Below are positions 1 through 64,000 of a stretch of 64,000 bases of DNA, one piece after another. The notes beneath the pieces are model-generated. The model was not told where the DNA came from. It made no database searches and saw only the letters and a list, made by a program, of their open reading frames with translations. A program made the translations under genes and the position numbers. This DNA is from Candidatus Latescibacterota bacterium (GTDB lineage: Bacteria > Latescibacterota > UBA2968 > GCA-2709665). The first letter of the stretch is position 1; the number at the start of each line of letters is the position of its first letter. The stretch is from NCBI GenBank assembly GCA_965226795.1, contig CBDDDZ010000002.1, positions 32,001-96,000 of the forward strand, given 5' to 3'.

Positions 1-48
1 CGTCGTACGGAAGAAGCGAACGGTTATTGGCTTGTCTCTGTTCATCAT
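1..48 (-). CDS. N-terminal fragment of a probable RelE/ParE-type (Gp49/DUF891-like) toxin; runs off window start
   Basis: Manual translation MMNRDKPITVRFFRTT resembles the V-R-F-F/Y-R-T start of these toxins. Only 16 codons are visible; not in the ORF track. Confidence 0.45.
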   Translation of the reverse strand, partial: MMNRDKPITVRFFRTT

Positions 49-52
49 TCCT

Positions 53-80
53 ACTGTACCAATTTTAGTACAGTTGTCAA
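53..80 (-). promoter_or_regulatory. sigma70-like promoter overlapped by a palindromic operator
   Basis: Minus strand TTGACA(80-75)-N16-TACAGT(58-53), ending 4 nt before the ATG at 48. Inverted repeat ACTGTAC(53-59)/GTACAGT(68-74). Confidence 0.55.
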
Positions 81-233
81 GAAAAAAAATCTGAAGATCG
101 AAAAAAAATCACGGATAGCGGCTTGCGCTTAGGGCCGATTTGCCCCGAACTGACGGCACGGTGTAAAGTAACGGTATGGCTCAGTGCTGAGCAGCTTTTT
201 TAGTCGATTTCAAAACGCAGGTGTCGACGTACT

Positions 234-857
234 CTACTTTTTCACGACAAAGTAAACATGGTTTGTTGAGTCTCTGAATTGAGGCAAATCGGACGTCTCC
301 GCTGCGAATTCTACAATGTTTTCGTATGCCGCCGGTTCATCTTTCCTGAGCGACTCGAGGAGCGGCGCCATGCCTCCGACGAAGCCTTCTGCGCCGGCGT
401 AGCTGACAATTCGCAGCCCTGCATCCTGGAGCTCTTTGCCGGCGATCTCGGGGTTGGACCAGTGACTTTCCGTGAAACCGGAACGTTCATGATCTTCAAA
501 GGTCTTTTCGCCGAGCATGCTACGCAGAAAGGCGGGATTGCTGAAGCGCTTCGGGAAACCGACTATTCCGCTTCTGAGCAAGCCCCACGAATTGAGAAAG
601 GCGACAATTGCCCTGTCGCCCGGTTTCAGAATGCGAATCATCTCACTCAAAGCCTGTGAACGATCATCCCTCTCGATCAGGTGATAAAGAGGACCGAGAA
701 GCAGTGCGGCATCGAATGATTCGTCCTCAAAGACGCCCAGATCGCGTGCATCTCCCTGAAAAAACCGTTCTGCGCCGGTTCCTTCTGAGGCAAACGCCTG
801 CTCTGCTCTTTCCAGTGAGCGAGAGAATAATGGTTTCATGACATACAACGACAACAC
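234..857 (-). pseudogene. Class I SAM-dependent methyltransferase, N-terminally truncated
   Basis: QGDARDL..FEDESFDAALLLGPLYHL..ALSEMIRILKPG motifs are present, but the glycine-rich motif I is absent. The 5' part overlaps the upstream phosphatase ORF. Confidence 0.65.
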
Positions 858-1317
858 GATGGAAGGACCGGTATTGTCCTAAAACACGATTGACACGGTC
901 GCGCACACTGGACATCGGCTCCCAATCTCTCGTCTCAACTGGAGGCCACTCGCCTCCCAGCTTTTGCATTTCTGCCACGGTTTCGTCGACAAGCTCAATC
1001 GAATCGCGCCATCCGCAGATCCATTCGTGCAGATTAAACTCGACTCTAAGTGGAAGATCGAGTATCCGGCTGAGTATGGCAGCTGATTGGAGTGCCCGTG
1101 ACATTGGTGACGAGATAATGAGTTCAGGATTTTCAGTTGACAGGGATTTTGAAGCATTCTCAATCTGGCTGATGCCATTCTCGGTCAACGGAACGATATG
1201 TGCTGCCCATCCCACCTGGGCGCCTTTGAGATTCTCTCCGGCAGCCAAATCCCAATTGGGTTCTCCATGCCGAATGAGATAGAAAGTTGTCAATTCTTGA
1301 TCTCTGTCGAACTGCAA
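727..1317 (-). CDS. Histidine phosphatase (phosphoglycerate mutase family), C-terminus possibly aberrant
   Basis: FYLIRHGE motif, SSPMSRALQSA, VEFNLHEW, VVVVCHE. Confidence 0.8.
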   Translation of the reverse strand: MQFDRDQELTTFYLIRHGEPNWDLAAGENLKGAQVGWAAHIVPLTENGISQIENASKSLSTENPELIISSPMSRALQSAAILSRILDLPLRVEFNLHEWICGWRDSIELVDETVAEMQKLGGEWPPVETRDWEPMSSVRDRVNRVLGQYRSFHRVVVVCHETIILSLTGKSRAGVCLRRNRRRTVFSGRCTRSGRL

Positions 1318-1646
1318 TGGCGCGTAACGGTTCAGTGCCCCCGAACCGCGTGGTGAGCATTCGACTCCTGCCCGAAGTTAATTATCGAACAAGATGGCCC
1401 CGACAGCTTCGAGTCGATCTTGGCCGTCGTCATATGCGATGGTCATTAATGACGGATCGCCGATCCTGCGGTCTCTCTTGCCGTGGTGAATAAAGTGAAT
1501 ACGCATTTAGTCTGCCTGTCTTCCGGTATTTCACGTGCAGGATTCGACCGCGCCGGGTTGGGGGTGAACGCCGCGGTCACAGAGGTAACCGTGGTGTTAA
1601 GGGATGTGGGCCATCCATACGCAGGATGGCTGTGAATACCCTTCTG

Positions 1647-2231
1647 TCACGACTCGATAGGAGGAAGGTCAATCGGGGTCATTACCCCGAAAAAGCCATA
1701 CTTGATTCCGGAAGGATCTCCCTTGCCAGGTGGAAAGTACTCCTCTATGAGGCTCAGAAGCCGACGGTTGAATTCGGCCGCCTGCCCTTCCGAGAGTCGA
1801 GCGCGGTTATGGTTGACAGAGCTCTGAAAATCCGGACCGAATATGCCGTCCGCACTTTCGCGAAACGCCTGGTTAAACTGGCAAACAACCTCCGAACCGA
1901 CTGGCTCGGAGGTTCTGGCCGTCTCATCCACCGGGTCCGGGAGTCGAATCTTGCGCGCCGCCGGGAGGCAACGCCAGGCCCTCGGGTCACGACCGGTTTC
2001 TTGGAGATGTACGATATCCGATTCCGCGAGTCGCTTCAGGTGGCGGAGAACCCGGGTATCGGTAACACCCAACATCGACGATATCTCTGCCACGGATTTT
2101 CCCTCGCCAAGAGTTTCCAGGATGCGCCGCCGTAGAGGATCCGCGAGCAAAGTGACTCGTTCGTCATCGATAATAAGCACGGACCCCTTGCTGGTGTCAC
2201 CCGGGAACGTCAATTCGAGCCAGTCAGCCAT
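1647..2231 (-). CDS. ArsR-like winged helix-turn-helix transcriptional regulator
   Basis: LADPLRRRILETL..KSVAEISSMLGV..VLRHLKRLAESDIV. Confidence 0.8.
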   Translation of the reverse strand: MADWLELTFPGDTSKGSVLIIDDERVTLLADPLRRRILETLGEGKSVAEISSMLGVTDTRVLRHLKRLAESDIVHLQETGRDPRAWRCLPAARKIRLPDPVDETARTSEPVGSEVVCQFNQAFRESADGIFGPDFQSSVNHNRARLSEGQAAEFNRRLLSLIEEYFPPGKGDPSGIKYGFFGVMTPIDLPPIES

Positions 2232-2416
2232 TCAGATCCTCCATCGGAATGTCATTGCCTTTGTCCGATTGGACGAGCAACGATTTTCAGGGCCGTGGAC
2301 TCTGGATTCACGGGGAGAGATCAGCCTCGCCTACGGTAAGCCCCACTTGGGCCATTTCCCAGGAATACGCACGATTTTTCCGCCAATTCATACCGTATCG
2401 CTGCATTGGTGTCCGT

Positions 2417-2677
2417 TGCCTGCGCTGGGCCTGTCGCGGCGAGCCCGTTGAAACGGGCTTGTCGAAGCGCGTTCATTGAGCTTGTCGAAATGCCCGCGCT
2501 TCGCTACCTGTTGAACCCTTCGCCGCCCCTTCGACAAGCTCAGGGAGCGGCTCAGGGCAGGGCCAAAGGGCTACAGACCAGGGTCCAGGCGCAATGACTT
2601 TCAAAGCATACACTACGTTTGGTGTATGCTTTAAGCCTGTCGAAACGGGCTCGCCGACCTTCGAAAGGTCGCAGGCA
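2417..2677. repeat. Nested palindromic REP/MITE-like element
   Basis: TGCCTGCG(2417)/CGCAGGCA(2670), GGCGAGCCCGTT(2438)/AACGGGCTCGCC(2644), TGAGCTTGTCGAA(2477)/TTCGACAAGCTCA(2530), AAAGCATACAC(2603)/GTGTATGCTTT(2622). Confidence 0.65.
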
Positions 2678-2734
2678 CATTGCGTTCAGGGCGACTCGTC
2701 GGCTGAATTTTGGCGATCTTTTTTCGGGAAGCCC

Positions 2735-3196
2735 CTACGCAACGTCCCCGCTGACGTCCCGCATTGCTCGTTTCTTCGCCATCCTGGCTATCAAAGCCGA
2801 TCCGACGGCTGAGGCTGCACTCAGTAGAGCCACGGGACCGATTGTTACGACACCCCACAGCCACAGCGGGAAGGCAGTATTTACCGTCCCCGCAACAAAG
2901 GGAAACACGCCCACCAGCAGACCACTCACAGCACCCCAGGCGCCGACCCGAGAAAGCGACAACTCATCGAATCTGCGACGGCCCTCTGCAATCCCAACCA
3001 CTGCGGAAAAGACCGCACCGCAAAGGAAGCCCGGGTACGCCCCGATCGCCACCCACATTTCATCCATGGAACCGCTCGGATCCACGATCATCCCTGTCAG
3101 CACGCCAACGGGCGCCCATACCACGGCCCAGGCCAGGGCCACCAAAACGACACCGCAGATACGTCTAAAGCATAAGTTTATTTGGAGTCTCCACAT
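2735..3196 (-). CDS. Hypothetical membrane protein (about 4 TM helices); start uncertain
   Basis: Four hydrophobic stretches separated by charged loops (e.g. EGRRRFDELSLSR). Confidence 0.65.
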   Translation of the reverse strand: MWRLQINLCFRRICGVVLVALAWAVVWAPVGVLTGMIVDPSGSMDEMWVAIGAYPGFLCGAVFSAVVGIAEGRRRFDELSLSRVGAWGAVSGLLVGVFPFVAGTVNTAFPLWLWGVVTIGPVALLSAASAVGSALIARMAKKRAMRDVSGDVA

Positions 3197-3251
3197 AAAT
3201 TCGAACCTTATTCATGAATCCTGCGGATTGGGTCTAAGTTACAAGAATATT

Positions 3252-3496
3252 TCATACCGGCACGGCTTCTCGTCGATCCTGCAAGATGAGCGATATCGCA
3301 TCCCGCAGACTAGCAAGGGCTTCATTCCTGGTCTTTCCCTGTCCATTGGAACCGGGGATCTCGGGGCAACAGGCAATGATCCGTTCGTCGTCCGTTCGAT
3401 CACTGCGGTTAATTCGATATATTCGCCATGGACGCCGGGACGGAGATTTTCACGTCGTTATTCCGGATGTAGTTCGTCTGGATTAGCCTTCTACAT
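3252..3496 (-). pseudogene. Chimeric remnant: decayed copy of the 4545-4772 antitoxin N-terminus joined to a frameshifted HicB-family antitoxin
   Basis: Manual translation M*KANPDELHPE*RRENLRPGVHGEYIE matches MKKANPEELRPEYCREDLAPGVRGKYLE. It continues LTAVIER / (frameshift) DDERIIACCPEIPGSNGQGKTRNEALASLRDAISLILQDRRE, which is HicB-like. Confidence 0.75.
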
Positions 3497-3601
3497 AAGA
3501 TTATATCCTCCGCCCGGTACAGTACATTAAACTTGGAGAGAAAATGTCTCACTGTATATTGGCATCTTAGGGGGAACCTGTTAACTTGCACGTGGGCGTG
3601 T

Positions 3602-4192
3602 TCACTTCTGTTTGATGAGATCTTCTCGTATCTGATGCGCCTCTTCTTTGAATCTTTGGATGCCGGCAACGAGTGAGGGTAGTCGCTCCTTCCAATGAGT
3701 CAGTTCGCGGCCCTCGTTTGACATTGTCTGGGCAACAATCTCTTTGGCTTGTTTGAGGGTAAGGGTACGGTCCTGCAGTTGAAAGGACTCCACGGCATGG
3801 TTGTATTTATCCTGGATATCGTATGTTCGTTGCTGTGCGTTTTGGAGACTCAAGAGATGATTCCCGCTTTTTCGGTAGTATTGAAGGATTCGGGTTCTCA
3901 ATTCCGAATCGTCCAAGAGAACAATCGAGTCCCGATTGTTGACATAAACATGCCGAGAATCTGCGATCTCGGAAAACAGATTGAACCAGACAATGCGACT
4001 GCGCTCCCATCCTTCAGAGATCTGGTCGTATAGCTCCAGCGAGTTGGTCAAGTCATCGGTAATTCCGACGATCAGAAGGTTTTTAAGGCGGCTAATCTTC
4101 GATTTCTCCAAGCGTGACTGAACCAACCATCCTGTCCCAGCCGCAAGGAATCCTCCAACTATTGCAGAAACAATTGTCTCCATTTTCTTCAA
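3602..4192 (-). CDS. Hypothetical protein with N-terminal membrane anchor and helical/coiled-coil body
   Basis: 196-aa ORF, AT-rich codons, hydrophobic IVSAIVGGFLAAGTGWLV. Confidence 0.65.
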   Translation of the reverse strand: MKKMETIVSAIVGGFLAAGTGWLVQSRLEKSKISRLKNLLIVGITDDLTNSLELYDQISEGWERSRIVWFNLFSEIADSRHVYVNNRDSIVLLDDSELRTRILQYYRKSGNHLLSLQNAQQRTYDIQDKYNHAVESFQLQDRTLTLKQAKEIVAQTMSNEGRELTHWKERLPSLVAGIQRFKEEAHQIREDLIKQK

Positions 4193-4385
4193 GCCTCTAT
4201 GAGATGGTGTCGTTTTTAGTTTTCGTGCGCAATTTATCGATATGTGTTCGTAGAGTATCTACAACGGCGCGATTGGCGTTTGACTGCGGAACTAGCGAAC
4301 CCCTACGGTAATCCGCACCAGAACTGTCGATTCTCAGTCGTTCGGGAAGGTAAGTCACGGAGATATTTGCATTCCCAATATACTA

Positions 4386-4491
4386 AAAAATGCCCCCTAA
4401 GAGGGCATCGTCTCCAGTCAAAAGCAGTCTCCTGCCAATCCATCAATGCACCCGGTGGGCTCGGCATCATTGAATCATCCAGACACGGGAC
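4386..4491 (-). repeat. 106-nt dispersed element, copy A, ending in an intrinsic terminator
   Basis: Aligns without gaps to 6057-6162 (75/106 identical by hand count). Ends ATGCCCTCTTAGGGGGCAT-TTTTT on the minus strand. Confidence 0.75.
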
Positions 4492-4544
4492 CCCGCAGCG
4501 GTACCGGGGGTGTTACAGGAAAGTGCCAAAGTCGACCCTGTATC

Positions 4545-4772
4545 TCAACCGCTGCTCTTGCCAGCGTCCGCCGGTCCTTTGTCCGCGTTCATAAATGACC
4601 GAAGCGCATCATTTACGGCTTCCTCGGTTGGAAATGCCTTCGCGACGTCAGGTTGTAGCAAAACCAGGTTGGTCCCTGATCGGAAAGATTCCAGATACTT
4701 TCCGCGGACGCCGGGAGCGAGATCTTCACGGCAATATTCAGGACGAAGCTCTTCCGGATTAGCCTTCTTCAT
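4545..4772 (-). CDS. BrnA-like type II antitoxin (no adjacent toxin)
   Basis: ELRPEY..GVRGKY..GTNLVLLQPDVAKAFPTEEAVNDALR pattern, typical of small antitoxins that pair with BrnT-type toxins. Confidence 0.65.
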   Translation of the reverse strand: MKKANPEELRPEYCREDLAPGVRGKYLESFRSGTNLVLLQPDVAKAFPTEEAVNDALRSFMNADKGPADAGKSSG

Positions 4773-4869
4773 AGATGCTCCGCACCGCCCAACACGATAA
4801 ATAAGACTCTGATGGGAATTTGACTCACTCTATACTGGCACGTAGGGAATAACCCCTGTCAGTTAGTCT

Positions 4870-5466
4870 TTAATTTGGGTTTCTCCACGTTCTGATCTGT
4901 GATCGGATCCTTTCCAGGCCTGACTTCATACGTTCTAATTGGATATTATCAAGATGTACTTTAGGTCTCATCATGAGAAATTCAGTCGCATCATACGCTA
5001 CCGTGAGAACTCGAGACAAACTTGCACGTTCGATTGACCAGAAGTCGATATTGCAATGCACAAAGTTGTTTCTAAGTTCGTCGTGTAGGTAGTAGAGGTC
5101 ATCTTTGACCTGCTCGGAAAACACAGCAGATCCTTCGCATCCAAGTGTATGCTTCCGGACCCTCCTAAACAGTTCTTTAAAGTCAGCAAGACGTTCCTGC
5201 GTATTATATTCTGTGTTCGGATTCTGCAATGATTCCTTATGCCACTTCAGGAACTCCTTCTGCGACTTCTTATCGAGTGCGCCAATGTTTGCACTTCCGC
5301 TTAATGCGCACACCATAGCGCCTTGCAGCATGTCATGAGTCGCGATGATAAGCCATTTGACATACAGGTGCTGCTCCTCAATCCTCAGCGCCAACTCGGC
5401 ACAGAGGTCGATCGCGCAGAGGACGTTTTCAGTCTTTTCAAACCGAAACCATTCGGGCAAACCCAC
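4870..5466 (-). CDS. Hypothetical helical protein with HEPN-type R-x4-H motif
   Basis: LHDELRNNFVHC near the C-terminus; predicted all-helical; 198 aa. Confidence 0.55.
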   Translation of the reverse strand: MGLPEWFRFEKTENVLCAIDLCAELALRIEEQHLYVKWLIIATHDMLQGAMVCALSGSANIGALDKKSQKEFLKWHKESLQNPNTEYNTQERLADFKELFRRVRKHTLGCEGSAVFSEQVKDDLYYLHDELRNNFVHCNIDFWSIERASLSRVLTVAYDATEFLMMRPKVHLDNIQLERMKSGLERIRSQIRTWRNPN

Positions 5467-5604
5467 CCCTTACTCCTTGGTCTATTTGACTTACGCGCAC
5501 TTACACCAGGTACGGATCGCCAGTCTTTCATTACATTAAAGGCATCCGGACGACCGAGCCCCGAAGGGTAAACGGCAACTTCTGCAGTTTTCGCATCGAT
5601 GTTT

Positions 5605-5859
5605 CTATTTATTCCGACTGGTGTTTTGACGATCCGCGATACAGGCCGTAATTCCACTAATGATCCCGTCCGCGTAGCCTTTTGAATAGTGCTCGTTGTC
5701 CCACTCGCCGGCTATCAGTGTGCCCCGGATTTCACAAGCAGTATTTTATCCAGCCGCATAACCGTCACTATACCCTGGATCGTACCGGGAGTCATCGTCG
5801 TGGGATAGTATCCTAATTAACGATCCGATCGCAATCAAGGCACAAACCACCGTCAACAT
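5605..5859 (-). pseudogene. Small exported-protein-like ORF with an internal stop
   Basis: Manual translation MLTVVCALIAIGSLIRILSHDDDSRYDPGYSDGYAAG*NTACEIRGTLIAGEWDNEHYSKGYADGIISGITACIADRQNTSRNK. TAA at 5746-5748; two Y-x-x-G-Y-x-D-G repeats. Confidence 0.5.
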
Positions 5860-6056
5860 CTTTGCCTAAATAGAAGAGATCTACCTTGTCTCCCGCATTA
5901 AGATTCTCCTCTGGAACTAGGCCAGAGCTGCTGGCAGTTTCTGTATTTCACAAAACCGGCGTATTACCAAACAGTGAGGACAATATGCAGTTGAATAGAG
6001 GGTCGATATTCGTTAGGCAATAACGCACTTTGGAAGGTGGTATTCCGAACAAATTT

Positions 6057-6162
6057 AAAAATGCCCCCTTAGGGGGCATCTTCTCTGATCAATACCTGTC
6101 TGCCTTTTATTCGTCAATTCATCCGGCGGGCTCCGATAGATTGAGTTATCCTGATCCGTGAC
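6057..6162 (-). repeat. 106-nt dispersed element, copy B, ending in an intrinsic terminator
   Basis: Gapless match to 4386-4491; perfect hairpin ATGCCCCCT-A-AGGGGGCAT followed by TTTT. Confidence 0.75.
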
Positions 6163-6174
6163 GCTTTATTGGTA

Positions 6175-6396
6175 TTATGCGGTTTCGTTGTTTATCCCTC
6201 GCAGACCAACCGGCAGTGGATCGCCATGTTCCCTGCAGGATTCGACCAGCTTTCTGGCCACATCTTGCGCGATTTCAACCGCTTCTGCCACAGTTCGCCC
6301 TTGCGCCACCAGTCCGGCGAAATCTTTCGACGTAGCCAGGTAATGGCCGTTTTCTACTCGCCTTATTTGAAGACGAAGCCGATATTCCTCTGGCAT
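6175..6396 (-). CDS. HicB-family antitoxin (short, no adjacent HicA seen)
   Basis: YLATSKDFAGLVAQGRTVAEAVEIAQDVARKLVESCREHGDPLP. Confidence 0.8.
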   Translation of the reverse strand: MPEEYRLRLQIRRVENGHYLATSKDFAGLVAQGRTVAEAVEIAQDVARKLVESCREHGDPLPVGLRGINNETA

Positions 6397-6695
6397 TTTC
6401 TGCTCCTATTTAAAGCGATGTACCCGGTGAGATACACTCTACGTAATCATTCCCCTTTCGGTTGCCGAATCTCAAGCACGGCCGGTGTGGGTGTAACCAG
6501 AACTTTTGCCCAGAGCCCGCGCCCTAGGTCTGCCGAATGGTGTCGAAGGGTTGCCGAAGTCGCGGGCGCCAATGGCCCCCCGCGGCGTAGTTCGGTTTGT
6601 TATCAGAAGGCGCAGGCCCGATGTGGTACAGACGCCTGGGATTGAAGGGTAGATTCTGGTTCTCTTAATGAAGAAAACGCTGCGCATCAAATTCC

Positions 6696-9600
6696 CTACG
6701 TGATAAGCGCGACGGCTTTTTCTTTCAGCGCCGGAAGCAACTCGTCCGCTGCTCGTTCGAGCGCGGCCAGTGCCTTATCCACGTCTTCAAGGTCCCCGTC
6801 CCGCGCCATGGTTTCCAGCCGCAATGCCGCCTCCATGGCCGGTTCCGCATGGAAGACAGCCGCCGAACCCTTCAGTGTATGGGCCGCGCGCCGCAGCAGG
6901 GTCCCATCGCCGTGTCTGATCGCCCGTTTCATTTCTTCAATGTGCTTCCCGTACTCCGTAACAAACAGGCCGGCCAGTTCACCCAGAAGCGCCTCGTTGC
7001 CGCCAACCTGGTCCAGTGCCCCCTGCCAATCCAGTGCGTCGCTACCGACACCGGGCTCCGCCCGCGATTCACCGTCCGATGAGCCGTTAGTCTCCACAAC
7101 ATCGTAGAGATGTCCCGCCCGGATCGGCTTGGGAAGGTAATCGTCCATCCCCTGTTCCAGACACCGCTCTCTGTCTCCCTGCATCACGTGGGCCGTCATT
7201 GCCGCAATTCGAATATGCTCCCCCGACGACCTTTCCCGTTCCCTGATAATCCGTGTTGCCTCCAACCCATCCATCTCCGGCATCTGTATATCCATCAGGA
7301 TCAGATCGAATGTGTCGTTCTCCAGCGCCGTGAGTACTTCCTTGCCGTTGGTGACGGCGGTAACCTGGTGGCCGCGCGGCTCGAGCAGGTCCACGATCAC
7401 TTTCCGGTTGACCATGCCGTCCTCTGCCAACAGGACGCGGCGCCTGTCGGCGGGCGGCAACGGTTCCGCAATCTTCGCAATATCTACGGGCTCGACAACG
7501 CTCACCTCCAGGGCCGCCAGCGTGGCATCGAGCAGGTCGGACTGCTTGACCGGCTTGGTCAGACATCGCGCAAGCCCCAACGCGTCACATCGCACCGCGT
7601 CGTTTGTTCTTCCCGCGGACGAAAGTATCAGAATCGGTACCTCTTTCACATCCGGATCCCGGCGGATACGCTCGGCCAGCGCGAACCCGTCCATATCGGG
7701 CATCATTGCGTCCAGAAAGAAAAGGTGGAACGGCGAATCCGCATCGCCAGCCTCCCGGAGTGTCTCGAGCGCGGCCGGCCCCGAATCCGCCACGTCAATT
7801 TTCATACCCCAGGTTCCCAGCATCTCCTCGAAGATAAACCGGTTTGTACGGTTGTTATCCACCACCAGCGCCCGGAGACCCACCAGGGTCTGGAGATCGG
7901 CCGCCGACCGCTTCGCCGGCTGGGGTTGGGCCTCGAAGAGCGCTGTGAAATAAAACGTGCTCCCTTTGTCAGGCGCGCTCTCCACCCACATGCGTCCACC
8001 CATCATCGTGGCCAGTTGGGATGAAATCGCCAGGCCCAGCCCCGTTCCTCCAAACCGCCGGGAAGTAGAAGAGTCTACCTGGCTGAAAGAGTCGAAAATG
8101 ATCGGCCGATCTTCGGGCGCGATCCCGATGCCGGTATCCCGAACAAAGAACCTCAGACAGAGCTTCTCTTCCTCCCGTGCGTCCACCTTTACGTCAACCA
8201 GCACGTCGCCTTTCTCCGTGAACTTTATGGCGTTGTCCACCAGGTTAATCACGATCTGCCGCAAACGGCCCGGGTCCCCCACCAGCCTGTCCGGAACCTC
8301 CGGTGCAATATGGCACGCCAGCTCCAGCCGGTTCTGTGTGGCTTTGACCGCAAGGGTCTGAACGGTGTCCCCCAGCGTATCGCGGAGGTCGAAGCCGATC
8401 GCTTCCAGTTCCAGCCGGTCCACCTCGAGTTTGGAGAAATCGAGAATATCGTTCAGAAGTGCCAGTAAGGCCTCCGAAGACTGCCTGCTCAACTTGAGAT
8501 ACTCGCGTTGTTGAGGCGTCAACTCCGTGTTGCCCAGAAGCTCCGTCATGCCCATGATGCCATTCATCGGCGTACGGATCTCGTGGCTCATATTGGCCAG
8601 AAACTCGCTTTTTGCGCGATTCGCCTTTTCGGCGGCGTCTTTCGCTTTCTGCAACTCCGCCCCCGAACGCTCCAGTGCAACCGTACTCTTCTTCAGCGCT
8701 TCGTTCGCTTCACGCTCGGCAGCCGCGGTTTTCTCGAGTTGCCGGTTCTTTTCCTGCAGCTGTATCTCGGTGCGCTTGCGTAGCGTGATATCCCGCACCG
8801 TACCGATCATATGTACATACTGCTCCGCGCTGTCACCGAAAACGCGGCCTTTATTTCCCAGCCACCGAACCGTCCCTTCCGGCCATACAACCCGGTGCTC
8901 GACCTCGAAATCCACCCCTTCCCTGATCGTGCGCCGCACCGCACTGCGAACCATCGCCCGGTCTTCGGGGTGCACGAGTTCATAGAACGCCTCGCGCGTA
9001 CCTTCGAACACTTCCGGTTTAAGGCCGAACAACGGCGCCACCAGATCCGACCAGACCAGTTCTCCGGTCAGCAGGTTGGAATCCCAACTCCCCATGTGGG
9101 CGGCTTCCATTGCCAGCTTGAGCCGGGCTTCGCTCTCACGTAATGCCTGTTCTGAGCGCTTCCGTTCGGAGTCCAGATACGCGAGCGACCGTGCGTACCA
9201 CCAGATCAGAATGTTCAGCGCTACGATCACCCCCAGGGAGAACAGCGACATTCCGGATTCGAAACCCAAAATCACTTCGCCGTAAGGCCAGAGCCAGCCC
9301 AGCGCCAGTGGAATCAGGAAAGCCTGAGGCAGCAACCGGCGCGCCATCGAACCGCCAGCGGTCGAGCTGACGATGGTTGTCGTTGGTTCCAGGTCCGGAC
9401 GGGATAAAAACAGGCCAACGCACAGCAGGCCGAATGTGAGCGTTGTGACGGCGCTCATCTGAATATCCCATGTCACTTCCCGGGGCGAGAGCGTCAGGTA
9501 AAAATGCCCAATTGCATAACCGATCGATACGATTGAGGCGACAGACAGACACGTCAGCGCCGGCCACGCGCTTCCTCTGATTTTAAATTGCCAGAGAAAC

Positions 9601-9968
9601 AAGGCCAGGCCGATCAGCGCAAAATTACACGCCTCATCGCGCAACATATGCCCCGCGCCTGCCTCGAAACCGATAAATACGGGGCCCGCGCCAACCAGTT
9701 CCAGAAACGCGAAGACCACCACCACCGCGCTGATTGCCTTCCCCAGGAACTGCCGCCGCGCGGATGATATTCCGTTACGCAGCAGCCACAGCGCGACGCC
9801 GGCCAGTACGAACATCCCAGCCGTCAGCAGAGACATCCATTCAGCGACAGGGGCGTTGACCAGCCATCCGAACAGAACCAACAGGGATAACAGAACAACC
9901 GCCAGATTCGCCGTTTGCGCGGCTATCGCGGCCAGACGCACCAGACGAGGGTCGGCATAATCGTCCAT
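6696..9968 (-). CDS. Membrane-bound hybrid sensor histidine kinase (TM region-PAS-HisKA-HATPase-REC-REC-HPt)
   Basis: H-box FLANMSHEIRTPMNG, NLVDNAIKFT, DTGIGI, GGTGLGL, receiver motifs FFLDAMMP and ILMDIQMP, HPt AAHTLKGSA, PAS VHPEDR. Confidence 0.95.
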   Translation of the reverse strand: MDDYADPRLVRLAAIAAQTANLAVVLLSLLVLFGWLVNAPVAEWMSLLTAGMFVLAGVALWLLRNGISSARRQFLGKAISAVVVVFAFLELVGAGPVFIGFEAGAGHMLRDEACNFALIGLALFLWQFKIRGSAWPALTCLSVASIVSIGYAIGHFYLTLSPREVTWDIQMSAVTTLTFGLLCVGLFLSRPDLEPTTTIVSSTAGGSMARRLLPQAFLIPLALGWLWPYGEVILGFESGMSLFSLGVIVALNILIWWYARSLAYLDSERKRSEQALRESEARLKLAMEAAHMGSWDSNLLTGELVWSDLVAPLFGLKPEVFEGTREAFYELVHPEDRAMVRSAVRRTIREGVDFEVEHRVVWPEGTVRWLGNKGRVFGDSAEQYVHMIGTVRDITLRKRTEIQLQEKNRQLEKTAAAEREANEALKKSTVALERSGAELQKAKDAAEKANRAKSEFLANMSHEIRTPMNGIMGMTELLGNTELTPQQREYLKLSRQSSEALLALLNDILDFSKLEVDRLELEAIGFDLRDTLGDTVQTLAVKATQNRLELACHIAPEVPDRLVGDPGRLRQIVINLVDNAIKFTEKGDVLVDVKVDAREEEKLCLRFFVRDTGIGIAPEDRPIIFDSFSQVDSSTSRRFGGTGLGLAISSQLATMMGGRMWVESAPDKGSTFYFTALFEAQPQPAKRSAADLQTLVGLRALVVDNNRTNRFIFEEMLGTWGMKIDVADSGPAALETLREAGDADSPFHLFFLDAMMPDMDGFALAERIRRDPDVKEVPILILSSAGRTNDAVRCDALGLARCLTKPVKQSDLLDATLAALEVSVVEPVDIAKIAEPLPPADRRRVLLAEDGMVNRKVIVDLLEPRGHQVTAVTNGKEVLTALENDTFDLILMDIQMPEMDGLEATRIIRERERSSGEHIRIAAMTAHVMQGDRERCLEQGMDDYLPKPIRAGHLYDVVETNGSSDGESRAEPGVGSDALDWQGALDQVGGNEALLGELAGLFVTEYGKHIEEMKRAIRHGDGTLLRRAAHTLKGSAAVFHAEPAMEAALRLETMARDGDLEDVDKALAALERAADELLPALKEKAVALIT

Positions 9969-9979
9969 TTCAGACCTTC

Positions 9980-11644
9980 CTACGGGAAGATACCCCTCAG
10001 GAGTTTCGCCTGAGTCACGCGGTGGATTCCTTCAATCAGCGCTGCAGTTCGTATATCCAGCCCATCGCGTTCGGACCGCTGCATCGTCCGTCGGAACGCG
10101 TGGAGCATTATCTGTCTGAGTCGTTCGTTGATCTCCTCGAGCGTCCACATATAATTCTGCGTATCCTGCACCCACTCGAAATAGGAAACCGTAACGCCCC
10201 CGGCGTTGCCGAGCACGTCCGGCAGAATGAACACGCCCTTTTCCATCAGGATCTCATCCGCTTCCAGAGACGTGGGCCCGTTGGCGCCCTCGGCCAGAAT
10301 TCTGCACCGGATCCGTTCGGCATTGTCCGCGGTGATCTGATTCTGCATGGCTGCGGGGACAAGGACATCGCACGGTATCTCGAGCAGTTCCTGATTGCTC
10401 ACGGCATCTCCGCCGGCGTAACCTTCCAGAAACCGGTTTTCTTCCACGTGTTGGAGCAGCGAATCCACCGACAGGCCGTCGGGATTGTAAATTCCGGTTG
10501 TGACATCGCTCACGCCAAGCAGCCTGACCCCACAGGCCTCCAGAAACCGTGCCGCATTGCTCCCGACGTTTCCAAAACCCTGTACCACAGCCGTCGCATG
10601 TCGCAAGTCCAACCGGATATGGTTGGCCGCCTCCTCCACCATGTATACAAGCCCTCGCCCCGTGGCCTCGCGACGACCCTCGGAGCCGCCCAGCACCACC
10701 GGCTTGCCGGTCACGACCGCCGGCACGGTATGTCCCATCTGGTGGCTGTACGTGTCCATCATCCAGGCCATCACATGCTCGTCAGTGCCCATGTCCGGTG
10801 CCGGGATATCCTTTTGCGGCCCGATAACGTCGATAATCTCCGACGTATACCTGCGAGTCAGGCGCTGCAGTTCGTGCCGCGAAAGTACGGTCGGGTCAAT
10901 TCGCACGCCGCCTTTTGCGCCGCCGAACGGCAAATTCATCAATGCACACTTCCACGTCATCCACATTGCCAGGGCGGATACCTCGCCCAGATTCACATCC
11001 TGATGATAGCGCACGCCGCCCTTCGTGGGGCCCATCGTCAACACATGCTGAATCCGGTATCCGGCGACCGTCTCCACATATTCGTGTTCATCCCGCCGGA
11101 ACGGAAAGGTCACCACATGGGTACGCTGTGGGAACAACAGCCGCTGGCGGATGTTGTCATCCAGTTCCATCAACTGCGCCGCCTTCAAAAACTGGCGCTG
11201 CGCCAGCCGGAACATCGGCGACTCCCATTCGGCGTGTAGTGCCCGGCTGCGTTCTACGGCGTATCGGATCGACCTCACCAGGAGAGGGCCGTTCAATTTG
11301 GATTTCACAAGATAATCCTGCGCCCCCGCCTCAACCGCCCGCGCCGCCAGTTTGATATCCTTCAGGCTGGACAGAATGACCACAGGCAAATCCGGATATG
11401 CCGCGCGTACACGGAAATACGTGTCCAGGTCCTCGCTGTCGGGCAGCACCAGGTCCAGCAGCAGCACTTCGTATCCGTCCGCAGCAAGCCGGTTCAGCCC
11501 TTCCGCGAGCGTATCCGCCGCATCCACCTCGAATACCGGGCCCGCGGATTCAGCGAGCAATTCTCGAATCAGCCGCGTGTGCAGCGGATTGTCTTCAATC
11601 AACAACGATTTCAGGTTTGTCGCTGGCATGGCTCCATGTTCCAT
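9980..11644 (-). CDS. Response-regulator receiver domain fused to a Glu/Leu/Phe/Val (glutamate) dehydrogenase
   Basis: REC: LLIEDNP, LLLDLVLPD, VILSS, DYLVK. GDH: KGGVRY, MTWKCA, GGAKGG, DIPAPDMGT, VTGKP, GFGNVG, EGANGP, NAGGVTVSYFEW. Start may be 11629. Confidence 0.93.
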   Translation of the reverse strand: MEHGAMPATNLKSLLIEDNPLHTRLIRELLAESAGPVFEVDAADTLAEGLNRLAADGYEVLLLDLVLPDSEDLDTYFRVRAAYPDLPVVILSSLKDIKLAARAVEAGAQDYLVKSKLNGPLLVRSIRYAVERSRALHAEWESPMFRLAQRQFLKAAQLMELDDNIRQRLLFPQRTHVVTFPFRRDEHEYVETVAGYRIQHVLTMGPTKGGVRYHQDVNLGEVSALAMWMTWKCALMNLPFGGAKGGVRIDPTVLSRHELQRLTRRYTSEIIDVIGPQKDIPAPDMGTDEHVMAWMMDTYSHQMGHTVPAVVTGKPVVLGGSEGRREATGRGLVYMVEEAANHIRLDLRHATAVVQGFGNVGSNAARFLEACGVRLLGVSDVTTGIYNPDGLSVDSLLQHVEENRFLEGYAGGDAVSNQELLEIPCDVLVPAAMQNQITADNAERIRCRILAEGANGPTSLEADEILMEKGVFILPDVLGNAGGVTVSYFEWVQDTQNYMWTLEEINERLRQIMLHAFRRTMQRSERDGLDIRTAALIEGIHRVTQAKLLRGIFP

Positions 11645-11687
11645 TCAATTTGATGCGCGATTAAGGTTCGACCAGGGTACTATCGAA

Positions 11688-11716
11688 TATTTAGCCCGAT
11701 TGCCTATTTGTGTCAA
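11688..11716 (-). promoter_or_regulatory. Candidate sigma70 promoter for the REC-GDH/kinase operon
   Basis: TTGACA-N17-TAAATA on the minus strand; the -10 is imperfect. Confidence 0.4.
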
Positions 11717-11869
11717 GCCCAAAGCGCCCCATGAGACGTTTTTTTGCAATTCGGCCGGGTATTTCCTGGAGAATCGGGTCGGGATTCTCAGGGATCCCGC
11801 CCTCGTTTCGTCACGCAACCGATCCGGAGGATTTCCACGGTAGAGCCATCTCCTGTTGCGGGCTATCCG

Positions 11870-12838
11870 TCACCTGCGCTCGCGTCGCAGATCCAGCCAG
11901 TCCAGTTCCTCCGGCGAAAGCCGGATGTCCATGGCCTCCTGGTTCAGACGGCTTTCCTCGACCGACCTGCAGCCGGCCAGCGTGAAGGTGTTCAGCGGTT
12001 GATTGAAAAGGAACGCGAGCGCGATCTGCGCCACCGTCTTTCCGCGCTCGCTGGCGAGTTCGATCGCGCGGTCCAGCCGACTGAAGTTCTCCTCGTATCC
12101 GTAGACCTGCACGCAGCCCTCCGGCATCTCGTTCCCCATCTCTGAAATGTTTCCGCGTGTCAAGCGCCCGGAAAAAAAGCCCTGCGCCAGGCTGGACCAT
12201 GTAAATACCGGCATCTGCGATTGCCGGTACCAGGCGCGCTCCTCGGCCCCCCGGGGTCCGGAGATACTCAGACAACCCTCCCAGATTTCCTCCTTACGCA
12301 CGGCCAGGCTGAAATTCGGACTGCTGGCGACAAATGGCATCAGGCCGTGATTCCGTGCATACAAATTGGCTTCAAGGATGCGATTCACCGACCAGTTGGA
12401 TCCGCCGAAGGCGCGGATGCGCCCTTCGGACGTGTGCTCGTTCAGCGCCTCCACGAGCGGCCCCACCGGCACCCCGGGATCGTCCCGATGAAGCAGGTAG
12501 AGGTCGATGTAATCGGTTTTGAGCCGCGCGAGGGAATCGAACAGGTCGGACGCGATGTCGAACACCGTCACCCGACGGCGGTCCGCATTGTGATGGCCGC
12601 CTTTGCTCAGTATGAATACGTCGCTACGATTACCCCGCAGATCCATCCAGGCGCCCAGCGTCCGTTCCGCCTCTCCGTTTCCATATATCTGCGCGGTATC
12701 GAAACTGTTGCATCCCAGCGCCCGGATCCCGTCAAGAAACTCGATGTTCGCCTCCAGGTCGTCCGTCGACAGCATCAACGTGCCCTGAACGAGCCGGGAT
12801 ACCGGTTTGTCAATCCCCTCGACACGTCCATACTTCAT
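11870..12838 (-). CDS. Aldo/keto reductase
   Basis: FDTAQIYG, SKGG, DYIDLYLLHRDD, GGSNW. Start set at MKYG after a GGAGG RBS. Confidence 0.92.
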   Translation of the reverse strand: MKYGRVEGIDKPVSRLVQGTLMLSTDDLEANIEFLDGIRALGCNSFDTAQIYGNGEAERTLGAWMDLRGNRSDVFILSKGGHHNADRRRVTVFDIASDLFDSLARLKTDYIDLYLLHRDDPGVPVGPLVEALNEHTSEGRIRAFGGSNWSVNRILEANLYARNHGLMPFVASSPNFSLAVRKEEIWEGCLSISGPRGAEERAWYRQSQMPVFTWSSLAQGFFSGRLTRGNISEMGNEMPEGCVQVYGYEENFSRLDRAIELASERGKTVAQIALAFLFNQPLNTFTLAGCRSVEESRLNQEAMDIRLSPEELDWLDLRRERR

Positions 12839-12939
12839 CGAATCCTCCATATTATATGTAGTATATCCATATTATAAAAGCTATGCATCGCGTCGTTTAT
12901 CCTCTCCGCCGCCCGTCCGGATCACTGTGAGAGGCCATT

Positions 12940-13932
12940 CTACGGACATTCTATGGGGAATTTCAGCCCTATCCGATCACGAACCGTATCCATCGTACCC
13001 ATAATCGCAACGGTCTCATCCAGCGTAATGACGTCGCTTTCCAGTTTCCCGTCACGCAAATAACGGCCCACCGCTTCCGCCTGGCAGTTGTAACCATTCC
13101 CGTCGTGCCCTCGTTCGACCACCGTCTCCGTGCCGTTTCTCACCAGCGACGCCGTCGTCCCCCGCCAGAACGGCGGATGAATGCGGATCATCCCTTTTCT
13201 GCCCATAATGAAAGCGCAGTGAGGCGTGCTGCATTGGATCGACGTATACAGCAGGGCCATCTCTCCGGTATCGTACCCGAGCATGATCCCGGCCTGTTCG
13301 TCCACCGCCATTTCGCCGATATGCGCCATGCTCAACACGTGCGACGGCTGTCGCTGGAACACCATGGACGCGAACGACAGCGTATAGATGCCCACGTCCA
13401 TCAGCGCCCCGCCGCCCAGGGCCGGATCATAGAGGCGAGACTTTGTCGTGCCGGGACTGGATCCGAAACCGAAATCCGCCGAAACCATACGGACTTCGCC
13501 GATCGCGTCGTCGCGCAGCCACCGCCTTACCTGGTACATGATCGGCAGGAAGCGCGTCCACATGGCCTCCATCAGAAAAAGGCCTTCTTCTCGCGCAACC
13601 GCAACGACTTCCGCGGCCTCCGAACGACTTATCGCAAAGGGCTTCTCGCACAATACCGCTTTTCCCGCCCTTAGACACAGGATACTGTTCTCCTTGTGGA
13701 GTGAATGCGGGGTGGCAACGTAAATGACGTCCACGTCCGGATCGTCAGCCAGATCCGCGTAGCTCGGGTGTCGCCGCGGAATGCCGAATTCATCTCCGAA
13801 CGCATCCGCCGCCCGCTGTGTCCGCGAACCCACGGCAACCGGTTCCGCGTCCGGAACCGCTTCGAGACCCTTAACGAACGACCTTGCAATGGACCCCGTG
13901 CTCAGTATGCCCCATCGAACGCTGTCACCCAT
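12940..13932 (-). CDS. Gfo/Idh/MocA family oxidoreductase
   Basis: WGILSTGSIA, VLCEKPF, MEAMWTRFLP, GGGALMDVGIY. Confidence 0.93.
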   Translation of the reverse strand: MGDSVRWGILSTGSIARSFVKGLEAVPDAEPVAVGSRTQRAADAFGDEFGIPRRHPSYADLADDPDVDVIYVATPHSLHKENSILCLRAGKAVLCEKPFAISRSEAAEVVAVAREEGLFLMEAMWTRFLPIMYQVRRWLRDDAIGEVRMVSADFGFGSSPGTTKSRLYDPALGGGALMDVGIYTLSFASMVFQRQPSHVLSMAHIGEMAVDEQAGIMLGYDTGEMALLYTSIQCSTPHCAFIMGRKGMIRIHPPFWRGTTASLVRNGTETVVERGHDGNGYNCQAEAVGRYLRDGKLESDVITLDETVAIMGTMDTVRDRIGLKFPIECP

Positions 13933-13985
13933 CTCTTCTTCCTCACTGTAATTTCAAGGCACCACGACGGTTTGAACCCCAACGA

Positions 13986-15821
13986 TCATCCCTCGTCGCC
14001 CGCGGGCAGTACGCGGGGCAACAGCATCTCCAGCTGCGCCAGCGGCTCCTCCATGCTGCGGATCGCCTGCACCCAGAAGTCCGGCTGTTCAAGGTTGCTG
14101 CCGATGCTTCGTTTCGCCACGTTTTCAGCTGTGTCGCTGCCCGTTAAACGCAGAAACCTCTCGTACCGGGGCAGGAAATCCGGACCTTCCTTCTTGAACG
14201 TCGCAAACAGACCCCGGCTCAACAGATAGCCGAATGTATAAGGGAAATTGTAAAACGTGACTCCCGTAATGTAGAAATGCAGCTTGGATGCCCAGAAATA
14301 GGGATCCTCGCCCCCCTCCTGAAGCACGTCGCCGAATACACCCCGCTGCTTTTCGGTCATCAGCGCTTTCAACTGAGATACGCTCAGTTCTCCGCTGCCG
14401 CGCTCTTCGTAAAGCGCCTTTTCAAATTCGAACCGCACCGGAATGTCCATGAGATAGGCGCCGGCGTGGCCCACCTCCGAATCCAGAACCACGGCCTTTT
14501 GTAGATCATCCACGTCCGGGTCCGAAAGCACCCCGTCAGCCAGAATCATCTCCGCGAACGTGGACGCCGACTCCGCCAACGTCATCGGGTACCCCCGCGC
14601 AAACGGGCGCAAATCGCGCATCACGTGGCTGTGAAACGCGTGCCCCGCTTCGTGAGCCAGCGTCAGCGTATCGCCCATGGTCCGGTTGTACGTCATAAAA
14701 ATCCGCGACTCCGAAATCATCGCCGATCCGGTACAGAAACCGCCCGGGCGTTTTCCCGCGCGCGGTTCGTAGTCGATCCACCGCCTGTCGTACATGTCCT
14801 GCGTGAACTCCCCCAGGGCCGGATAGGCCCTGGCAAACGCACCCTGCACCAGGCATTTTCCTTCGTCCCAATCCATCGGCGAGACATCGGGAAAGGGCAG
14901 CGGCGCTCCGAGGTCGAACCAGGCCACCTTTTCCACGCCCATCGCCTTCGCCCTGAAACGCAGGATCCGGCGCCCGACCTCGATTTCCGAAAATATCGCT
15001 TCGAACATCGCATCCAGCGTCTTCCTCGTAATGGCGGACTGGAACAGGGCTACCTGCAGAAAATGCGGGACCTCCCGGTACTTGTTCAACGTGAGTCGCG
15101 TGCCGGATATCGCATTCAATGCGGCCGCCGTTACGTCTTCAACGCTTTCCCAGGCGGCGTTGCCCCCCTCGAATGCTGCCCGCCGGATCCGACGGTCCGG
15201 ACTCTCCATCAACGACCGCCGCTGCGAAATCGGCATTTTTTCGGTGCGTTCATCCGGAAACCGCATTTCGAACTCCAGCTTTCCGGACAGCGTGTCATAA
15301 AGCCGTCCCCACGCGGAGATACCGTCCACCCGCAGGTCGGCCGCGAGCGCCTCGCGCTCCGAATCCATCGTATACCGCGCCTCCCGGCGCATCCGCCCAA
15401 GGAAATAACCGGCGTCCGAAAGCGCCTCCCGGCCGGCGAGCGCCTGGAAGCTGGCGTCGGGAGCCGTCTTCAAACCCCGCAATAGCTCGGTCTGCAGCTT
15501 GGAGCACTCGGCGTATTGCAGCGTCAGGGCGGCTTCCTCCTTCAAATACGCCTCGTTACGCGCATCTGCCGCCGTCAGACATCCCACGTACGATCCGAGG
15601 TGGCGCAGCCGCGTGAAGAGATTCTCGCTTCGGAGGAAGATGTCCTCCCACGTATCGACATTGTCATCGGCCAGCGGCGGCAGCGCCCTCGCCTGAGCCA
15701 ACAGATCCTGCGTATCCCTCTCCAGGGTTTTCTTGAACTGCGCCATCTCCGGCCCGTTGAACGCCGGGAAATAGCTCGTCAGATCCCAGTTCATCTCCTG
15801 CTCGGCATCCGTCTTTACCAT
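13986..15821 (-). CDS. M3B family oligoendopeptidase F
   Basis: TLAHEAGHAFH zinc motif, LAESASTFAE, GKRPGGFC, HFY..FYNFPYTFG. Confidence 0.92.
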   Translation of the reverse strand: MVKTDAEQEMNWDLTSYFPAFNGPEMAQFKKTLERDTQDLLAQARALPPLADDNVDTWEDIFLRSENLFTRLRHLGSYVGCLTAADARNEAYLKEEAALTLQYAECSKLQTELLRGLKTAPDASFQALAGREALSDAGYFLGRMRREARYTMDSEREALAADLRVDGISAWGRLYDTLSGKLEFEMRFPDERTEKMPISQRRSLMESPDRRIRRAAFEGGNAAWESVEDVTAAALNAISGTRLTLNKYREVPHFLQVALFQSAITRKTLDAMFEAIFSEIEVGRRILRFRAKAMGVEKVAWFDLGAPLPFPDVSPMDWDEGKCLVQGAFARAYPALGEFTQDMYDRRWIDYEPRAGKRPGGFCTGSAMISESRIFMTYNRTMGDTLTLAHEAGHAFHSHVMRDLRPFARGYPMTLAESASTFAEMILADGVLSDPDVDDLQKAVVLDSEVGHAGAYLMDIPVRFEFEKALYEERGSGELSVSQLKALMTEKQRGVFGDVLQEGGEDPYFWASKLHFYITGVTFYNFPYTFGYLLSRGLFATFKKEGPDFLPRYERFLRLTGSDTAENVAKRSIGSNLEQPDFWVQAIRSMEEPLAQLEMLLPRVLPAGDEG

Positions 15822-15830
15822 GCGCTTTCC

Positions 15831-16967
15831 TCATGTTTTCGAGTCGAGTCCCAGAATCCTCGCGGTGGTCCCGCCCATAATCATCCTCAGGTCTGCGTCG
15901 CTCAATGTCTCGCAATACTTCTCAATCCATCGCCTGGACTGCCGATACGTACAGAACCGATTCTGAAACGGCATATCCGTACCCCAGTTCAGGTGATCCG
16001 CGCCCACATTGGCAACCATTGCCTCCAGTAACGGCCACACCTCCCGGTACGGAAAGTCGAACCAGTCTCCGATTCGCACCGGAAAGCAGACCTCAAGATT
16101 GCAATTCGGGTTTTCGAACGGCAACCAGATCTCCGGCGGCATCGGCAGAAATTCACCGTCCGAAACAAACGCGCGCCAGGGGAATCCGTGCGTCAGATTC
16201 ACAACCGTATCGGGATAGCGTTCCATCCAGCGGATCAACGTTTTTTGCTCGTCCAGATAGCCCTGGCGGGCGCCCTCCGGCGTCATTCGCCGGGTCACGT
16301 CCCCCGGCCCGGATCCCAGCGTGAAGAAAATCGGCACGCCAAACGACGTCGCCGCATCCCAGAACGGACGGCAGGATGCCGCATCCCACGGCTCGGTGGT
16401 GCCGAAATAGGCCGGTCGGGCGTTGAATTTGATCGCGTTGAGCCCAAGTTTCTGAATGGCTGTGTGGAGTTCCTGAATCACGGCATCCGTCTCTGTCCGG
16501 ATGCGCCACTCGTCCACGGGCGCCATGGACCGGAGCCGGTCCGGGTACAGTCGCACGCAATCGGCCAGGAATTCACTGTTGCGGGTCAGCATCGGATTCG
16601 TGTGGATTAGCGCCACGTCGACGCACGCGTAATCCATCTCCGCGACCAGGCTGTGTGGCGTATACTCCAGGTTCCGCAAATTGGGCGGATAGAACTGCTT
16701 GGTATAATCCTCTCCGTCGATCGTCCAGACCACGCGCCCTTTCTGTCTGTCCGCGCGAAAGTCCACATCGGGTAGTTTCCACGGGAACTCGTAAACCTGC
16801 GGGATCAATCCGTCCGAAGTCGCCGGCGCCCGGTCCCTCACGCGCCATGCCGGCTGATGGTGCAGGCCCTGAGCCTCCTGGATCCAACCCATATGCGCAT
16901 CGACGGTTTCGAAACCGGCCGGCGTATCCCCCGGCTCGAAACAATACGCGTGGGAATCGATTATCAT
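15831..16967 (-). CDS. Amidohydrolase family protein (Amidohydro_2-like)
   Basis: MIIDSHAY start, LTHGFP, WGTDMP, IMGGTTARIL. Confidence 0.8.
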   Translation of the reverse strand: MIIDSHAYCFEPGDTPAGFETVDAHMGWIQEAQGLHHQPAWRVRDRAPATSDGLIPQVYEFPWKLPDVDFRADRQKGRVVWTIDGEDYTKQFYPPNLRNLEYTPHSLVAEMDYACVDVALIHTNPMLTRNSEFLADCVRLYPDRLRSMAPVDEWRIRTETDAVIQELHTAIQKLGLNAIKFNARPAYFGTTEPWDAASCRPFWDAATSFGVPIFFTLGSGPGDVTRRMTPEGARQGYLDEQKTLIRWMERYPDTVVNLTHGFPWRAFVSDGEFLPMPPEIWLPFENPNCNLEVCFPVRIGDWFDFPYREVWPLLEAMVANVGADHLNWGTDMPFQNRFCTYRQSRRWIEKYCETLSDADLRMIMGGTTARILGLDSKT

Positions 16968-16980
16968 ATCTGCCTCCTGG

Positions 16981-17781
16981 CTACGCCGCGACCTGTTCGG
17001 GCATCAATGCGTCCTCTCCAAAGATCGTCGAGAATGAGGCCTTACGGCTTGACCGGGTTCGCGCGTCAATATAACATACGCTGAATGCCCGCCTGGCAAT
17101 ATCCATCCGGTTCACGCCGGACCGGTGCAGCAGCCAGTTGTGGAGAATCACGACCTCTCCGGGCTTCATCGTCAGGTCCACGATCCTGTCGTCGGGACAC
17201 AATTCCCGTTCCTGTTCCCCCGTAATGGTATGTCCCTGCTCGCTCAGAATCCCCAACTGATGCGAACCCGGCACCACCTGCACGCATCCATTCTCCGGTT
17301 TGGCCGGATCCAGCGCCGTCCAGACGGTGACCAGCGGGTCCCGATCCAGATGCCACGAACCCCCGCCGTCCTGATGCCAGGGCAGGTCGGAACCCTGTTG
17401 CGCCGGTTTGTTCATGAACATCGCCCGGAAACAGGCGATGGACGCATGGGCTCCGTAGACATACGCGCAGATTTCCCTGAAAATCGGCTTCTCCAAATAA
17501 GCGAGAAATAATGCATCGTACTCCAGTCCCTGAATCTTCCGATAACCCAGACTCGCGCCCTGATGGCCGATTCCTCCTCCCTTCACATCTTCATAATGGT
17601 CCGTGTTCGGATCCAGTTGCATCGTCAACCGTCCATATTCCAGCGGCGCCTCCCCCAGCATAATCTCGTCGATTCGCCGCTGCAACCCGGCCAGTTCCCC
17701 GCTGCTGCACTGCCTGCCGATTTTCAAAAACCCGTCCCGGTGGTAATTGCTCCACTGGTCCTGCGAAATCATCCGCTGCAT
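16981..17781 (-). CDS. Phytanoyl-CoA dioxygenase (PhyH) family Fe/2OG enzyme
   Basis: PWHQDG, WTALD, NGCVQVVPGSH, LHRSG.N. Start trimmed to MQRMIS after a GGGGG RBS. Confidence 0.88.
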   Translation of the reverse strand: MQRMISQDQWSNYHRDGFLKIGRQCSSGELAGLQRRIDEIMLGEAPLEYGRLTMQLDPNTDHYEDVKGGGIGHQGASLGYRKIQGLEYDALFLAYLEKPIFREICAYVYGAHASIACFRAMFMNKPAQQGSDLPWHQDGGGSWHLDRDPLVTVWTALDPAKPENGCVQVVPGSHQLGILSEQGHTITGEQERELCPDDRIVDLTMKPGEVVILHNWLLHRSGVNRMDIARRAFSVCYIDARTRSSRKASFSTIFGEDALMPEQVAA

Positions 17782-17852
17782 ATGGTTATCCCCCGCTGTT
17801 GTATAAAAATAACGGGCGCCCATGCGGTTGGCCCTGTGCCACACGGTCGACG

Positions 17853-19427
17853 TCACGACGCGGATGCCAACCGGCCCCGTACAACCTGCTTCTGAATTTT
17901 ACCGACCGACGTTCTCGGCAACGCATCCACAAACTCGATCCGGTCCGGCACCTTGAACGCCGCGAGCCGTTTCGCGCAATAGGACCGTATGGCTTCACCG
18001 CTCAGAACTGCTTCCGGTTTCGACACGACGGCCGCAACGACGCGTTCGTCCCGAATCTCGTCAGGCAGGCCCACAACGCAGACATCGGTGACACCTTCGC
18101 ATTCCTGAATCACGCCCTCCACTTCGATGCTGGAGATATTTTCTCCGGCACGCCTGATCAGATCCTTTCCCCGATCCAGAAAATACAGAAACCCTTCTTC
18201 ATCCGCACGAACCGTATCCCCTGAATACAGCCAGGTCCCGTCCGGATGGCTTCGCAGGGTTTCGGCCGTTGCCCGGGGGTTTTTCAGATAACCCAGCATG
18301 ATCGTTCGTCCCGGAATCCCCTTCACAATCACTTCGCCGGGCGTGCCGGCACCCGCCTCCTCACCCGTTTCGTCCACCACCTTCACTTCATACCCGGGCA
18401 CCGGCTTCCCCATTGCAGCGAGGTTGCGACCGCCCGTCAACGGACTCATCACGGGGAGGCCGCACGTTTCCGTCATCCCCCACAACTGCTGCAACGGCGA
18501 CCTGAACCGTCGATGCCAGGACTCGTACTGCACCGGAGTCAGATTCTGGGCGAACGTGATGTTCCGCATCCCATGGGCCGCGTCGGTCTTCCGCTCCGGC
18601 TGGTTCAGCAGCATCCGCAACAATGCTCCGAACATGGCGGCCATGGTGCAGCCGTATTCGATGGCCTGTTCAAAAAACCGGCTCGCGCTGAACCGGGCCA
18701 TCACCGCCACGCTCGCGCCGGTCACGAGGGACGGCCACAACGCGTGGCATTGCGCCCCCGCGTGAAAGAGCGGAAGCGCCACCAGGTGCCGGTCCTCCCG
18801 CCGCAAACCGGAACACGCAGCGAACACCTCGGCGCCGTAGACGAAGCAGGCGTTGGTCAGCATCACCCCTTTGGGCCGCGACGTGGTACCCGACGTATAT
18901 AGGAGTTGCACGACACGCTCCGCCGCACCGGCCCCATCCGGCGGTTCGACGCTCTGTCCGGACAGTGCTTCTTCATAAACCGGGTATTCACCGGGTACAC
19001 CTTCGCCCGTATTGCACACCACCGGAACGATATTTGAATCCGCCGCAACCCGGTTCGCCGCCTCCAGGCATCCTGCCTCCGTAAACATCAACTTGCTCTC
19101 GGAATGCCCTACCAGGTACGCCAGTTCATCCGCGGTAGAAGCCGGATTCGTGGGCATTGCCGTTGCGCCCAGGTACGATGCGGAAAGTATCAGCTGCGCG
19201 TAGGCGGGATGGTTGGACAGATGCAGATTGAAAACGTCTCCCTCACGGATTCCCATCTCACGCAGGAGATTGGCCGCCTGATGAACGCTCTGCAGGAACG
19301 CGGCGTACGTCCATCGGAAAACGCGCCCGTCTCCCCGTTCGTACACCATCCACTCCCGATCCGGCTGTTTCCCGGCGAAACCCGCGAAATCCAGGTACAG
19401 CGTTCGATCCGCCGCAACGTCGATCAT
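17853..19427 (-). CDS. Acyl-CoA ligase, crotonobetaine/carnitine-CoA ligase (CaiC)-like
   Basis: YTSGTTSRPKGV, WGMTET, YSGD, RAGENISSIEVE, PRTSVGK. Start MIDVAA overlaps the upstream stop (ATGA). Confidence 0.88.
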   Translation of the reverse strand: MIDVAADRTLYLDFAGFAGKQPDREWMVYERGDGRVFRWTYAAFLQSVHQAANLLREMGIREGDVFNLHLSNHPAYAQLILSASYLGATAMPTNPASTADELAYLVGHSESKLMFTEAGCLEAANRVAADSNIVPVVCNTGEGVPGEYPVYEEALSGQSVEPPDGAGAAERVVQLLYTSGTTSRPKGVMLTNACFVYGAEVFAACSGLRREDRHLVALPLFHAGAQCHALWPSLVTGASVAVMARFSASRFFEQAIEYGCTMAAMFGALLRMLLNQPERKTDAAHGMRNITFAQNLTPVQYESWHRRFRSPLQQLWGMTETCGLPVMSPLTGGRNLAAMGKPVPGYEVKVVDETGEEAGAGTPGEVIVKGIPGRTIMLGYLKNPRATAETLRSHPDGTWLYSGDTVRADEEGFLYFLDRGKDLIRRAGENISSIEVEGVIQECEGVTDVCVVGLPDEIRDERVVAAVVSKPEAVLSGEAIRSYCAKRLAAFKVPDRIEFVDALPRTSVGKIQKQVVRGRLASAS

Positions 19428-20176
19428 CGGTTTTTCTTCCGTGCAATGAACGCGGCCACGTTCGCGCGGGCTTCGTCCGTACCGAAACAAAGCTCGAAGG
19501 CCTCTGACGCGGCGGTATCCCACCTTGCGTCGCGAGGCGAGGATATCCGGTTCAGCAGGGCCTTGGTCTCTCTCAGCGCCACCGGCGGAAACGACGCGAG
19601 ACGCAGCGCAAATGCCCTGACCCGATCCCTCAACGCGTCGTCCGCAACGCAGTCGTGCACCAGGCCGAGACACTTTGCCTCGTCGCCGGTTACCGTCTCG
19701 CACCCCATCGCGATCCACCTTGCGGCCGCTCCGCCAACGACGTCGACCAGCCGTCCGATCCCCCACGGCGGCGTCCATCCCAGTTTCACTTCCGGCATCC
19801 CCAGCCTTGCCGATACAGCTGCGATCCGGAAGTCATGATACAGCGCCATTCCCACTCCGCCGCCGAGTACGTAACCGCGCAACATGGCGACGGTCGGTTG
19901 GGGTATCGCATCCAACAGGGCGAATGCATTCTCATGTTCCCGTTCCACGGCCGCGGCCTCCGCGGGAGGCAACTCCGCCAGGTCCGCCAGATCACTCCCC
20001 GCACAGAACGCCCGACCCGCGCCTTCGGTTACCACTACCCGGACGTCCTCCCGTTCGCGCATCCCTGCAAGGTGCGCGGCCAGCGCCCGCACACTTCCGA
20101 GATCCATCGCGTTCAACACCTCGGGCCGGTTCAGCGTCAGCCAGGCAATTCCGTTTTCAATCGTAAGGTCGATCAT
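19424..20176 (-). CDS. Enoyl-CoA hydratase/isomerase family protein
   Basis: LTLNRPEVLNA, AFCAGSDL, GYVLGGG, GMPEVKLG. Confidence 0.92.
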   Translation of the reverse strand: MIDLTIENGIAWLTLNRPEVLNAMDLGSVRALAAHLAGMREREDVRVVVTEGAGRAFCAGSDLADLAELPPAEAAAVEREHENAFALLDAIPQPTVAMLRGYVLGGGVGMALYHDFRIAAVSARLGMPEVKLGWTPPWGIGRLVDVVGGAAARWIAMGCETVTGDEAKCLGLVHDCVADDALRDRVRAFALRLASFPPVALRETKALLNRISSPRDARWDTAASEAFELCFGTDEARANVAAFIARKKNR

Positions 20177-20183
20177 CGCAGTC

Positions 20184-20678
20184 TTATGTGTATTTCTTCG
20201 GATAATCGTACGATACCATCCGCCCGACACCGCCCGATACCTGCGCCCAGGAATCGACCTCCAGATCTACGCAACACACGGCGCAGGTTTGCATATAAAC
20301 GGCCGAATCTGAAGCGAGATGACCGGCCAACTCCGAAAAGCCCGGATTGTGTCCTACCACGATCACTTCGCCACAAACATCCGGGAGCTCCCTCACCACG
20401 CCAATCAGATCGTGCAGGCTCGCATGGTAAATCGCCATCTCCTCAATGATTCTCCCCGTTGGGATTCCCAATGCCTTCGCAATCGCGCGGGCCGTTTTTA
20501 CGGCACGTTTTGCAGGACTCGAGACGATAATATCGGGTTTCGCCCCGTCTTTTTTCAGACGCGTGCCCATTAACGGCGCGTCCTGCTTGCCGCGTTTGTT
20601 CAACGGGCGATCGAAATCACTCAGCCCCGGATCGCTCCAACTCGACTTCGCATGCCGGATCACATAAAGCCGTTTCAT
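20184..20678 (-). CDS. sixA: Phosphohistidine phosphatase, SixA-like
   Basis: IRHAKSSW..DFDRPLNKRG..SSPAKRA..VVGHNPG. Confidence 0.85.
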   Translation of the reverse strand: MKRLYVIRHAKSSWSDPGLSDFDRPLNKRGKQDAPLMGTRLKKDGAKPDIIVSSPAKRAVKTARAIAKALGIPTGRIIEEMAIYHASLHDLIGVVRELPDVCGEVIVVGHNPGFSELAGHLASDSAVYMQTCAVCCVDLEVDSWAQVSGGVGRMVSYDYPKKYT

Positions 20679-20736
20679 ACAGTACCGCCCCCAACTCGTA
20701 TCGATGATAGCTCTGTGCGGACTTGATGCGGTCGGT

Positions 20737-22800
20737 CTACGATGTTTCCGTCTTTTTCAAAGGATTGTCCGAGGAGATATCCCGGGCGCGCGCCGGGGAT
20801 CGACGGACAGCGTCGTCCCGTGCCAGGTCTGGCAGCGGGTGTGGCATTTCCGGATCGGGCGCCGGTCTGTTGGAATCCCAGACCAGCCTGGGACCGCCTT
20901 CAAGCCCTCGAATATGTCCCGTCTCCCTCTCCCGCGGGTATCCCAGACAATGAGAAACATAAGTCACGCCGTCAATCTCGCGAAAACGGTTTCGATGCTG
21001 ATGACCGTAAACGTGAATGGTGGACCCCAGTCGCCGAACCTGTGCATCCAGACGCCCGCACCCGGCCACCCGGCTGAAGTTGAACGCGGGATGGGGATCC
21101 GCCAACGATTTGCCGGACAGCCATTGTTCGGGTATGCCGGATATCAGTTCCCGTCTTGGCAGGAAGTGGCTGAACGAAATTACCGGCGCATCGTATTCCC
21201 CCAAGACGTAGCTCTCGTTCACGCGAAGGAAAAATTCCGCGGCCGGCCTCGCGGTCCCCGGCCATCTGACGAAGTGGTCATCGCTCCACATTGACAGTGT
21301 CATGTCTTCGCCAACCTTGAGTCCCCTCCGAAAACGGGGGTTATAAAAGCCCAGGGTTGGGTATTGTGATTTAGCGTGTGGCGACGATATAACGTGTAGG
21401 TGCGGCAAATCAACTCAGGGTCAACCGAAGTTGCTCAGGGCGTATGGTATGGAGGTTTTTCGCAAGAAAACCCCTCTTATGCGAGCGGGTGTTGTGAGGT
21501 GTTTTTGATCCGAACCAGGTTGACCCATAGGGCACGACAGTGCGCCCACAATTGGTGTGGCCTGTCGGATAGCGCGTCAGTTCCCGTCGACATTGTTGCT
21601 CGGCGGAAGTTTCGATGTGCTGTTCTTTAAAGTATGACCATGATGATTTTGTATTTTCCCGGTTTGTACTATGTGAACCTCTCCGGTTTGTTGATCAATG
21701 ACGGTGACGCCGTCTTCTGTGCGTTCATAAATGAAACGTCCTGGGGTTCCTTGCAGGCCCGAATTGCTTGTCCTGTTCTTTTGCATACTCGGCGTTGGAT
21801 TGACGCCCCATCCATTGACACTTCCAAGACGCCACCTGTTGCGTCCGCTCGATGGACAAACGCATTGTCCGTCGTCGCGGTTTGACGTCAACGTCCGTGA
21901 TCAAATTGAGGCCGTCCTCACCACAGGTCTCGGTGAGGTTGGTATCCTTTGACCGTCCTTCCCTTTCCTGACAGATGCAAGGAGGATGAGGGATCATCGC
22001 TCCGATAAAACGATTGACAGTGTCCATCGCTTGTCTTCGCCAATTGTTCGGGTATGACCATATACAACCTGATCGGGTCACCTTGAGTTCCCGTCTTCCA
22101 ACGACCCCCAGAACGCAGCAACTCACCACCAACTGCAACGACAACACAGGGCAATGTTCGATCCGATCGAACTTACTGTCCATTCGAGAGGGCGACCCAA
22201 TACACCATACAGCGCCATCTGCCAATATTCCCGGCCCTGCCGTAGGTCTCGTTCACGCGAATCGATAGAATTCCGCGGCCGGCCTCGCGACGTCCCCGGC
22301 CATCTGACGAAGTGGTCTTGAAATCGCTCCACATCCGGTTGGCTGCATGACAGAGACCCGCGGGGTCGGCCAACCTTGGGTACATATAAACTGTCGGGTC
22401 CCTCCTCGGGTTTCATATACCACGAAAAGAGAGGGACGATCCACACGCCATTGCCATTTCCGGCCCTGCCGGGTCGCGTCCTGACATCGAGACTGTCGCA
22501 AAGGGCAAGCACCCGATCGAATTTTCCCAGAGACCCGCGGGGCGGCCCCGTTCCCCGGATCCACAACTCATGGTTTCCCGGGACGAAAAAAACGCTCGCG
22601 AACCTGGAGCGCAAACCGGCCAGTGCAGACGCCAACCGGTCCATGCGGTCGCTCACGTCTCCGGCCAGAATCAATACATCCCGCTGGAAATCGGACTCGG
22701 AGAGCGCCTGGATCCAGGTCAGATTCAGCCCCGAGTCCACGTGGACGTCCGACAGCGCGAAAACGCGCCCCCCGTCTTCGTTTTTCTCGCCCATGACCAT
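20737..22800 (-). pseudogene. Calcineurin-like metallophosphoesterase split by a ~1.06 kb scrambled segment (probably an intact gene in vivo)
   Basis: N-half (22800 to ~22370) has SDVHVD, AGD, PGNHELW. C-half (~21320-20737) has SHFLP, VYGHQH. The halves join at a shared CAAGGTTGGC (KVG). Confidence 0.75.
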
Positions 22801-22909
22801 CTCTCGTTCAGACCGGAGACAAGGAACCGCACACCGTCGGCCGGCGCCCCCGGGAATGCCCTCACGGCATTCCGACGAAATCACAAGAACCGAAGCGGAC
22901 TTGCCTGCT

Positions 22910-23560
22910 TTATCCCGCCATCACCCGGCACACCGCCCGGGAACCGGCGTCGCAGTACCAGAACGCCCCGTCCCACATCGTCATCCCGTGCGGCTCAGGA
23001 TAGTCTTCGGGAATCTTGATCTTTTCGCGGATCGCTCCATTCGCCGCGTTCAACCGGTAAATTGCACGGTGACCGGTTTCGACACACCAGAGGTCGCTGC
23101 CCTCCCACGCGATACCGTGCGGCCTTTCCCCGGGAGCGGGAATCGAGTGTACCACTTCGAAGCCGCGCTCCGGATCCACCTCATATATCGTCGCCGACGG
23201 CGGCACGGCCATCCACAGGCGTCCGTCGCGCATCTCCAGGCCGTGGGCCCCTGTCACATCCGCGCCAGGGGTATCGAAGTGTTGCAATGTTTCGCCGTTC
23301 TGCCGATCTATTCGAAGTATCTGCCGGTTATAGGTGGATGCCAGCCACAGCGCCGACTCCGACTCCGTAATCCCGCTCCCGCGATCCGACCCCGTATCCA
23401 TTGTCTTTAATACTTCACCCGAGAAGGAAACCAGATCAACCTGGTTCGTTTTCTGATCCAGAATCCAGATTCCGTCCCGCGTTGCCTGCATGCCGTTCGG
23501 CTGCGGCCCGGGCGCGTCGAATTCGTGTGTAATTTCCACCATGTCAGCATTCCATGTCAC
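22910..23560 (-). CDS. Beta-propeller protein (glutaminyl cyclase/NHL/Vgb-like repeats)
   Basis: Repeats P-[NH]-G-x-x-x-x-x-x-[LI]W (PNGMQ, AHGLE, PHGIAW, PHGMTMW). Confidence 0.65.
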   Translation of the reverse strand: MTWNADMVEITHEFDAPGPQPNGMQATRDGIWILDQKTNQVDLVSFSGEVLKTMDTGSDRGSGITESESALWLASTYNRQILRIDRQNGETLQHFDTPGADVTGAHGLEMRDGRLWMAVPPSATIYEVDPERGFEVVHSIPAPGERPHGIAWEGSDLWCVETGHRAIYRLNAANGAIREKIKIPEDYPEPHGMTMWDGAFWYCDAGSRAVCRVMAG

Positions 23561-23615
23561 TCGATTATTCCTTTCCGCGATTCGTCCTCGTCCAGTCTAA
23601 TTCACCCCGGACGCG

Positions 23616-24440
23616 CTACGCCACCTTCGTTGACGCCATATTCATCAATCCGATAATGCTGTCGGGGTGCTCGTCGCGGGTACGGAATCCCGGGGTATCG
23701 CCGCGCCTTCTGTAGCGTGCGGTACGAACGTAAGGCGGATTCATTTCAGGGTATCGGAAAGCCGCCCGATTCGTCTTCAGCTTCTCGATCGCCTCATGGG
23801 CTCCATCGCGGATCAGCGCGCGGGACCTCGCCGGCGCAAGGTTGACAGCGCTCAGCTTCGCGCGGCCGTACGCTTCGGCATCCAGATCATCCAGACCGTC
23901 GGGAAGCAGACCGCGCTTGACGCCCACCGTTACCACGCCGGGCGTAAGCGCCTCCGCCTCCTTCGCAAATGCCTGTTCGCCCGCCGCGAAAATCGTGGGC
24001 ACTCCCAGTTCCATCGCACACAACACGAGTTGCCCGTATTCACCAATCGAAATCCCGTTGATCGCATAGTCCACGCAGGCGAAACTTCCCGTATGGGTCA
24101 GGTGCGAATAGGGTGTACCCGCCTTCGCGTGCTGCCCCACGTATGCCAGGCCCTGGTAAGACCCATCCAGACTCCAGGGCCAGATCGGATCCGCGTGGCC
24201 CCGCATCACCTGAGCGCGCTCGTCCAGCAGCTCAGGATCCATCGCACCGTGCCCGTGTCCGTCGACTACCAGGATCTCTTCCGCGCCGCCTTCGCAAAAC
24301 CCGTCCACCGCGGCGTTAACCTCCAGCGTCAGGAGTCTCTTCGCTTTATCGTAATACATCGCGCCCGGCGTGCACCAGTCCTCGAAATTGAGAATGCCCG
24401 CCACGCCCTCCAGATCCGTCATAAGCATCAGCTTCACCAT
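23616..24440 (-). CDS. M55 family metallopeptidase (D-aminopeptidase DppA-like)
   Basis: MTDLEGVAG, EVNAAVDG, VVDGHG, VGQHAKAG, HLTHT, IGEYG. Confidence 0.88.
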   Translation of the reverse strand: MVKLMLMTDLEGVAGILNFEDWCTPGAMYYDKAKRLLTLEVNAAVDGFCEGGAEEILVVDGHGHGAMDPELLDERAQVMRGHADPIWPWSLDGSYQGLAYVGQHAKAGTPYSHLTHTGSFACVDYAINGISIGEYGQLVLCAMELGVPTIFAAGEQAFAKEAEALTPGVVTVGVKRGLLPDGLDDLDAEAYGRAKLSAVNLAPARSRALIRDGAHEAIEKLKTNRAAFRYPEMNPPYVRTARYRRRGDTPGFRTRDEHPDSIIGLMNMASTKVA

Positions 24441-24477
24441 CGATCTCCCGTTACTATGAATTTATCGCAATGCATGT

Positions 24478-25671
24478 TCACGCCTGGCGCCCGACCCAGA
24501 GGTCGTTAAAGCCCGTCACGGGCCCGTCGTTTTTCGGTCCGCTTGCCAGGTCCAGCCCGCCGAACAGATACACCGATTCATCCAGGGCCACCATGCCCGG
24601 CACCCGCCGTACGCCCGGATACGCCGCGGATTCCGAGTAGTCTTTCGATCCGTCGTGCGCCTGGAGGCAGGTCCAGTCCCCGGTATTCAGATTCACACAC
24701 CAGAGATCGTTCAGTTGCGGTCCATTCACTTCTTCCGGCATGAAGGTACCCTGCGGTCCGAACCCGCCGAAAACGTACCATCGATCTCCTATCCGGGCCG
24801 AACCCTGGCCGTAACGGGCGGAAGGCCGGTTTGCCGCCTCGAAGTCATTTTTCGCGAGGCAGGTCCATACCCGGGTATCCGGATCGAACCGCCAGAGATC
24901 GTTATGGAATTGCGGATCCCGGTCCTGCGTATCCCGTCCTCCCCAAAGATATATACGACCCTGGCAGGCCGTCATCGACGCGACGTACCGTTTCGGCGGC
25001 CAGGCCGCGTCATCCGCTGTTTCGATCCGCTCCCACGTCCCCGTACCCGTATCGTAAGTCCAGAGTTGCCTGCTCAGCACCGCGGTCTCCACCGTCGGTG
25101 GAAGCGGCGCCCGGTGGCCCCATCCGCCGAACAGATAGATCTTCCTCCCGATAACGGCCGTTCCGAACCCACCCATGGTGGTCGGCCGACCCCGACCCGC
25201 GCAGTCAGGGTGCTCCATCAGGAGGCCGTCGTCGGGCTCGAGCAGCGTCCAGCGCGCTTCCGCAGGATCGTACATCCACAGGTCGTTCAACAGGGTGAAC
25301 TTCCATCCCTCGCTCAGGATCGACAACCCGCCGAACAAATAGAACCGGTCGTCTATTTCAACCCATGCCGGCAACATGCGAGCGCACGGACGTTCTGCCG
25401 AGATGTCGAACCCGGCCGCACCGTCGTTCTCTTCCAGCCGGGTCCATTTCCCGACCGACGGATCGTACGCCCACAGGTCGTTCAGTGCGCCCAGCGTGGA
25501 CTTGTTGCCCTGTCCGGACGACGCGCCGTATCTGAGCGTACCGCCACCAAACATGAAGATCCGTCCATGGTAGGCCAGCATGGCGCCAGGCGCCTCCCTG
25601 GCACAGGGCACGTCGACATCTGTCGACTCGACCTCCGGATGACAGAGGCGCCATTTGAATGTTGAACTCAT
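24478..25671 (-). CDS. Kelch-repeat beta-propeller protein
   Basis: Repeated [YF]LFGG..NDLW.YD units. Start trimmed to MSSTFKW. Confidence 0.85.
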   Translation of the reverse strand: MSSTFKWRLCHPEVESTDVDVPCAREAPGAMLAYHGRIFMFGGGTLRYGASSGQGNKSTLGALNDLWAYDPSVGKWTRLEENDGAAGFDISAERPCARMLPAWVEIDDRFYLFGGLSILSEGWKFTLLNDLWMYDPAEARWTLLEPDDGLLMEHPDCAGRGRPTTMGGFGTAVIGRKIYLFGGWGHRAPLPPTVETAVLSRQLWTYDTGTGTWERIETADDAAWPPKRYVASMTACQGRIYLWGGRDTQDRDPQFHNDLWRFDPDTRVWTCLAKNDFEAANRPSARYGQGSARIGDRWYVFGGFGPQGTFMPEEVNGPQLNDLWCVNLNTGDWTCLQAHDGSKDYSESAAYPGVRRVPGMVALDESVYLFGGLDLASGPKNDGPVTGFNDLWVGRQA

Positions 25672-25729
25672 CTGATTTTCGCGCCGCCTTTCCCGGTTTC
25701 CACGCGTATCCGCGTCGCTTGTCGCCGAA

Positions 25730-27430
25730 TCAGTCCACAACCTTCAGGATCAAACGTGAGGCGTATTTCGCGGTGTGATGGACTTCCTGTGTCGCCGTCA
25801 ACAGTTCGGTCTCAGCGAGGTCGTTCCCGCCGGTATTGTGATTCCGGTCGTGGTTCGGAAAATCGCTGCTGGTGATTTCCAGGCGGATCCGGTGCCCCGC
25901 GAGAAACCTGCAGGCCGTCGGCGTCATGCGGATGCGATACTCTGTTACCTCTCCCGGAGTGATGAAATTCTCCTCGTCCATCGACAGCCGGTGCCGTGCA
26001 CGGACCAGCCCATACGCGACGTCCGTCGCCGGACCTTCCGGAACGTCGTCCACAAGCCGGGCGAAAAAATCGGTGTCCGCCGCCGCCGTCGCCGCGTACA
26101 GCACCACTTCGGGACACCCCACGGTTTCCACTTCAATCTCCAGGGGAGGGGTCCGAAAGATCAGGATGTCCTGGCGGTAATCAAGTATCCTCCTGTCCGA
26201 AGGCTCCGTAAACAACGCCCGCGACCAGAGGGTGGGTACCGGGTCGTTCGGATCGTACTCGTACCTATCGGGTTTCCGGCCAGCACCAGGTTCATCCTGC
26301 AGACGTCCGGACCCCGCGGCCAGGTGCGCGTCGCCGTCGCTGTCCAGATAGTAGTCCGCCCGAATCGTTCCCCCGGGGGGCCAGGTCGCCGCCGACTTCC
26401 ATTTGCCCGAGCCCATCACGAAGTACCGCACCGGCGGTTCCCGGTCCACGCCGTTATCGGTATCCTTCAGCCAGCGGTCGAACCACCGGATCATCCGGTC
26501 CTGCATATCCATTTGGGCCTCAGGCCCGAAGTCGATCCCGCCCTGGCGCCGGTTTCCCAGTCCGCTGTGGTTCCACGGCCCGATAACAAGCCGCGTCTGC
26601 GTTTTTGCAATTTTGGTCCGGCCATGTTTCTGCATCAGCCCGAGGTGCGCCATCGTTCCTCCGCAATGGTCGTACCACCCGCTGAAATCCAGGTTAGGGA
26701 CTTCCACCTCCCGGTGCACCTCGTCGAATTTCCAGCACCTGCGGTTCGGATGCCGCAACCAGTCCTCGGCGTACCCTGCCATTCCTTCGGGCAGATAACG
26801 TGGAAAGTCCAACCATGGCATAAAGTAGAGCCAGCGCATATGCTCGATGTTCTCCCAGATTTCCAGTGCCTCTTCCTTGCGATGGGGCCCGGGTGCGCCC
26901 TCCCGCCTGCGGAGGTCCGGCGCGATTGTGCCCATCCACCACTTGATCCGCCGCCCGGGGCGGAAAGATCCCCACCAGTCCACCTCGGTGTTTTCCAGCG
27001 GAATCGACCAGGCGCACATGGCGACCAGGTGCGGCGGCCGGAGCTTTGCAAGCATCCACTGCATCCAGGCGTTGTAAGACCCACCGAACGTGCCGACCCT
27101 TCCGTTACAGAACGGCTGACGCGCCAGCCACTCGACGCTCTCGTAGCCATCCTGCGCATCCGGGGTGCCGCCCTCAACCGTATAGGGAATATACGTCCCT
27201 TCCGACGCATAGCGGCCGCGGGAATCCTGGGTGACCACCGCATAACCGGACTGGACGAACCGCTCGAATCCGCCCTGAGCTTTTCCATACGGGGTTCGCA
27301 TCAGGAGGCCGGGATACCGTCCCGGGGCATCCGGTCTGAACACGTTGGCACGCAGTACCACACCGTCCGACATTTCGACCGGGACGTTTTTCTCCACAAC
27401 AATCTCCCGTACGTCGTCTTTCTCTGTCAT
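25730..27430 (-). CDS. CocE/NonD family hydrolase
   Basis: RTPYGK, QDSRGRYASEG, GGSYNAW nucleophile elbow, GWYD, GPWNH, SSDFP. Start MTEKDD after AAGGAG. Confidence 0.92.
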   Translation of the reverse strand: MTEKDDVREIVVEKNVPVEMSDGVVLRANVFRPDAPGRYPGLLMRTPYGKAQGGFERFVQSGYAVVTQDSRGRYASEGTYIPYTVEGGTPDAQDGYESVEWLARQPFCNGRVGTFGGSYNAWMQWMLAKLRPPHLVAMCAWSIPLENTEVDWWGSFRPGRRIKWWMGTIAPDLRRREGAPGPHRKEEALEIWENIEHMRWLYFMPWLDFPRYLPEGMAGYAEDWLRHPNRRCWKFDEVHREVEVPNLDFSGWYDHCGGTMAHLGLMQKHGRTKIAKTQTRLVIGPWNHSGLGNRRQGGIDFGPEAQMDMQDRMIRWFDRWLKDTDNGVDREPPVRYFVMGSGKWKSAATWPPGGTIRADYYLDSDGDAHLAAGSGRLQDEPGAGRKPDRYEYDPNDPVPTLWSRALFTEPSDRRILDYRQDILIFRTPPLEIEVETVGCPEVVLYAATAAADTDFFARLVDDVPEGPATDVAYGLVRARHRLSMDEENFITPGEVTEYRIRMTPTACRFLAGHRIRLEITSSDFPNHDRNHNTGGNDLAETELLTATQEVHHTAKYASRLILKVVD

Positions 27431-27516
27431 ATCTCTCCTTATGAATCCGAATTGGTCCGGGCATCCACAGGTCGCGCGGCGCCAGGGTTCAGGGCTGCCG
27501 GGAGGCAATCCGAACG

Positions 27517-29082
27517 TTAAATGCGTTCCAGAATCTCCCGAAAACCGTTCACCGCATTCCAGAATCCGGCGCGGCCGGACAACGGCCACAGGCAGACGGT
27601 CCCGTCGAAACTTCGACACCTGAGATTGGAGAGAATCTCGACCAGTTCCGCGTTTCCCCCGCCGGGAACTGCGGGTTCTCCGTTGGCGCGCACGACATCC
27701 CGGAAGTCGACGTGCCTTACGAACCTCCGCACCGGACCCTTGTACAATCCCGAATAGAACGGTCCCGCTCCGGAAAGTGCGACTGCCGCCGGATCGTATG
27801 CCATTCCGATCCGCCCGGATCCGACTTCCTTCAACTGTACGGCGATTTCCGCAGGGCCGATCGTGGCAGGGCTGCCCAGAAGCACTCTGACGCCATGTAC
27901 ATCGGCTGCCAGTGAGAGCCGCTGAAGCGAATCATTCAGGTCCGCCGGCTCGAGATCGTCCGGGAGCCGAAGATGCAGATAATCCGCACTAACGCAGGCA
28001 GTCATCTCACAATCCTCTGCCAGCGTCTCCGGCGACGCGAACGGCGCGCGCAATACAACCGCCCTCACGCCCCTTGCTTCGAGCCGTTCACAAAGATCTT
28101 TGGTACCACCCAGGTGTTTCGTATGCAGTTCTACGAGTGAAATTCCCGCCTCCGCGACCAGATCCAATGCTCGTTCGGTATCGACATCGACCGCCCACAG
28201 CGGCATACTCACCCTGAATTTTTCGTCTTCCAATATGGACGCCAGGGAGTCGGTACGTATCAGCCGATCCTCGCCCCCAACCGCCGGACGGCCGCCGGAC
28301 TGTTTCCGGATCTTCTCTCTGAATCCCACGCAATCGGCGCAGTTCGGATTCTCATCCAGCGCAAACCCGGGATCGCGCGACATTTCGCGCCGCATGATGG
28401 CCGCGGCTCCTGGGGCGTCGATCAGGCGGCAGACAGCCGGTCCGACTGTACCCGTCACCATCGCGCCCTCGGCTGTGAACATCCGATCGAATTTCAACAC
28501 GCCGCCGCGGTGACCGCCGGGACAACGGCGTATCGACAACGTACGGATCTCGCCGCCCGCATCGATATACTTCATTTCCAATTCACGCAGGTAGGGCAGG
28601 TCCAGCTCCGCCTCTACCGTATGCAGCAGCGTCATCGTGTCCAGGTCGCATCCCAGGTGCAACACCTTTCCGCCAAGAGGAATCAGGCGGCCATACGGCG
28701 TTTCCGGTCCATCGGGCGCTGCGCTCTTCTCATGATCGGACAGGATCTCCTCCGCCCTCGCTCCGTACCCCGCTACCGGGTGATAGGGATGCCGGCTTCG
28801 CAGCACGCCCGGCCGCAACCGAAACGTCTCGCTGATGACGCCCATGTCGGAAGGGATGGCGTCCGGATCGAACGCCAGTCCGTCCCGCGCCGGATGCGTG
28901 GGCATCAACAACGTTCCATGCTGCCCCAGTACCTCCACCAAAGCGTCGATCACCGCGTTCGCGCCGCCGGATACGGGTCCCAGGCTGCTCAGAGACGAAT
29001 GCACCATCACAATCGTGCCCGGCTGCAACCCCAGGGACCTTGCGCCATCAGCTATATGCGTTTGGGATAGCATCGCGGCCAT
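27517..29082 (-). CDS. AAC(3)-family N-acetyltransferase fused to a xylose-isomerase/AP-endonuclease-2-like TIM barrel
   Basis: MVHSSLSSLG, GTLLMPT, MGVISETFR, RSRHP, TLLHTVE, followed by YDPAA..HVDFRD..PGGGNAELVEIL..FDG. Confidence 0.78.
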   Translation of the reverse strand: MAAMLSQTHIADGARSLGLQPGTIVMVHSSLSSLGPVSGGANAVIDALVEVLGQHGTLLMPTHPARDGLAFDPDAIPSDMGVISETFRLRPGVLRSRHPYHPVAGYGARAEEILSDHEKSAAPDGPETPYGRLIPLGGKVLHLGCDLDTMTLLHTVEAELDLPYLRELEMKYIDAGGEIRTLSIRRCPGGHRGGVLKFDRMFTAEGAMVTGTVGPAVCRLIDAPGAAAIMRREMSRDPGFALDENPNCADCVGFREKIRKQSGGRPAVGGEDRLIRTDSLASILEDEKFRVSMPLWAVDVDTERALDLVAEAGISLVELHTKHLGGTKDLCERLEARGVRAVVLRAPFASPETLAEDCEMTACVSADYLHLRLPDDLEPADLNDSLQRLSLAADVHGVRVLLGSPATIGPAEIAVQLKEVGSGRIGMAYDPAAVALSGAGPFYSGLYKGPVRRFVRHVDFRDVVRANGEPAVPGGGNAELVEILSNLRCRSFDGTVCLWPLSGRAGFWNAVNGFREILERI

Positions 29083-29224
29083 CTTTCCTCTTCGCTACAG
29101 CGGTCTGCGCTCAAACCGCCAAGGGACTTCAGCCGTATGTCACGCGCGACGGACGGCCCCGGCTGTACACCGGCAAGGAATCCCGCGAAATCCCGACTCT
29201 CGATCGTCCCCGCCGGTCTCCCGC

Positions 29225-29920
29225 TTACCGCCATTCGATCAACGCCTTCGCGTACGCGCGCCCCACCAGTCGATAGCCGTCCCGGAGATACGGCATATGA
29301 TGTCCTGACAGAATACAATCCACGTGCCGTTCGGAAAGTCGCTTCAGGGTCCGTATGTACGTCGGTTTGTCGAATTCCTCTCCCCCCTGCCAGCCCAACT
29401 CCGGCTGATAGCTGGTATTTCCGCAGAACAGCACGTCGCCGGCCAGCCAGATCGTCTTTCCCACGTGTTGGAACTGAAAGATGACACATCCGTTCGTGTG
29501 GCCCGGCGCATGGATGACCTCGAACCGAAATCCGCAGGCCTCTATCGTGTCGCCGTCCTCAACCACCCGGTCCACCCTGCAGGCCGGCAACCGGAATCCC
29601 GCGGCGTACGGAATGGTGCGCGCGTCCGATCTCTCAATCCCCTCCGCGTCGCCCGGCCCGGCTATCACGAACGCGCCCCGCTCCCGAATTGCGGCCGCAT
29701 TGCCGATGTGATCGTAATGGCTATGCGACAAGAACAGGAAATCGACTTTCTCCAGCGAGATCCCCCATACGCCCAACTGTGCTTCGGCTCGATCCAGGTC
29801 GGCGGGCACCGACCCGGCGTCGACCACGATCGTGCCCGCATCGCTATGCAACACATAGAAATTCGCGTGTTGCGCGTAAGCAAACCCGTCCGCGAGATAG
29901 ATATCCGGCAGAATCTGCAT
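29225..29920 (-). CDS. Metallo-beta-lactamase-fold hydrolase
   Basis: SHSHYDHIG, PGHTNG, AGD, SGH. Confidence 0.9.
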   Translation of the reverse strand: MQILPDIYLADGFAYAQHANFYVLHSDAGTIVVDAGSVPADLDRAEAQLGVWGISLEKVDFLFLSHSHYDHIGNAAAIRERGAFVIAGPGDAEGIERSDARTIPYAAGFRLPACRVDRVVEDGDTIEACGFRFEVIHAPGHTNGCVIFQFQHVGKTIWLAGDVLFCGNTSYQPELGWQGGEEFDKPTYIRTLKRLSERHVDCILSGHHMPYLRDGYRLVGRAYAKALIEWR

Positions 29921-29946
29921 CCCGGCCTCCGTCGGCTGTCATCCGG

Positions 29947-30822
29947 TTACACGTCCGAGGCGCCCCGGTATCCCGGGGGAATGAGCCCCCTCTGATGATC
30001 CCGGCACACCTCGAGGAAACTGCGGTCCTTCAGCAAGAAGCCGGGATCTTCCACGATACACCGGGTGCCCTCGTCAATCAGTTCCCTGGCGTTCATTATG
30101 GTCACTTTCGCATTGCCAATTTTCCCGTACTGAACAAGCTCCCGATTCTGCATTTCAGGTTCCATCAGAAAATAATCTCGCGGCACGTTCGGCGTATGCA
30201 CCTTCTGGACGTGGAGATGGATCCGGCTCCGTTCGTCCGCCACCTCCAGGCGGGACGGCTCGTCCATCAAGGCGTAAGGCGCATGCCCGTATTCCTCGCA
30301 GGCGTGCATCATCGTGCAACTGTTCCATCCGGTACCCAGGAACATATAGTGCGCATCCAGTTCACCGAGCTTCCCCCAGGCCGTATCCCGTCCGCACGGC
30401 GTGAAGCAGCGAATCGCGCCTTCCGCCAGGTACTCCGCGTGGTTCCCGATCGCACACATCGGGTTGCTGGAGTCCAGGCATCTCACCGCTCCCGGATGCT
30501 GACGGAACACCTCCGTGATCCGCCCCATCCTGGACGGCGAGCGGCGCACGTCGAACGCCGGCTTCCTGCTGGTGCGGGCATACTCGCAGTGCCATCCGTT
30601 GAAATGACACGAATGCACCGCAACCGTACCCCGCGACCCTACCGCCTCGAGGAAGGCTTCGATCACGGTTTCAGCGCCGCCCTCCACGTATCCCATACTG
30701 CTCAGGGAATTGTGAAAAAACACGGTGTCGCCGAGCGCCACCCCCATCTTCCGCAGGCCTTCGATGATGTCAACCTTCCGAACGACCGTTTTCCCTTCCG
30801 GCGAATAGGGTTTACTGGCCAT
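29947..30822 (-). CDS. AAC(3)-family N-acetyltransferase
   Basis: FHNSLSSMGYVEGGA, MGRITEVFR, CTMMHACEE. Confidence 0.85.
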   Translation of the reverse strand: MASKPYSPEGKTVVRKVDIIEGLRKMGVALGDTVFFHNSLSSMGYVEGGAETVIEAFLEAVGSRGTVAVHSCHFNGWHCEYARTSRKPAFDVRRSPSRMGRITEVFRQHPGAVRCLDSSNPMCAIGNHAEYLAEGAIRCFTPCGRDTAWGKLGELDAHYMFLGTGWNSCTMMHACEEYGHAPYALMDEPSRLEVADERSRIHLHVQKVHTPNVPRDYFLMEPEMQNRELVQYGKIGNAKVTIMNARELIDEGTRCIVEDPGFLLKDRSFLEVCRDHQRGLIPPGYRGASDV

Positions 30823-30925
30823 TGAGGGGTCTCCTTTAGAAAAGTGATTGCTATTCCAATATCAAGGTTGGGCAGCGACGAGCCCTCGCCCGGACGTATG
30901 TGAACACATCACGGCACTCAACCGG

Positions 30926-31516
30926 TCAGTCGCGGTACATGGCGAGAGACGGGTGGTCCAGGACAGACGCAATCCACGCCCAACCCCCGGCGCAGCGATC
31001 GCAGGTTTCGAATGGCACAAAACCGAAGTCCAGGTAGAGGTTGATCGCGCGGGCGCTGGTGGTCTGGGTGGTCAGGTAGGCGCGATCGTGGAAGTCCGCG
31101 ATCCGGCGCAGGGAGGCCGCGAGAAGCGGCTTGGCCAGACCCCGGCCCTGATACTCGGGACGGATTGCGATCCAGTGGATGCGGCCGTAGTCCCTTCCGT
31201 TGAACGCGTCGTTGTACCAGGCCGTGCTCGTACCGACCGCGCGGCCGTTCGGGTCTTCCAGATACAGACACCTGGCCTCCATCCGGTTACGGCCCGGTCC
31301 GAACTCGCGCTCGAAGCAGGCCAGCGCACTGTCCATCGAATCGAACGACGCCACAGAGAGTTCGATGTCGGCCCAGAGGTGCTCTTCGCCGGCCCTGTAG
31401 TAGCGGAGGCGGTAGCCCAGCGGGAGCGGAAACGAGGGCAGGTCCGTCAGATCCTCCCTCACCATGACCACGGGGACGTGCTCCTGCTGCCGTTCCCAGA
31501 CCCCGCTGATTCTCAC
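30926..31516 (-). CDS. GNAT family N-acetyltransferase
   Basis: IHWIAIRPEYQGRGLAKPL, AINLYLDFGF. Confidence 0.88.
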   Translation of the reverse strand: MRISGVWERQQEHVPVVMVREDLTDLPSFPLPLGYRLRYYRAGEEHLWADIELSVASFDSMDSALACFEREFGPGRNRMEARCLYLEDPNGRAVGTSTAWYNDAFNGRDYGRIHWIAIRPEYQGRGLAKPLLAASLRRIADFHDRAYLTTQTTSARAINLYLDFGFVPFETCDRCAGGWAWIASVLDHPSLAMYRD

Positions 31517-31573
31517 AGCATCTACCTCCGTCCCGGATTCGATGCGGACCCGACGACGGCGCCCATAGTTTCT

Positions 31574-33674
31574 CTAAACACGAACCGTCCCGGCCTCCGT
31601 CAGTTCATATTCCCGGCCCTCGCCCAACACCGTACCCCAGCGTTCGCCATCCTGGTGCTCCAGGGCGAGTCTGATCCGGCCTCCGGACGGCCCTCCGAGC
31701 ACAAATATCCTCTCCGGCCGATGCGGAAGCGCCGGTCCCCGAACAGGCGTCTCGCCGTCCTCCATTAAGGGCACCAGAACCAACTGTGGCGGACTATCGG
31801 GTATCATATACCAGAAAGCAATCATCGAACCATCGGCCCGCTGTCTGACAACGCAATCCCCGCCATGAGGAAGAATCGCCCACAGGACATCGAGCGACGT
31901 CTCGCCGGCCATCCCGAAACAGAAGCGAAGATCCGCCTGATCCATCGCTTCCAGATCTTCCGGTGGAATGTCGTAGCCGGACAGATACGCCTTCCAGTAG
32001 GGATCCACCGGCTGCGGGACCCGTTCGAATGTCGACGCCTGCGAACAGGCCTGATAGAGGCGGCATGTCTGTCCGGAAGGCGCCTGCAGCCGGATCGATC
32101 CATCCGTTCCGATCCGGGTTTCAACCTCTTGCCCCACGTGAAAATGGGCTTCCACGGGGCGGGGCTCACGGCCGGAGAACCGGACACGATCCAGGATGAA
32201 CACGGCGTGGCGGTTCCTGACGTGCAGCACGGTGCGTTCGAAGGAGAACAGGTCCGGCACGTCGGGATACGCCGCCGCCGCCTCACACCGCACGGCCGAA
32301 TAAACGTCGTTCTCACCGCAATAGACGCCCGTCACCTCGCCGCCGGTGTCGGGGTCGACCGACTGTCCCCGCCCGCCAAAGGTGAGCGTATTCTTGAACG
32401 CGGTGTCGAATCGAAAATATCCCGATGGTCTGAAAAAATAGTGTCCGTTGACAAAAAACGTAAAACTGGCGCGGTCCCGGTAGTGGGCGTGTTTATTGTG
32501 CGAAATGGTCTGTATCGGAAGCCACGAATCTCTCCGCGCCTGCGCCGGCGGGCCACCCGGAACCGTACACTCGAAGCTCAGCACCGAAGCGACCTCGTCA
32601 AACCCCGTGCGGGAAAAAAACTGACCCAATGACGGGAAAAAAGCCGCTGCAGGCAGGCCGTCCGGAGGTTCCGCCCGAACCCGCGGATCGTACCACAAAA
32701 AGCTCCAGCCGTAGTCGTGGTAATCCTTCAGAAACGTCCTGGACGCCTCCCGCTCCGCCTGCCACTGCGCCAGGCCGTCGTTGAACTCCGCCGCGAGCTT
32801 GTACAGCTGGAAAGCCACGACCCCGCCGGTCTCCCCGTGATACCGGCCGCTGGGCGTCGAATCGTCCAGAAATACGTGGCTTCCGTCCGGCAAAAGGTGG
32901 TACGCGCGCCAGCGCGCCAGCGCCTTCAGCCATGCAATATCAAACGCATTCTCCCCGAAGATCCGTTTCCGGCCCTCTCAGGTAGAACAACATCGGCCCC
33001 AGCGCGTAATTCAGCGGGGCAACGCCCTCGTTCCATGCTCCGTCCTCACCCTGGATGGAGACGATCCGTTCGACCTCTCTTTCAACCGTGGATAACCAGG
33101 CCCCGGCTTCGGGCGCGTACGGCATCAAGGCCAGGCAGCCGACGCCGGCGCCGAAAACCGGCACCCAGCAATCGTGGTAATGGTATCGCCGGCTCCAGCC
33201 GGCCTCGCCCGTATCCATATGCCGGACCATGCGCCCGGTCTCGACCCGCAACACCTCCACCGCCCGGCGCACGAGCGCATCCGGCAGAACCCTTCCGAAC
33301 AGGTCCACGCCATAGGCCAGCGCCATGACGTGAAAGGCCACCAGATAGGTGGATTTGACCTTTTCGTCATCAGCGGCGTCGACCTCGACCCACCGAGTCA
33401 GCCAGCGTTCGGCCAGGCCGCTCCACCGCCTGTCGCCGGTGAGATGGTAGGCGATGCCGCAGTTCACCACCAGAGAGAAACAGATCTCAAGGATATCGCT
33501 GTACGCCGGCTCCTCCAGGTCCCAGAGCGTACCGGGCGGATCGTGGGCCAACCGGCCGTTCAGATCTCGGACCAGCGCCCGGTAGAACCGTGCGTGAGAC
33601 GAGGAGCAGCGCCTGCGCAGTTCGTCCAGTTCATCGGCAGACAGAATCAGCCGCGGGGCCGCGGGATCCACCAT
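31574..33674 (-). pseudogene. DUF4962/heparinase II/III-like lyase with a single +1 frameshift near 32978
   Basis: Removing one base at CTG-A-GAG-GGC joins ..EDGAWNEGVAPLNYALGPMLFYL to EGRKRIFGENAFDIAWLKALARWRAYHLLPDG..; downstream HAHYRDRASF and KNTLTFGGRGQ fit the family. Confidence 0.75.
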
Positions 33675-33784
33675 CGGCGGCATCCTTTCAGGGACAGAAC
33701 ACGAGACCGCGCCACACCAATCCGGGTCGCCTGAGAACCGGCGCAATCCTTGTGAGCGCCGCCTATCGAATGTGCATCAACCCA

Positions 33785-33813
33785 AGTCTAAATCATCCCG
33801 GGAAGGATTGCAA
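33785..33813 (-). promoter_or_regulatory. Candidate sigma70 promoter for the leftward gene run
   Basis: TTGCAA-N17-TAGACT on the minus strand. Confidence 0.5.
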
Positions 33814-34053
33814 GTCCCATCGACCGTGGAATGAAGGGCGGCGCTCTTTGGATCGGTCGGACCGGAGGATTGCGGCCCGTCCCGCGGCAGATCGAACACC
33901 CTCACCGCCGGGGTCCCCCTGGAGTATGGAAGCAAGGCACTCTACGGACTCCATGTCGACCCAATTTCATTTTAAAAAGGCCAGCGTGCGACCCGGACGC
34001 GCCCGAGTGAGGGCCAGCCGTCCTGAAATTCCGAAATCACCCCGTTTTTTTCC

Positions 34054-34083
34054 TTGACAAAATCTGTTTATAGGTGTTATCAT
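34054..34083 (+). promoter_or_regulatory. Candidate sigma70 promoter for the rightward TBDR locus
   Basis: TTGACA-N18-TATCAT with extended -10 TG, in an AT-rich patch. Confidence 0.6.
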
Positions 34084-34265
34084 TATTTCTATTAGCCTAA
34101 TTTTTTCGCGTATCCGCCTCATTGGCGGGTATCGAAACGGCATCGCGAGGGCTTTCTCTGTGGGGAGGGGCACCATCTTGCCGTACCCGCAGTAAACGGC
34201 CCTGGTCCTGCGGGAATTATCGGCGGCGCTCGCGAGGCCCGATCCCATCACAAGGAGGGCAGTCT

Positions 34266-35009
34266 ATGGGCACATGGAGGTATACGGCTGTTATCGGATG
34301 TCTGGTGTTGCTTCTCGCACCGGCTTCCGGCGCACGGGAGTATAACCGGATCGGCGGGCGGTTACTGCTGGGCTACAACCTGCCCGTAATGGGGCTGCGG
34401 ACCAACTGGTATAACCAGGCCGTACGGTGGGGAGGCAGCGTGGTTTACAACCGGGATGTCAACACCGCTCTGGAGTTCGAATACCATCGGCTGCAATACA
34501 ATGACGGCAAGATCGAGAATCAGACATTCACCTGGAACGAAGACGCGAGAGAATATTCGAGCCCCAACTCCGAAGCAAGTATGCGGATCAACAGCGTGCT
34601 GTGCAACGTGATTTTTCGACTCGGTGACAGATCAAACCTTTTCTCTAGCCAGACGACGTCCCCCTACGTCGTCGCCGGAGGAGGGTTTCACAGCTACAGC
34701 AATAGCGTGAGCGGCCTTATTTACCCGGGGCAGGACGGCATCGCGGTCGAAGATAGCGAGGACAATATACTTGACCCAACCCAGGTCCTCGCAACGGTGG
34801 TCGAAAGCCGATCGGCCCTCGGGGCACATTTCGGGTTCGGCGTCGAACGGTTTATGTCGAACAATTTTTCACTGGATTTCCGGGTTCAGCACAATTTCCT
34901 GGTCGGGACCCTCGGTCCCCGGGAGGCCTGGGGCATAAAAGGAGTTATGCCGCTGCTGCAGATGCTGGATCTGGAGGTCGCGGTCAAATTCTACGAAACA
35001 GGAAGGTAG
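34266..35009 (+). CDS. Outer-membrane beta-barrel protein with signal peptide
   Basis: Signal MGTWRYTAVIGCLVLLLAPASGA, SPYVVAGGG, alternating beta strands, VAVKFY near the end; GGAGG RBS. Confidence 0.75.
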   Translation: MGTWRYTAVIGCLVLLLAPASGAREYNRIGGRLLLGYNLPVMGLRTNWYNQAVRWGGSVVYNRDVNTALEFEYHRLQYNDGKIENQTFTWNEDAREYSSPNSEASMRINSVLCNVIFRLGDRSNLFSSQTTSPYVVAGGGFHSYSNSVSGLIYPGQDGIAVEDSEDNILDPTQVLATVVESRSALGAHFGFGVERFMSNNFSLDFRVQHNFLVGTLGPREAWGIKGVMPLLQMLDLEVAVKFYETGR

Positions 35010-35108
35010 CGAGCCACGCATGCCCGGGAAAGGAGGAGGCGTAATCCCTACGGGCGTGTACGGCCGCAGTTAAGACTGGGAGACCACAATTAAAACGGAG
35101 ATTCGGCA

Positions 35109-38100
35109 ATGAAGAAGTGTGTTTTGTTTTTCGGAGTTCTTTCCCTCTGCACGGCACTGGCTTTAAGCGGAAGCGCCTGGGCCGGCACGACCGGAAAGAT
35201 TGTTGGAAAGGTTCTGGACCAACAGGGCGAAGCGCTGCCCGGCGCCAACGTGGTCATCGAGGGCCTGAACATCGGATCCACGGCCGATGCGGAGGGGTAC
35301 TACGTTATTCTGCGCGCCGATCCGGGGCTCTATACGCTTAAGGCGTCCCTGGTCGGATATGAGGCGGAGTCGCAGACGGAAATGCGGGTGCAGGCCGACG
35401 TGACCACGGAGGTTGATTTTATGCTCCAGGAGGCGACGCTGGAGTTGGGGGAGATGGTTGTCAAGGCGGAACGCCCTCCCGTGGAGGTCGACAAGACCTT
35501 CAGCAAATACATCGTCGGCGCCGATGAGATCGAGCAACTTCCCATCGTGCGCACCACCAGCGAAATGATCACGCTGCAGCCGGGCGTTCACCTGGACGGT
35601 TCCGACCGCATGCGGGGAAGCAACCGCCCCGGAGAATGGCGAAGTCGCACGGGCGGAGACGTGGCCTATTACGTGGACGGCGTGAAAATCGTGAACAGCG
35701 ACGGCGCCGGCTCCCACAACTGGAAGAGCATCAACCGGTCGACCGTCCAGGAGATTTCCGTGGTTACGGGCGGGATGAACGCCGAGTACGGCAACGCTCA
35801 GGCCGGGGTCGTCAGTATTATTACGAAAGACGGCGGCCAGAACTTCCACGGATGGGCGGAGTACCGCCGGACGCCGCCGGGCCAGAAGCACTGGGGCGCA
35901 AACGCCTACGAAAGCCCGATGCACCTCGACAAGATGAAATGGGGCGAGGGCGTCTGGGAGAACGAGCGTGATCCCGATACGGGCCGACTCACTCACCAGC
36001 GCTCGGACTACGACGAAATCACCGGGCACGACGTGGAGGGAACTATCTCGGGGCCGCTTTCCAAGAGCGCTTCGTTCATCGTTTCGGGCAAGACGGCCCG
36101 GCTGGCGCCCACGTATCCCGGCGGCACGGAGCGAGGCTACTACAACGACGTGGGCGGCTTCATTCCCTCGCTGTCCAACTACCAGGGATCATACAGCGTC
36201 ACCGTACGCGCATCCGAAAACATAAAAATGAAGATCGGCGGGTTGCTCGAGTACAACAAGAAGTATATCGGAACCGACCGTAACGCCTACCGGAATGAAC
36301 GGTCCGCGGGCACCGCGAGCGGAATCATTCGCGGCCTGCTCGACGGCGGGAAGAACATATTCCTGCCGGAGGGTTGGAGCGCGGCGGGAAAGATGAGCAC
36401 GACCCACAATATGCAATACCTGGCCATTACCCATTCTCTCTCGCCCCGGACATTTTACGACCTCCGGATCTCGCGCTATTCAACGGTCGACGATACCAGT
36501 GATATCGCAGGCAGAACGACGGACGTGCGTACGGATGACGACGGCTGGTTCGCCGTGGACCGTGAGGTGCGCCAATACCAGGTTGCGGACCGGACGCGGT
36601 ACCAGGTCAAGCTGGATCTGGCCAGCCAGATCACGAAGGGGCATTTCGTAAAGGCCGGTTTCGAATTCATCAAGTACAACATGTGGCTCACCCGCTACAC
36701 GGGTGAGAGCGCGCAAGCCCGGCGGCTGGAGTACGCGGGTGCCCAAGGCGTGATCGGAGATCCTATCAAGCCACAGCATCTCGCCATTTACGCGCAGGAC
36801 AAGATGGAGTTCGAGGGCATGGTCATCAATGCCGGTCTGCGCCTGGATCTGTTCGATCCGGTAACCAATTTCCCGGCTTCGGGCGCTTACGCGTTCTCGC
36901 CCATGTACAACTCGCCGCTACGTTTCCAGAATGCGCCCCACCGCGAGCCCGTCGTGTTCAAGAACCTGAGCCCACGGGTGGGGGTGTCGCATCCCATTAC
37001 CTCGCGCTCGTCCATGCACTATTTCGCGGGGCTGTTCCTGGCCTACCCGGACATCTATTACCTGTTTAACGGGGATTGGCGGACCTCCGGGCCCGACCAG
37101 GACTGGAACGGGAACGGCGTTGTCGACGCTGGCGAGCGCTACAACGCGATGCGGCCTTCCTACCCGATTCGAAGCGGGCAGGGCACCACCGAAATCCGCC
37201 CCGAAAAGACGGTGTCGATGGAGGTGGGGGCCGACTGGAACTTCGTCCAGGACTATACCGGTGCGATCGCGCTCTTCTACAAGAGCGCAAAAGATCAGTA
37301 CCACTATCATTCAGACGTCCGCTTCTACGCGCCGCATCTTCCTGGCTACGTACATCCCTACGCCCGGATCCTCCACAACAACGGGTTCGAAGAGCAGCGG
37401 GGTCTGGAACTTTCCGTGCGGAAGCCGCTCAGCCACAACTTCGCCATCAACGTGGCCTACAACATGACCTGGGCGCAGCAGGGCTGGGGCAACTTCGACG
37501 CCTGGTTCAACTTCCTCTTTCCCGACTCTCTCTATGTTGCCAGTGGGCGTTACTGGTACGAATACAGGGTGGACAACGGCGTTGAGGTGCCCGTGCCCCT
37601 CACGACTGAACAGATCCAGACGATCGGAAGCAACGCCAACAATGCGATCCGGAGCAACGACCGGCGGGACGGCAACCCGGGAGGCCGGGGTTACGAGCAG
37701 ACCCGGATGACGGCCCGGGAATACGGGCTCATCGGTCTGGACGACTTCGAACTGGACCACATCCACGTGTGGGCCAGGGGTTACCAGACCGGCCTGAACG
37801 CCGACGGCGGCGACATCCGCAACCAGGGCAGCGTACAGTTTCTCTATCTCACGCCAGGGGACTACGGGCCCAATTTCAAGGTGTTCGGAAGCAAGTTCCT
37901 TGCCAACTGGCGGGTCAACCTGCTCTGGCGCATGCAGAATACCGGATCGTTCTGGTACACGCCCGCGAATGCCGGCCGGGAACGGCGCCTGAGGCCCATC
38001 CGTACCTGGACCGACCTGGCCGTGGAGAAGCGCTTTCCTTTCGGTCTGGGGCGCGGCGATATAAGCCTGTTCCTGGAGGTGCGAAATCTGTTTAACCAGC

Positions 38101-38258
38101 AGGACGACAGTTCCTTCAATACCACCGACTGGACCAACTGGGGCCTGCAAACGGCACGCCCGGACAACTCTCACTTCCTCCTGTACGGGGATACCGCCGA
38201 TCGGAGTTTCTATAACCATCCCCGGCGCATGGAAATGGGTCTGAGAATGCAGTTCTGA
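35109..38258 (+). CDS. TonB-dependent receptor with N-terminal carboxypeptidase-regulatory-like domain
   Basis: GTTGKIVGKV..LPGANV, plug VQEISVVTGGMNAEYGNAQAGVV, YAQDKMEF, SPRVGVSHPI, C-terminal MQF. Confidence 0.93.
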   Translation: MKKCVLFFGVLSLCTALALSGSAWAGTTGKIVGKVLDQQGEALPGANVVIEGLNIGSTADAEGYYVILRADPGLYTLKASLVGYEAESQTEMRVQADVTTEVDFMLQEATLELGEMVVKAERPPVEVDKTFSKYIVGADEIEQLPIVRTTSEMITLQPGVHLDGSDRMRGSNRPGEWRSRTGGDVAYYVDGVKIVNSDGAGSHNWKSINRSTVQEISVVTGGMNAEYGNAQAGVVSIITKDGGQNFHGWAEYRRTPPGQKHWGANAYESPMHLDKMKWGEGVWENERDPDTGRLTHQRSDYDEITGHDVEGTISGPLSKSASFIVSGKTARLAPTYPGGTERGYYNDVGGFIPSLSNYQGSYSVTVRASENIKMKIGGLLEYNKKYIGTDRNAYRNERSAGTASGIIRGLLDGGKNIFLPEGWSAAGKMSTTHNMQYLAITHSLSPRTFYDLRISRYSTVDDTSDIAGRTTDVRTDDDGWFAVDREVRQYQVADRTRYQVKLDLASQITKGHFVKAGFEFIKYNMWLTRYTGESAQARRLEYAGAQGVIGDPIKPQHLAIYAQDKMEFEGMVINAGLRLDLFDPVTNFPASGAYAFSPMYNSPLRFQNAPHREPVVFKNLSPRVGVSHPITSRSSMHYFAGLFLAYPDIYYLFNGDWRTSGPDQDWNGNGVVDAGERYNAMRPSYPIRSGQGTTEIRPEKTVSMEVGADWNFVQDYTGAIALFYKSAKDQYHYHSDVRFYAPHLPGYVHPYARILHNNGFEEQRGLELSVRKPLSHNFAINVAYNMTWAQQGWGNFDAWFNFLFPDSLYVASGRYWYEYRVDNGVEVPVPLTTEQIQTIGSNANNAIRSNDRRDGNPGGRGYEQTRMTAREYGLIGLDDFELDHIHVWARGYQTGLNADGGDIRNQGSVQFLYLTPGDYGPNFKVFGSKFLANWRVNLLWRMQNTGSFWYTPANAGRERRLRPIRTWTDLAVEKRFPFGLGRGDISLFLEVRNLFNQQDDSSFNTTDWTNWGLQTARPDNSHFLLYGDTADRSFYNHPRRMEMGLRMQF

Positions 38259-38283
38259 TCCGTTCCGGTAAACGTCACGAACG

Positions 38284-38315
38284 GCGGGAGCCCGGAGGGT
38301 TACGCGGGTTCCCGC
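38284..38315 (+). other. GC-rich intergenic stem-loop after the TBDR gene (no U-tract)
   Basis: GCGGGAGCCCG / CGGGTTCCCGC. Confidence 0.45.
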
Positions 38316-38363
38316 TGCCATGCGATTATTTCCTGAAGAACTACACACGCTAAGGAGGATACG

Positions 38364-40796
38364 ATGCGTTCGAACCGTTTGAACGCCGTCCTGAAAGGGT
38401 GCGGCGGATGGGCGTTCGCAGTAGTCTTGGCGATATCCTGGTCCGGACAGGTCTGGGGCCAGGCGAATCACCCGGGGTCCGCCGGCAGGGCCGCCCTGGA
38501 GCGCGGGATGCTCTATACGTCCGTGACGAATCTGGGCACGCAGGGCGGCTCCATTGGCGCCGCGCTCTCACGGTCTTCCAGCATGGTCTACCCGGCCACG
38601 GTGGGCGGAGACATCATTACCGGTGACGGCTGGGCGGGCCAGCTGCCTTTTTTCCGCGTCGACTGCAACAGCGAAGGGCGAATCGAGAGTACGTCGCACG
38701 GGGAGGGCATCGGTCTTGCGTTGCGGCTTCCGTCCAGCTTTGCGGGCACGAGAGCGTACGACTCCTTCTCCAAGAACGAGTTCTACGTGGTATTGACCGG
38801 CCCGCGGTCCGACATGCTCGACGAGATCGTGCCCATGGTGGCAGACCCCTCGATGGACGAGAACCTGGCGTATCTGGGCGGTGAGCCCAGGGTGCAGCCC
38901 TCCTCCGCCGAAGATCCGGGCATAGACTGGCGTAAAGGCAAACCGTGGTACTACGCCCCCACCTGGAGCGAGAACCTGGCGCAGATCCTGACCGAGGCGC
39001 CGCTGAACCGGGACCCCGTGAGGATCAGTAACTGGTCGTTCGGGGAATACCCGACCGCGGGGCCGCCGGCCGCGCCTTCGTCCCGTTCCGACGAATGGCC
39101 CGAAGAAATCATACTCACCAAGTGGACCACGCTGGCGGGGGTTACCTTTACGCGGAGGACGATGACCTGGAGCTATCCCGCGTGGGATGACTTCATCATT
39201 ACGGAGATCGAATTCGAGAACACGGGCGACAGCGACGGAGACGGAGAGAGGGACCTGCCCGCGGAAACGCTGAGCGACGTCTTCATACCCATCATCAACG
39301 CCTGGATGCTCACGGATGCGGGGCTTTCCCACTACAACCGGTCGGATAGCTGGCACTGGTACAACGTGGGCGGTCTCGACGACTGGGTCGTTTATACGGA
39401 GAATGCCGGCTATTCGGGTCCGGCCAAGGGGCTGAAGATGATCGTGGACTGGGACGGCGACAGTCCGGAGTTCCCGTGGGACGATACGGGCGATCCCGTC
39501 AACCGGCTGATTATTTCGCCGTCGTGCGATACAGGCCGTAAGGACGGCGAGTTCACCTCCTATCAGTATATGGGCTTCGGGCCCCTGGCGTATCAGGACG
39601 GCGGCGAGTGGGGCTTCAACTCGCGGGACCAGGGCAAATATGCACAGCCTGAGGGTGATCAACCGCACGCAGTGCGCTTCTGGCGGATCGAAGGCACAAC
39701 TGTGTCCGCGGACCCTCGGCCGGGCGCGCACGACCGGCAGACCATGTACAACATGATAACGGAACAGGGCCATCAGTCCAATCCCGGAGAGATCGGAGTG
39801 TTCTACAGCGCCGAGACCTTTGGCCCGTATTCATTGGCGCCGGGCGATAAGGCCAAACTGGTGGTGGCCTGGGTGGGTGGTTCCGGCGCGGGAGAGAGCG
39901 ACCTCTACTCCTGGACGCGGTCCCATCTTTACGACTTCGACGGCCTGAAGAAGGGCGAAGGCTGGATGGTGGAGTTCTTCAAGCGGGCGAAGTGGGCCTA
40001 TCAGAACGAGTACGACGTGCCGGATTCGCCGCCGGACGTGTACGTGGCGGTCTCAAACAGCCCGGACGCGCAGAACCTGCTCAAGTGGAACTCGGCCGAC
40101 GGCGCAATGAATCCCGACTATATCGGCGCAGCGGCGCAGGACGTGGCGGGTTACCGGGTTTACCGGTCCGAATGGAACCCGGACGGGCCGTGGGACAGGA
40201 TCGGCGAGGTTTCGGCGGGCACCCATACGTATACGGACGAGTTGTCGGTAGCCGGCTTCAACTACTGGTATTCGGTAAGGCCGTTTGCCAGCGGCCACGA
40301 AGACTGGGTGGGCCGAGTGGGCACGATGGCCACGCTGCCTGAACTGGTGCAGGCGCAGGTGAGGGCCGGCCTGGAGGGCGGCCAGTGGGCGCGGTCACAG
40401 CGCAAGCCGCCGTTTTACAGCCCGAAGCAACCCGCGGTGGGCGAAACCGAGCAGTTGGGCCGGGAGGTTTTCGTGGTACCCAATCCGTTCCGGGTTGGCG
40501 ACGCCAATCTGCAATACCCGGGCAAACCGCAGATCCGGTTCGTGAACGTGCCTAGCAAGTGCTGGATCTACGTATTCAACAGCGCGGGCGACATGGTCGG
40601 AAAGATCCTCCACGACGACCGTACGGATGCGCCGAACGATTCCAGTCTATGGCTGGGCGAAGCGCAATGGGACCAGTTGGCGATGTCGCTGGGCACCGGG
40701 TCGATTTCTGCGGGCGTCTATTTCTTCGTCGTGGAATCTCTCGTTTCCGAAAGTATGGGGAAGAAGCGGATAGGGAAATTCATGGTCATCCGATAG
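38364..40796 (+). CDS. Secreted protein with Fn3-like module and T9SS-type C-terminal sorting-like domain
   Basis: Signal peptide; AGYRVYRS..YTD..YWYSV; C-terminal VFVVPNPF..IRFVNVP..IYVFNSAGDMV..AQWD..AGVYFFVV..GKFMVIR. Confidence 0.75.
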   Translation: MRSNRLNAVLKGCGGWAFAVVLAISWSGQVWGQANHPGSAGRAALERGMLYTSVTNLGTQGGSIGAALSRSSSMVYPATVGGDIITGDGWAGQLPFFRVDCNSEGRIESTSHGEGIGLALRLPSSFAGTRAYDSFSKNEFYVVLTGPRSDMLDEIVPMVADPSMDENLAYLGGEPRVQPSSAEDPGIDWRKGKPWYYAPTWSENLAQILTEAPLNRDPVRISNWSFGEYPTAGPPAAPSSRSDEWPEEIILTKWTTLAGVTFTRRTMTWSYPAWDDFIITEIEFENTGDSDGDGERDLPAETLSDVFIPIINAWMLTDAGLSHYNRSDSWHWYNVGGLDDWVVYTENAGYSGPAKGLKMIVDWDGDSPEFPWDDTGDPVNRLIISPSCDTGRKDGEFTSYQYMGFGPLAYQDGGEWGFNSRDQGKYAQPEGDQPHAVRFWRIEGTTVSADPRPGAHDRQTMYNMITEQGHQSNPGEIGVFYSAETFGPYSLAPGDKAKLVVAWVGGSGAGESDLYSWTRSHLYDFDGLKKGEGWMVEFFKRAKWAYQNEYDVPDSPPDVYVAVSNSPDAQNLLKWNSADGAMNPDYIGAAAQDVAGYRVYRSEWNPDGPWDRIGEVSAGTHTYTDELSVAGFNYWYSVRPFASGHEDWVGRVGTMATLPELVQAQVRAGLEGGQWARSQRKPPFYSPKQPAVGETEQLGREVFVVPNPFRVGDANLQYPGKPQIRFVNVPSKCWIYVFNSAGDMVGKILHDDRTDAPNDSSLWLGEAQWDQLAMSLGTGSISAGVYFFVVESLVSESMGKKRIGKFMVIR

Positions 40797-40833
40797 CCGG
40801 CGCGCGGCAATTCCGGTAAGGAGCGATAAGCTT

Positions 40834-41814
40834 ATGAAGCGGATACTTTGTATGACACTGATGACCGTTCTCGTGGCCGGCGCATACTGGGACCCGCCCG
40901 CGGAAGCGCGGGACGCACCCGAAATCCTGAAGTCCGAGGATTTCAGGAAATTGGGTCTGGCGTCGTTTCCGTGGATGAAAGTGACCCAGTCCCCCCGTGC
41001 TTCGGCTATGGGTGATGCATTTACAGCCGTGTCGAACGACATCAACGCGATCTTTTTCAATCCCGCGGGTCTGGTTCACCTGAAGCGTTTCGGCTACCAG
41101 CTTTCCCACACCAGGTGGCTGGTCGACACCGGATTCTACAGCGGTGCGTTGGCCTACAGGACGGGTTGGGGCGTGTTGGGCGTCAGCGTCGTGAATTACG
41201 ACGTGGGCGATATGCCGGTGAGGACAATTTACAATCCCGAGGGCACGGGCGAGATGGTAAAAGGCGGCGGGACGGCCGCCGGCGTGGCCTATGCGTTTCA
41301 GGCAACCGACAAGCTGGGCCTGGGCATCCGGGCGGTGTATGTTTCGGAGACCCTGCACGTCGACAATATGTCCTCGCTCGTACTGGACGCCGGCACCCAC
41401 TTCTATACGGGTTTTCGAAGCTCACGGATAGCTCTAGCCATGCGGAATTTCGGGCCGGACACGAAGGTGCTGGCCGAAGATCAGAAATTCCTGATGCCCA
41501 TGAATTTCGATATCGGCGTGGCCATGGAGCTTTTCGGCCAGATGGGCGATCCGAATTACCTGACCGTTTCGGCCGAGAGTTCGTATCAGGTGGACTACGA
41601 ACAACGCTGGCAGATGGGCGGGGAGTTGTGGCTGTCAAACGCCGTGGCACTGCGAGCAGGATACAAGTTCAACCACGACCTGGAAAGTTACAGTTTTGGC
41701 GCGGGATTCAAGGGCGCCTGGGGAGACCGAACGGTTCTGGTTGACGTCGCCTATACCAATGTCGGCGACTTACTCGACGCACCGATACGGTTCAGCATTG
41801 GCGGCGCGTTTTAA
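40834..41814 (+). CDS. PorV/PorQ family outer-membrane protein
   Basis: PRASAMGDAFTAVSNDINAIFFNPAGL, SHTRWLVD, ALRAGYKF, SFGAG, terminal F. Confidence 0.85.
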   Translation: MKRILCMTLMTVLVAGAYWDPPAEARDAPEILKSEDFRKLGLASFPWMKVTQSPRASAMGDAFTAVSNDINAIFFNPAGLVHLKRFGYQLSHTRWLVDTGFYSGALAYRTGWGVLGVSVVNYDVGDMPVRTIYNPEGTGEMVKGGGTAAGVAYAFQATDKLGLGIRAVYVSETLHVDNMSSLVLDAGTHFYTGFRSSRIALAMRNFGPDTKVLAEDQKFLMPMNFDIGVAMELFGQMGDPNYLTVSAESSYQVDYEQRWQMGGELWLSNAVALRAGYKFNHDLESYSFGAGFKGAWGDRTVLVDVAYTNVGDLLDAPIRFSIGGAF

Positions 41815-42011
41815 CTTTAATTGCCGTCGCGGCCTTGCGCGGGGCCATTTGACGTGAACAGAGCTTACGGCGGCGCAATGTGTCTCCGGCCGGGTTGGCG
41901 GGATGGGGCATTGGCCGCCGTTTTGTTGTCGACGCAAGGATCGGTAAGGGGTAAGAAAAGGCCCGGGCAGAATGGGACCGGACGGTAGTCTTCCCATCGA
42001 CCCGGCGCGAG

Positions 42012-42905
42012 GTGGTCATGCGTGCCATCGGATTGTTCTGTGTCTGTCTGATTTGGTGGGGCGTTGCGGGTTGCGGCGTTGCGGACGAGCCGCCCACCAG
42101 CGCCGTGGAGGAAGTCGACCCGAGCAAAGATCGGCCCCTTCCGGTAGGCCTGGCGCGGTTTTTCAGGGGCGTTGAGATGGTTCGGGTGCCCGCGGGCCAC
42201 TTCACCATGGGCATGGAAAGAGGGCCGACGGATCAGCAGCCCGCCCGGCAGGTGTACCTGAATGCATTCTACATTGATCGTTTTGAAGTGACCAATGCCC
42301 AGTATATCAAATTCTGGGCGGCTCGCGACGGCGGCAACCGGGAACGGAATACGCCGGCCAGCCACGGGTCCCGGGACGGCATCGGAGACTGGCCTCAGCG
42401 GGCGGACACCAGGCCGGACTTTCCTGTCGTGGGGATCAACTGGTTCGACGCAGCCGCCTACTGCGCCTGGCGCGGGATCCGGTTGCCCACCGAGGCGGAA
42501 TGGGAGAAGACCGCCCGCGGCGACGAGGCGAGGGAGCCGTATCCCTGGAACAAGGGTCTGAATGGTTCCCGGGCGAACTACAGGGATGGCGACGACGGCT
42601 ATGACAATACCCTGGCCCCGGTGGGCAATTACCCCGAAGGCGTGAGTTTTTACGGCGCGATGGACCTGGTGGGAAACGTGTGGGAGTGGTGCGCGGACCA
42701 CTACGATTCCGAATATTACAAGGTGGGCGCCACGATCGCCCCCACGGGACCGGAGCAGGGTCTGTTCCGGGTAATTAGGGGAGGGTCCTGGCGGACCGCC
42801 GCGGGCCAGGATCCGAACAAGCTCAGCATCACCTATCGCAGTTGGTCCGATCCAAAGGGTGCCACCGACGGATGGGGGGTTCGGTGCGCCCGGGACATCA
42901 ATTGA
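42012..42905 (+). CDS. FGE-sulfatase-fold (SUMF1/EgtB/PvdO) predicted lipoprotein
   Basis: VAGC lipobox, FEVTNAQY, RLPTEAEWEK, DLVGNVWEW, RGGSW, GVRCA. Confidence 0.88.
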   Translation: MVMRAIGLFCVCLIWWGVAGCGVADEPPTSAVEEVDPSKDRPLPVGLARFFRGVEMVRVPAGHFTMGMERGPTDQQPARQVYLNAFYIDRFEVTNAQYIKFWAARDGGNRERNTPASHGSRDGIGDWPQRADTRPDFPVVGINWFDAAAYCAWRGIRLPTEAEWEKTARGDEAREPYPWNKGLNGSRANYRDGDDGYDNTLAPVGNYPEGVSFYGAMDLVGNVWEWCADHYDSEYYKVGATIAPTGPEQGLFRVIRGGSWRTAAGQDPNKLSITYRSWSDPKGATDGWGVRCARDIN

Positions 42906-42907
42906 GA

Positions 42908-43765
42908 ATGCGCGGGTGGGGGCGGTTGCGGGCTGCCTGGTATGCCGTCCTGGTGTGCGCCGGATGCAGCGGCGGGTCCCTGCTGGACGACCTCCCGGAG
43001 GGGGTCTTCCTGGACCGGACGCCGGCCGGCACGGTGGATACGATGCTGGTCGTAACCGCGGGCGATTTCCTGATGGGCACGAATCGTGGATTCGACCCGG
43101 AAGGCCCCGCGCACGTCGTCCATCTGAATGCGTTTTATATTGACAAGTACGAGGTGACCAACGCGCAGTACAGTGCGTATGCACGTTCGACGAGAGTTTC
43201 ATTGCCGCCGGAAACTCGGAATCCGTTGTTTTCCAAAGACCGGCAGCCGACTGTTGGGGTGATGTGGCCGGAGGCGGATGCCTACTGCAGGTGGCGGGGC
43301 GGAAGCCTGCCCACCGAGGCGCAGTGGGAAAAGGCGGCACGGGGGACGGACGGACGGACATACCCGTGGGGTGAAGAGGCGCCCGGAAGAGACTACGCGA
43401 TCATGGATCTGGGCGGGACGTGCGGGCGTACCAACTGGGCGAATCCGTCTGGCGGTCCGGTGCCCGGGGAGTTCTGTCAAACCATGCCGGTGGGTTCCAG
43501 GCCCAGGGGCGCGAGCCCGTACGGGTTACTTGACATGGCGGGCAATGCCTGGGAGTGGTGCGACGACTGGTACGATGATACTTACTATAGACGAAGTCCC
43601 AAAGAAGATCCATCCGGCCCGGCGACCGGGACGTTCCGTGTGGTGAGAGGCAGTTCCTGGCACCACCTGCCGCATTATCTGAAAACGTCGGCCCGGTTCA
43701 GATTTTATCCCGACCAGAAGGGCAATTTCATCGGGTTTCGCTGTGTGCGGGACGTACATCAATAA
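42908..43765 (+). CDS. FGE-sulfatase-fold (SUMF1/EgtB/PvdO) predicted lipoprotein
   Basis: CAGC lipobox-like, YEVTNAQY, LPTEAQWEKAARG, DMAGNAWEW, RGSSW, GFRCV. Confidence 0.88.
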   Translation: MRGWGRLRAAWYAVLVCAGCSGGSLLDDLPEGVFLDRTPAGTVDTMLVVTAGDFLMGTNRGFDPEGPAHVVHLNAFYIDKYEVTNAQYSAYARSTRVSLPPETRNPLFSKDRQPTVGVMWPEADAYCRWRGGSLPTEAQWEKAARGTDGRTYPWGEEAPGRDYAIMDLGGTCGRTNWANPSGGPVPGEFCQTMPVGSRPRGASPYGLLDMAGNAWEWCDDWYDDTYYRRSPKEDPSGPATGTFRVVRGSSWHHLPHYLKTSARFRFYPDQKGNFIGFRCVRDVHQ

Positions 43766-44909
43766 CCTGTGCGTCGGTGCGGTGGGCCGGGCGCTGTGGC
43801 GGGGTACGCTGGTGGTCTGCGTGATGTTTGCGCAACCTCTCCTCGAGAGCACGGAAAGGATCGCGCTTGAGGATAGCGTGGCCAGCCGGTTGACCGGGGC
43901 GATAGGCCTGACGCCGCCGCCGTCGGGATTGGGGGCGGGAGCGACACCCCGCGCCTATCCCGCATTTGCCGAAGCCGCCGGACTCGTTGCCAGGAGCCGG
44001 GGCGAGAGCGAGGCGGAATGGAATCTGACCCAGGCTGCGATCGGCGTCACGGTCGCGCGCCTGCGTGAGGCCCTGGTGGCCGCTCCGGATTTCGCCGCGT
44101 CTCACTACCTTCTTGGCCTGATGGATGCGCGACAGCGCAGGTACGGCGCCGCACTTGCAGCCTATCGGCGGGCCGCCAGCGCGGGGCCACCCTTTTCTGA
44201 CGATCCGATGAAGGCGCTTTTCCTGCGGGCAGTCTCCCGTTGTCAGTCCGCCGCGCAGCAGGTTGCGACGGGCACCCAGTTCCTGGATCGGGGGAAAGTT
44301 GAGGAGGCGCGGGCGGCGTATCGGGAGGCCGTCGCGCTGATGCCGGACTACGCCGAGGCACACGCGAACCTGGGCCTTGTCCATATGCTCACGGGAGATC
44401 TTGAAGGGGCCGTTTCCCGGCAACTGGAAGCTATCCGCCTGAAGCCGGACCTGGCCGAGGCGCATTACAACCTGGGCAATGTATATTCCCGGCGGAGAAG
44501 GTATGCGGAGGCGGTGCTCTCGTACCGCGAGGCCATCGGGCTGAAACCGGAAAGCGCGCCGCCGGATTCGGTCGTGTCGGTTGTGGACGCACATCAGGGG
44601 GCGTATACCCGGTCGGTTGCCGGGTACCAGCATGCCATGCGCTACGCGGGCCTGGCCAACGCGTCCCTCAATCTCGGCGACCACGCGGCGGCGATTGAGG
44701 CGTACAAACGCGCGATCCACCTTGCGCCCGATTTTGCCGACGGGCACTACAATCTGGGCGTCATTCACGAGCGGGAGGGCAACGTGGGGAGCGCCATCGT
44801 CCACTGGCGGGCTTATCTGAAGCTGGCCAGGAGCGATCCGGCGCAGGGGGCGTGGGTTGCCGACGCCAGGGCAAGACTGAATCGGCTGGAAAAATCTCGA
44901 AAAAAGTGA
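43743..44909 (+). CDS. Tetratricopeptide repeat protein; start uncertain
   Basis: PDYAEAHANLG, PDLAEAHYNLG, PDFADGHYNLG. Confidence 0.85.
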   Translation: MCGTYINNLCVGAVGRALWRGTLVVCVMFAQPLLESTERIALEDSVASRLTGAIGLTPPPSGLGAGATPRAYPAFAEAAGLVARSRGESEAEWNLTQAAIGVTVARLREALVAAPDFAASHYLLGLMDARQRRYGAALAAYRRAASAGPPFSDDPMKALFLRAVSRCQSAAQQVATGTQFLDRGKVEEARAAYREAVALMPDYAEAHANLGLVHMLTGDLEGAVSRQLEAIRLKPDLAEAHYNLGNVYSRRRRYAEAVLSYREAIGLKPESAPPDSVVSVVDAHQGAYTRSVAGYQHAMRYAGLANASLNLGDHAAAIEAYKRAIHLAPDFADGHYNLGVIHEREGNVGSAIVHWRAYLKLARSDPAQGAWVADARARLNRLEKSRKK

Positions 44910-46639
44910 TACGCTTCTGTATTATATGGACCCTTTCTGTGTTCCTGACGGGCATGGCGGGTAACAGCCTCGCGCAGGGGGTGGTCTTCAAGGATGTGAC
45001 CGAGGCCGCAGGGATCCGGTTCAGGCACGATAACGGCGGGTTCGGCAGGGAATATATGCCGGAATCGATGGGGTCGGGGTGCGCGTTCTGGGACTATGAC
45101 GGCGATGGGGATGCGGATATTCTCCTGATCAACGGCACCCCGTTGCGGGAGCGCGAATCGGGGCCGCCATCGACGATGGCGCTCTACCGGAACGATGGAG
45201 ACGGGAGCTTTTCGGATGTGACGGCGCAGGCGGGGCTCAGGCGGCCCCTGTACGGGATGGGCTGCGCGGCTGGTGACTATGACAACGACGGAGACAGCGA
45301 CCTGTACGTGGCCTGCCTGGGCGCCAACCGGCTGTACCGGAATGACGGGGACGGGCGGTTCGAGGACGTCACGGCGCAGATGGGGGTGGGAGATTCGGCC
45401 TGGAGCGTGTGTGCGGTGTGGCTGGACTATGATCGGGATGGCGACCTGGACCTGTTCGCTGGAAACTACCTGCAATGGACCGCGGAGAGGGATGATTGGC
45501 TGTCGGAGCGTTCCAACGCGCGATCTTACGCGCCGCAGCTGTACGATCCCGAGTACTCACGGCTTTACCGCAACGACGGAGACCGCTTTGAGGACGTCAC
45601 GGACGCATCCGGAATCGGCGGAAAACCGGGGAAGGGTATGTCGGCGGTCGCGTTGGATTACAATGGGGACGGATGGCCGGACATTCTGATCTCGAACGAC
45701 ACCATGCCGGACTATCTGTACCGCAACAACGGGGATGGCACGTTTACGGAAGATGGTCTTCTGGCGGGCGTGGCGTTCAGCGCCGCTGGAGATGCGAAGT
45801 CGGGCATGGGCGTGGACGCCGGAGACCTCCGCAATGCCGGCAGGGAGGACGTGGCCATCGGGAATTTCGCCTTTGAGATGATTTCGCTGTTCCAGAACCA
45901 GGACGGAGCGTATTTCACGGATTGGACTCTGCCCTCCGGCGTGGGACACCCGAGTGCGCCGTTTGTCACGTTTGGGGTATTCCTTTTCGACTACGATCTG
46001 GACGGCCACCTGGATCTTTTCGCTGCAAACGGGCACGTCGACAGGCGGATCCACGAGGTCAAATCCCACCTCAGCTACGCCCAGCGCCCTCTGCTGTACC
46101 GGAACATGGGGGACGGCAGCTTCGCGGAAGTGGGCGCGACATGCGGCGATCTGGCGGATCCCGTGGTGGGCCGCGGGGCTGCGTACGCTGACTATGACGG
46201 CGACGGCGACCTGGACGTGCTGGTTGCCACCAACAACGGCCGTCCCGCGCTTTATCGCAACGAAGGAGGCAACCGGAACCGTTGCCTGAAGGTGAAGCTG
46301 GTCGGAGGCGGTCCGCCCACGAGCGCCGGGCTTCAGAAGCCGGTCGGAGAGCCGTCCTGGTCCAACCGGGACGGAACTGGCGCGACCGTGCGCGTCCGGT
46401 CCGGGGACATGGTGCAGACACGCTCCGTCAAGGCCGGATCAAGCTATTGTTCGCAAAGTGAGCAGATATTGACATTTGGGCTGGCAGGAGCCCTGGCCGT
46501 CGAGTCAGTTGAGGTGGTCTGGCCCTCCGGCCGGATAGAACGGATCAACAACGTTGCAGCCGGGCAGACGGTGACCGTTCGGGAGGGACGGGGAATTGTT
46601 GCCACAACGCCGCTGAAGGCCATATCGGCGGCGGATTGA
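44906..46639 (+). CDS. CRTAC1-family protein (FG-GAP/VCBS repeats plus ASPIC/UnbV)
   Basis: Many DYDxDGDxD repeats, LYRNxGDG.F.DVT, GSSYCSQS..LTFGL..VVWPSG. GTG start overlaps the TPR stop. Confidence 0.9.
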   Translation: MIRFCIIWTLSVFLTGMAGNSLAQGVVFKDVTEAAGIRFRHDNGGFGREYMPESMGSGCAFWDYDGDGDADILLINGTPLRERESGPPSTMALYRNDGDGSFSDVTAQAGLRRPLYGMGCAAGDYDNDGDSDLYVACLGANRLYRNDGDGRFEDVTAQMGVGDSAWSVCAVWLDYDRDGDLDLFAGNYLQWTAERDDWLSERSNARSYAPQLYDPEYSRLYRNDGDRFEDVTDASGIGGKPGKGMSAVALDYNGDGWPDILISNDTMPDYLYRNNGDGTFTEDGLLAGVAFSAAGDAKSGMGVDAGDLRNAGREDVAIGNFAFEMISLFQNQDGAYFTDWTLPSGVGHPSAPFVTFGVFLFDYDLDGHLDLFAANGHVDRRIHEVKSHLSYAQRPLLYRNMGDGSFAEVGATCGDLADPVVGRGAAYADYDGDGDLDVLVATNNGRPALYRNEGGNRNRCLKVKLVGGGPPTSAGLQKPVGEPSWSNRDGTGATVRVRSGDMVQTRSVKAGSSYCSQSEQILTFGLAGALAVESVEVVWPSGRIERINNVAAGQTVTVREGRGIVATTPLKAISAAD

Positions 46640-46666
46640 GGGATCTCAACAACTAGGGGGTGCCAC

Positions 46667-49138
46667 ATGGACACCGGACATCGATTCCAGCCTGTCCTTC
46701 TTCAGCAATTCTGTACCGCTGTTCTATTGCTTGGATTGAGCGTTTCGGCGACAGCGGGCTCGCTTTCGAGCAGGGATTCAATACTCGCCCTCGGGGAACG
46801 GCAGAATGATAGCCGCCAACTCGGCGAGGCCGTGGAGACCTTCTCCCGGCTCGCCGAAACCTTTCCCGGAGACGCTCATATACTCACGCGCCTGGGCTAT
46901 GCGCAGCTCAAGATTCGGGACTTCGAGGCGGCAAAAGGGTCGTTTGAGGCAGCCCTGAAACTGGACGAAAAAAAAGCGGCGGCCCACGCAGGACTCGCGC
47001 TTTCCTACGCGGAGATGCCCGCGAAGGGGATCAGCGCCTTTCACAACTTCCGCCGGTCCGTCGGCGCGGCAAAAAAGGCCATTGAACTGGATCCCGAACA
47101 GGCGGGGGCCTACCGGGCGCTCGGAGAGGCGCACGAACGATTCAAGGAAAATTTTGAGAAGGCGCTTGAATATTTCGATACGTACCTGGAGATGGAGCCG
47201 GACGATCCGGACGGCCTGTATTATTTCGGATTGACATGCATCCAGGCCGAAGCCTACGACAAGATCGCTCGTCATTTAATTCCATATATGGAAGCGCACG
47301 CCGAGGAGACACGTCTGCTTCCCATCGCCGCGCAGGGCCATTTTTTCGAGGAGCAGTACGAGGAGGCGCTGGGTTATTTCGAACGGTATCTGGAGCGCGC
47401 CGACCCGTCGGAACGCGAACTTTACACCGATATCGCGAACGCGGCATCTGCGGAGGAACTCAGGGTATACACAGCGCTTTCGGATACAACGGCGCGCAGG
47501 AACTACCTGGAGCGGTTCTGGCTGCGGCGAGACCCCGATTTGATGACCCGGGTCAACGAGCGCATCGTCGAGCATTATCGCAGGGTATGGTACGCCCGCG
47601 CTTTTTTTGCGGAGAAGATCTCGCCCTGGGACAAGCGCGGGGAAGTCTACATCCGTTACGGCAAGCCGGACTACCGGTCGCGGTCCTACGATCGCGACCT
47701 GACCCTTACGCCCGCGGTAGAGGCGGTTCGCATGCGCATGGCAGCCAGTCTCTATGGGGCCGAGGCTTCGTTTATGACGTTCACCGGTCCGGTTTTTCCA
47801 ATCCGGGCGTTCCGACATCCCATTACCCAGCGCACGCTGGACGACCTCCACGGTTTCGGTTCCGCCGATCAGCGCGACGCCAGTTTTCAGGAGGACGGCT
47901 TCACCTCCAATACCGATGCCGCGAATGAAGAGGAATTTCAGGAACGCGACCTGGAAGGAACCCCGCCGACCACCCCGCTCACCAGGAGCGACTATGATGA
48001 CCAGGACGGGGCGCGGTTCGACGAGTTCGGAAATCAGATCGCCCGGATCAAGTTCGGCGATTACATCCCCGTAACGATCCACACCGACCTGGCCACGGTC
48101 CCATGGGAAACCTGGATCTACACGCAGATACAGGGTGGAATCGAAATTGTGTTTACGGATGAGAACAAGAGCGGACAATTCAATTTCGCCCCGATTCCCC
48201 CGGTTACCTCCCTGAACAGGCAGCTCGCCAACGTGACCCGCCTGGTCAGCTTCGCGCCCGAGATCATATACCAGAATGCCACCAACGAAACCCCCGACTA
48301 CTACCGGCCCGGAATTCACGGCCCCGCGCTCAACTTCTATTACGATCTGGCCAATTTCCAGGGTTCCGGCGGGGGGACAGACGTTGAAGTCTACTACGGG
48401 ATTCCACCGGAACAGGTCGAGATTGCCCAACAGGCCGATTCCGCGCAGGTACGGGTGCAGTGCGCCATGGCCCTGGCCGACGAGGCGCACACCACGATCT
48501 ACCGGGATACCCGGGAATTTGTCTATCAGGGGCGGGCGGACTTCGCCACGGGAAAAGGCGCGTTTCTGCCCGAAATGCTCAAGATCCGGGTCCCGCCCGG
48601 GAAATACGAACTCCAGGTACAGATAAAGGACCTGGCTTCCGGACATACCGGGCTCTACAAACAGGCTCTCCAGGTTCCTGACTACAACGTCGAACAGCTT
48701 AAGATCAGCGATATCCTGCTGGCTTCGGAAATCGGCGACGTGGATTCATCCGGCAAGTTCAGCAGGGGCGATATCCGAGTCGTACCGATGCCCACGAGAA
48801 ATTACAGGAAGGCGCAGAAGGTGTATGCATACTACGAGATTTATAACCTTCAGAAGAACCGTTTCGGGCAGACCGACTACGAGGTTAAATACCTCGTCCG
48901 CACGGCTGTCGGGCGGTCGGAAGGCGTGGCGGGCGCCGTTGCTTCGCTCTTCAAGCGCAGGAAAACGCAGGTATCCGTTTCGTACGAACATGCCGGAACG
49001 GCCTCCACCGAACGGCAATACTTTGAAATCGACCTCGATAGAGCAAAGCCGGGTGTTCAGGTCCTGGAGGTGAAAATCACGGACAGGGTCAGCGGAGACA
49101 GCGAGAACCGCGAGATTCAGTTTCGATACGGGATCTGA
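46667..49138 (+). CDS. TPR plus GWxTD-like domain protein
   Basis: FWLRRDPDLMTRVNERIVEHYRRVWYA..PWDKRGEVYIRYGKPD..WETWIY; N-terminal TPRs; ISDILLA. Confidence 0.85.
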   Translation: MDTGHRFQPVLLQQFCTAVLLLGLSVSATAGSLSSRDSILALGERQNDSRQLGEAVETFSRLAETFPGDAHILTRLGYAQLKIRDFEAAKGSFEAALKLDEKKAAAHAGLALSYAEMPAKGISAFHNFRRSVGAAKKAIELDPEQAGAYRALGEAHERFKENFEKALEYFDTYLEMEPDDPDGLYYFGLTCIQAEAYDKIARHLIPYMEAHAEETRLLPIAAQGHFFEEQYEEALGYFERYLERADPSERELYTDIANAASAEELRVYTALSDTTARRNYLERFWLRRDPDLMTRVNERIVEHYRRVWYARAFFAEKISPWDKRGEVYIRYGKPDYRSRSYDRDLTLTPAVEAVRMRMAASLYGAEASFMTFTGPVFPIRAFRHPITQRTLDDLHGFGSADQRDASFQEDGFTSNTDAANEEEFQERDLEGTPPTTPLTRSDYDDQDGARFDEFGNQIARIKFGDYIPVTIHTDLATVPWETWIYTQIQGGIEIVFTDENKSGQFNFAPIPPVTSLNRQLANVTRLVSFAPEIIYQNATNETPDYYRPGIHGPALNFYYDLANFQGSGGGTDVEVYYGIPPEQVEIAQQADSAQVRVQCAMALADEAHTTIYRDTREFVYQGRADFATGKGAFLPEMLKIRVPPGKYELQVQIKDLASGHTGLYKQALQVPDYNVEQLKISDILLASEIGDVDSSGKFSRGDIRVVPMPTRNYRKAQKVYAYYEIYNLQKNRFGQTDYEVKYLVRTAVGRSEGVAGAVASLFKRRKTQVSVSYEHAGTASTERQYFEIDLDRAKPGVQVLEVKITDRVSGDSENREIQFRYGI

Positions 49139-49184
49139 TACCAGGGCGGGCGCGGTAGATCGAGCGCCGCCCCCAGGGGGAGGA

Positions 49185-49222
49185 ATGCAAGTAGGGCGCA
49201 GCGTACTGCGCCCTACTTGCAT
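49185..49222. repeat. GTAG-type REP-like perfect hairpin
   Basis: ATGCAAGTAGGGCGCAG-cgta-CTGCGCCCTACTTGCAT, 17-bp stem. Confidence 0.7.
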
Positions 49223-49332
49223 CTGAATAGGCTCCCGACGAGAAGAAGAACCGTGTCGGATGAGGTAGAACGGATTGGTTGACCGGAGACGTGGCAACCC
49301 ACGCAGGATTGTCATCAGGGAGGAGGCGGACA

Positions 49333-50313
49333 ATGTCGGAACTCCGTGCGGGACTGATCGGATGCGGCGCGATCGGGAATGTACATTCCGAGGCGGTTGC
49401 AGGGCTGGACGGCATCCGCATGCTGGCGTTTTGCGACGTGGCTGAAGAGAAGGCACAAGCGTTGTGCGCTCGCTACGGGGGAACCTACGCGACCGTCGAT
49501 GCGAACCGCATATTTTCCGACGCTTCGCTGGACGTCGTCTATATCTGCACGCACCATGACACCCATGCCGACTTTTGTATCCGCGCCGCGGAGGCGGGGA
49601 AACATATGCTGGTTGAAAAACCCCTGGCGCTGACGGTTGAAGACTGCCGGAGGATCGGGGACGCGGTGGAGCGGCATAGAGTCAAGCTGTTTACGGCCTT
49701 CAAGATGCGATACTACCCGATGGTACAGAAGGCCCGCGAGCTTGTTCCCGAACCGTTGATGGTGGTGATGCAGATGATGGATAACCGATGGGGGGATACC
49801 TGGGCAAACGATCCCATCCTGGGAGGAGGCAACGTATATAGCCAGGGATGCCATTCGTGCGATATCCTGCGATACGTGGCCGGGTCCGATCCGGTGGAGG
49901 TCTACGCGGCTGGCGGGAATTATTATCAGAAAAACGGGAGGTTGGACAATCTGACGGCCACGTTCCGGTTCGAAAACGGCGCTTCGGGATGCTGGATCCA
50001 GGGCGACGCAAACCAACCGGCCCTGACCGGCAAATTGTTCCTGGAGATGTTTTCCGAAAACCGGTCCGTTACCCTTACCGACCGGTTCTGTACGCTGACG
50101 TATACGGAGACGGGGAAGGAGCCGGAGGTATACCGCGGCGAAGAGGGTGGATTCGTCGAGGAGAACCGGCTGTTTGTTGAAGCGCTGCGAACCGGCGCAC
50201 CCATGGCCGCGGACCATGTGGACGGGTTGATGGCCACGCTGATGATGATTCAGGCCGGACGGAGCATCGAAAACGGGCGGCCGGAGCACGTTGCGTCGCT
50301 CGCAAGGGTTTGA
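49333..50313 (+). CDS. Gfo/Idh/MocA family oxidoreductase
   Basis: GLIGCGAIG, LVEKPLA, GCHSCD; AGGAGG RBS. Confidence 0.92.
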   Translation: MSELRAGLIGCGAIGNVHSEAVAGLDGIRMLAFCDVAEEKAQALCARYGGTYATVDANRIFSDASLDVVYICTHHDTHADFCIRAAEAGKHMLVEKPLALTVEDCRRIGDAVERHRVKLFTAFKMRYYPMVQKARELVPEPLMVVMQMMDNRWGDTWANDPILGGGNVYSQGCHSCDILRYVAGSDPVEVYAAGGNYYQKNGRLDNLTATFRFENGASGCWIQGDANQPALTGKLFLEMFSENRSVTLTDRFCTLTYTETGKEPEVYRGEEGGFVEENRLFVEALRTGAPMAADHVDGLMATLMMIQAGRSIENGRPEHVASLARV

Positions 50314-50343
50314 GGCGGCCACTGGGCGCCCCGGAGACAGGAT

Positions 50344-52593
50344 ATGAGATCGAGCCGCGGAAACGGGTATCTGGCCTACCTTGTTATCGCTGTCGTGATT
50401 GTGTCTGCTGGCGCGGATACGAAACGACCCGTCATCCATACGCAGGCAGTGGGCACGCGGGTCATGGCCGAGCGCCTGGAAACGATCGCCCGAAACGTCG
50501 ACCCAGAACTGAATATCTATGCAAACGTGGAACGTGCGCGTCACCTCCGCCGCAGGTTGGCGCAGCCCTTCGAGCCAGGGGAACAGGTGATGGTCCGCGC
50601 GCTTCTTGCACAGGAGCTGCTGAATGCGGGGGAGACCGGGGAGGCGATCCGCCACTTCCGGGAAGTCGGGGCGGATGTGGCTCGGGATCCGACCATTTTT
50701 CCCCCGGGGTTTGAGGAAACGATTGCGGAACTGCTGGCCATCTCGCACATGCGGATCGGCGAGCAGGAGAACTGCGTCGCCCACGGGGGCATCGAGGCCT
50801 GTCTGCTGCCCATCGGAAGCACCGGCGTACATACCCGGCAACGCGGATCACGGGGCGCCATAGACGCCTATAGGGCGATCCTCAACCGGGATGCGGGCGA
50901 CCTGACGGCACGGTGGCTGCTGAACGTGGCGTATATGACAGTTGGAGAGTACCCGAGCGGTGTGCCCGAAACGTGGATTATCCCCCCGGAAGCATTCGAG
51001 TCGGATTACGATATCGGGCGATTCAGAGACGTGGCGCCAGCGACCGGCCTCGACGTTATGGGTCTGGCAGGGGGCTGCGTAATGGAAGATTTCGACGGCG
51101 ACGGATTTCTGGACCTGATGGTATCCTCCTGGGGGCTGCGAGACCAGATCAGATTCTTCCGGAACGATGGCGACGGCACGTTCTCGGACCGCACGGTGTT
51201 CGCGGGTTTGACGGGAATCGTCGGCGGGTTGAACCTGGTCCACGCCGATTACGATAACGACGGATATCCCGATGTACTCGTGTTGCGCGGGGCGTGGTTG
51301 AAACGAGCAGGAGCCCATCCGAATTCGCTGCTGCGAAACAATGGGGACGGTACGTTCGCCGATGTGACGGAGGAGGCGGGATTGCTCAGTTTTCATCCCA
51401 CGCAGACCGCCGCCTGGGGTGATTACGACAACGACGGATGGGTGGACCTGTTTATCGGAAACGAAACGGCCGACGGTGACGTTCACCCATGCGAACTCTT
51501 TCGCAACAACGGAGACGGTACGTTCGCGGACGTGGCGCGTGAGGCGGGGGTCGCGATCCAGGGGTACGTGAAAGGGTGCGTCTGGGGAGACTTCGACAAC
51601 GACGGGTTCCCGGATCTTTACGTTTCACGCCTGCTGGAGCCCAATCTGCTCTTCCGAAACGTCGGGGCGCATTCCGGTCGACGGCGTTTCTCGGATATGA
51701 GCGAAGCGGCCGGCGTTACGGAGCCGCTGAACAGCTTCCCGGCGTGGTTCTGGGACTACAATAATGACGGCTGGCTGGATCTGTTCGTATCCGGATACCG
51801 CGCCAACTCGGGCGACGTTGCGGCCGACTACCTTGGGATTGACACTGGCGCGGAACGCCCCAGGCTTTACCGCAACCGGGGGAACGGTACGTTCGCGGAT
51901 GTGACAGGGGAATGCGGCCTGGATAAGGTACTGTATACCATGGGGTGCAATTTCGGCGACCTGGACAATGACGGTTTTCAGGATTTCTACGTCGGCACCG
52001 GCGACCCCGACTACCGGGAGATCATGCCGAACCGGATGTTCCGCAACGCGGAAGGCGGATTTTTCCAGGATGTGACGACCTCGGGTGGTTTTGGACACTT
52101 GCAGAAAGGGCACGGCGTGGCCTTTGGAGACATCGACAACGACGGCGACCAGGACATCTTCGCCGTGATGGGCGGGGCGTATTCGGGCGACGTATTTCAG
52201 AACGTGCTTTTCGAGAATCCGGGACACGACAACCGCTGGGTGGTGCTGAAGCTGGAGGGTTTGCGCTCCAACCGTGCGGCGATCGGTGCGCGGATTGTGG
52301 TACGCGTTGAACGGGGCGACGGGGTTTACGAAATCCACGCCAGCGTTACCGCTGGAGGAAGCTTCGGGTCCTCCGGATTGCAACAGGAGATCGGGCTCGG
52401 CCAGGCAACGGACATCCGGGAGGTACGGGTGACGTGGCCCGCCACAGGTGAGGTCCAGATCTTCAAAGACGTCGAAATGGACCGGGCATTCCGCGTAAGT
52501 GAGGGTGACCCCACGCTCGCGCCCATGCCACTCAAACGCCTGCGCATGTCTCCCATGACGGGACAGGAACGCGCTTCTCACCATCATAACTGA
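50344..52593 (+). CDS. CRTAC1-family protein (FG-GAP repeats plus ASPIC/UnbV) with helical N-terminal extension
   Basis: DFDGDGFLD, DYDNDGYPD, GHLQKGHG, SNRAAIGARI, GGSFGSS..EIGLG. Confidence 0.9.
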   Translation: MRSSRGNGYLAYLVIAVVIVSAGADTKRPVIHTQAVGTRVMAERLETIARNVDPELNIYANVERARHLRRRLAQPFEPGEQVMVRALLAQELLNAGETGEAIRHFREVGADVARDPTIFPPGFEETIAELLAISHMRIGEQENCVAHGGIEACLLPIGSTGVHTRQRGSRGAIDAYRAILNRDAGDLTARWLLNVAYMTVGEYPSGVPETWIIPPEAFESDYDIGRFRDVAPATGLDVMGLAGGCVMEDFDGDGFLDLMVSSWGLRDQIRFFRNDGDGTFSDRTVFAGLTGIVGGLNLVHADYDNDGYPDVLVLRGAWLKRAGAHPNSLLRNNGDGTFADVTEEAGLLSFHPTQTAAWGDYDNDGWVDLFIGNETADGDVHPCELFRNNGDGTFADVAREAGVAIQGYVKGCVWGDFDNDGFPDLYVSRLLEPNLLFRNVGAHSGRRRFSDMSEAAGVTEPLNSFPAWFWDYNNDGWLDLFVSGYRANSGDVAADYLGIDTGAERPRLYRNRGNGTFADVTGECGLDKVLYTMGCNFGDLDNDGFQDFYVGTGDPDYREIMPNRMFRNAEGGFFQDVTTSGGFGHLQKGHGVAFGDIDNDGDQDIFAVMGGAYSGDVFQNVLFENPGHDNRWVVLKLEGLRSNRAAIGARIVVRVERGDGVYEIHASVTAGGSFGSSGLQQEIGLGQATDIREVRVTWPATGEVQIFKDVEMDRAFRVSEGDPTLAPMPLKRLRMSPMTGQERASHHHN

Positions 52594-52613
52594 TAGCATC
52601 GTGAGGTGACGCC

Positions 52614-54968
52614 ATGAAAGAGCACAGACATCCGCACCCGCACAGAGATCCGCGCCAGCCCAGGGCAGACGGCAGGCCGGGGACCAATCCTCCCGTTTTT
52701 GCGTGGCTGCCCGTCAAGAACCCGTCCGGGTACCGCCTGCAGGTGGCGCGAGATTCGAGCTTTGAGAACATCTGCCTGGACAAGGGGGGTTTGCATGATC
52801 CCCTGTTCCTTCCTGAAACGGCATTTGAGCCCGGGAGGTATTTCTGGCGGTGGTCCGCGGCGCCCGCCGCAACGTCCGAGGTCTTCGCATTTGAAATCGG
52901 GCCCGAGGCCGCTGTGGTGGAGGTGCCGCCGGCAGGCGAGTGGCTGAAGCGATTCCCGGCGGACCACCCGCGCATCTACCTCCGCCCGGAGGAGGTGCCG
53001 GCGCTCCGGGCGGCAGCACACCGCGAACGGGCTTCCGCGTGGGAGGGCCTGCGGGGGCACGCCGAGGCCGTGTTGGCCGAACCGCATGAGATCGACGAGC
53101 CGCCCTTTCTCCCGGATCGAAGCGAGAACTATCAGAAATACTACGAGACCTGGGCGCCGGTGATGTGGAGTTCCAGGCGCTTCGTGAAAGGCGCCGAGAC
53201 CCTGGCGCTGGCTTATCTGGTGGGCGGGGAGGACCGATATGCCCGTGCCGCCTGCCGGAGGATGGCGTCCATATCCCGCTGGGATCCGGAGGGGTCCAGC
53301 CACCTTGCCCACAATGACGAAGCCCACATGTCGGTGATCTGGAACGGTTCGAACGCATGCGACTGGGTATGGGACCGTTTTACTGACGAGGAACGCGAGG
53401 CCGTTGTGACGCAATTCCGGCAGCGTGGTCAGATTACGTTCGAGCATATGCACAACAGGGGATCCTACGGGGTGACGCGTTTCGACTCGCACGCCGGGCG
53501 TGAGATCGTGTTCCTGGCGCACATCGCGCTGGTGTTTCACGATTACATTCCCGAAGCGCAGTCGTGGCTGGAATGGTTGAGGCCGGTGCTGTGCGGCGTG
53601 TGGCCGATCTGGGCGGGTGACGACGGGGCATGGGCGGAAGGACCTTCATACGGATTGGCTTACGTGACGATCATGTCCATGTTCGCCACGACGCTGAAGC
53701 GGGGTGCGGGCGTGGACCTGTACCGGCGGCCCTTCTGGAGAAACCACGCCCGATGGCGTCAGTACTGTCTTCCCCCTTATGCGGAATGGATGGGATTCGG
53801 CGACCATACGGAGCGTTGGGCGGGCACCTGGAGGTCCAATGCGGATCTGGTGGATCTGATCGGCCGCGAGACGGAGACGGGTGAGTTCACGGGATACGTG
53901 AAGGCGTTCCGGGCGGAGGCGGAGCACATGCAGACGCCGGCGGAACGGCGAAGTTCGGGTGTTACGTCACAGCTCTTCCTGGCCGCGACTGAAAAAGAGT
54001 CCCCGCCGGCCGACGCAGTGGATTCAACGTTCCGCGTGTTCCCGGCCGCCGGGTGGGCAGCGGTACGAACCGATCTGAACGACCCGGCGCGCGATGTCGC
54101 GCTGATCTTCCGCTCTTCACCCCTCGGCGCCATCAGTCATTCTCACGCCAACAACAACGATTTCATTCTGCACGCGGGCGGCAGGGTGATGGCGATGCCG
54201 AGCGGCTATTACGCCGGGTACGGTTCGGACCACCATACGCACTGGGTGTGGCACACCCGTTCCCACAACTGCGTGACGCTTTCGGACGCCTCCCAGATCA
54301 TGCGATCGCACAATTCGAGGGGCAAGATCGAGAACGCCTTCGAAGACGAGCGGCTCATTTACTTTGTGGGAAACGCGGATGCCAGCTACAGCGACCGCGC
54401 GGAACGGTGCCGGCGGCACGTATTCTTCCTGAGGGCGCAGAGCTGTTTTGTGATGATCGACGAGTTTGCCGCGGTTTCGGGCATCGATTCGGCGTTGCAG
54501 TGGAACATCCACTCGTGGAATCGTTTCGTGGTGGACGAGGAGGAAAGAACCTTCCTGCTGGAGCGTGATGGGAGTTCCCTGGAGGGGCATTTTATGTATC
54601 ACAACAACGGGTTTTTCTCCCTGAGCGAGGGGTGGGACCCCCCGCCCATGCGTACGGGCAAGGACGAATCACAGTGGCACCAGCAATATCATCTGAGGTT
54701 TACGCCATCCGGCATCGTAAGCCGCCGGAACCTGGGCGTCGTGTTATGTCCAGGGCATGGGTTGCTCGGCCGTGCGGTGGTGCAGACCGAGCGTTCAGGT
54801 GAAACGGAAGTCGCGCGGATCGGGGACGACCTGGTGCTGGTGGGTGGTCGGGATGGCGTGGCGTACGGCGACCATCGCTCCGACGGGCTGGCGCTGGCAG
54901 TCGTGCAGGGCCGGCGGTATGAACTTCGAGATGAGGGCCTTGTTACGGGACGTAGTGAGATGCACTGA
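52614..54968 (+). CDS. DUF4962 plus heparinase II/III-like protein (oligo-uronate lyase-like)
   Basis: HPRIYL, DSHAGRE, DGAWAEGPSYG, SHSHANNNDF, TRSHNCV. No signal peptide. Confidence 0.85.
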   Translation: MKEHRHPHPHRDPRQPRADGRPGTNPPVFAWLPVKNPSGYRLQVARDSSFENICLDKGGLHDPLFLPETAFEPGRYFWRWSAAPAATSEVFAFEIGPEAAVVEVPPAGEWLKRFPADHPRIYLRPEEVPALRAAAHRERASAWEGLRGHAEAVLAEPHEIDEPPFLPDRSENYQKYYETWAPVMWSSRRFVKGAETLALAYLVGGEDRYARAACRRMASISRWDPEGSSHLAHNDEAHMSVIWNGSNACDWVWDRFTDEEREAVVTQFRQRGQITFEHMHNRGSYGVTRFDSHAGREIVFLAHIALVFHDYIPEAQSWLEWLRPVLCGVWPIWAGDDGAWAEGPSYGLAYVTIMSMFATTLKRGAGVDLYRRPFWRNHARWRQYCLPPYAEWMGFGDHTERWAGTWRSNADLVDLIGRETETGEFTGYVKAFRAEAEHMQTPAERRSSGVTSQLFLAATEKESPPADAVDSTFRVFPAAGWAAVRTDLNDPARDVALIFRSSPLGAISHSHANNNDFILHAGGRVMAMPSGYYAGYGSDHHTHWVWHTRSHNCVTLSDASQIMRSHNSRGKIENAFEDERLIYFVGNADASYSDRAERCRRHVFFLRAQSCFVMIDEFAAVSGIDSALQWNIHSWNRFVVDEEERTFLLERDGSSLEGHFMYHNNGFFSLSEGWDPPPMRTGKDESQWHQQYHLRFTPSGIVSRRNLGVVLCPGHGLLGRAVVQTERSGETEVARIGDDLVLVGGRDGVAYGDHRSDGLALAVVQGRRYELRDEGLVTGRSEMH

Positions 54969-55182
54969 CTTCAGGGTCGGTCGCCTGACGCTACCGATCA
55001 CGGTGCATCTTCAGCTGGTTGTACGCCCCGTCTGGTTTGGCTGTGCAGAAGGTGGGAGCGTGTTTGTCGTTCGGACTGCTCGGTAGAGGTCTGAGGCCTC
55101 GTATTTTCAACGTATCCCGGAGTCGTGTTTAATCTGTATTGGCGGAACAACCGCTTGAGGCTGTTTTAACGAGGAGGCGGCC

Positions 55183-58100
55183 GTGAAGAATGGACCGATG
55201 GGCCTGAAGGTGGGTGTGTTGAAAGACATGTGTCTTGAGACGGCGCTTGTGGTCAACGGCGAGCCTCAGGCGAAGATCGTCATCGGCCACGATGCGGCGC
55301 ACGAACGGCTGGCAACGAGAATCGTCGAGCGGGTCGAGGCGGCGACGGGCGGGCGGCTGGAGGTGGTCCGGGCGGGGGAGACGGCGGCGGGGATGCTGCT
55401 GGAGGGGCACGTCGTGGCGCTGGGAAATATGGCTGACAACGCCTTTATCCGGTGGCTGTATTACCAGTGGTGGGCGGTGGAAGACCGCTGTTATCCCGGC
55501 AGGGGCGGGTACGCGCTGCGGACCCTGCACAATCCTCTGGGGAACGGGAAGAACGTGGTTCTGGTCGGAGCCAGCGACGGTGCCGGGCTGGAGCGGGTTG
55601 TGTCGCGTTTTTTGGCGCTTGTACCCGGGGAAAGGACGCTCAGCGTGGGGCGGTTGATGGAGATCCGGCCGGGTTCCGAGTTCGACGCGTTCGGCTGTCC
55701 GCCGGAGGGCTGGTTGCAGGAGCGGCGGGATGACTTCATCGCGCGTGCCACCGCACCGCACGCTTCCGAATCAGGCGCGGGCTTTCAGCTGATATCGGAG
55801 GCGGGCGCGTACGGGTTGATGTATCACCGGACCGGGCACGACGCGTATGCCGCGGCCGTTCGGGAAATCGCGGACGCGCATCTGAGGATGGGCGAGCATG
55901 GGGTGATGGCGCACTTTCACGTCTGGTGGCTGGCGGTGATCTGGGACCTGATCGAGGAGAGCCCGGTGTTCTCGGACGAGGATCGGCTGAAGATCACGCA
56001 ATATCTGCTGTGGATCATGGATTCCACGGAGGGGGCGTATACCCAATTCTTCCGTCAGGGTGTGGGACACCGGATGATCCGGCAGAACCACCAGACGCTC
56101 GTGGCGCTGGCGGCGTGGTTCGGGGGGCGGTATTTTTCGACGCACTACGGTTTTGAGGAAGCGAAGGAGTGGATGACCGCGTCGGCGGACGTGTTCAAGG
56201 GGCAGGCGGTGTCGTTCAAGCCGATTGAGGATGCCAACGCCTATCAGTGGATGACGCTGGACCACATGTTGACCTATTCGCTGGCAAGCGGGGATACCAC
56301 GTATATCGACAACGGAAACTGCAAGCGGTCTCTGGACCAGGCGGTGTTTTACTGCAACAACCGGGGAGCGCTGCCCGCGTTTGGAGATACGGGCGCTCCG
56401 ATGGAAGGATACCCGACGAATTTCCTGGTCAAGGCAGGTCATGTTCTGCAGGATGGACGAGCGGCGTTCCTGCTCGGCAAACGGTTCGACAGGCCGTCGG
56501 ACTATTTTCGGCCGCAGCCGCCGGGAGAGCGCTACGAGAGCGTGAGCGATCCGTTGCTGGTGAGGAGTTTTGAGAAGTACTTCTGCGACGGACTGGCGCC
56601 CGAGGTTCCCGACGGTATGGCCGGCGTGCAGGTGCTGGAGGTCGCTGGCGGGTTCTACGATTTCGCGGAAGACCCGAAGGCGAAAGAGCGCGAAGTGAAG
56701 CCGATGAACCTGCAAAGGGAAGAGGCGTTCGATACGGTCTGTTTCCGGGAGGGGTTCGACCGGGAGGACCAGTATCTGATGCTGCACGGGATTTTTTACG
56801 GCAACCACAGCCACGAAGACGGGAATACCATACCGGAATTTTCGGCGAACGATCGGATATTTCTGGTGGATGCGTCGTATACGGAGGGTCCAACGCTTAA
56901 GCACCATAATGGCGTGACGGCGGTGCGGGATGGAGAGGCGTGGGACGTACCTGCACTGTGCCGGCTGGAGGGTGCGGCGGATCTGGGCCGTGTGGGCATG
57001 AGCCGGACGTCCGTGGCAGGGGACTGGGGCGCGTTGTGGGTTCGGAACGTGGTGTGGCGCCGGGGGCGTTGTTTTGTGGTGGTGGACGAGGTGGAAGCGA
57101 CAAAGGGGGGCGCGTTCGCGCTCCAGTGTCACTGGCGCACATTGGGGTCACCCGCTTTGAAGGACGGGACGCTTGAGGTGGTGCAGAAAGACCCGGACAG
57201 CGGCCGGGAAGATCGGTTTGTTTTGCAGAGCGTGGGCGGAGGCCGGTTGTCGCTGGAGCGTGACTGGGAGAATTTCGGCCATTGGTGGGATACATATCCC
57301 TATGCGGATGATTATGTGAATATCCTGCACGAGTCGGCGAACCGGGAGATGGCGGTCGGAGACCGGCACAGGTTTATCAACCTGTTCTACGCGTCGAATG
57401 CGCAGAAGCCCGTGGACGACCGGATGCGTCGCGTGGGCGATTCGGCCGTGGTGGTCGAGGGGTCGGACGGCCGGATGGTGGTGGGCACCGGGGCTGGGGA
57501 TGGGGCGTTTACGGTTGGGTCTCTTTCCGGCCGCGCCGGCATCTTCGCGGCCGGCGACGGGTGGTTTGCGCTGTGCAACGGGACGTTACTGTGTGCGCCA
57601 GGCGGGATCTTTGAAAGCGAGCTTCCTGTTTCGATCGAGTTCGACCTGGAGTCGGGTGAGGGCGTGGTGGTGGCGTCGGAACCTGCTGAGATCACACTGT
57701 GCGGAGAGCGGTTGCGCGTTACGGCGGGAAGGCAGGAGGTAAAAACGAAGGAGCCGGGGGTGGGTGTGTTGTCGCTGGGCGGGGTTGCAGACCTGCGGGG
57801 TTGGGAGGCGAGTCCTCCGGCACGTGCGCAGGCGGCGTCTGTTCCCGGGTTGCGCAGGGTTTGGACATACGATGCCGGTTCGGGTGTGCGCTGCGCCGCT
57901 GCCGGCGCGGACGGGGTGGTCCTGGGTACGGAGGATGGACGGGTGGCGGCTCTGGATGAAAACGGAAAGCCGGCCTGGTCCTTCCAGGCGGAGGGGAGCG
58001 TTCTTTCGGTGTGTGCGGTGGAACTTGACGGCCGGCGTTGTGTGATTGCGGGCGCGGACGACCGGCGCCTGTATCTGCTGGAGGAAGGCGGCGGCGTGCG

Positions 58101-58920
58101 GTGGTCACACGCCTTTGAGATCTACAGGGGGACGTGGGACCGTTACGCCCGGAATTCCGCAGTGGAGTTCGTGACGGCGGCGGACCTGCGTGGAGACGGG
58201 CGGATGGATATCCTGGCGGCGGTCTCGGACCGGAAGCTCCACTGTTTTGCCGAGGATGGAAACGAGCGATGGAGTTTTATGATTTACGGGATATTCGCGC
58301 CGCTTCGTGTGGCGGATATCAACGGGGACGGGAAGCAGGAGGTGATCGGCGGTCCGGGTAGGATCACTTGCGGGGGGACCTGCTATGTGCTGGACGCCGA
58401 CGGCGGCCACTATGCGAGCAACGGGCTGGACGGGTGGGCGTCGATGATGCCTGCGTGCGACGTGTGGGAAAAGGAGGAGGATCACCTGATCGTGTGCGGG
58501 ACGAATCGGTCGAACGTCTATGCATTGAAGCTGGAATCGCATCGATTGGAGACGCTCTGGAAGCAACGGGTTGGGGAGGAAATCAACGCGGTTTGCGCCG
58601 TGGACGTGGATGGAGACAGCAGACCGGAGGTTGTGGTCGGGTCCGACTGTTTTTATGTCTATTTGCTGGATGAGTACGGTACGGAGCGGTGGCGGCGTAA
58701 CCTGGGGGCGCCCGTGCAACATTTGATGGTGAGCGACATGAACGGGGGTGCAAAGATCGTCGCGGGGTGTGAGGATGGTGCCGTGTGGGTCCTGGACGCG
58801 GAGGGCACGCCGATTGCCAGCCACCAGGCGGGTGGCGCGGTTCACGTCCTGGCTGCGGACGGCAGGGGCCACCTGGTCCTGGGCGGGTCGGACGGGACAC
58901 TGTCGGTGATGGGCGTGTGA
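55183..58920 (+). CDS. Large heparinase II/III-like protein with C-terminal PQQ/FG-GAP beta-propeller
   Basis: RQNHQT, PAFGDT, GNHSHEDGN, HHNGV, C-terminal ADINGDGKQE / DVDGDSRPE repeats. Confidence 0.75.
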   Translation: MKNGPMGLKVGVLKDMCLETALVVNGEPQAKIVIGHDAAHERLATRIVERVEAATGGRLEVVRAGETAAGMLLEGHVVALGNMADNAFIRWLYYQWWAVEDRCYPGRGGYALRTLHNPLGNGKNVVLVGASDGAGLERVVSRFLALVPGERTLSVGRLMEIRPGSEFDAFGCPPEGWLQERRDDFIARATAPHASESGAGFQLISEAGAYGLMYHRTGHDAYAAAVREIADAHLRMGEHGVMAHFHVWWLAVIWDLIEESPVFSDEDRLKITQYLLWIMDSTEGAYTQFFRQGVGHRMIRQNHQTLVALAAWFGGRYFSTHYGFEEAKEWMTASADVFKGQAVSFKPIEDANAYQWMTLDHMLTYSLASGDTTYIDNGNCKRSLDQAVFYCNNRGALPAFGDTGAPMEGYPTNFLVKAGHVLQDGRAAFLLGKRFDRPSDYFRPQPPGERYESVSDPLLVRSFEKYFCDGLAPEVPDGMAGVQVLEVAGGFYDFAEDPKAKEREVKPMNLQREEAFDTVCFREGFDREDQYLMLHGIFYGNHSHEDGNTIPEFSANDRIFLVDASYTEGPTLKHHNGVTAVRDGEAWDVPALCRLEGAADLGRVGMSRTSVAGDWGALWVRNVVWRRGRCFVVVDEVEATKGGAFALQCHWRTLGSPALKDGTLEVVQKDPDSGREDRFVLQSVGGGRLSLERDWENFGHWWDTYPYADDYVNILHESANREMAVGDRHRFINLFYASNAQKPVDDRMRRVGDSAVVVEGSDGRMVVGTGAGDGAFTVGSLSGRAGIFAAGDGWFALCNGTLLCAPGGIFESELPVSIEFDLESGEGVVVASEPAEITLCGERLRVTAGRQEVKTKEPGVGVLSLGGVADLRGWEASPPARAQAASVPGLRRVWTYDAGSGVRCAAAGADGVVLGTEDGRVAALDENGKPAWSFQAEGSVLSVCAVELDGRRCVIAGADDRRLYLLEEGGGVRWSHAFEIYRGTWDRYARNSAVEFVTAADLRGDGRMDILAAVSDRKLHCFAEDGNERWSFMIYGIFAPLRVADINGDGKQEVIGGPGRITCGGTCYVLDADGGHYASNGLDGWASMMPACDVWEKEEDHLIVCGTNRSNVYALKLESHRLETLWKQRVGEEINAVCAVDVDGDSRPEVVVGSDCFYVYLLDEYGTERWRRNLGAPVQHLMVSDMNGGAKIVAGCEDGAVWVLDAEGTPIASHQAGGAVHVLAADGRGHLVLGGSDGTLSVMGV

Positions 58921-58988
58921 GGATTTGGGAGCGGCAGTCGGTCATATTCGCGAGAGGTGCAAGGATGGGCGGGCACAGGATTGGCAAT

Positions 58989-61900
58989 GTGAAGCAGATG
59001 TCGCTGGAGATCCCGTTCGACGCGGGGTCGGTCGAGGTCGTGGTCGGCGGGGGAGCCGCCCAGCGGGCGGGGGCCCGACGCATCGCGGGGGCGCTGGAGC
59101 GTGTGTGCGGGTCCGAGGTGCCGGTGGTGGAGGACGCGGCCTACGCGGCCTGGGAAATCCGGCCTGCACGCCACGCGATTCTCGTGGGAAGCCTGGGGGA
59201 CAACCGGGGGATCGAGTTCCTCTACTACCGGTGGTTGACGTTTGTGGACGGGAGCTACCCGGGAAGTGGAGGGTACGCGCTGACCACGCTGTGGGACCCG
59301 TGGGGCGCGGGCCGGAATGCGCTGGTGGTGGGGGCCGCGGACGAGGCGGGGCTGGATGCGGCTGTCGCGCGCCTCGAGTCAATTATCGACGCAGCGGCGG
59401 ATGGCATCCCCGGGGTCTACGAAGTGGTGTACGGGTCGTCCCGGCCGAAGGAGGTGGCGGACGTGGCGGGCTGGTCGCGGGTGGGCCCTACGCCTGACGG
59501 GTGGGTGTACGACTTCACGGGATACGGGGGGCTGTCGCACGTTCCGTCGGCGGCGTGGGCATATGTGCGAAGCGGAGACACAAGAATCGCGGAGGGACTG
59601 AAGCAGGGGCTGATGGCATTGTTGGAAACACCCGTGCTGCATACGCCCGAAAGCCAGCTTCACCTGGGATTCTGGCCGGTGATGATGATGTGGCCGATCG
59701 TGGAGACGTGTCCGGTGTTTTCCGAGGAAGACCGGCTGAAAATCGTCAGGTTTTTCTACGATGTGCTGGTGTCGCCCGAAGGGGCCCGGAATGGCGGGTT
59801 GAACCACGCGGCCGCGTCGGAGCTGCCGCGTCAGAACCACCAGACGCTGTGCGCGCTGGGCGTGCTGTTCGGGTCGATTTATTTCGAGCGGCACTACGGT
59901 ATTCCCGATGTCCGGGAATGGCGGGCACTCGTGGACAGGTTGTTCCGCACCGGGGCCTATTGTTCCAAGCAGATCTGCGACAACAACGCGCACGGTTGGA
60001 ACCAGAGTATCGGCGATTTCGCGACCTATGCCCTGCTGACGGGCAATACGGCGTTTTTTGACAATGGGATGGCGCGCCTGGCGGCGGAACGCGCGGTGGG
60101 GAACTGTACGAGCAACGGGTTTGCCGCTACCATCGGAGACGGGGACGTCAGCGCGTATCCCAACTGGTTCCTGGCCCAGGTGTCTTTCTATCTTCGGGAC
60201 GCCGGGCTTCGCTTCGTCCTGGACAACATGGCCCCGGAGATTGAACCCTCCGGAGGCCTGATGCCGTGGCGGCAGCCCTACAGCGCGGGCGTGGGCGTGA
60301 AACCGCCGGGCGATCAGGTCGGAACCCGTGTGTTTCCGCTGGACCGGCTGTATTACGATATTCCCCGGCATTCTCCCGGAGCGGTTGCGCTGAGACCCCC
60401 GGGCGTGGCGTTTGAGAAGACGTTCGATATTCTGACAATGCGGAGCGGGTGGGAAAAGACGGCACAGTATCTGATCCTGGACGGCACGGGCGGAGGGTCG
60501 CATTCCTACGAGGACGCCAACGCGATTCTCACACTCACGCAGGACGACCGGTTTCTGCTGCTGTCGGCGGACCAGCTTTATTTTACTGCGCCCAAGTATC
60601 ACAATATGGTGACGGTGACGCGGAACGGGCTGGGGGAGGAACTTCCAAGCTACTGCCGGATGGACGGGAAGGCGGATCTGCGGACGTTCGGATTCTCCGC
60701 GACGACGCTACCGGACTATGTGGGTATGGACTGGACGCGGATGCTGCTCTGGAAGAAGGGAGATTTTTTCCTGGTAGTGGACCGCCTGGTCGCGCGGGAC
60801 CGGGCAACCTACAGCGGTAGTTGCCGGTGGTTCAGCCTGGGACGGCCGGAAGTGTCGCACGAGACCTGTGTTTTTCGCCAGTGCGAGTGGGAGGGGAGCC
60901 GGACCGATTTTGTGGTTCAGAATCTGTCCGGACAGGCCTGCCGCACGCGGGAGGCGTTCTACGGCCCCACGAGGTCGTGGAAGTCGGGCTACGACCCGGC
61001 GCTGGGAAGGAAGTTGAGGACGGACCGGACGCTGCTGACGGAGCTGTATCAGAGCCGGAGCGACGTGTTGGGGGCGGGCGATGCAATGCGTTTTGTTAAT
61101 CTGTTGTACGCACGGTCCGGGGATCGGGCTGGAGACCGGGTTGAGGCGCAGTGCAACGCGTCGGGATGGGTGCGGGTGAGGGCGCCGGAAGGAACATTTG
61201 CGATTTGCGCGGGCGAGGTGCGGGCCGATGGCCTGCGCGCGGTGTGTGACCTGCTGGCGGTCTGGCGGGAGGGGGTTTTTGCGGCGAACTGCACGGCGTT
61301 GAAAGTTGGCGGGCTATCGGTTCAGTTTTCCAGGCCGTGCGGTGTGGAGGTGGACGCGTCGGGCAGGCTTGCGGTGGACGCTGCAGAAGATCTGGCGGTT
61401 CTGTGGCGCGTTGAGGCCGGGGCGTCGGGGGAGCGCGAATTGAGCGGTAAGGCCGTTCACGAACTGAAGGTCGGGGCCGTTTCCATTCCCGATCCGGAGG
61501 ATCTGTTCGACGTGGCCGGCGGAAGGGAGGCGGTTGCCCCGTCGCGATCGGATTCAAAGACCCCGTCGCCCGCGTGGACCGCCCGGGGAAAAGGGCGAAT
61601 CAATGACCTGCATATTGCCGGCGGAGATGTTGTGCTGGCCGCGTGCGAGGAAGACGCGCTGGCGGCTTTCGGATTGGACGGGGCGCCTGCGTGGACCTAC
61701 GGAACCGGAAGTCCGGTCAATACGGTTCACAGCGGGGTGCTGCGCGCGGGAGACCCTGCCCGGATCGTGCTGGGTTGCGAGGACACGTTCGTCCGTGCGC
61801 TGGATGGGTCCACGCGTGAGGAGATCTGGCGGTATCACCCCGAATACGGCAACCAGTACTGGGACTACTGGTCCTGGTACAAATCGAGTATCAAACGCGT

Positions 61901-62636
61901 GTGGGTGGAAGACCTGGACGGTGACGGGAGCGGTGAGGTGGTGGTGACGCCCGGAAATATGCGGCTGCACCTGGTCGACGCGGAGGGGAATGAGCGGTGG
62001 GAGTACCGCACGGACCATGGGACGTTCCTGACCTTTGAGACGTACGATCTGGACGGAGATGGTCAAAAGGAGATTGTGGGAGGGTGCGACATCCTGTCGT
62101 CGGGCAGTGTCTGCCGCGTGATCGGTGTGGACGGACTGCAGAAGCATTCTTTTTCCAATGCGGGATGGACCTCGCAGGTGAAAGATGTGCTGATCGCGGA
62201 CCTGGACGGCGACGGCAAGGTGGAGGTGGCCTGCGCGGTCAACCGGCAGGAGAACCTGAGGGTGCATAGCTTTGCAGAGAAGGCGAGGCGGTGGGGCCAT
62301 TGCCTGGGCGAGGTGCCGGCGGGGCTGGCGCTCCTGGGCGGTTCCGGAGAAAAGGTCTTATTTGCAGCTACGGAAGGGCCGACGGCAATCGGCTTTGGCC
62401 CGGGGGGTGCGCCGATGTGGACGGTGGACGTAGCCCCTGGCACGGCGCGGGTCGTCCGCATGGGGAGTACAGCCGCGGTGGTGTGCGTGGACGGCCGCGT
62501 TCTGCGGGTGAGTGGAGACGGGGAGACGGCGTTATTAGGAGTGCTGCCTGCGGGTGTGACCGCCTCGGCGTATGTGGAGGGATGGCTGGTGCTGGGGTGT
62601 GAGGACGGCTCAATTGTGGCGTTTTCCACGTTGTGA
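58989..62636 (+). CDS. Paralogue of the preceding large heparinase II/III-like/propeller protein
   Basis: RQNHQT, GSHSYEDAN, YHNMV, DLDGDG repeats. GTG start chosen after AGGA. Confidence 0.75.
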   Translation: MKQMSLEIPFDAGSVEVVVGGGAAQRAGARRIAGALERVCGSEVPVVEDAAYAAWEIRPARHAILVGSLGDNRGIEFLYYRWLTFVDGSYPGSGGYALTTLWDPWGAGRNALVVGAADEAGLDAAVARLESIIDAAADGIPGVYEVVYGSSRPKEVADVAGWSRVGPTPDGWVYDFTGYGGLSHVPSAAWAYVRSGDTRIAEGLKQGLMALLETPVLHTPESQLHLGFWPVMMMWPIVETCPVFSEEDRLKIVRFFYDVLVSPEGARNGGLNHAAASELPRQNHQTLCALGVLFGSIYFERHYGIPDVREWRALVDRLFRTGAYCSKQICDNNAHGWNQSIGDFATYALLTGNTAFFDNGMARLAAERAVGNCTSNGFAATIGDGDVSAYPNWFLAQVSFYLRDAGLRFVLDNMAPEIEPSGGLMPWRQPYSAGVGVKPPGDQVGTRVFPLDRLYYDIPRHSPGAVALRPPGVAFEKTFDILTMRSGWEKTAQYLILDGTGGGSHSYEDANAILTLTQDDRFLLLSADQLYFTAPKYHNMVTVTRNGLGEELPSYCRMDGKADLRTFGFSATTLPDYVGMDWTRMLLWKKGDFFLVVDRLVARDRATYSGSCRWFSLGRPEVSHETCVFRQCEWEGSRTDFVVQNLSGQACRTREAFYGPTRSWKSGYDPALGRKLRTDRTLLTELYQSRSDVLGAGDAMRFVNLLYARSGDRAGDRVEAQCNASGWVRVRAPEGTFAICAGEVRADGLRAVCDLLAVWREGVFAANCTALKVGGLSVQFSRPCGVEVDASGRLAVDAAEDLAVLWRVEAGASGERELSGKAVHELKVGAVSIPDPEDLFDVAGGREAVAPSRSDSKTPSPAWTARGKGRINDLHIAGGDVVLAACEEDALAAFGLDGAPAWTYGTGSPVNTVHSGVLRAGDPARIVLGCEDTFVRALDGSTREEIWRYHPEYGNQYWDYWSWYKSSIKRVWVEDLDGDGSGEVVVTPGNMRLHLVDAEGNERWEYRTDHGTFLTFETYDLDGDGQKEIVGGCDILSSGSVCRVIGVDGLQKHSFSNAGWTSQVKDVLIADLDGDGKVEVACAVNRQENLRVHSFAEKARRWGHCLGEVPAGLALLGGSGEKVLFAATEGPTAIGFGPGGAPMWTVDVAPGTARVVRMGSTAAVVCVDGRVLRVSGDGETALLGVLPAGVTASAYVEGWLVLGCEDGSIVAFSTL

Positions 62637-62708
62637 TAGCGTTCGGTGGCAGGACGAAGGCGACGTGTCGGCTCTGGATTTTCGGGGAGTGATTGGGGAG
62701 CCGGATAT

Positions 62709-64000
62709 ATGCTGCGTTATTTCCTTTTGGTCCTTTTCTTTGCATTTTTGATGGAAAGCCCAGCGTTTGCCCTGCCGGACGATCCGTCGACGAGCGATCT
62801 GATCCAGGAAGACGTACTCTTTTCAGCTGAGGGTGAAGCGCTCAGACAGCTTGCTTCAGGGGGGTTCGACCTGGTCCGGCGGGACGTGGGATCGGTCGTT
62901 CGCACGCTCGGGGCGGATTTCGCGTTGACGCTCAACCCGGATCTGATGCCGGGGATCTACCGCCTGAGCGTTCTCTGCTCGGCCCCGACGACGTCAACCG
63001 ATTCGTTCTGGCTGGAGGTGAACGGAGAGCGGCAGCCGCAGCCGATCGTGTTGCCCAAGGGCGCGTACGGGGAGGTGTACCGCGGGTTTCGGCTGGATGT
63101 GTCGGGAAAAACGAACATACGCCTTGTGCTGCGGGAACGGCCCGGTGTCAGCGTGGCTCGCCTGAAGCTGACGCATCTGAAGGCACAGGTCGATGCGGCG
63201 TCGGTTATCCGGCCCGACCTGGCGGAAGAGCGCCCGCGTCTGTTTCTGACCCGGTGGGACGCCGAGCGTTTGCGCAACGCACAACGCAGCGCGGCCGGAC
63301 AGCGGCTCTACCGTCTCCAGGGGATGTTGCGAGGCACGCCGCCTCCCAACTCGGGTCCGCCAAAGCGCGCGGGGTGGGCGTGGCGAATCGAGAACCAGGC
63401 GATCCCGTGCCTGCTGGGAAATTCCCCTGATGCGACCGAGCGTTTCGAGGCAATCCGGCGACACGTTCTCACGATCTGTACATACGATAAATGGCTCCCG
63501 GACGGCTGGTCGCACAGCACGCCGGATCTGGACCTGGACGCGGCCTATATGATCCACGGGACCGCGGTCGCCTACGACTGGCTCTACCACTGGTTCACGG
63601 AGGAGGAGCGGCGGATCATCCGGGAGAAGCTGGCGTACCAGGCCCGACTCATGTTCGAGGCGTCCTTTATGGAGCGGATGTACTGGGCGCGCACGGTGCA
63701 GCAGAACCATTACTGGTTCGACAATTACGCCATCGGCGTGGCCGGCGCCGCACTTTACGGCGAGGTCCCCGAGGCAGAGATGTGGATGGCCTGGAGCTGG
63801 GACCGCCTGCAGGGGACGCTGAAGACCTTTGCGGAGGACGGGGGGTTCCACGAGGGACCTGCCTACTGGAACTTCTCCATGGGGTCGCTGTTGCGATGGA
63901 TCGACCTGTATGAGCATACAACGGGGCAGACCATCGCCCATGCGGACGCGTGGCTGAGGAAGACAGGCTATTTTCCGATCCATTACGTCTATCCCGATCT
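62709..64000 (+). CDS. Secreted DUF4962/heparinase II/III-like protein, truncated by window end
   Basis: Manual translation MLRYFLLVLFFAFLMESPAFALP..ERPRLFL..AVAYDWLY..QQNHYW..EDGGFHEGPAYW; open to the window end, so absent from the ORF track. Confidence 0.82.
   Translation, partial: MLRYFLLVLFFAFLMESPAFALPDDPSTSDLIQEDVLFSAEGEALRQLASGGFDLVRRDVGSVVRTLGADFALTLNPDLMPGIYRLSVLCSAPTTSTDSFWLEVNGERQPQPIVLPKGAYGEVYRGFRLDVSGKTNIRLVLRERPGVSVARLKLTHLKAQVDAASVIRPDLAEERPRLFLTRWDAERLRNAQRSAAGQRLYRLQGMLRGTPPPNSGPPKRAGWAWRIENQAIPCLLGNSPDATERFEAIRRHVLTICTYDKWLPDGWSHSTPDLDLDAAYMIHGTAVAYDWLYHWFTEEERRIIREKLAYQARLMFEASFMERMYWARTVQQNHYWFDNYAIGVAGAALYGEVPEAEMWMAWSWDRLQGTLKTFAEDGGFHEGPAYWNFSMGSLLRWIDLYEHTTGQTIAHADAWLRKTGYFPIHYVYPD

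Follow-up and report, generated by a model that had tools for sequence, protein, structure and literature searches.

Background

Glutamate dehydrogenase (GDH) stands where carbon and nitrogen metabolism meet, and cells that use GS/GOGAT must restrain a degradative GDH. In CheB, PleD and WspR an enzymatic output is switched on by a phosphorylated receiver (REC) domain, and the response-regulator surveys of Galperin (2006 and 2010) are said to cover rare enzymatic outputs, possibly including GDH. Fusions of REC to standard metabolic enzymes have been recognised as a class, which in the available parts of the source includes REC-thioredoxin reductase, REC-pyruvate phosphate dikinase and REC-glycosyltransferase (PMC5847659), and the accessible portion of the 2009 P2CS description gives glutamate dehydrogenase (EC 1.4.1.3) in its Table 1 as a 'Probable' two-component protein enzyme (PMC2716373). 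The novelty implied by the initial annotation of the locus described here was thus overstated; a literature search found no experimental study of REC-GDH. The locus lies in a window, namely the whole 64-kb stretch of DNA analysed from a Candidatus Latescibacterota bacterium, and consists of a REC-GDH fusion gene followed by a hybrid histidine kinase.

A receiver domain fused to an intact GDH

The features of the fusion gene are:

9980..11644, minus strand: REC-GDH fusion gene, a single ORF of 554 aa from the first ATG
11629, minus strand: probable start, giving 549 aa; residue numbers of the D59 style count from here
11300..11605, minus strand: receiver domain with E12, D13, phospho-acceptor D59 (11453-11455), S87 and K109
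11222..11290, minus strand: extended REC alpha5 helix, residues 114-136 (AlphaFold2 secondary structure)
10742..11131, minus strand: GDH domain I (ELFV_dehydrog_N) with K203, K227, K239 and D279
9992..10690, minus strand: GDH coenzyme-binding domain with R319, GFGNVG (351-356), P7 Asp375, P8 Val376 and S482

Pfam matches on the 554-aa product (Response_reg 14-115, ELFV_dehydrog_N 172-301, ELFV_dehydrog 319-551) bear out the initial annotation of one ORF joining REC to a full GDH, and every residue it had named, for REC phosphorylation as well as the GDH lysines and GxGxxG, was found. Translation probably begins at the second Met, given that among 14 same-genus ORFs 12 measure 549 aa from their first start codon. 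For the fusion gene a promoter scan returned no sigma-70 site; the perfect TTGACA present at 11716-11711 on the minus strand is without a good -10.

The receiver scores 60 bits against PF00072, above the curated cut-off of 30.2, and displays the beta/alpha pattern of the fold at high pLDDT in the AlphaFold2 model. With E12, D13, D59, S87 and K109 all present it is not a pseudo-receiver; fold and residues assign it to the phosphorylatable response-regulator type, and adjacency to the kinase suggests phosphorylation by a cognate His donor. In a redundant set of 229 fusion sequences chosen by similarity, the phospho-Asp is retained in 228, the Lys in all 229 and the Thr/Ser in 226, and the second acidic Asp is found in 225 of the 228 sequences that cover it. 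The acidic pocket and the Thr/Ser position are damaged only in the fusions L009-L011, which form one lineage, have no adjacent partner and come from genomes containing other HK-REC-REC kinases.

Helix alpha5 of the receiver reaches the motif E134-W135-x-S-P-M-F (E134 at 11228-11230), defined as the native GDH N-terminus from the N-termini of unfused GDHs, with no flexible linker in between. The span from K109 to W135 is 27 residues in 230/230 rows, but such length invariance is common to most segments of the fusion family rather than specific to the junction; as control segments were equally invariant, junction length was no longer taken to prove that the helical register is rigid, with which it is compatible. 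Across 129 non-redundant RECs the alpha4-beta5-alpha5 face is strongly conserved (A95 95%, A98 98%, V99 98%, E100 96%, G102 and A103 100%, L117 98%, R119 100%, Y123 92%). The AlphaFold2 model is a monomer with a low-confidence domain I (pLDDT <50 over most of 167-314), and hence does not give the position of REC in the GDH hexamer.

By sequence the enzyme is a full-length small hexameric-type GDH, with both ELFV_dehydrog_N and ELFV_dehydrog. Its substrate and catalytic columns and GxGxxG are identical to those of T. maritima GDH, and the three Lys, the Asp, the Arg and the Ser presumably serve in glutamate binding and catalysis. Among covered fusions K203 and K227 are present in 225/225, K239 in 223/224, and D279 and R319 in 218/218, and from these retained residues we propose that the fusion is catalytically competent. 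Leu, Phe and Trp dehydrogenases score far below GDH against it, and it falls below the NCBIfam cut-offs of GdhB_Halo (496.9 < 620), GdhA_Arch (479.3 < 750) and PRK09414 (268 < 536). Foldseek confirmed the GDH fold for the model, with an rmsd of ~10 A owing to the poorly modelled domain I. A Ser at P8 has been reported as key to NADP use, within a fingerprint that has many exceptions (PMC12364357). The fusion carries D375-V376, and Ser at P8 occurs in 0/95 fused sequences, although unfused relatives are mostly non-Ser there too (Ser in 10/68). We take the enzyme as probably NAD-linked and glutamate-degrading. It is the only ELFV GDH found in this genome, which has no Bac_GDH match and contains GOGAT and GS matches.

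An unorthodox hybrid kinase beside the fusion

The downstream features are:

9969..9979, minus strand: intergenic gap of 11 nt, from the fusion stop to the kinase ATG
6696..9968, minus strand: unorthodox hybrid histidine kinase, 1090 aa (ORF and Pfam), downstream of the fusion
9219..9944, minus strand: multi-pass membrane domain without a Pfam match, containing six hydrophobic segments
8796..9059, minus strand: PAS_3 domain (Pfam)
7941..8615, minus strand: HisKA (H462) and HATPase_c (N579, D611, G643)
7524..7868, minus strand: kinase REC1 (D704, N705, D753, S783, K805)
7095..7436, minus strand: kinase REC2 (E849, D850, D893, T925, K947)
6738..6980, minus strand: HPt domain (H1030), the sole Hpt match in the genome
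6057..6083, minus strand: terminator-like 12-pair hairpin, a consensus match only, ~610 nt past the kinase stop

Pfam, ORF positions and a crude hydropathy scan (six hydrophobic segments in residues 9-250) agree with the earlier description of a TM-PAS-HK-REC-REC-HPt kinase starting 11 nt past the fusion stop. With HisKA, HATPase, REC and HPt on one chain and the His, Asp and His residues intact, it belongs to the unorthodox class of P2CS. In its REC1 the second acidic position is occupied by Asn (D704-N705), as in 16/55 partner kinases. The gap together with the stop codon reads AGGAAGG, a Shine-Dalgarno-like sequence 7 nt before the kinase ATG. Contigs in 4/4 runs span the gap, and the locus is present as contigs in two RNA-library runs, which are not in themselves evidence of transcription; only the spacing suggests that the two genes are co-transcribed, since the RNA-library contigs that cross the gap are not equivalent to a single transcript. 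Terminator-like sites around the hairpin number 4, against 6.0 in shuffles. The only REC matches in the window are the one of the fusion and the two of the kinase, so there is no DNA-binding response regulator nearby, as had been noted initially.

Phyletic distribution and conserved neighbourhood

The fusion constitutes a multi-phylum family with a conserved HPt-bearing neighbour. A same-strand kinase or HPt gene lies within 500 nt in 52/64 informative fusion loci (those with at least 1.5 kb of sequence on both sides), against 0/55 unfused GDH loci; after clustering, 28/38 loci at 90% and 23/32 at 80% retain an adjacent partner. HPt is found in 63 of the 69 loci with an adjacent partner (48 kinase-fused, 14 free-standing and 1 REC-HPt), the remaining 6 partners being cut by contig ends. 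The partner lies upstream of the fusion in 27 and downstream in 42 of these loci. REC2 keeps its D, T and K in 55/55 partner kinases, and 50/55 have the HPt His; the other 5 stop at REC2, and there a free HPt gene adjoins the fusion. Adjacency thus persists through reversal of gene order, splitting of the kinase and replacement of the sensor domain, with HPt as the constant element.

Sensors on the partner kinases include the unnamed membrane domain, CHASE, Cache, GAF/PAS and MHYT, in at least 8 input arrangements. A conserved input signal was accordingly rejected. Cache domains are known for an amino-acid-binding motif; two of them, inspected by eye, gave no clear outcome either way.

No adjacent partner is present in 12/64 informative loci, one of which (L164) holds a fragmented copy whose kinase pieces lie 1 kb off. 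Fully intact RECs are kept by 8/11 of the partnerless fusions other than L164. Genome-wide loss of the partner in orphan or degenerate fusions was not demonstrable, as 5/5 such genomes hold other hybrid kinases of the same or a related family, and so do 5/5 comparison genomes. The partner kinases do not form one exclusive clade (5 changes relative to non-adjacent paralogues), and hence there is no dedicated kinase lineage; one kinase scored as non-adjacent (L206) may belong to L007 as its partner and have been cut off from it.

The closest unfused GDH relatives are from Myxococcota, Actinomycetota and Nitrospirota. Free trees nest the REC-less L012 and L014 among the fusions, but the AU test did not reject a fusion clade excluding them (p 0.64; constrained tree 11 log-likelihood units better). 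They may therefore be a pre-fusion sister lineage, and we do not claim secondary loss of REC. From 452 candidates came 4 hits measuring 962-2745 aa, and the absence of a kinase-GDH or HPt-GDH triple fusion among them is weak evidence.

Proposed mechanism and alternatives

We favour, as a reasonably probable reading of the sequence, a His-Asp phosphorelay of two genes that ends in a glutamate dehydrogenase as its response regulator; this enzyme, probably NAD-linked, would be gated through the contact of alpha5 with its N-terminal helix. The kinase would autophosphorylate at H462 and pass the phosphate to one of its internal RECs, of which REC2 (D893), the canonical one, is the likeliest, then to H1030 of HPt and finally to D59 of REC-GDH. 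Phosphorylation would alter the alpha4-beta5-alpha5 face and, since alpha5 adjoins the GDH N-terminal helix without a linker, might shift the open/closed cycle or the hexamer state, gating the enzyme in a cell equipped with GS and GOGAT as well. The example of CheB, PleD and WspR makes us lean slightly towards phosphorylation turning GDH on. Of the original suggestion that a membrane signal switches GDH, the fusion and its HPt neighbour proved real and recurrent, but the membrane input is lineage-specific, because partner kinases vary in input and in some no membrane sensor was detected.

More tentatively, glutamate flux might be the whole output of a transcription-free relay, in which the six RECs of a hexamer act as a cooperative N-terminal-helix switch, possibly with higher-order assembly, while different phyla plug different sensors into a common HPt-to-GDH terminal. 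Such a system could be an independently evolved His-Asp counterpart to the way actinobacteria control the 2-oxoglutarate node through PknG-GarA/OdhI, where GarA also inhibits GDH.

Of the alternatives, the one that survives best, though unlikely, is that REC phosphorylation controls not catalysis directly but partners, localisation, degradation of GDH or higher-order assembly, with REC dimers cross-linking hexamers. The conservation of the alpha4-beta5-alpha5 face is what one would see in a protein-protein surface, and GDHs under binding-partner control are exemplified, in the portion of the source available, by GudB under GltAB (bioRxiv 10.1101/2021.04.12.439528). However, the neighbourhoods examined show no recurring third gene next to the pair, and the modelled tight helix-to-helix junction would suit intramolecular allostery more than a tethered tag.

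A reversed flow, wherein GDH senses glutamate, 2-oxoglutarate or NADH while its REC serves as a ligand-tuned sink for phosphate that modulates the relay, the real output being another response regulator, seems improbable. Six other REC proteins of this genome, without a kinase detected within 4 kb by a limited profile, could be alternative acceptors from HPt, the kinase has two internal RECs, and moonlighting GDHs are known in RocG-GltC and GdhZ-FtsZ. Against this, the pair is not repeatedly accompanied by a DNA-binding regulator in the neighbourhoods examined, and the catalytic residues are fully kept, unlike those of a dedicated sensor subunit; the fusion scores 422 bits against two Thermus chains of 424/440 aa but 318 bits against 3aoe_E, which we take to be the regulatory GdhA of Thermus.

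We give little credence to REC being a structural or vestigial cap, comparable to the wing, derived from a receiver, that basic amino-acid decarboxylases carry, beside a merely inherited kinase. The partnerless loci would fit this, as would the receiver being the least conserved part of the fusion (mean consensus 0.68 versus 0.78-0.92), and plain co-inheritance predicts the observed correlation of fusion and kinase distances (Spearman 0.41, 0/2000 permutations). Yet the phosphorylation residues are near-invariant against this variable background, and adjacency outlasts the rearrangements described above. Finally, an assembly or frameshift artefact joining two separate genes, for which no supporting evidence emerged, has practically no chance of being correct and was refuted, given that contigs from 3/4 runs of different studies span the REC/GDH junction, REC with ELFV_dehydrog_N recurs in 120/120 homologues among the matches listed, and 14/14 same-genus genomes have a full-length match without stops.

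If the proposed relay is correct, two-component signalling would act straight on a central metabolic enzyme, gating it within seconds rather than via gene expression. Such a system lends itself unusually well to experiment, comprising two genes, a simple NAD(P)H assay as a continuous read-out of the phosphorelay and natural variants with damaged receivers; cultured hosts include Halomonas stenophila (L006), Lujinxingia vulgaris (L013), Gimesia maris (P0054) and Leisingera caerulea (P0101).

Comparison with known systems

The small hexameric GDHs of Thermotoga maritima (1B26) and Thermus thermophilus (3AOG/3AOE), Bacillus RocG/GudB and Arabidopsis GDH1 align over their full length to residues 142-554 (554 numbering; best E 1e-138) with catalytic motifs intact, whereas the REC part is unaligned in all 60 PDB sequences among the matches listed. 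The kinase shares the HisKA-HATPase-REC-HPt relay and all relay residues with BarA, TorS and ArcB, but scores below their NCBIfam equivalog cut-offs (482.5 < 890, 465.5 < 676.5 and 350 < 838, respectively) and differs in its two internal RECs, its unnamed membrane sensor and a neighbouring receiver that belongs to an enzyme rather than a transcription factor. As proposed for REC-GDH, an N-terminal REC governs the enzymatic output in CheB, PleD and WspR, and REC-GGDEF proteins (3luf, 6zxc, 3bre) rank with the closest PDB matches to the fusion receiver; those outputs, however, are signalling enzymes.

Signal-dependent flux control at the same glutamate/2-oxoglutarate node without transcription is also described, in the available parts of the sources, for GlnH-GlnX-PknG-OdhI/GarA (PMC9769921) and GltAB-GudB (bioRxiv 10.1101/2021.04.12.439528); the former combines a Ser/Thr kinase and, as a separate protein, an FHA inhibitor, and the latter uses a counter-enzyme complex, in contrast to the built-in His-Asp receiver of REC-GDH. 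The published REC-metabolic-enzyme fusions and the P2CS entry share with it a REC on a housekeeping enzyme under presumed environmental control, and in their accessible portions neither name a partner kinase nor describe a family or mechanism for a GDH fusion. Unlike these entries, REC-GDH is linked in several phyla to an HK-REC-REC-HPt relay.

The REC-GDH fusion and its adjacent kinase

The two genes proposed in the initial annotation, a receiver (REC)-glutamate dehydrogenase (GDH) fusion followed after a gap of 11 nt by a hybrid kinase, are borne out in extent, domain content and spacing by ORF and Pfam analysis:

9980-11644, minus strand: REC-GDH fusion ORF, 554 aa; Pfam Response_reg, ELFV_dehydrog_N and ELFV_dehydrog
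6696-9968, minus strand: kinase ORF, 1090 aa; Pfam PAS_3, HisKA, HATPase_c, two Response_reg and Hpt

The fusion probably starts at its second Met (11629), since the resulting 549 aa is also the length of 12 of the 14 same-genus ORFs; residues are numbered from this Met. The alignment of its GDH part to the Thermotoga maritima GDH covers the full length (E 1e-138), with identical catalytic motifs. No REC match was found in the window beyond the one of the fusion and the two of the kinase. The N-terminal ~270 aa of the kinase (9219-9944, minus strand), a multi-pass membrane region without a Pfam match, represent an unnamed membrane sensor family, the best ESM Atlas clusters (0.94, 0.90) being unnamed and MASE3 being reached only at 0.83.

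Elsewhere in the window, two ORFs of 196 and 198 aa without a Pfam match (3602-5466, minus strand) lie in a lower-GC stretch (GC 0.487 in 4001-6000 vs about 0.59). Two neighbouring aminoglycoside 3-N-acetyltransferase-like genes (PF02522; 27517-30822, minus strand) include one of 521 aa with ~290 unannotated C-terminal residues, and a plus-strand cluster (35109-62636) comprises TonB-receptor-like and PorV-like genes, TPR, FG-GAP/ASPIC and heparinase II/III-like proteins, and large beta-propeller proteins.

Contigs were compared from 4 of 24 listed sequencing runs, representing four studies (X3, X7, X9 and X10). Those of X3, X7 and X10, three of the four runs, bridge the REC-GDH junction (~11230); the X9 contig stops 14 nt beyond the junction and was left out of this count, and the intergenic gap is spanned in all four runs. 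X7 and X9 are RNA libraries, whose contigs prove neither transcription nor a single transcript, and X10, labelled 'sponge metagenome', shows 0-1 differences per matching piece. The fusion is real, conserved and well-formed, and not an artefact. Just past the kinase stop, the X3 contig has a different sequence in place of 6557-6695, and the X9 contig departs from the window at the same position; this region 3' of the kinase is variable among strains.

Phyletic spread and origin of the fusion

With residues 1-200 as the query, 1924 matches were obtained at E <= 1e-10; among the best 120 of these (identity 57-89%), all combine REC with ELFV_dehydrog_N and 119 also contain ELFV_dehydrog, so that the architecture recurs well outside the window. 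Names among these 120 include Gimesia, Pontibacterium, Amphritea, Leisingera, Longimicrobiaceae and Latescibacteria, and Gemmatimonadota, Myxococcota, Halomonas, Microbulbifer and Lujinxingia are further represented among the genome loci. The single matching ESM Atlas cluster has 114 members, 88% with Response_reg. Among 40 relatives examined, a full-length fusion is present in 14/14 same-genus and 3/7 other same-family genomes, and in none of 19 genomes of the other family. P0121, a 1035-aa protein with GDH Pfam domains only and 55% identity over part of the query, is possibly a tandem GDH.

In both GDH-domain trees, all fusions and two REC-less GDHs (L012:7959-9257 and L014:7896-9254) form one branch with a support of 99, compatible with a single origin; independent fusions elsewhere would escape detection, as sampling was by similarity. 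Under an AU test, a fusion clade that excludes L012 and L014 was not rejected (p 0.64), so these two may have lost REC or never had it. They come from two phyla, are 69-74% identical to the GDH of the fusion and have a short leader, IRPFDQPL, in common; the L014 gene follows a 2-oxoacid dehydrogenase E1/E2 operon.

A conserved HPt neighbour

The initial annotation asked whether an HPt kinase is a conserved neighbour, and an HPt-bearing gene proved to be one. With loci having < 1.5 kb on a side excluded (46 of 110 fusion loci and 13 of 68 unfused GDH loci), a same-strand kinase or HPt gene lies within 500 nt in 52/64 fusion loci, including the window and its close kin, vs 0/55 unfused loci; in clusters the fusion count becomes 28/38 at 90% and 23/32 at 80% identity. 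The partner in all 69 loci that have one, short-flanked loci included, is an HK-REC-REC-HPt-type kinase (48), a free HPt (14), a REC-HPt protein (1) or cut by the contig end (6), and lies downstream (42) or upstream (27) of the fusion. Where the kinase is split, it is the free HPt that adjoins the fusion (e.g. L008, L163 and L175). All 55 aligned partner kinases retain the ATP-binding motifs and the Asp, Thr and Lys of the second receiver.

Inputs of the 23 partner kinases scanned are an unnamed membrane domain alone (7) or plus PAS (2), CHASE (6), Cache-HAMP-PAS (2), PAS only (2), and GAF-PAS, MHYT-PAS, YfiR-like and REC-REC (1 each). These kinases are moreover intermingled with 20 non-adjacent paralogues (5 changes). 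Given the differing inputs and this intermingling, the conserved unit is an HPt next to REC-GDH, and neither one kinase lineage nor one signal. The 12/64 fusion loci without an adjacent partner mostly have an intact REC, and 79 neighbouring ORFs scanned at 26 mostly partner-less loci contain no recurring third gene.

The REC-HPt protein (L108:8678-9487) has 269 aa and no kinase core; its gene overlaps the stop of the fusion, and a second GDH lies ~8.5 kb away. At three loci (L146, L165 and L183), the fusion is preceded, at a distance of 11-14 nt, by an additional REC-containing ORF of ~250 aa, and at L164:3458-6713 the pair is broken into several ORFs, probably by sequencing frameshifts.

In the genome containing the window (completeness 95.9%), the fusion is the single ELFV GDH match and the adjoining kinase holds the single Hpt match; there is no Bac_GDH match, REC gives 21 matches, and GOGAT and GS matches are present. 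Hence the one GDH detected is fused to a receiver, and the one HPt detected is encoded 11 nt from it. For six other REC proteins, a search with a limited profile found no kinase within 4 kb, so further HPt targets are possible. Two tandem REC-bearing frames of 239 aa each (contig C4, 16779-18369) have no kinase detected nearby.

Junction, residue conservation and mechanism

Unfused relatives start at a motif like E-W/L-D-T-P-x-F/Y, corresponding to fusion residue 134, which places REC alpha5 directly on the native GDH N-terminus. An AlphaFold2 monomer (mean pLDDT 72.7, mostly below 50 in domain I; pTM 0.67) has a helix at 114-136 followed by one at 138-154. The alpha4-beta5-alpha5 face of the REC is highly conserved, and the junction is invariant in length, as are most other segments. 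Fused GDHs have Asp at coenzyme-domain position P7 and Ser at P8 in 0/95, which weakly suggests NAD as coenzyme (cf. PMC12364357); NAD use would imply a degradative role, needing restraint in a GS/GOGAT cell. Bacillus subtilis restrains its GDH with GltAB (bioRxiv 10.1101/2021.04.12.439528).

The fusion would be an enzymatic-output response regulator ending an unorthodox-kinase relay, in which REC phosphorylation rather likely gates GDH activity; as to direction, we would guess activation, if anything. That phosphorylated REC instead controls the partners or assembly of the GDH appears unlikely, and that the GDH acts as a sensor or sink for the relay about as unlikely.

The REC is the most variable part of the fusion (consensus 0.68 vs 0.78-0.92). 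In a redundant set that combines 120 proteins with 109 ORFs from loci (229 homologues in all), it nevertheless keeps D59 (228/229), K109 (229/229), Thr/Ser87 (226/229) and D13 (225/228 covered), so that the phosphorylation residues are selectively kept; a vestigial REC is quite improbable. Among covered sequences, the GDH keeps K203 and K227 (225/225), K239 (223/224), and D279 and R319 (218/218). The exceptions, L009-L011 from Planctomycetota, have a partly degenerate receiver (D13 to G/S, T87 to I). They form a single branch without an adjacent partner, in genomes containing other hybrid kinases; their degeneration is one event, and they offer natural controls for enzyme assays.

Comparison with known systems

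The P2CS description (PMC2716373) lists GDH (EC 1.4.1.3) as 'Probable' among enzymes in two-component proteins, so a record of the architecture very likely dates back to 2009. No study of the fusion was found in the full-text literature searched, mostly without subscription papers, and supplementary census tables could list it; the system has apparently had no experimental study so far. The fusion and kinase belong to none of the named GDH or kinase equivalogs tested. The PknG-OdhI/GarA cascade, as described in PMC9769921, acts at the same node as GDH, and the pair analyzed here combines the sequence features of enzymatic-output response regulators with those of unorthodox-kinase relays.
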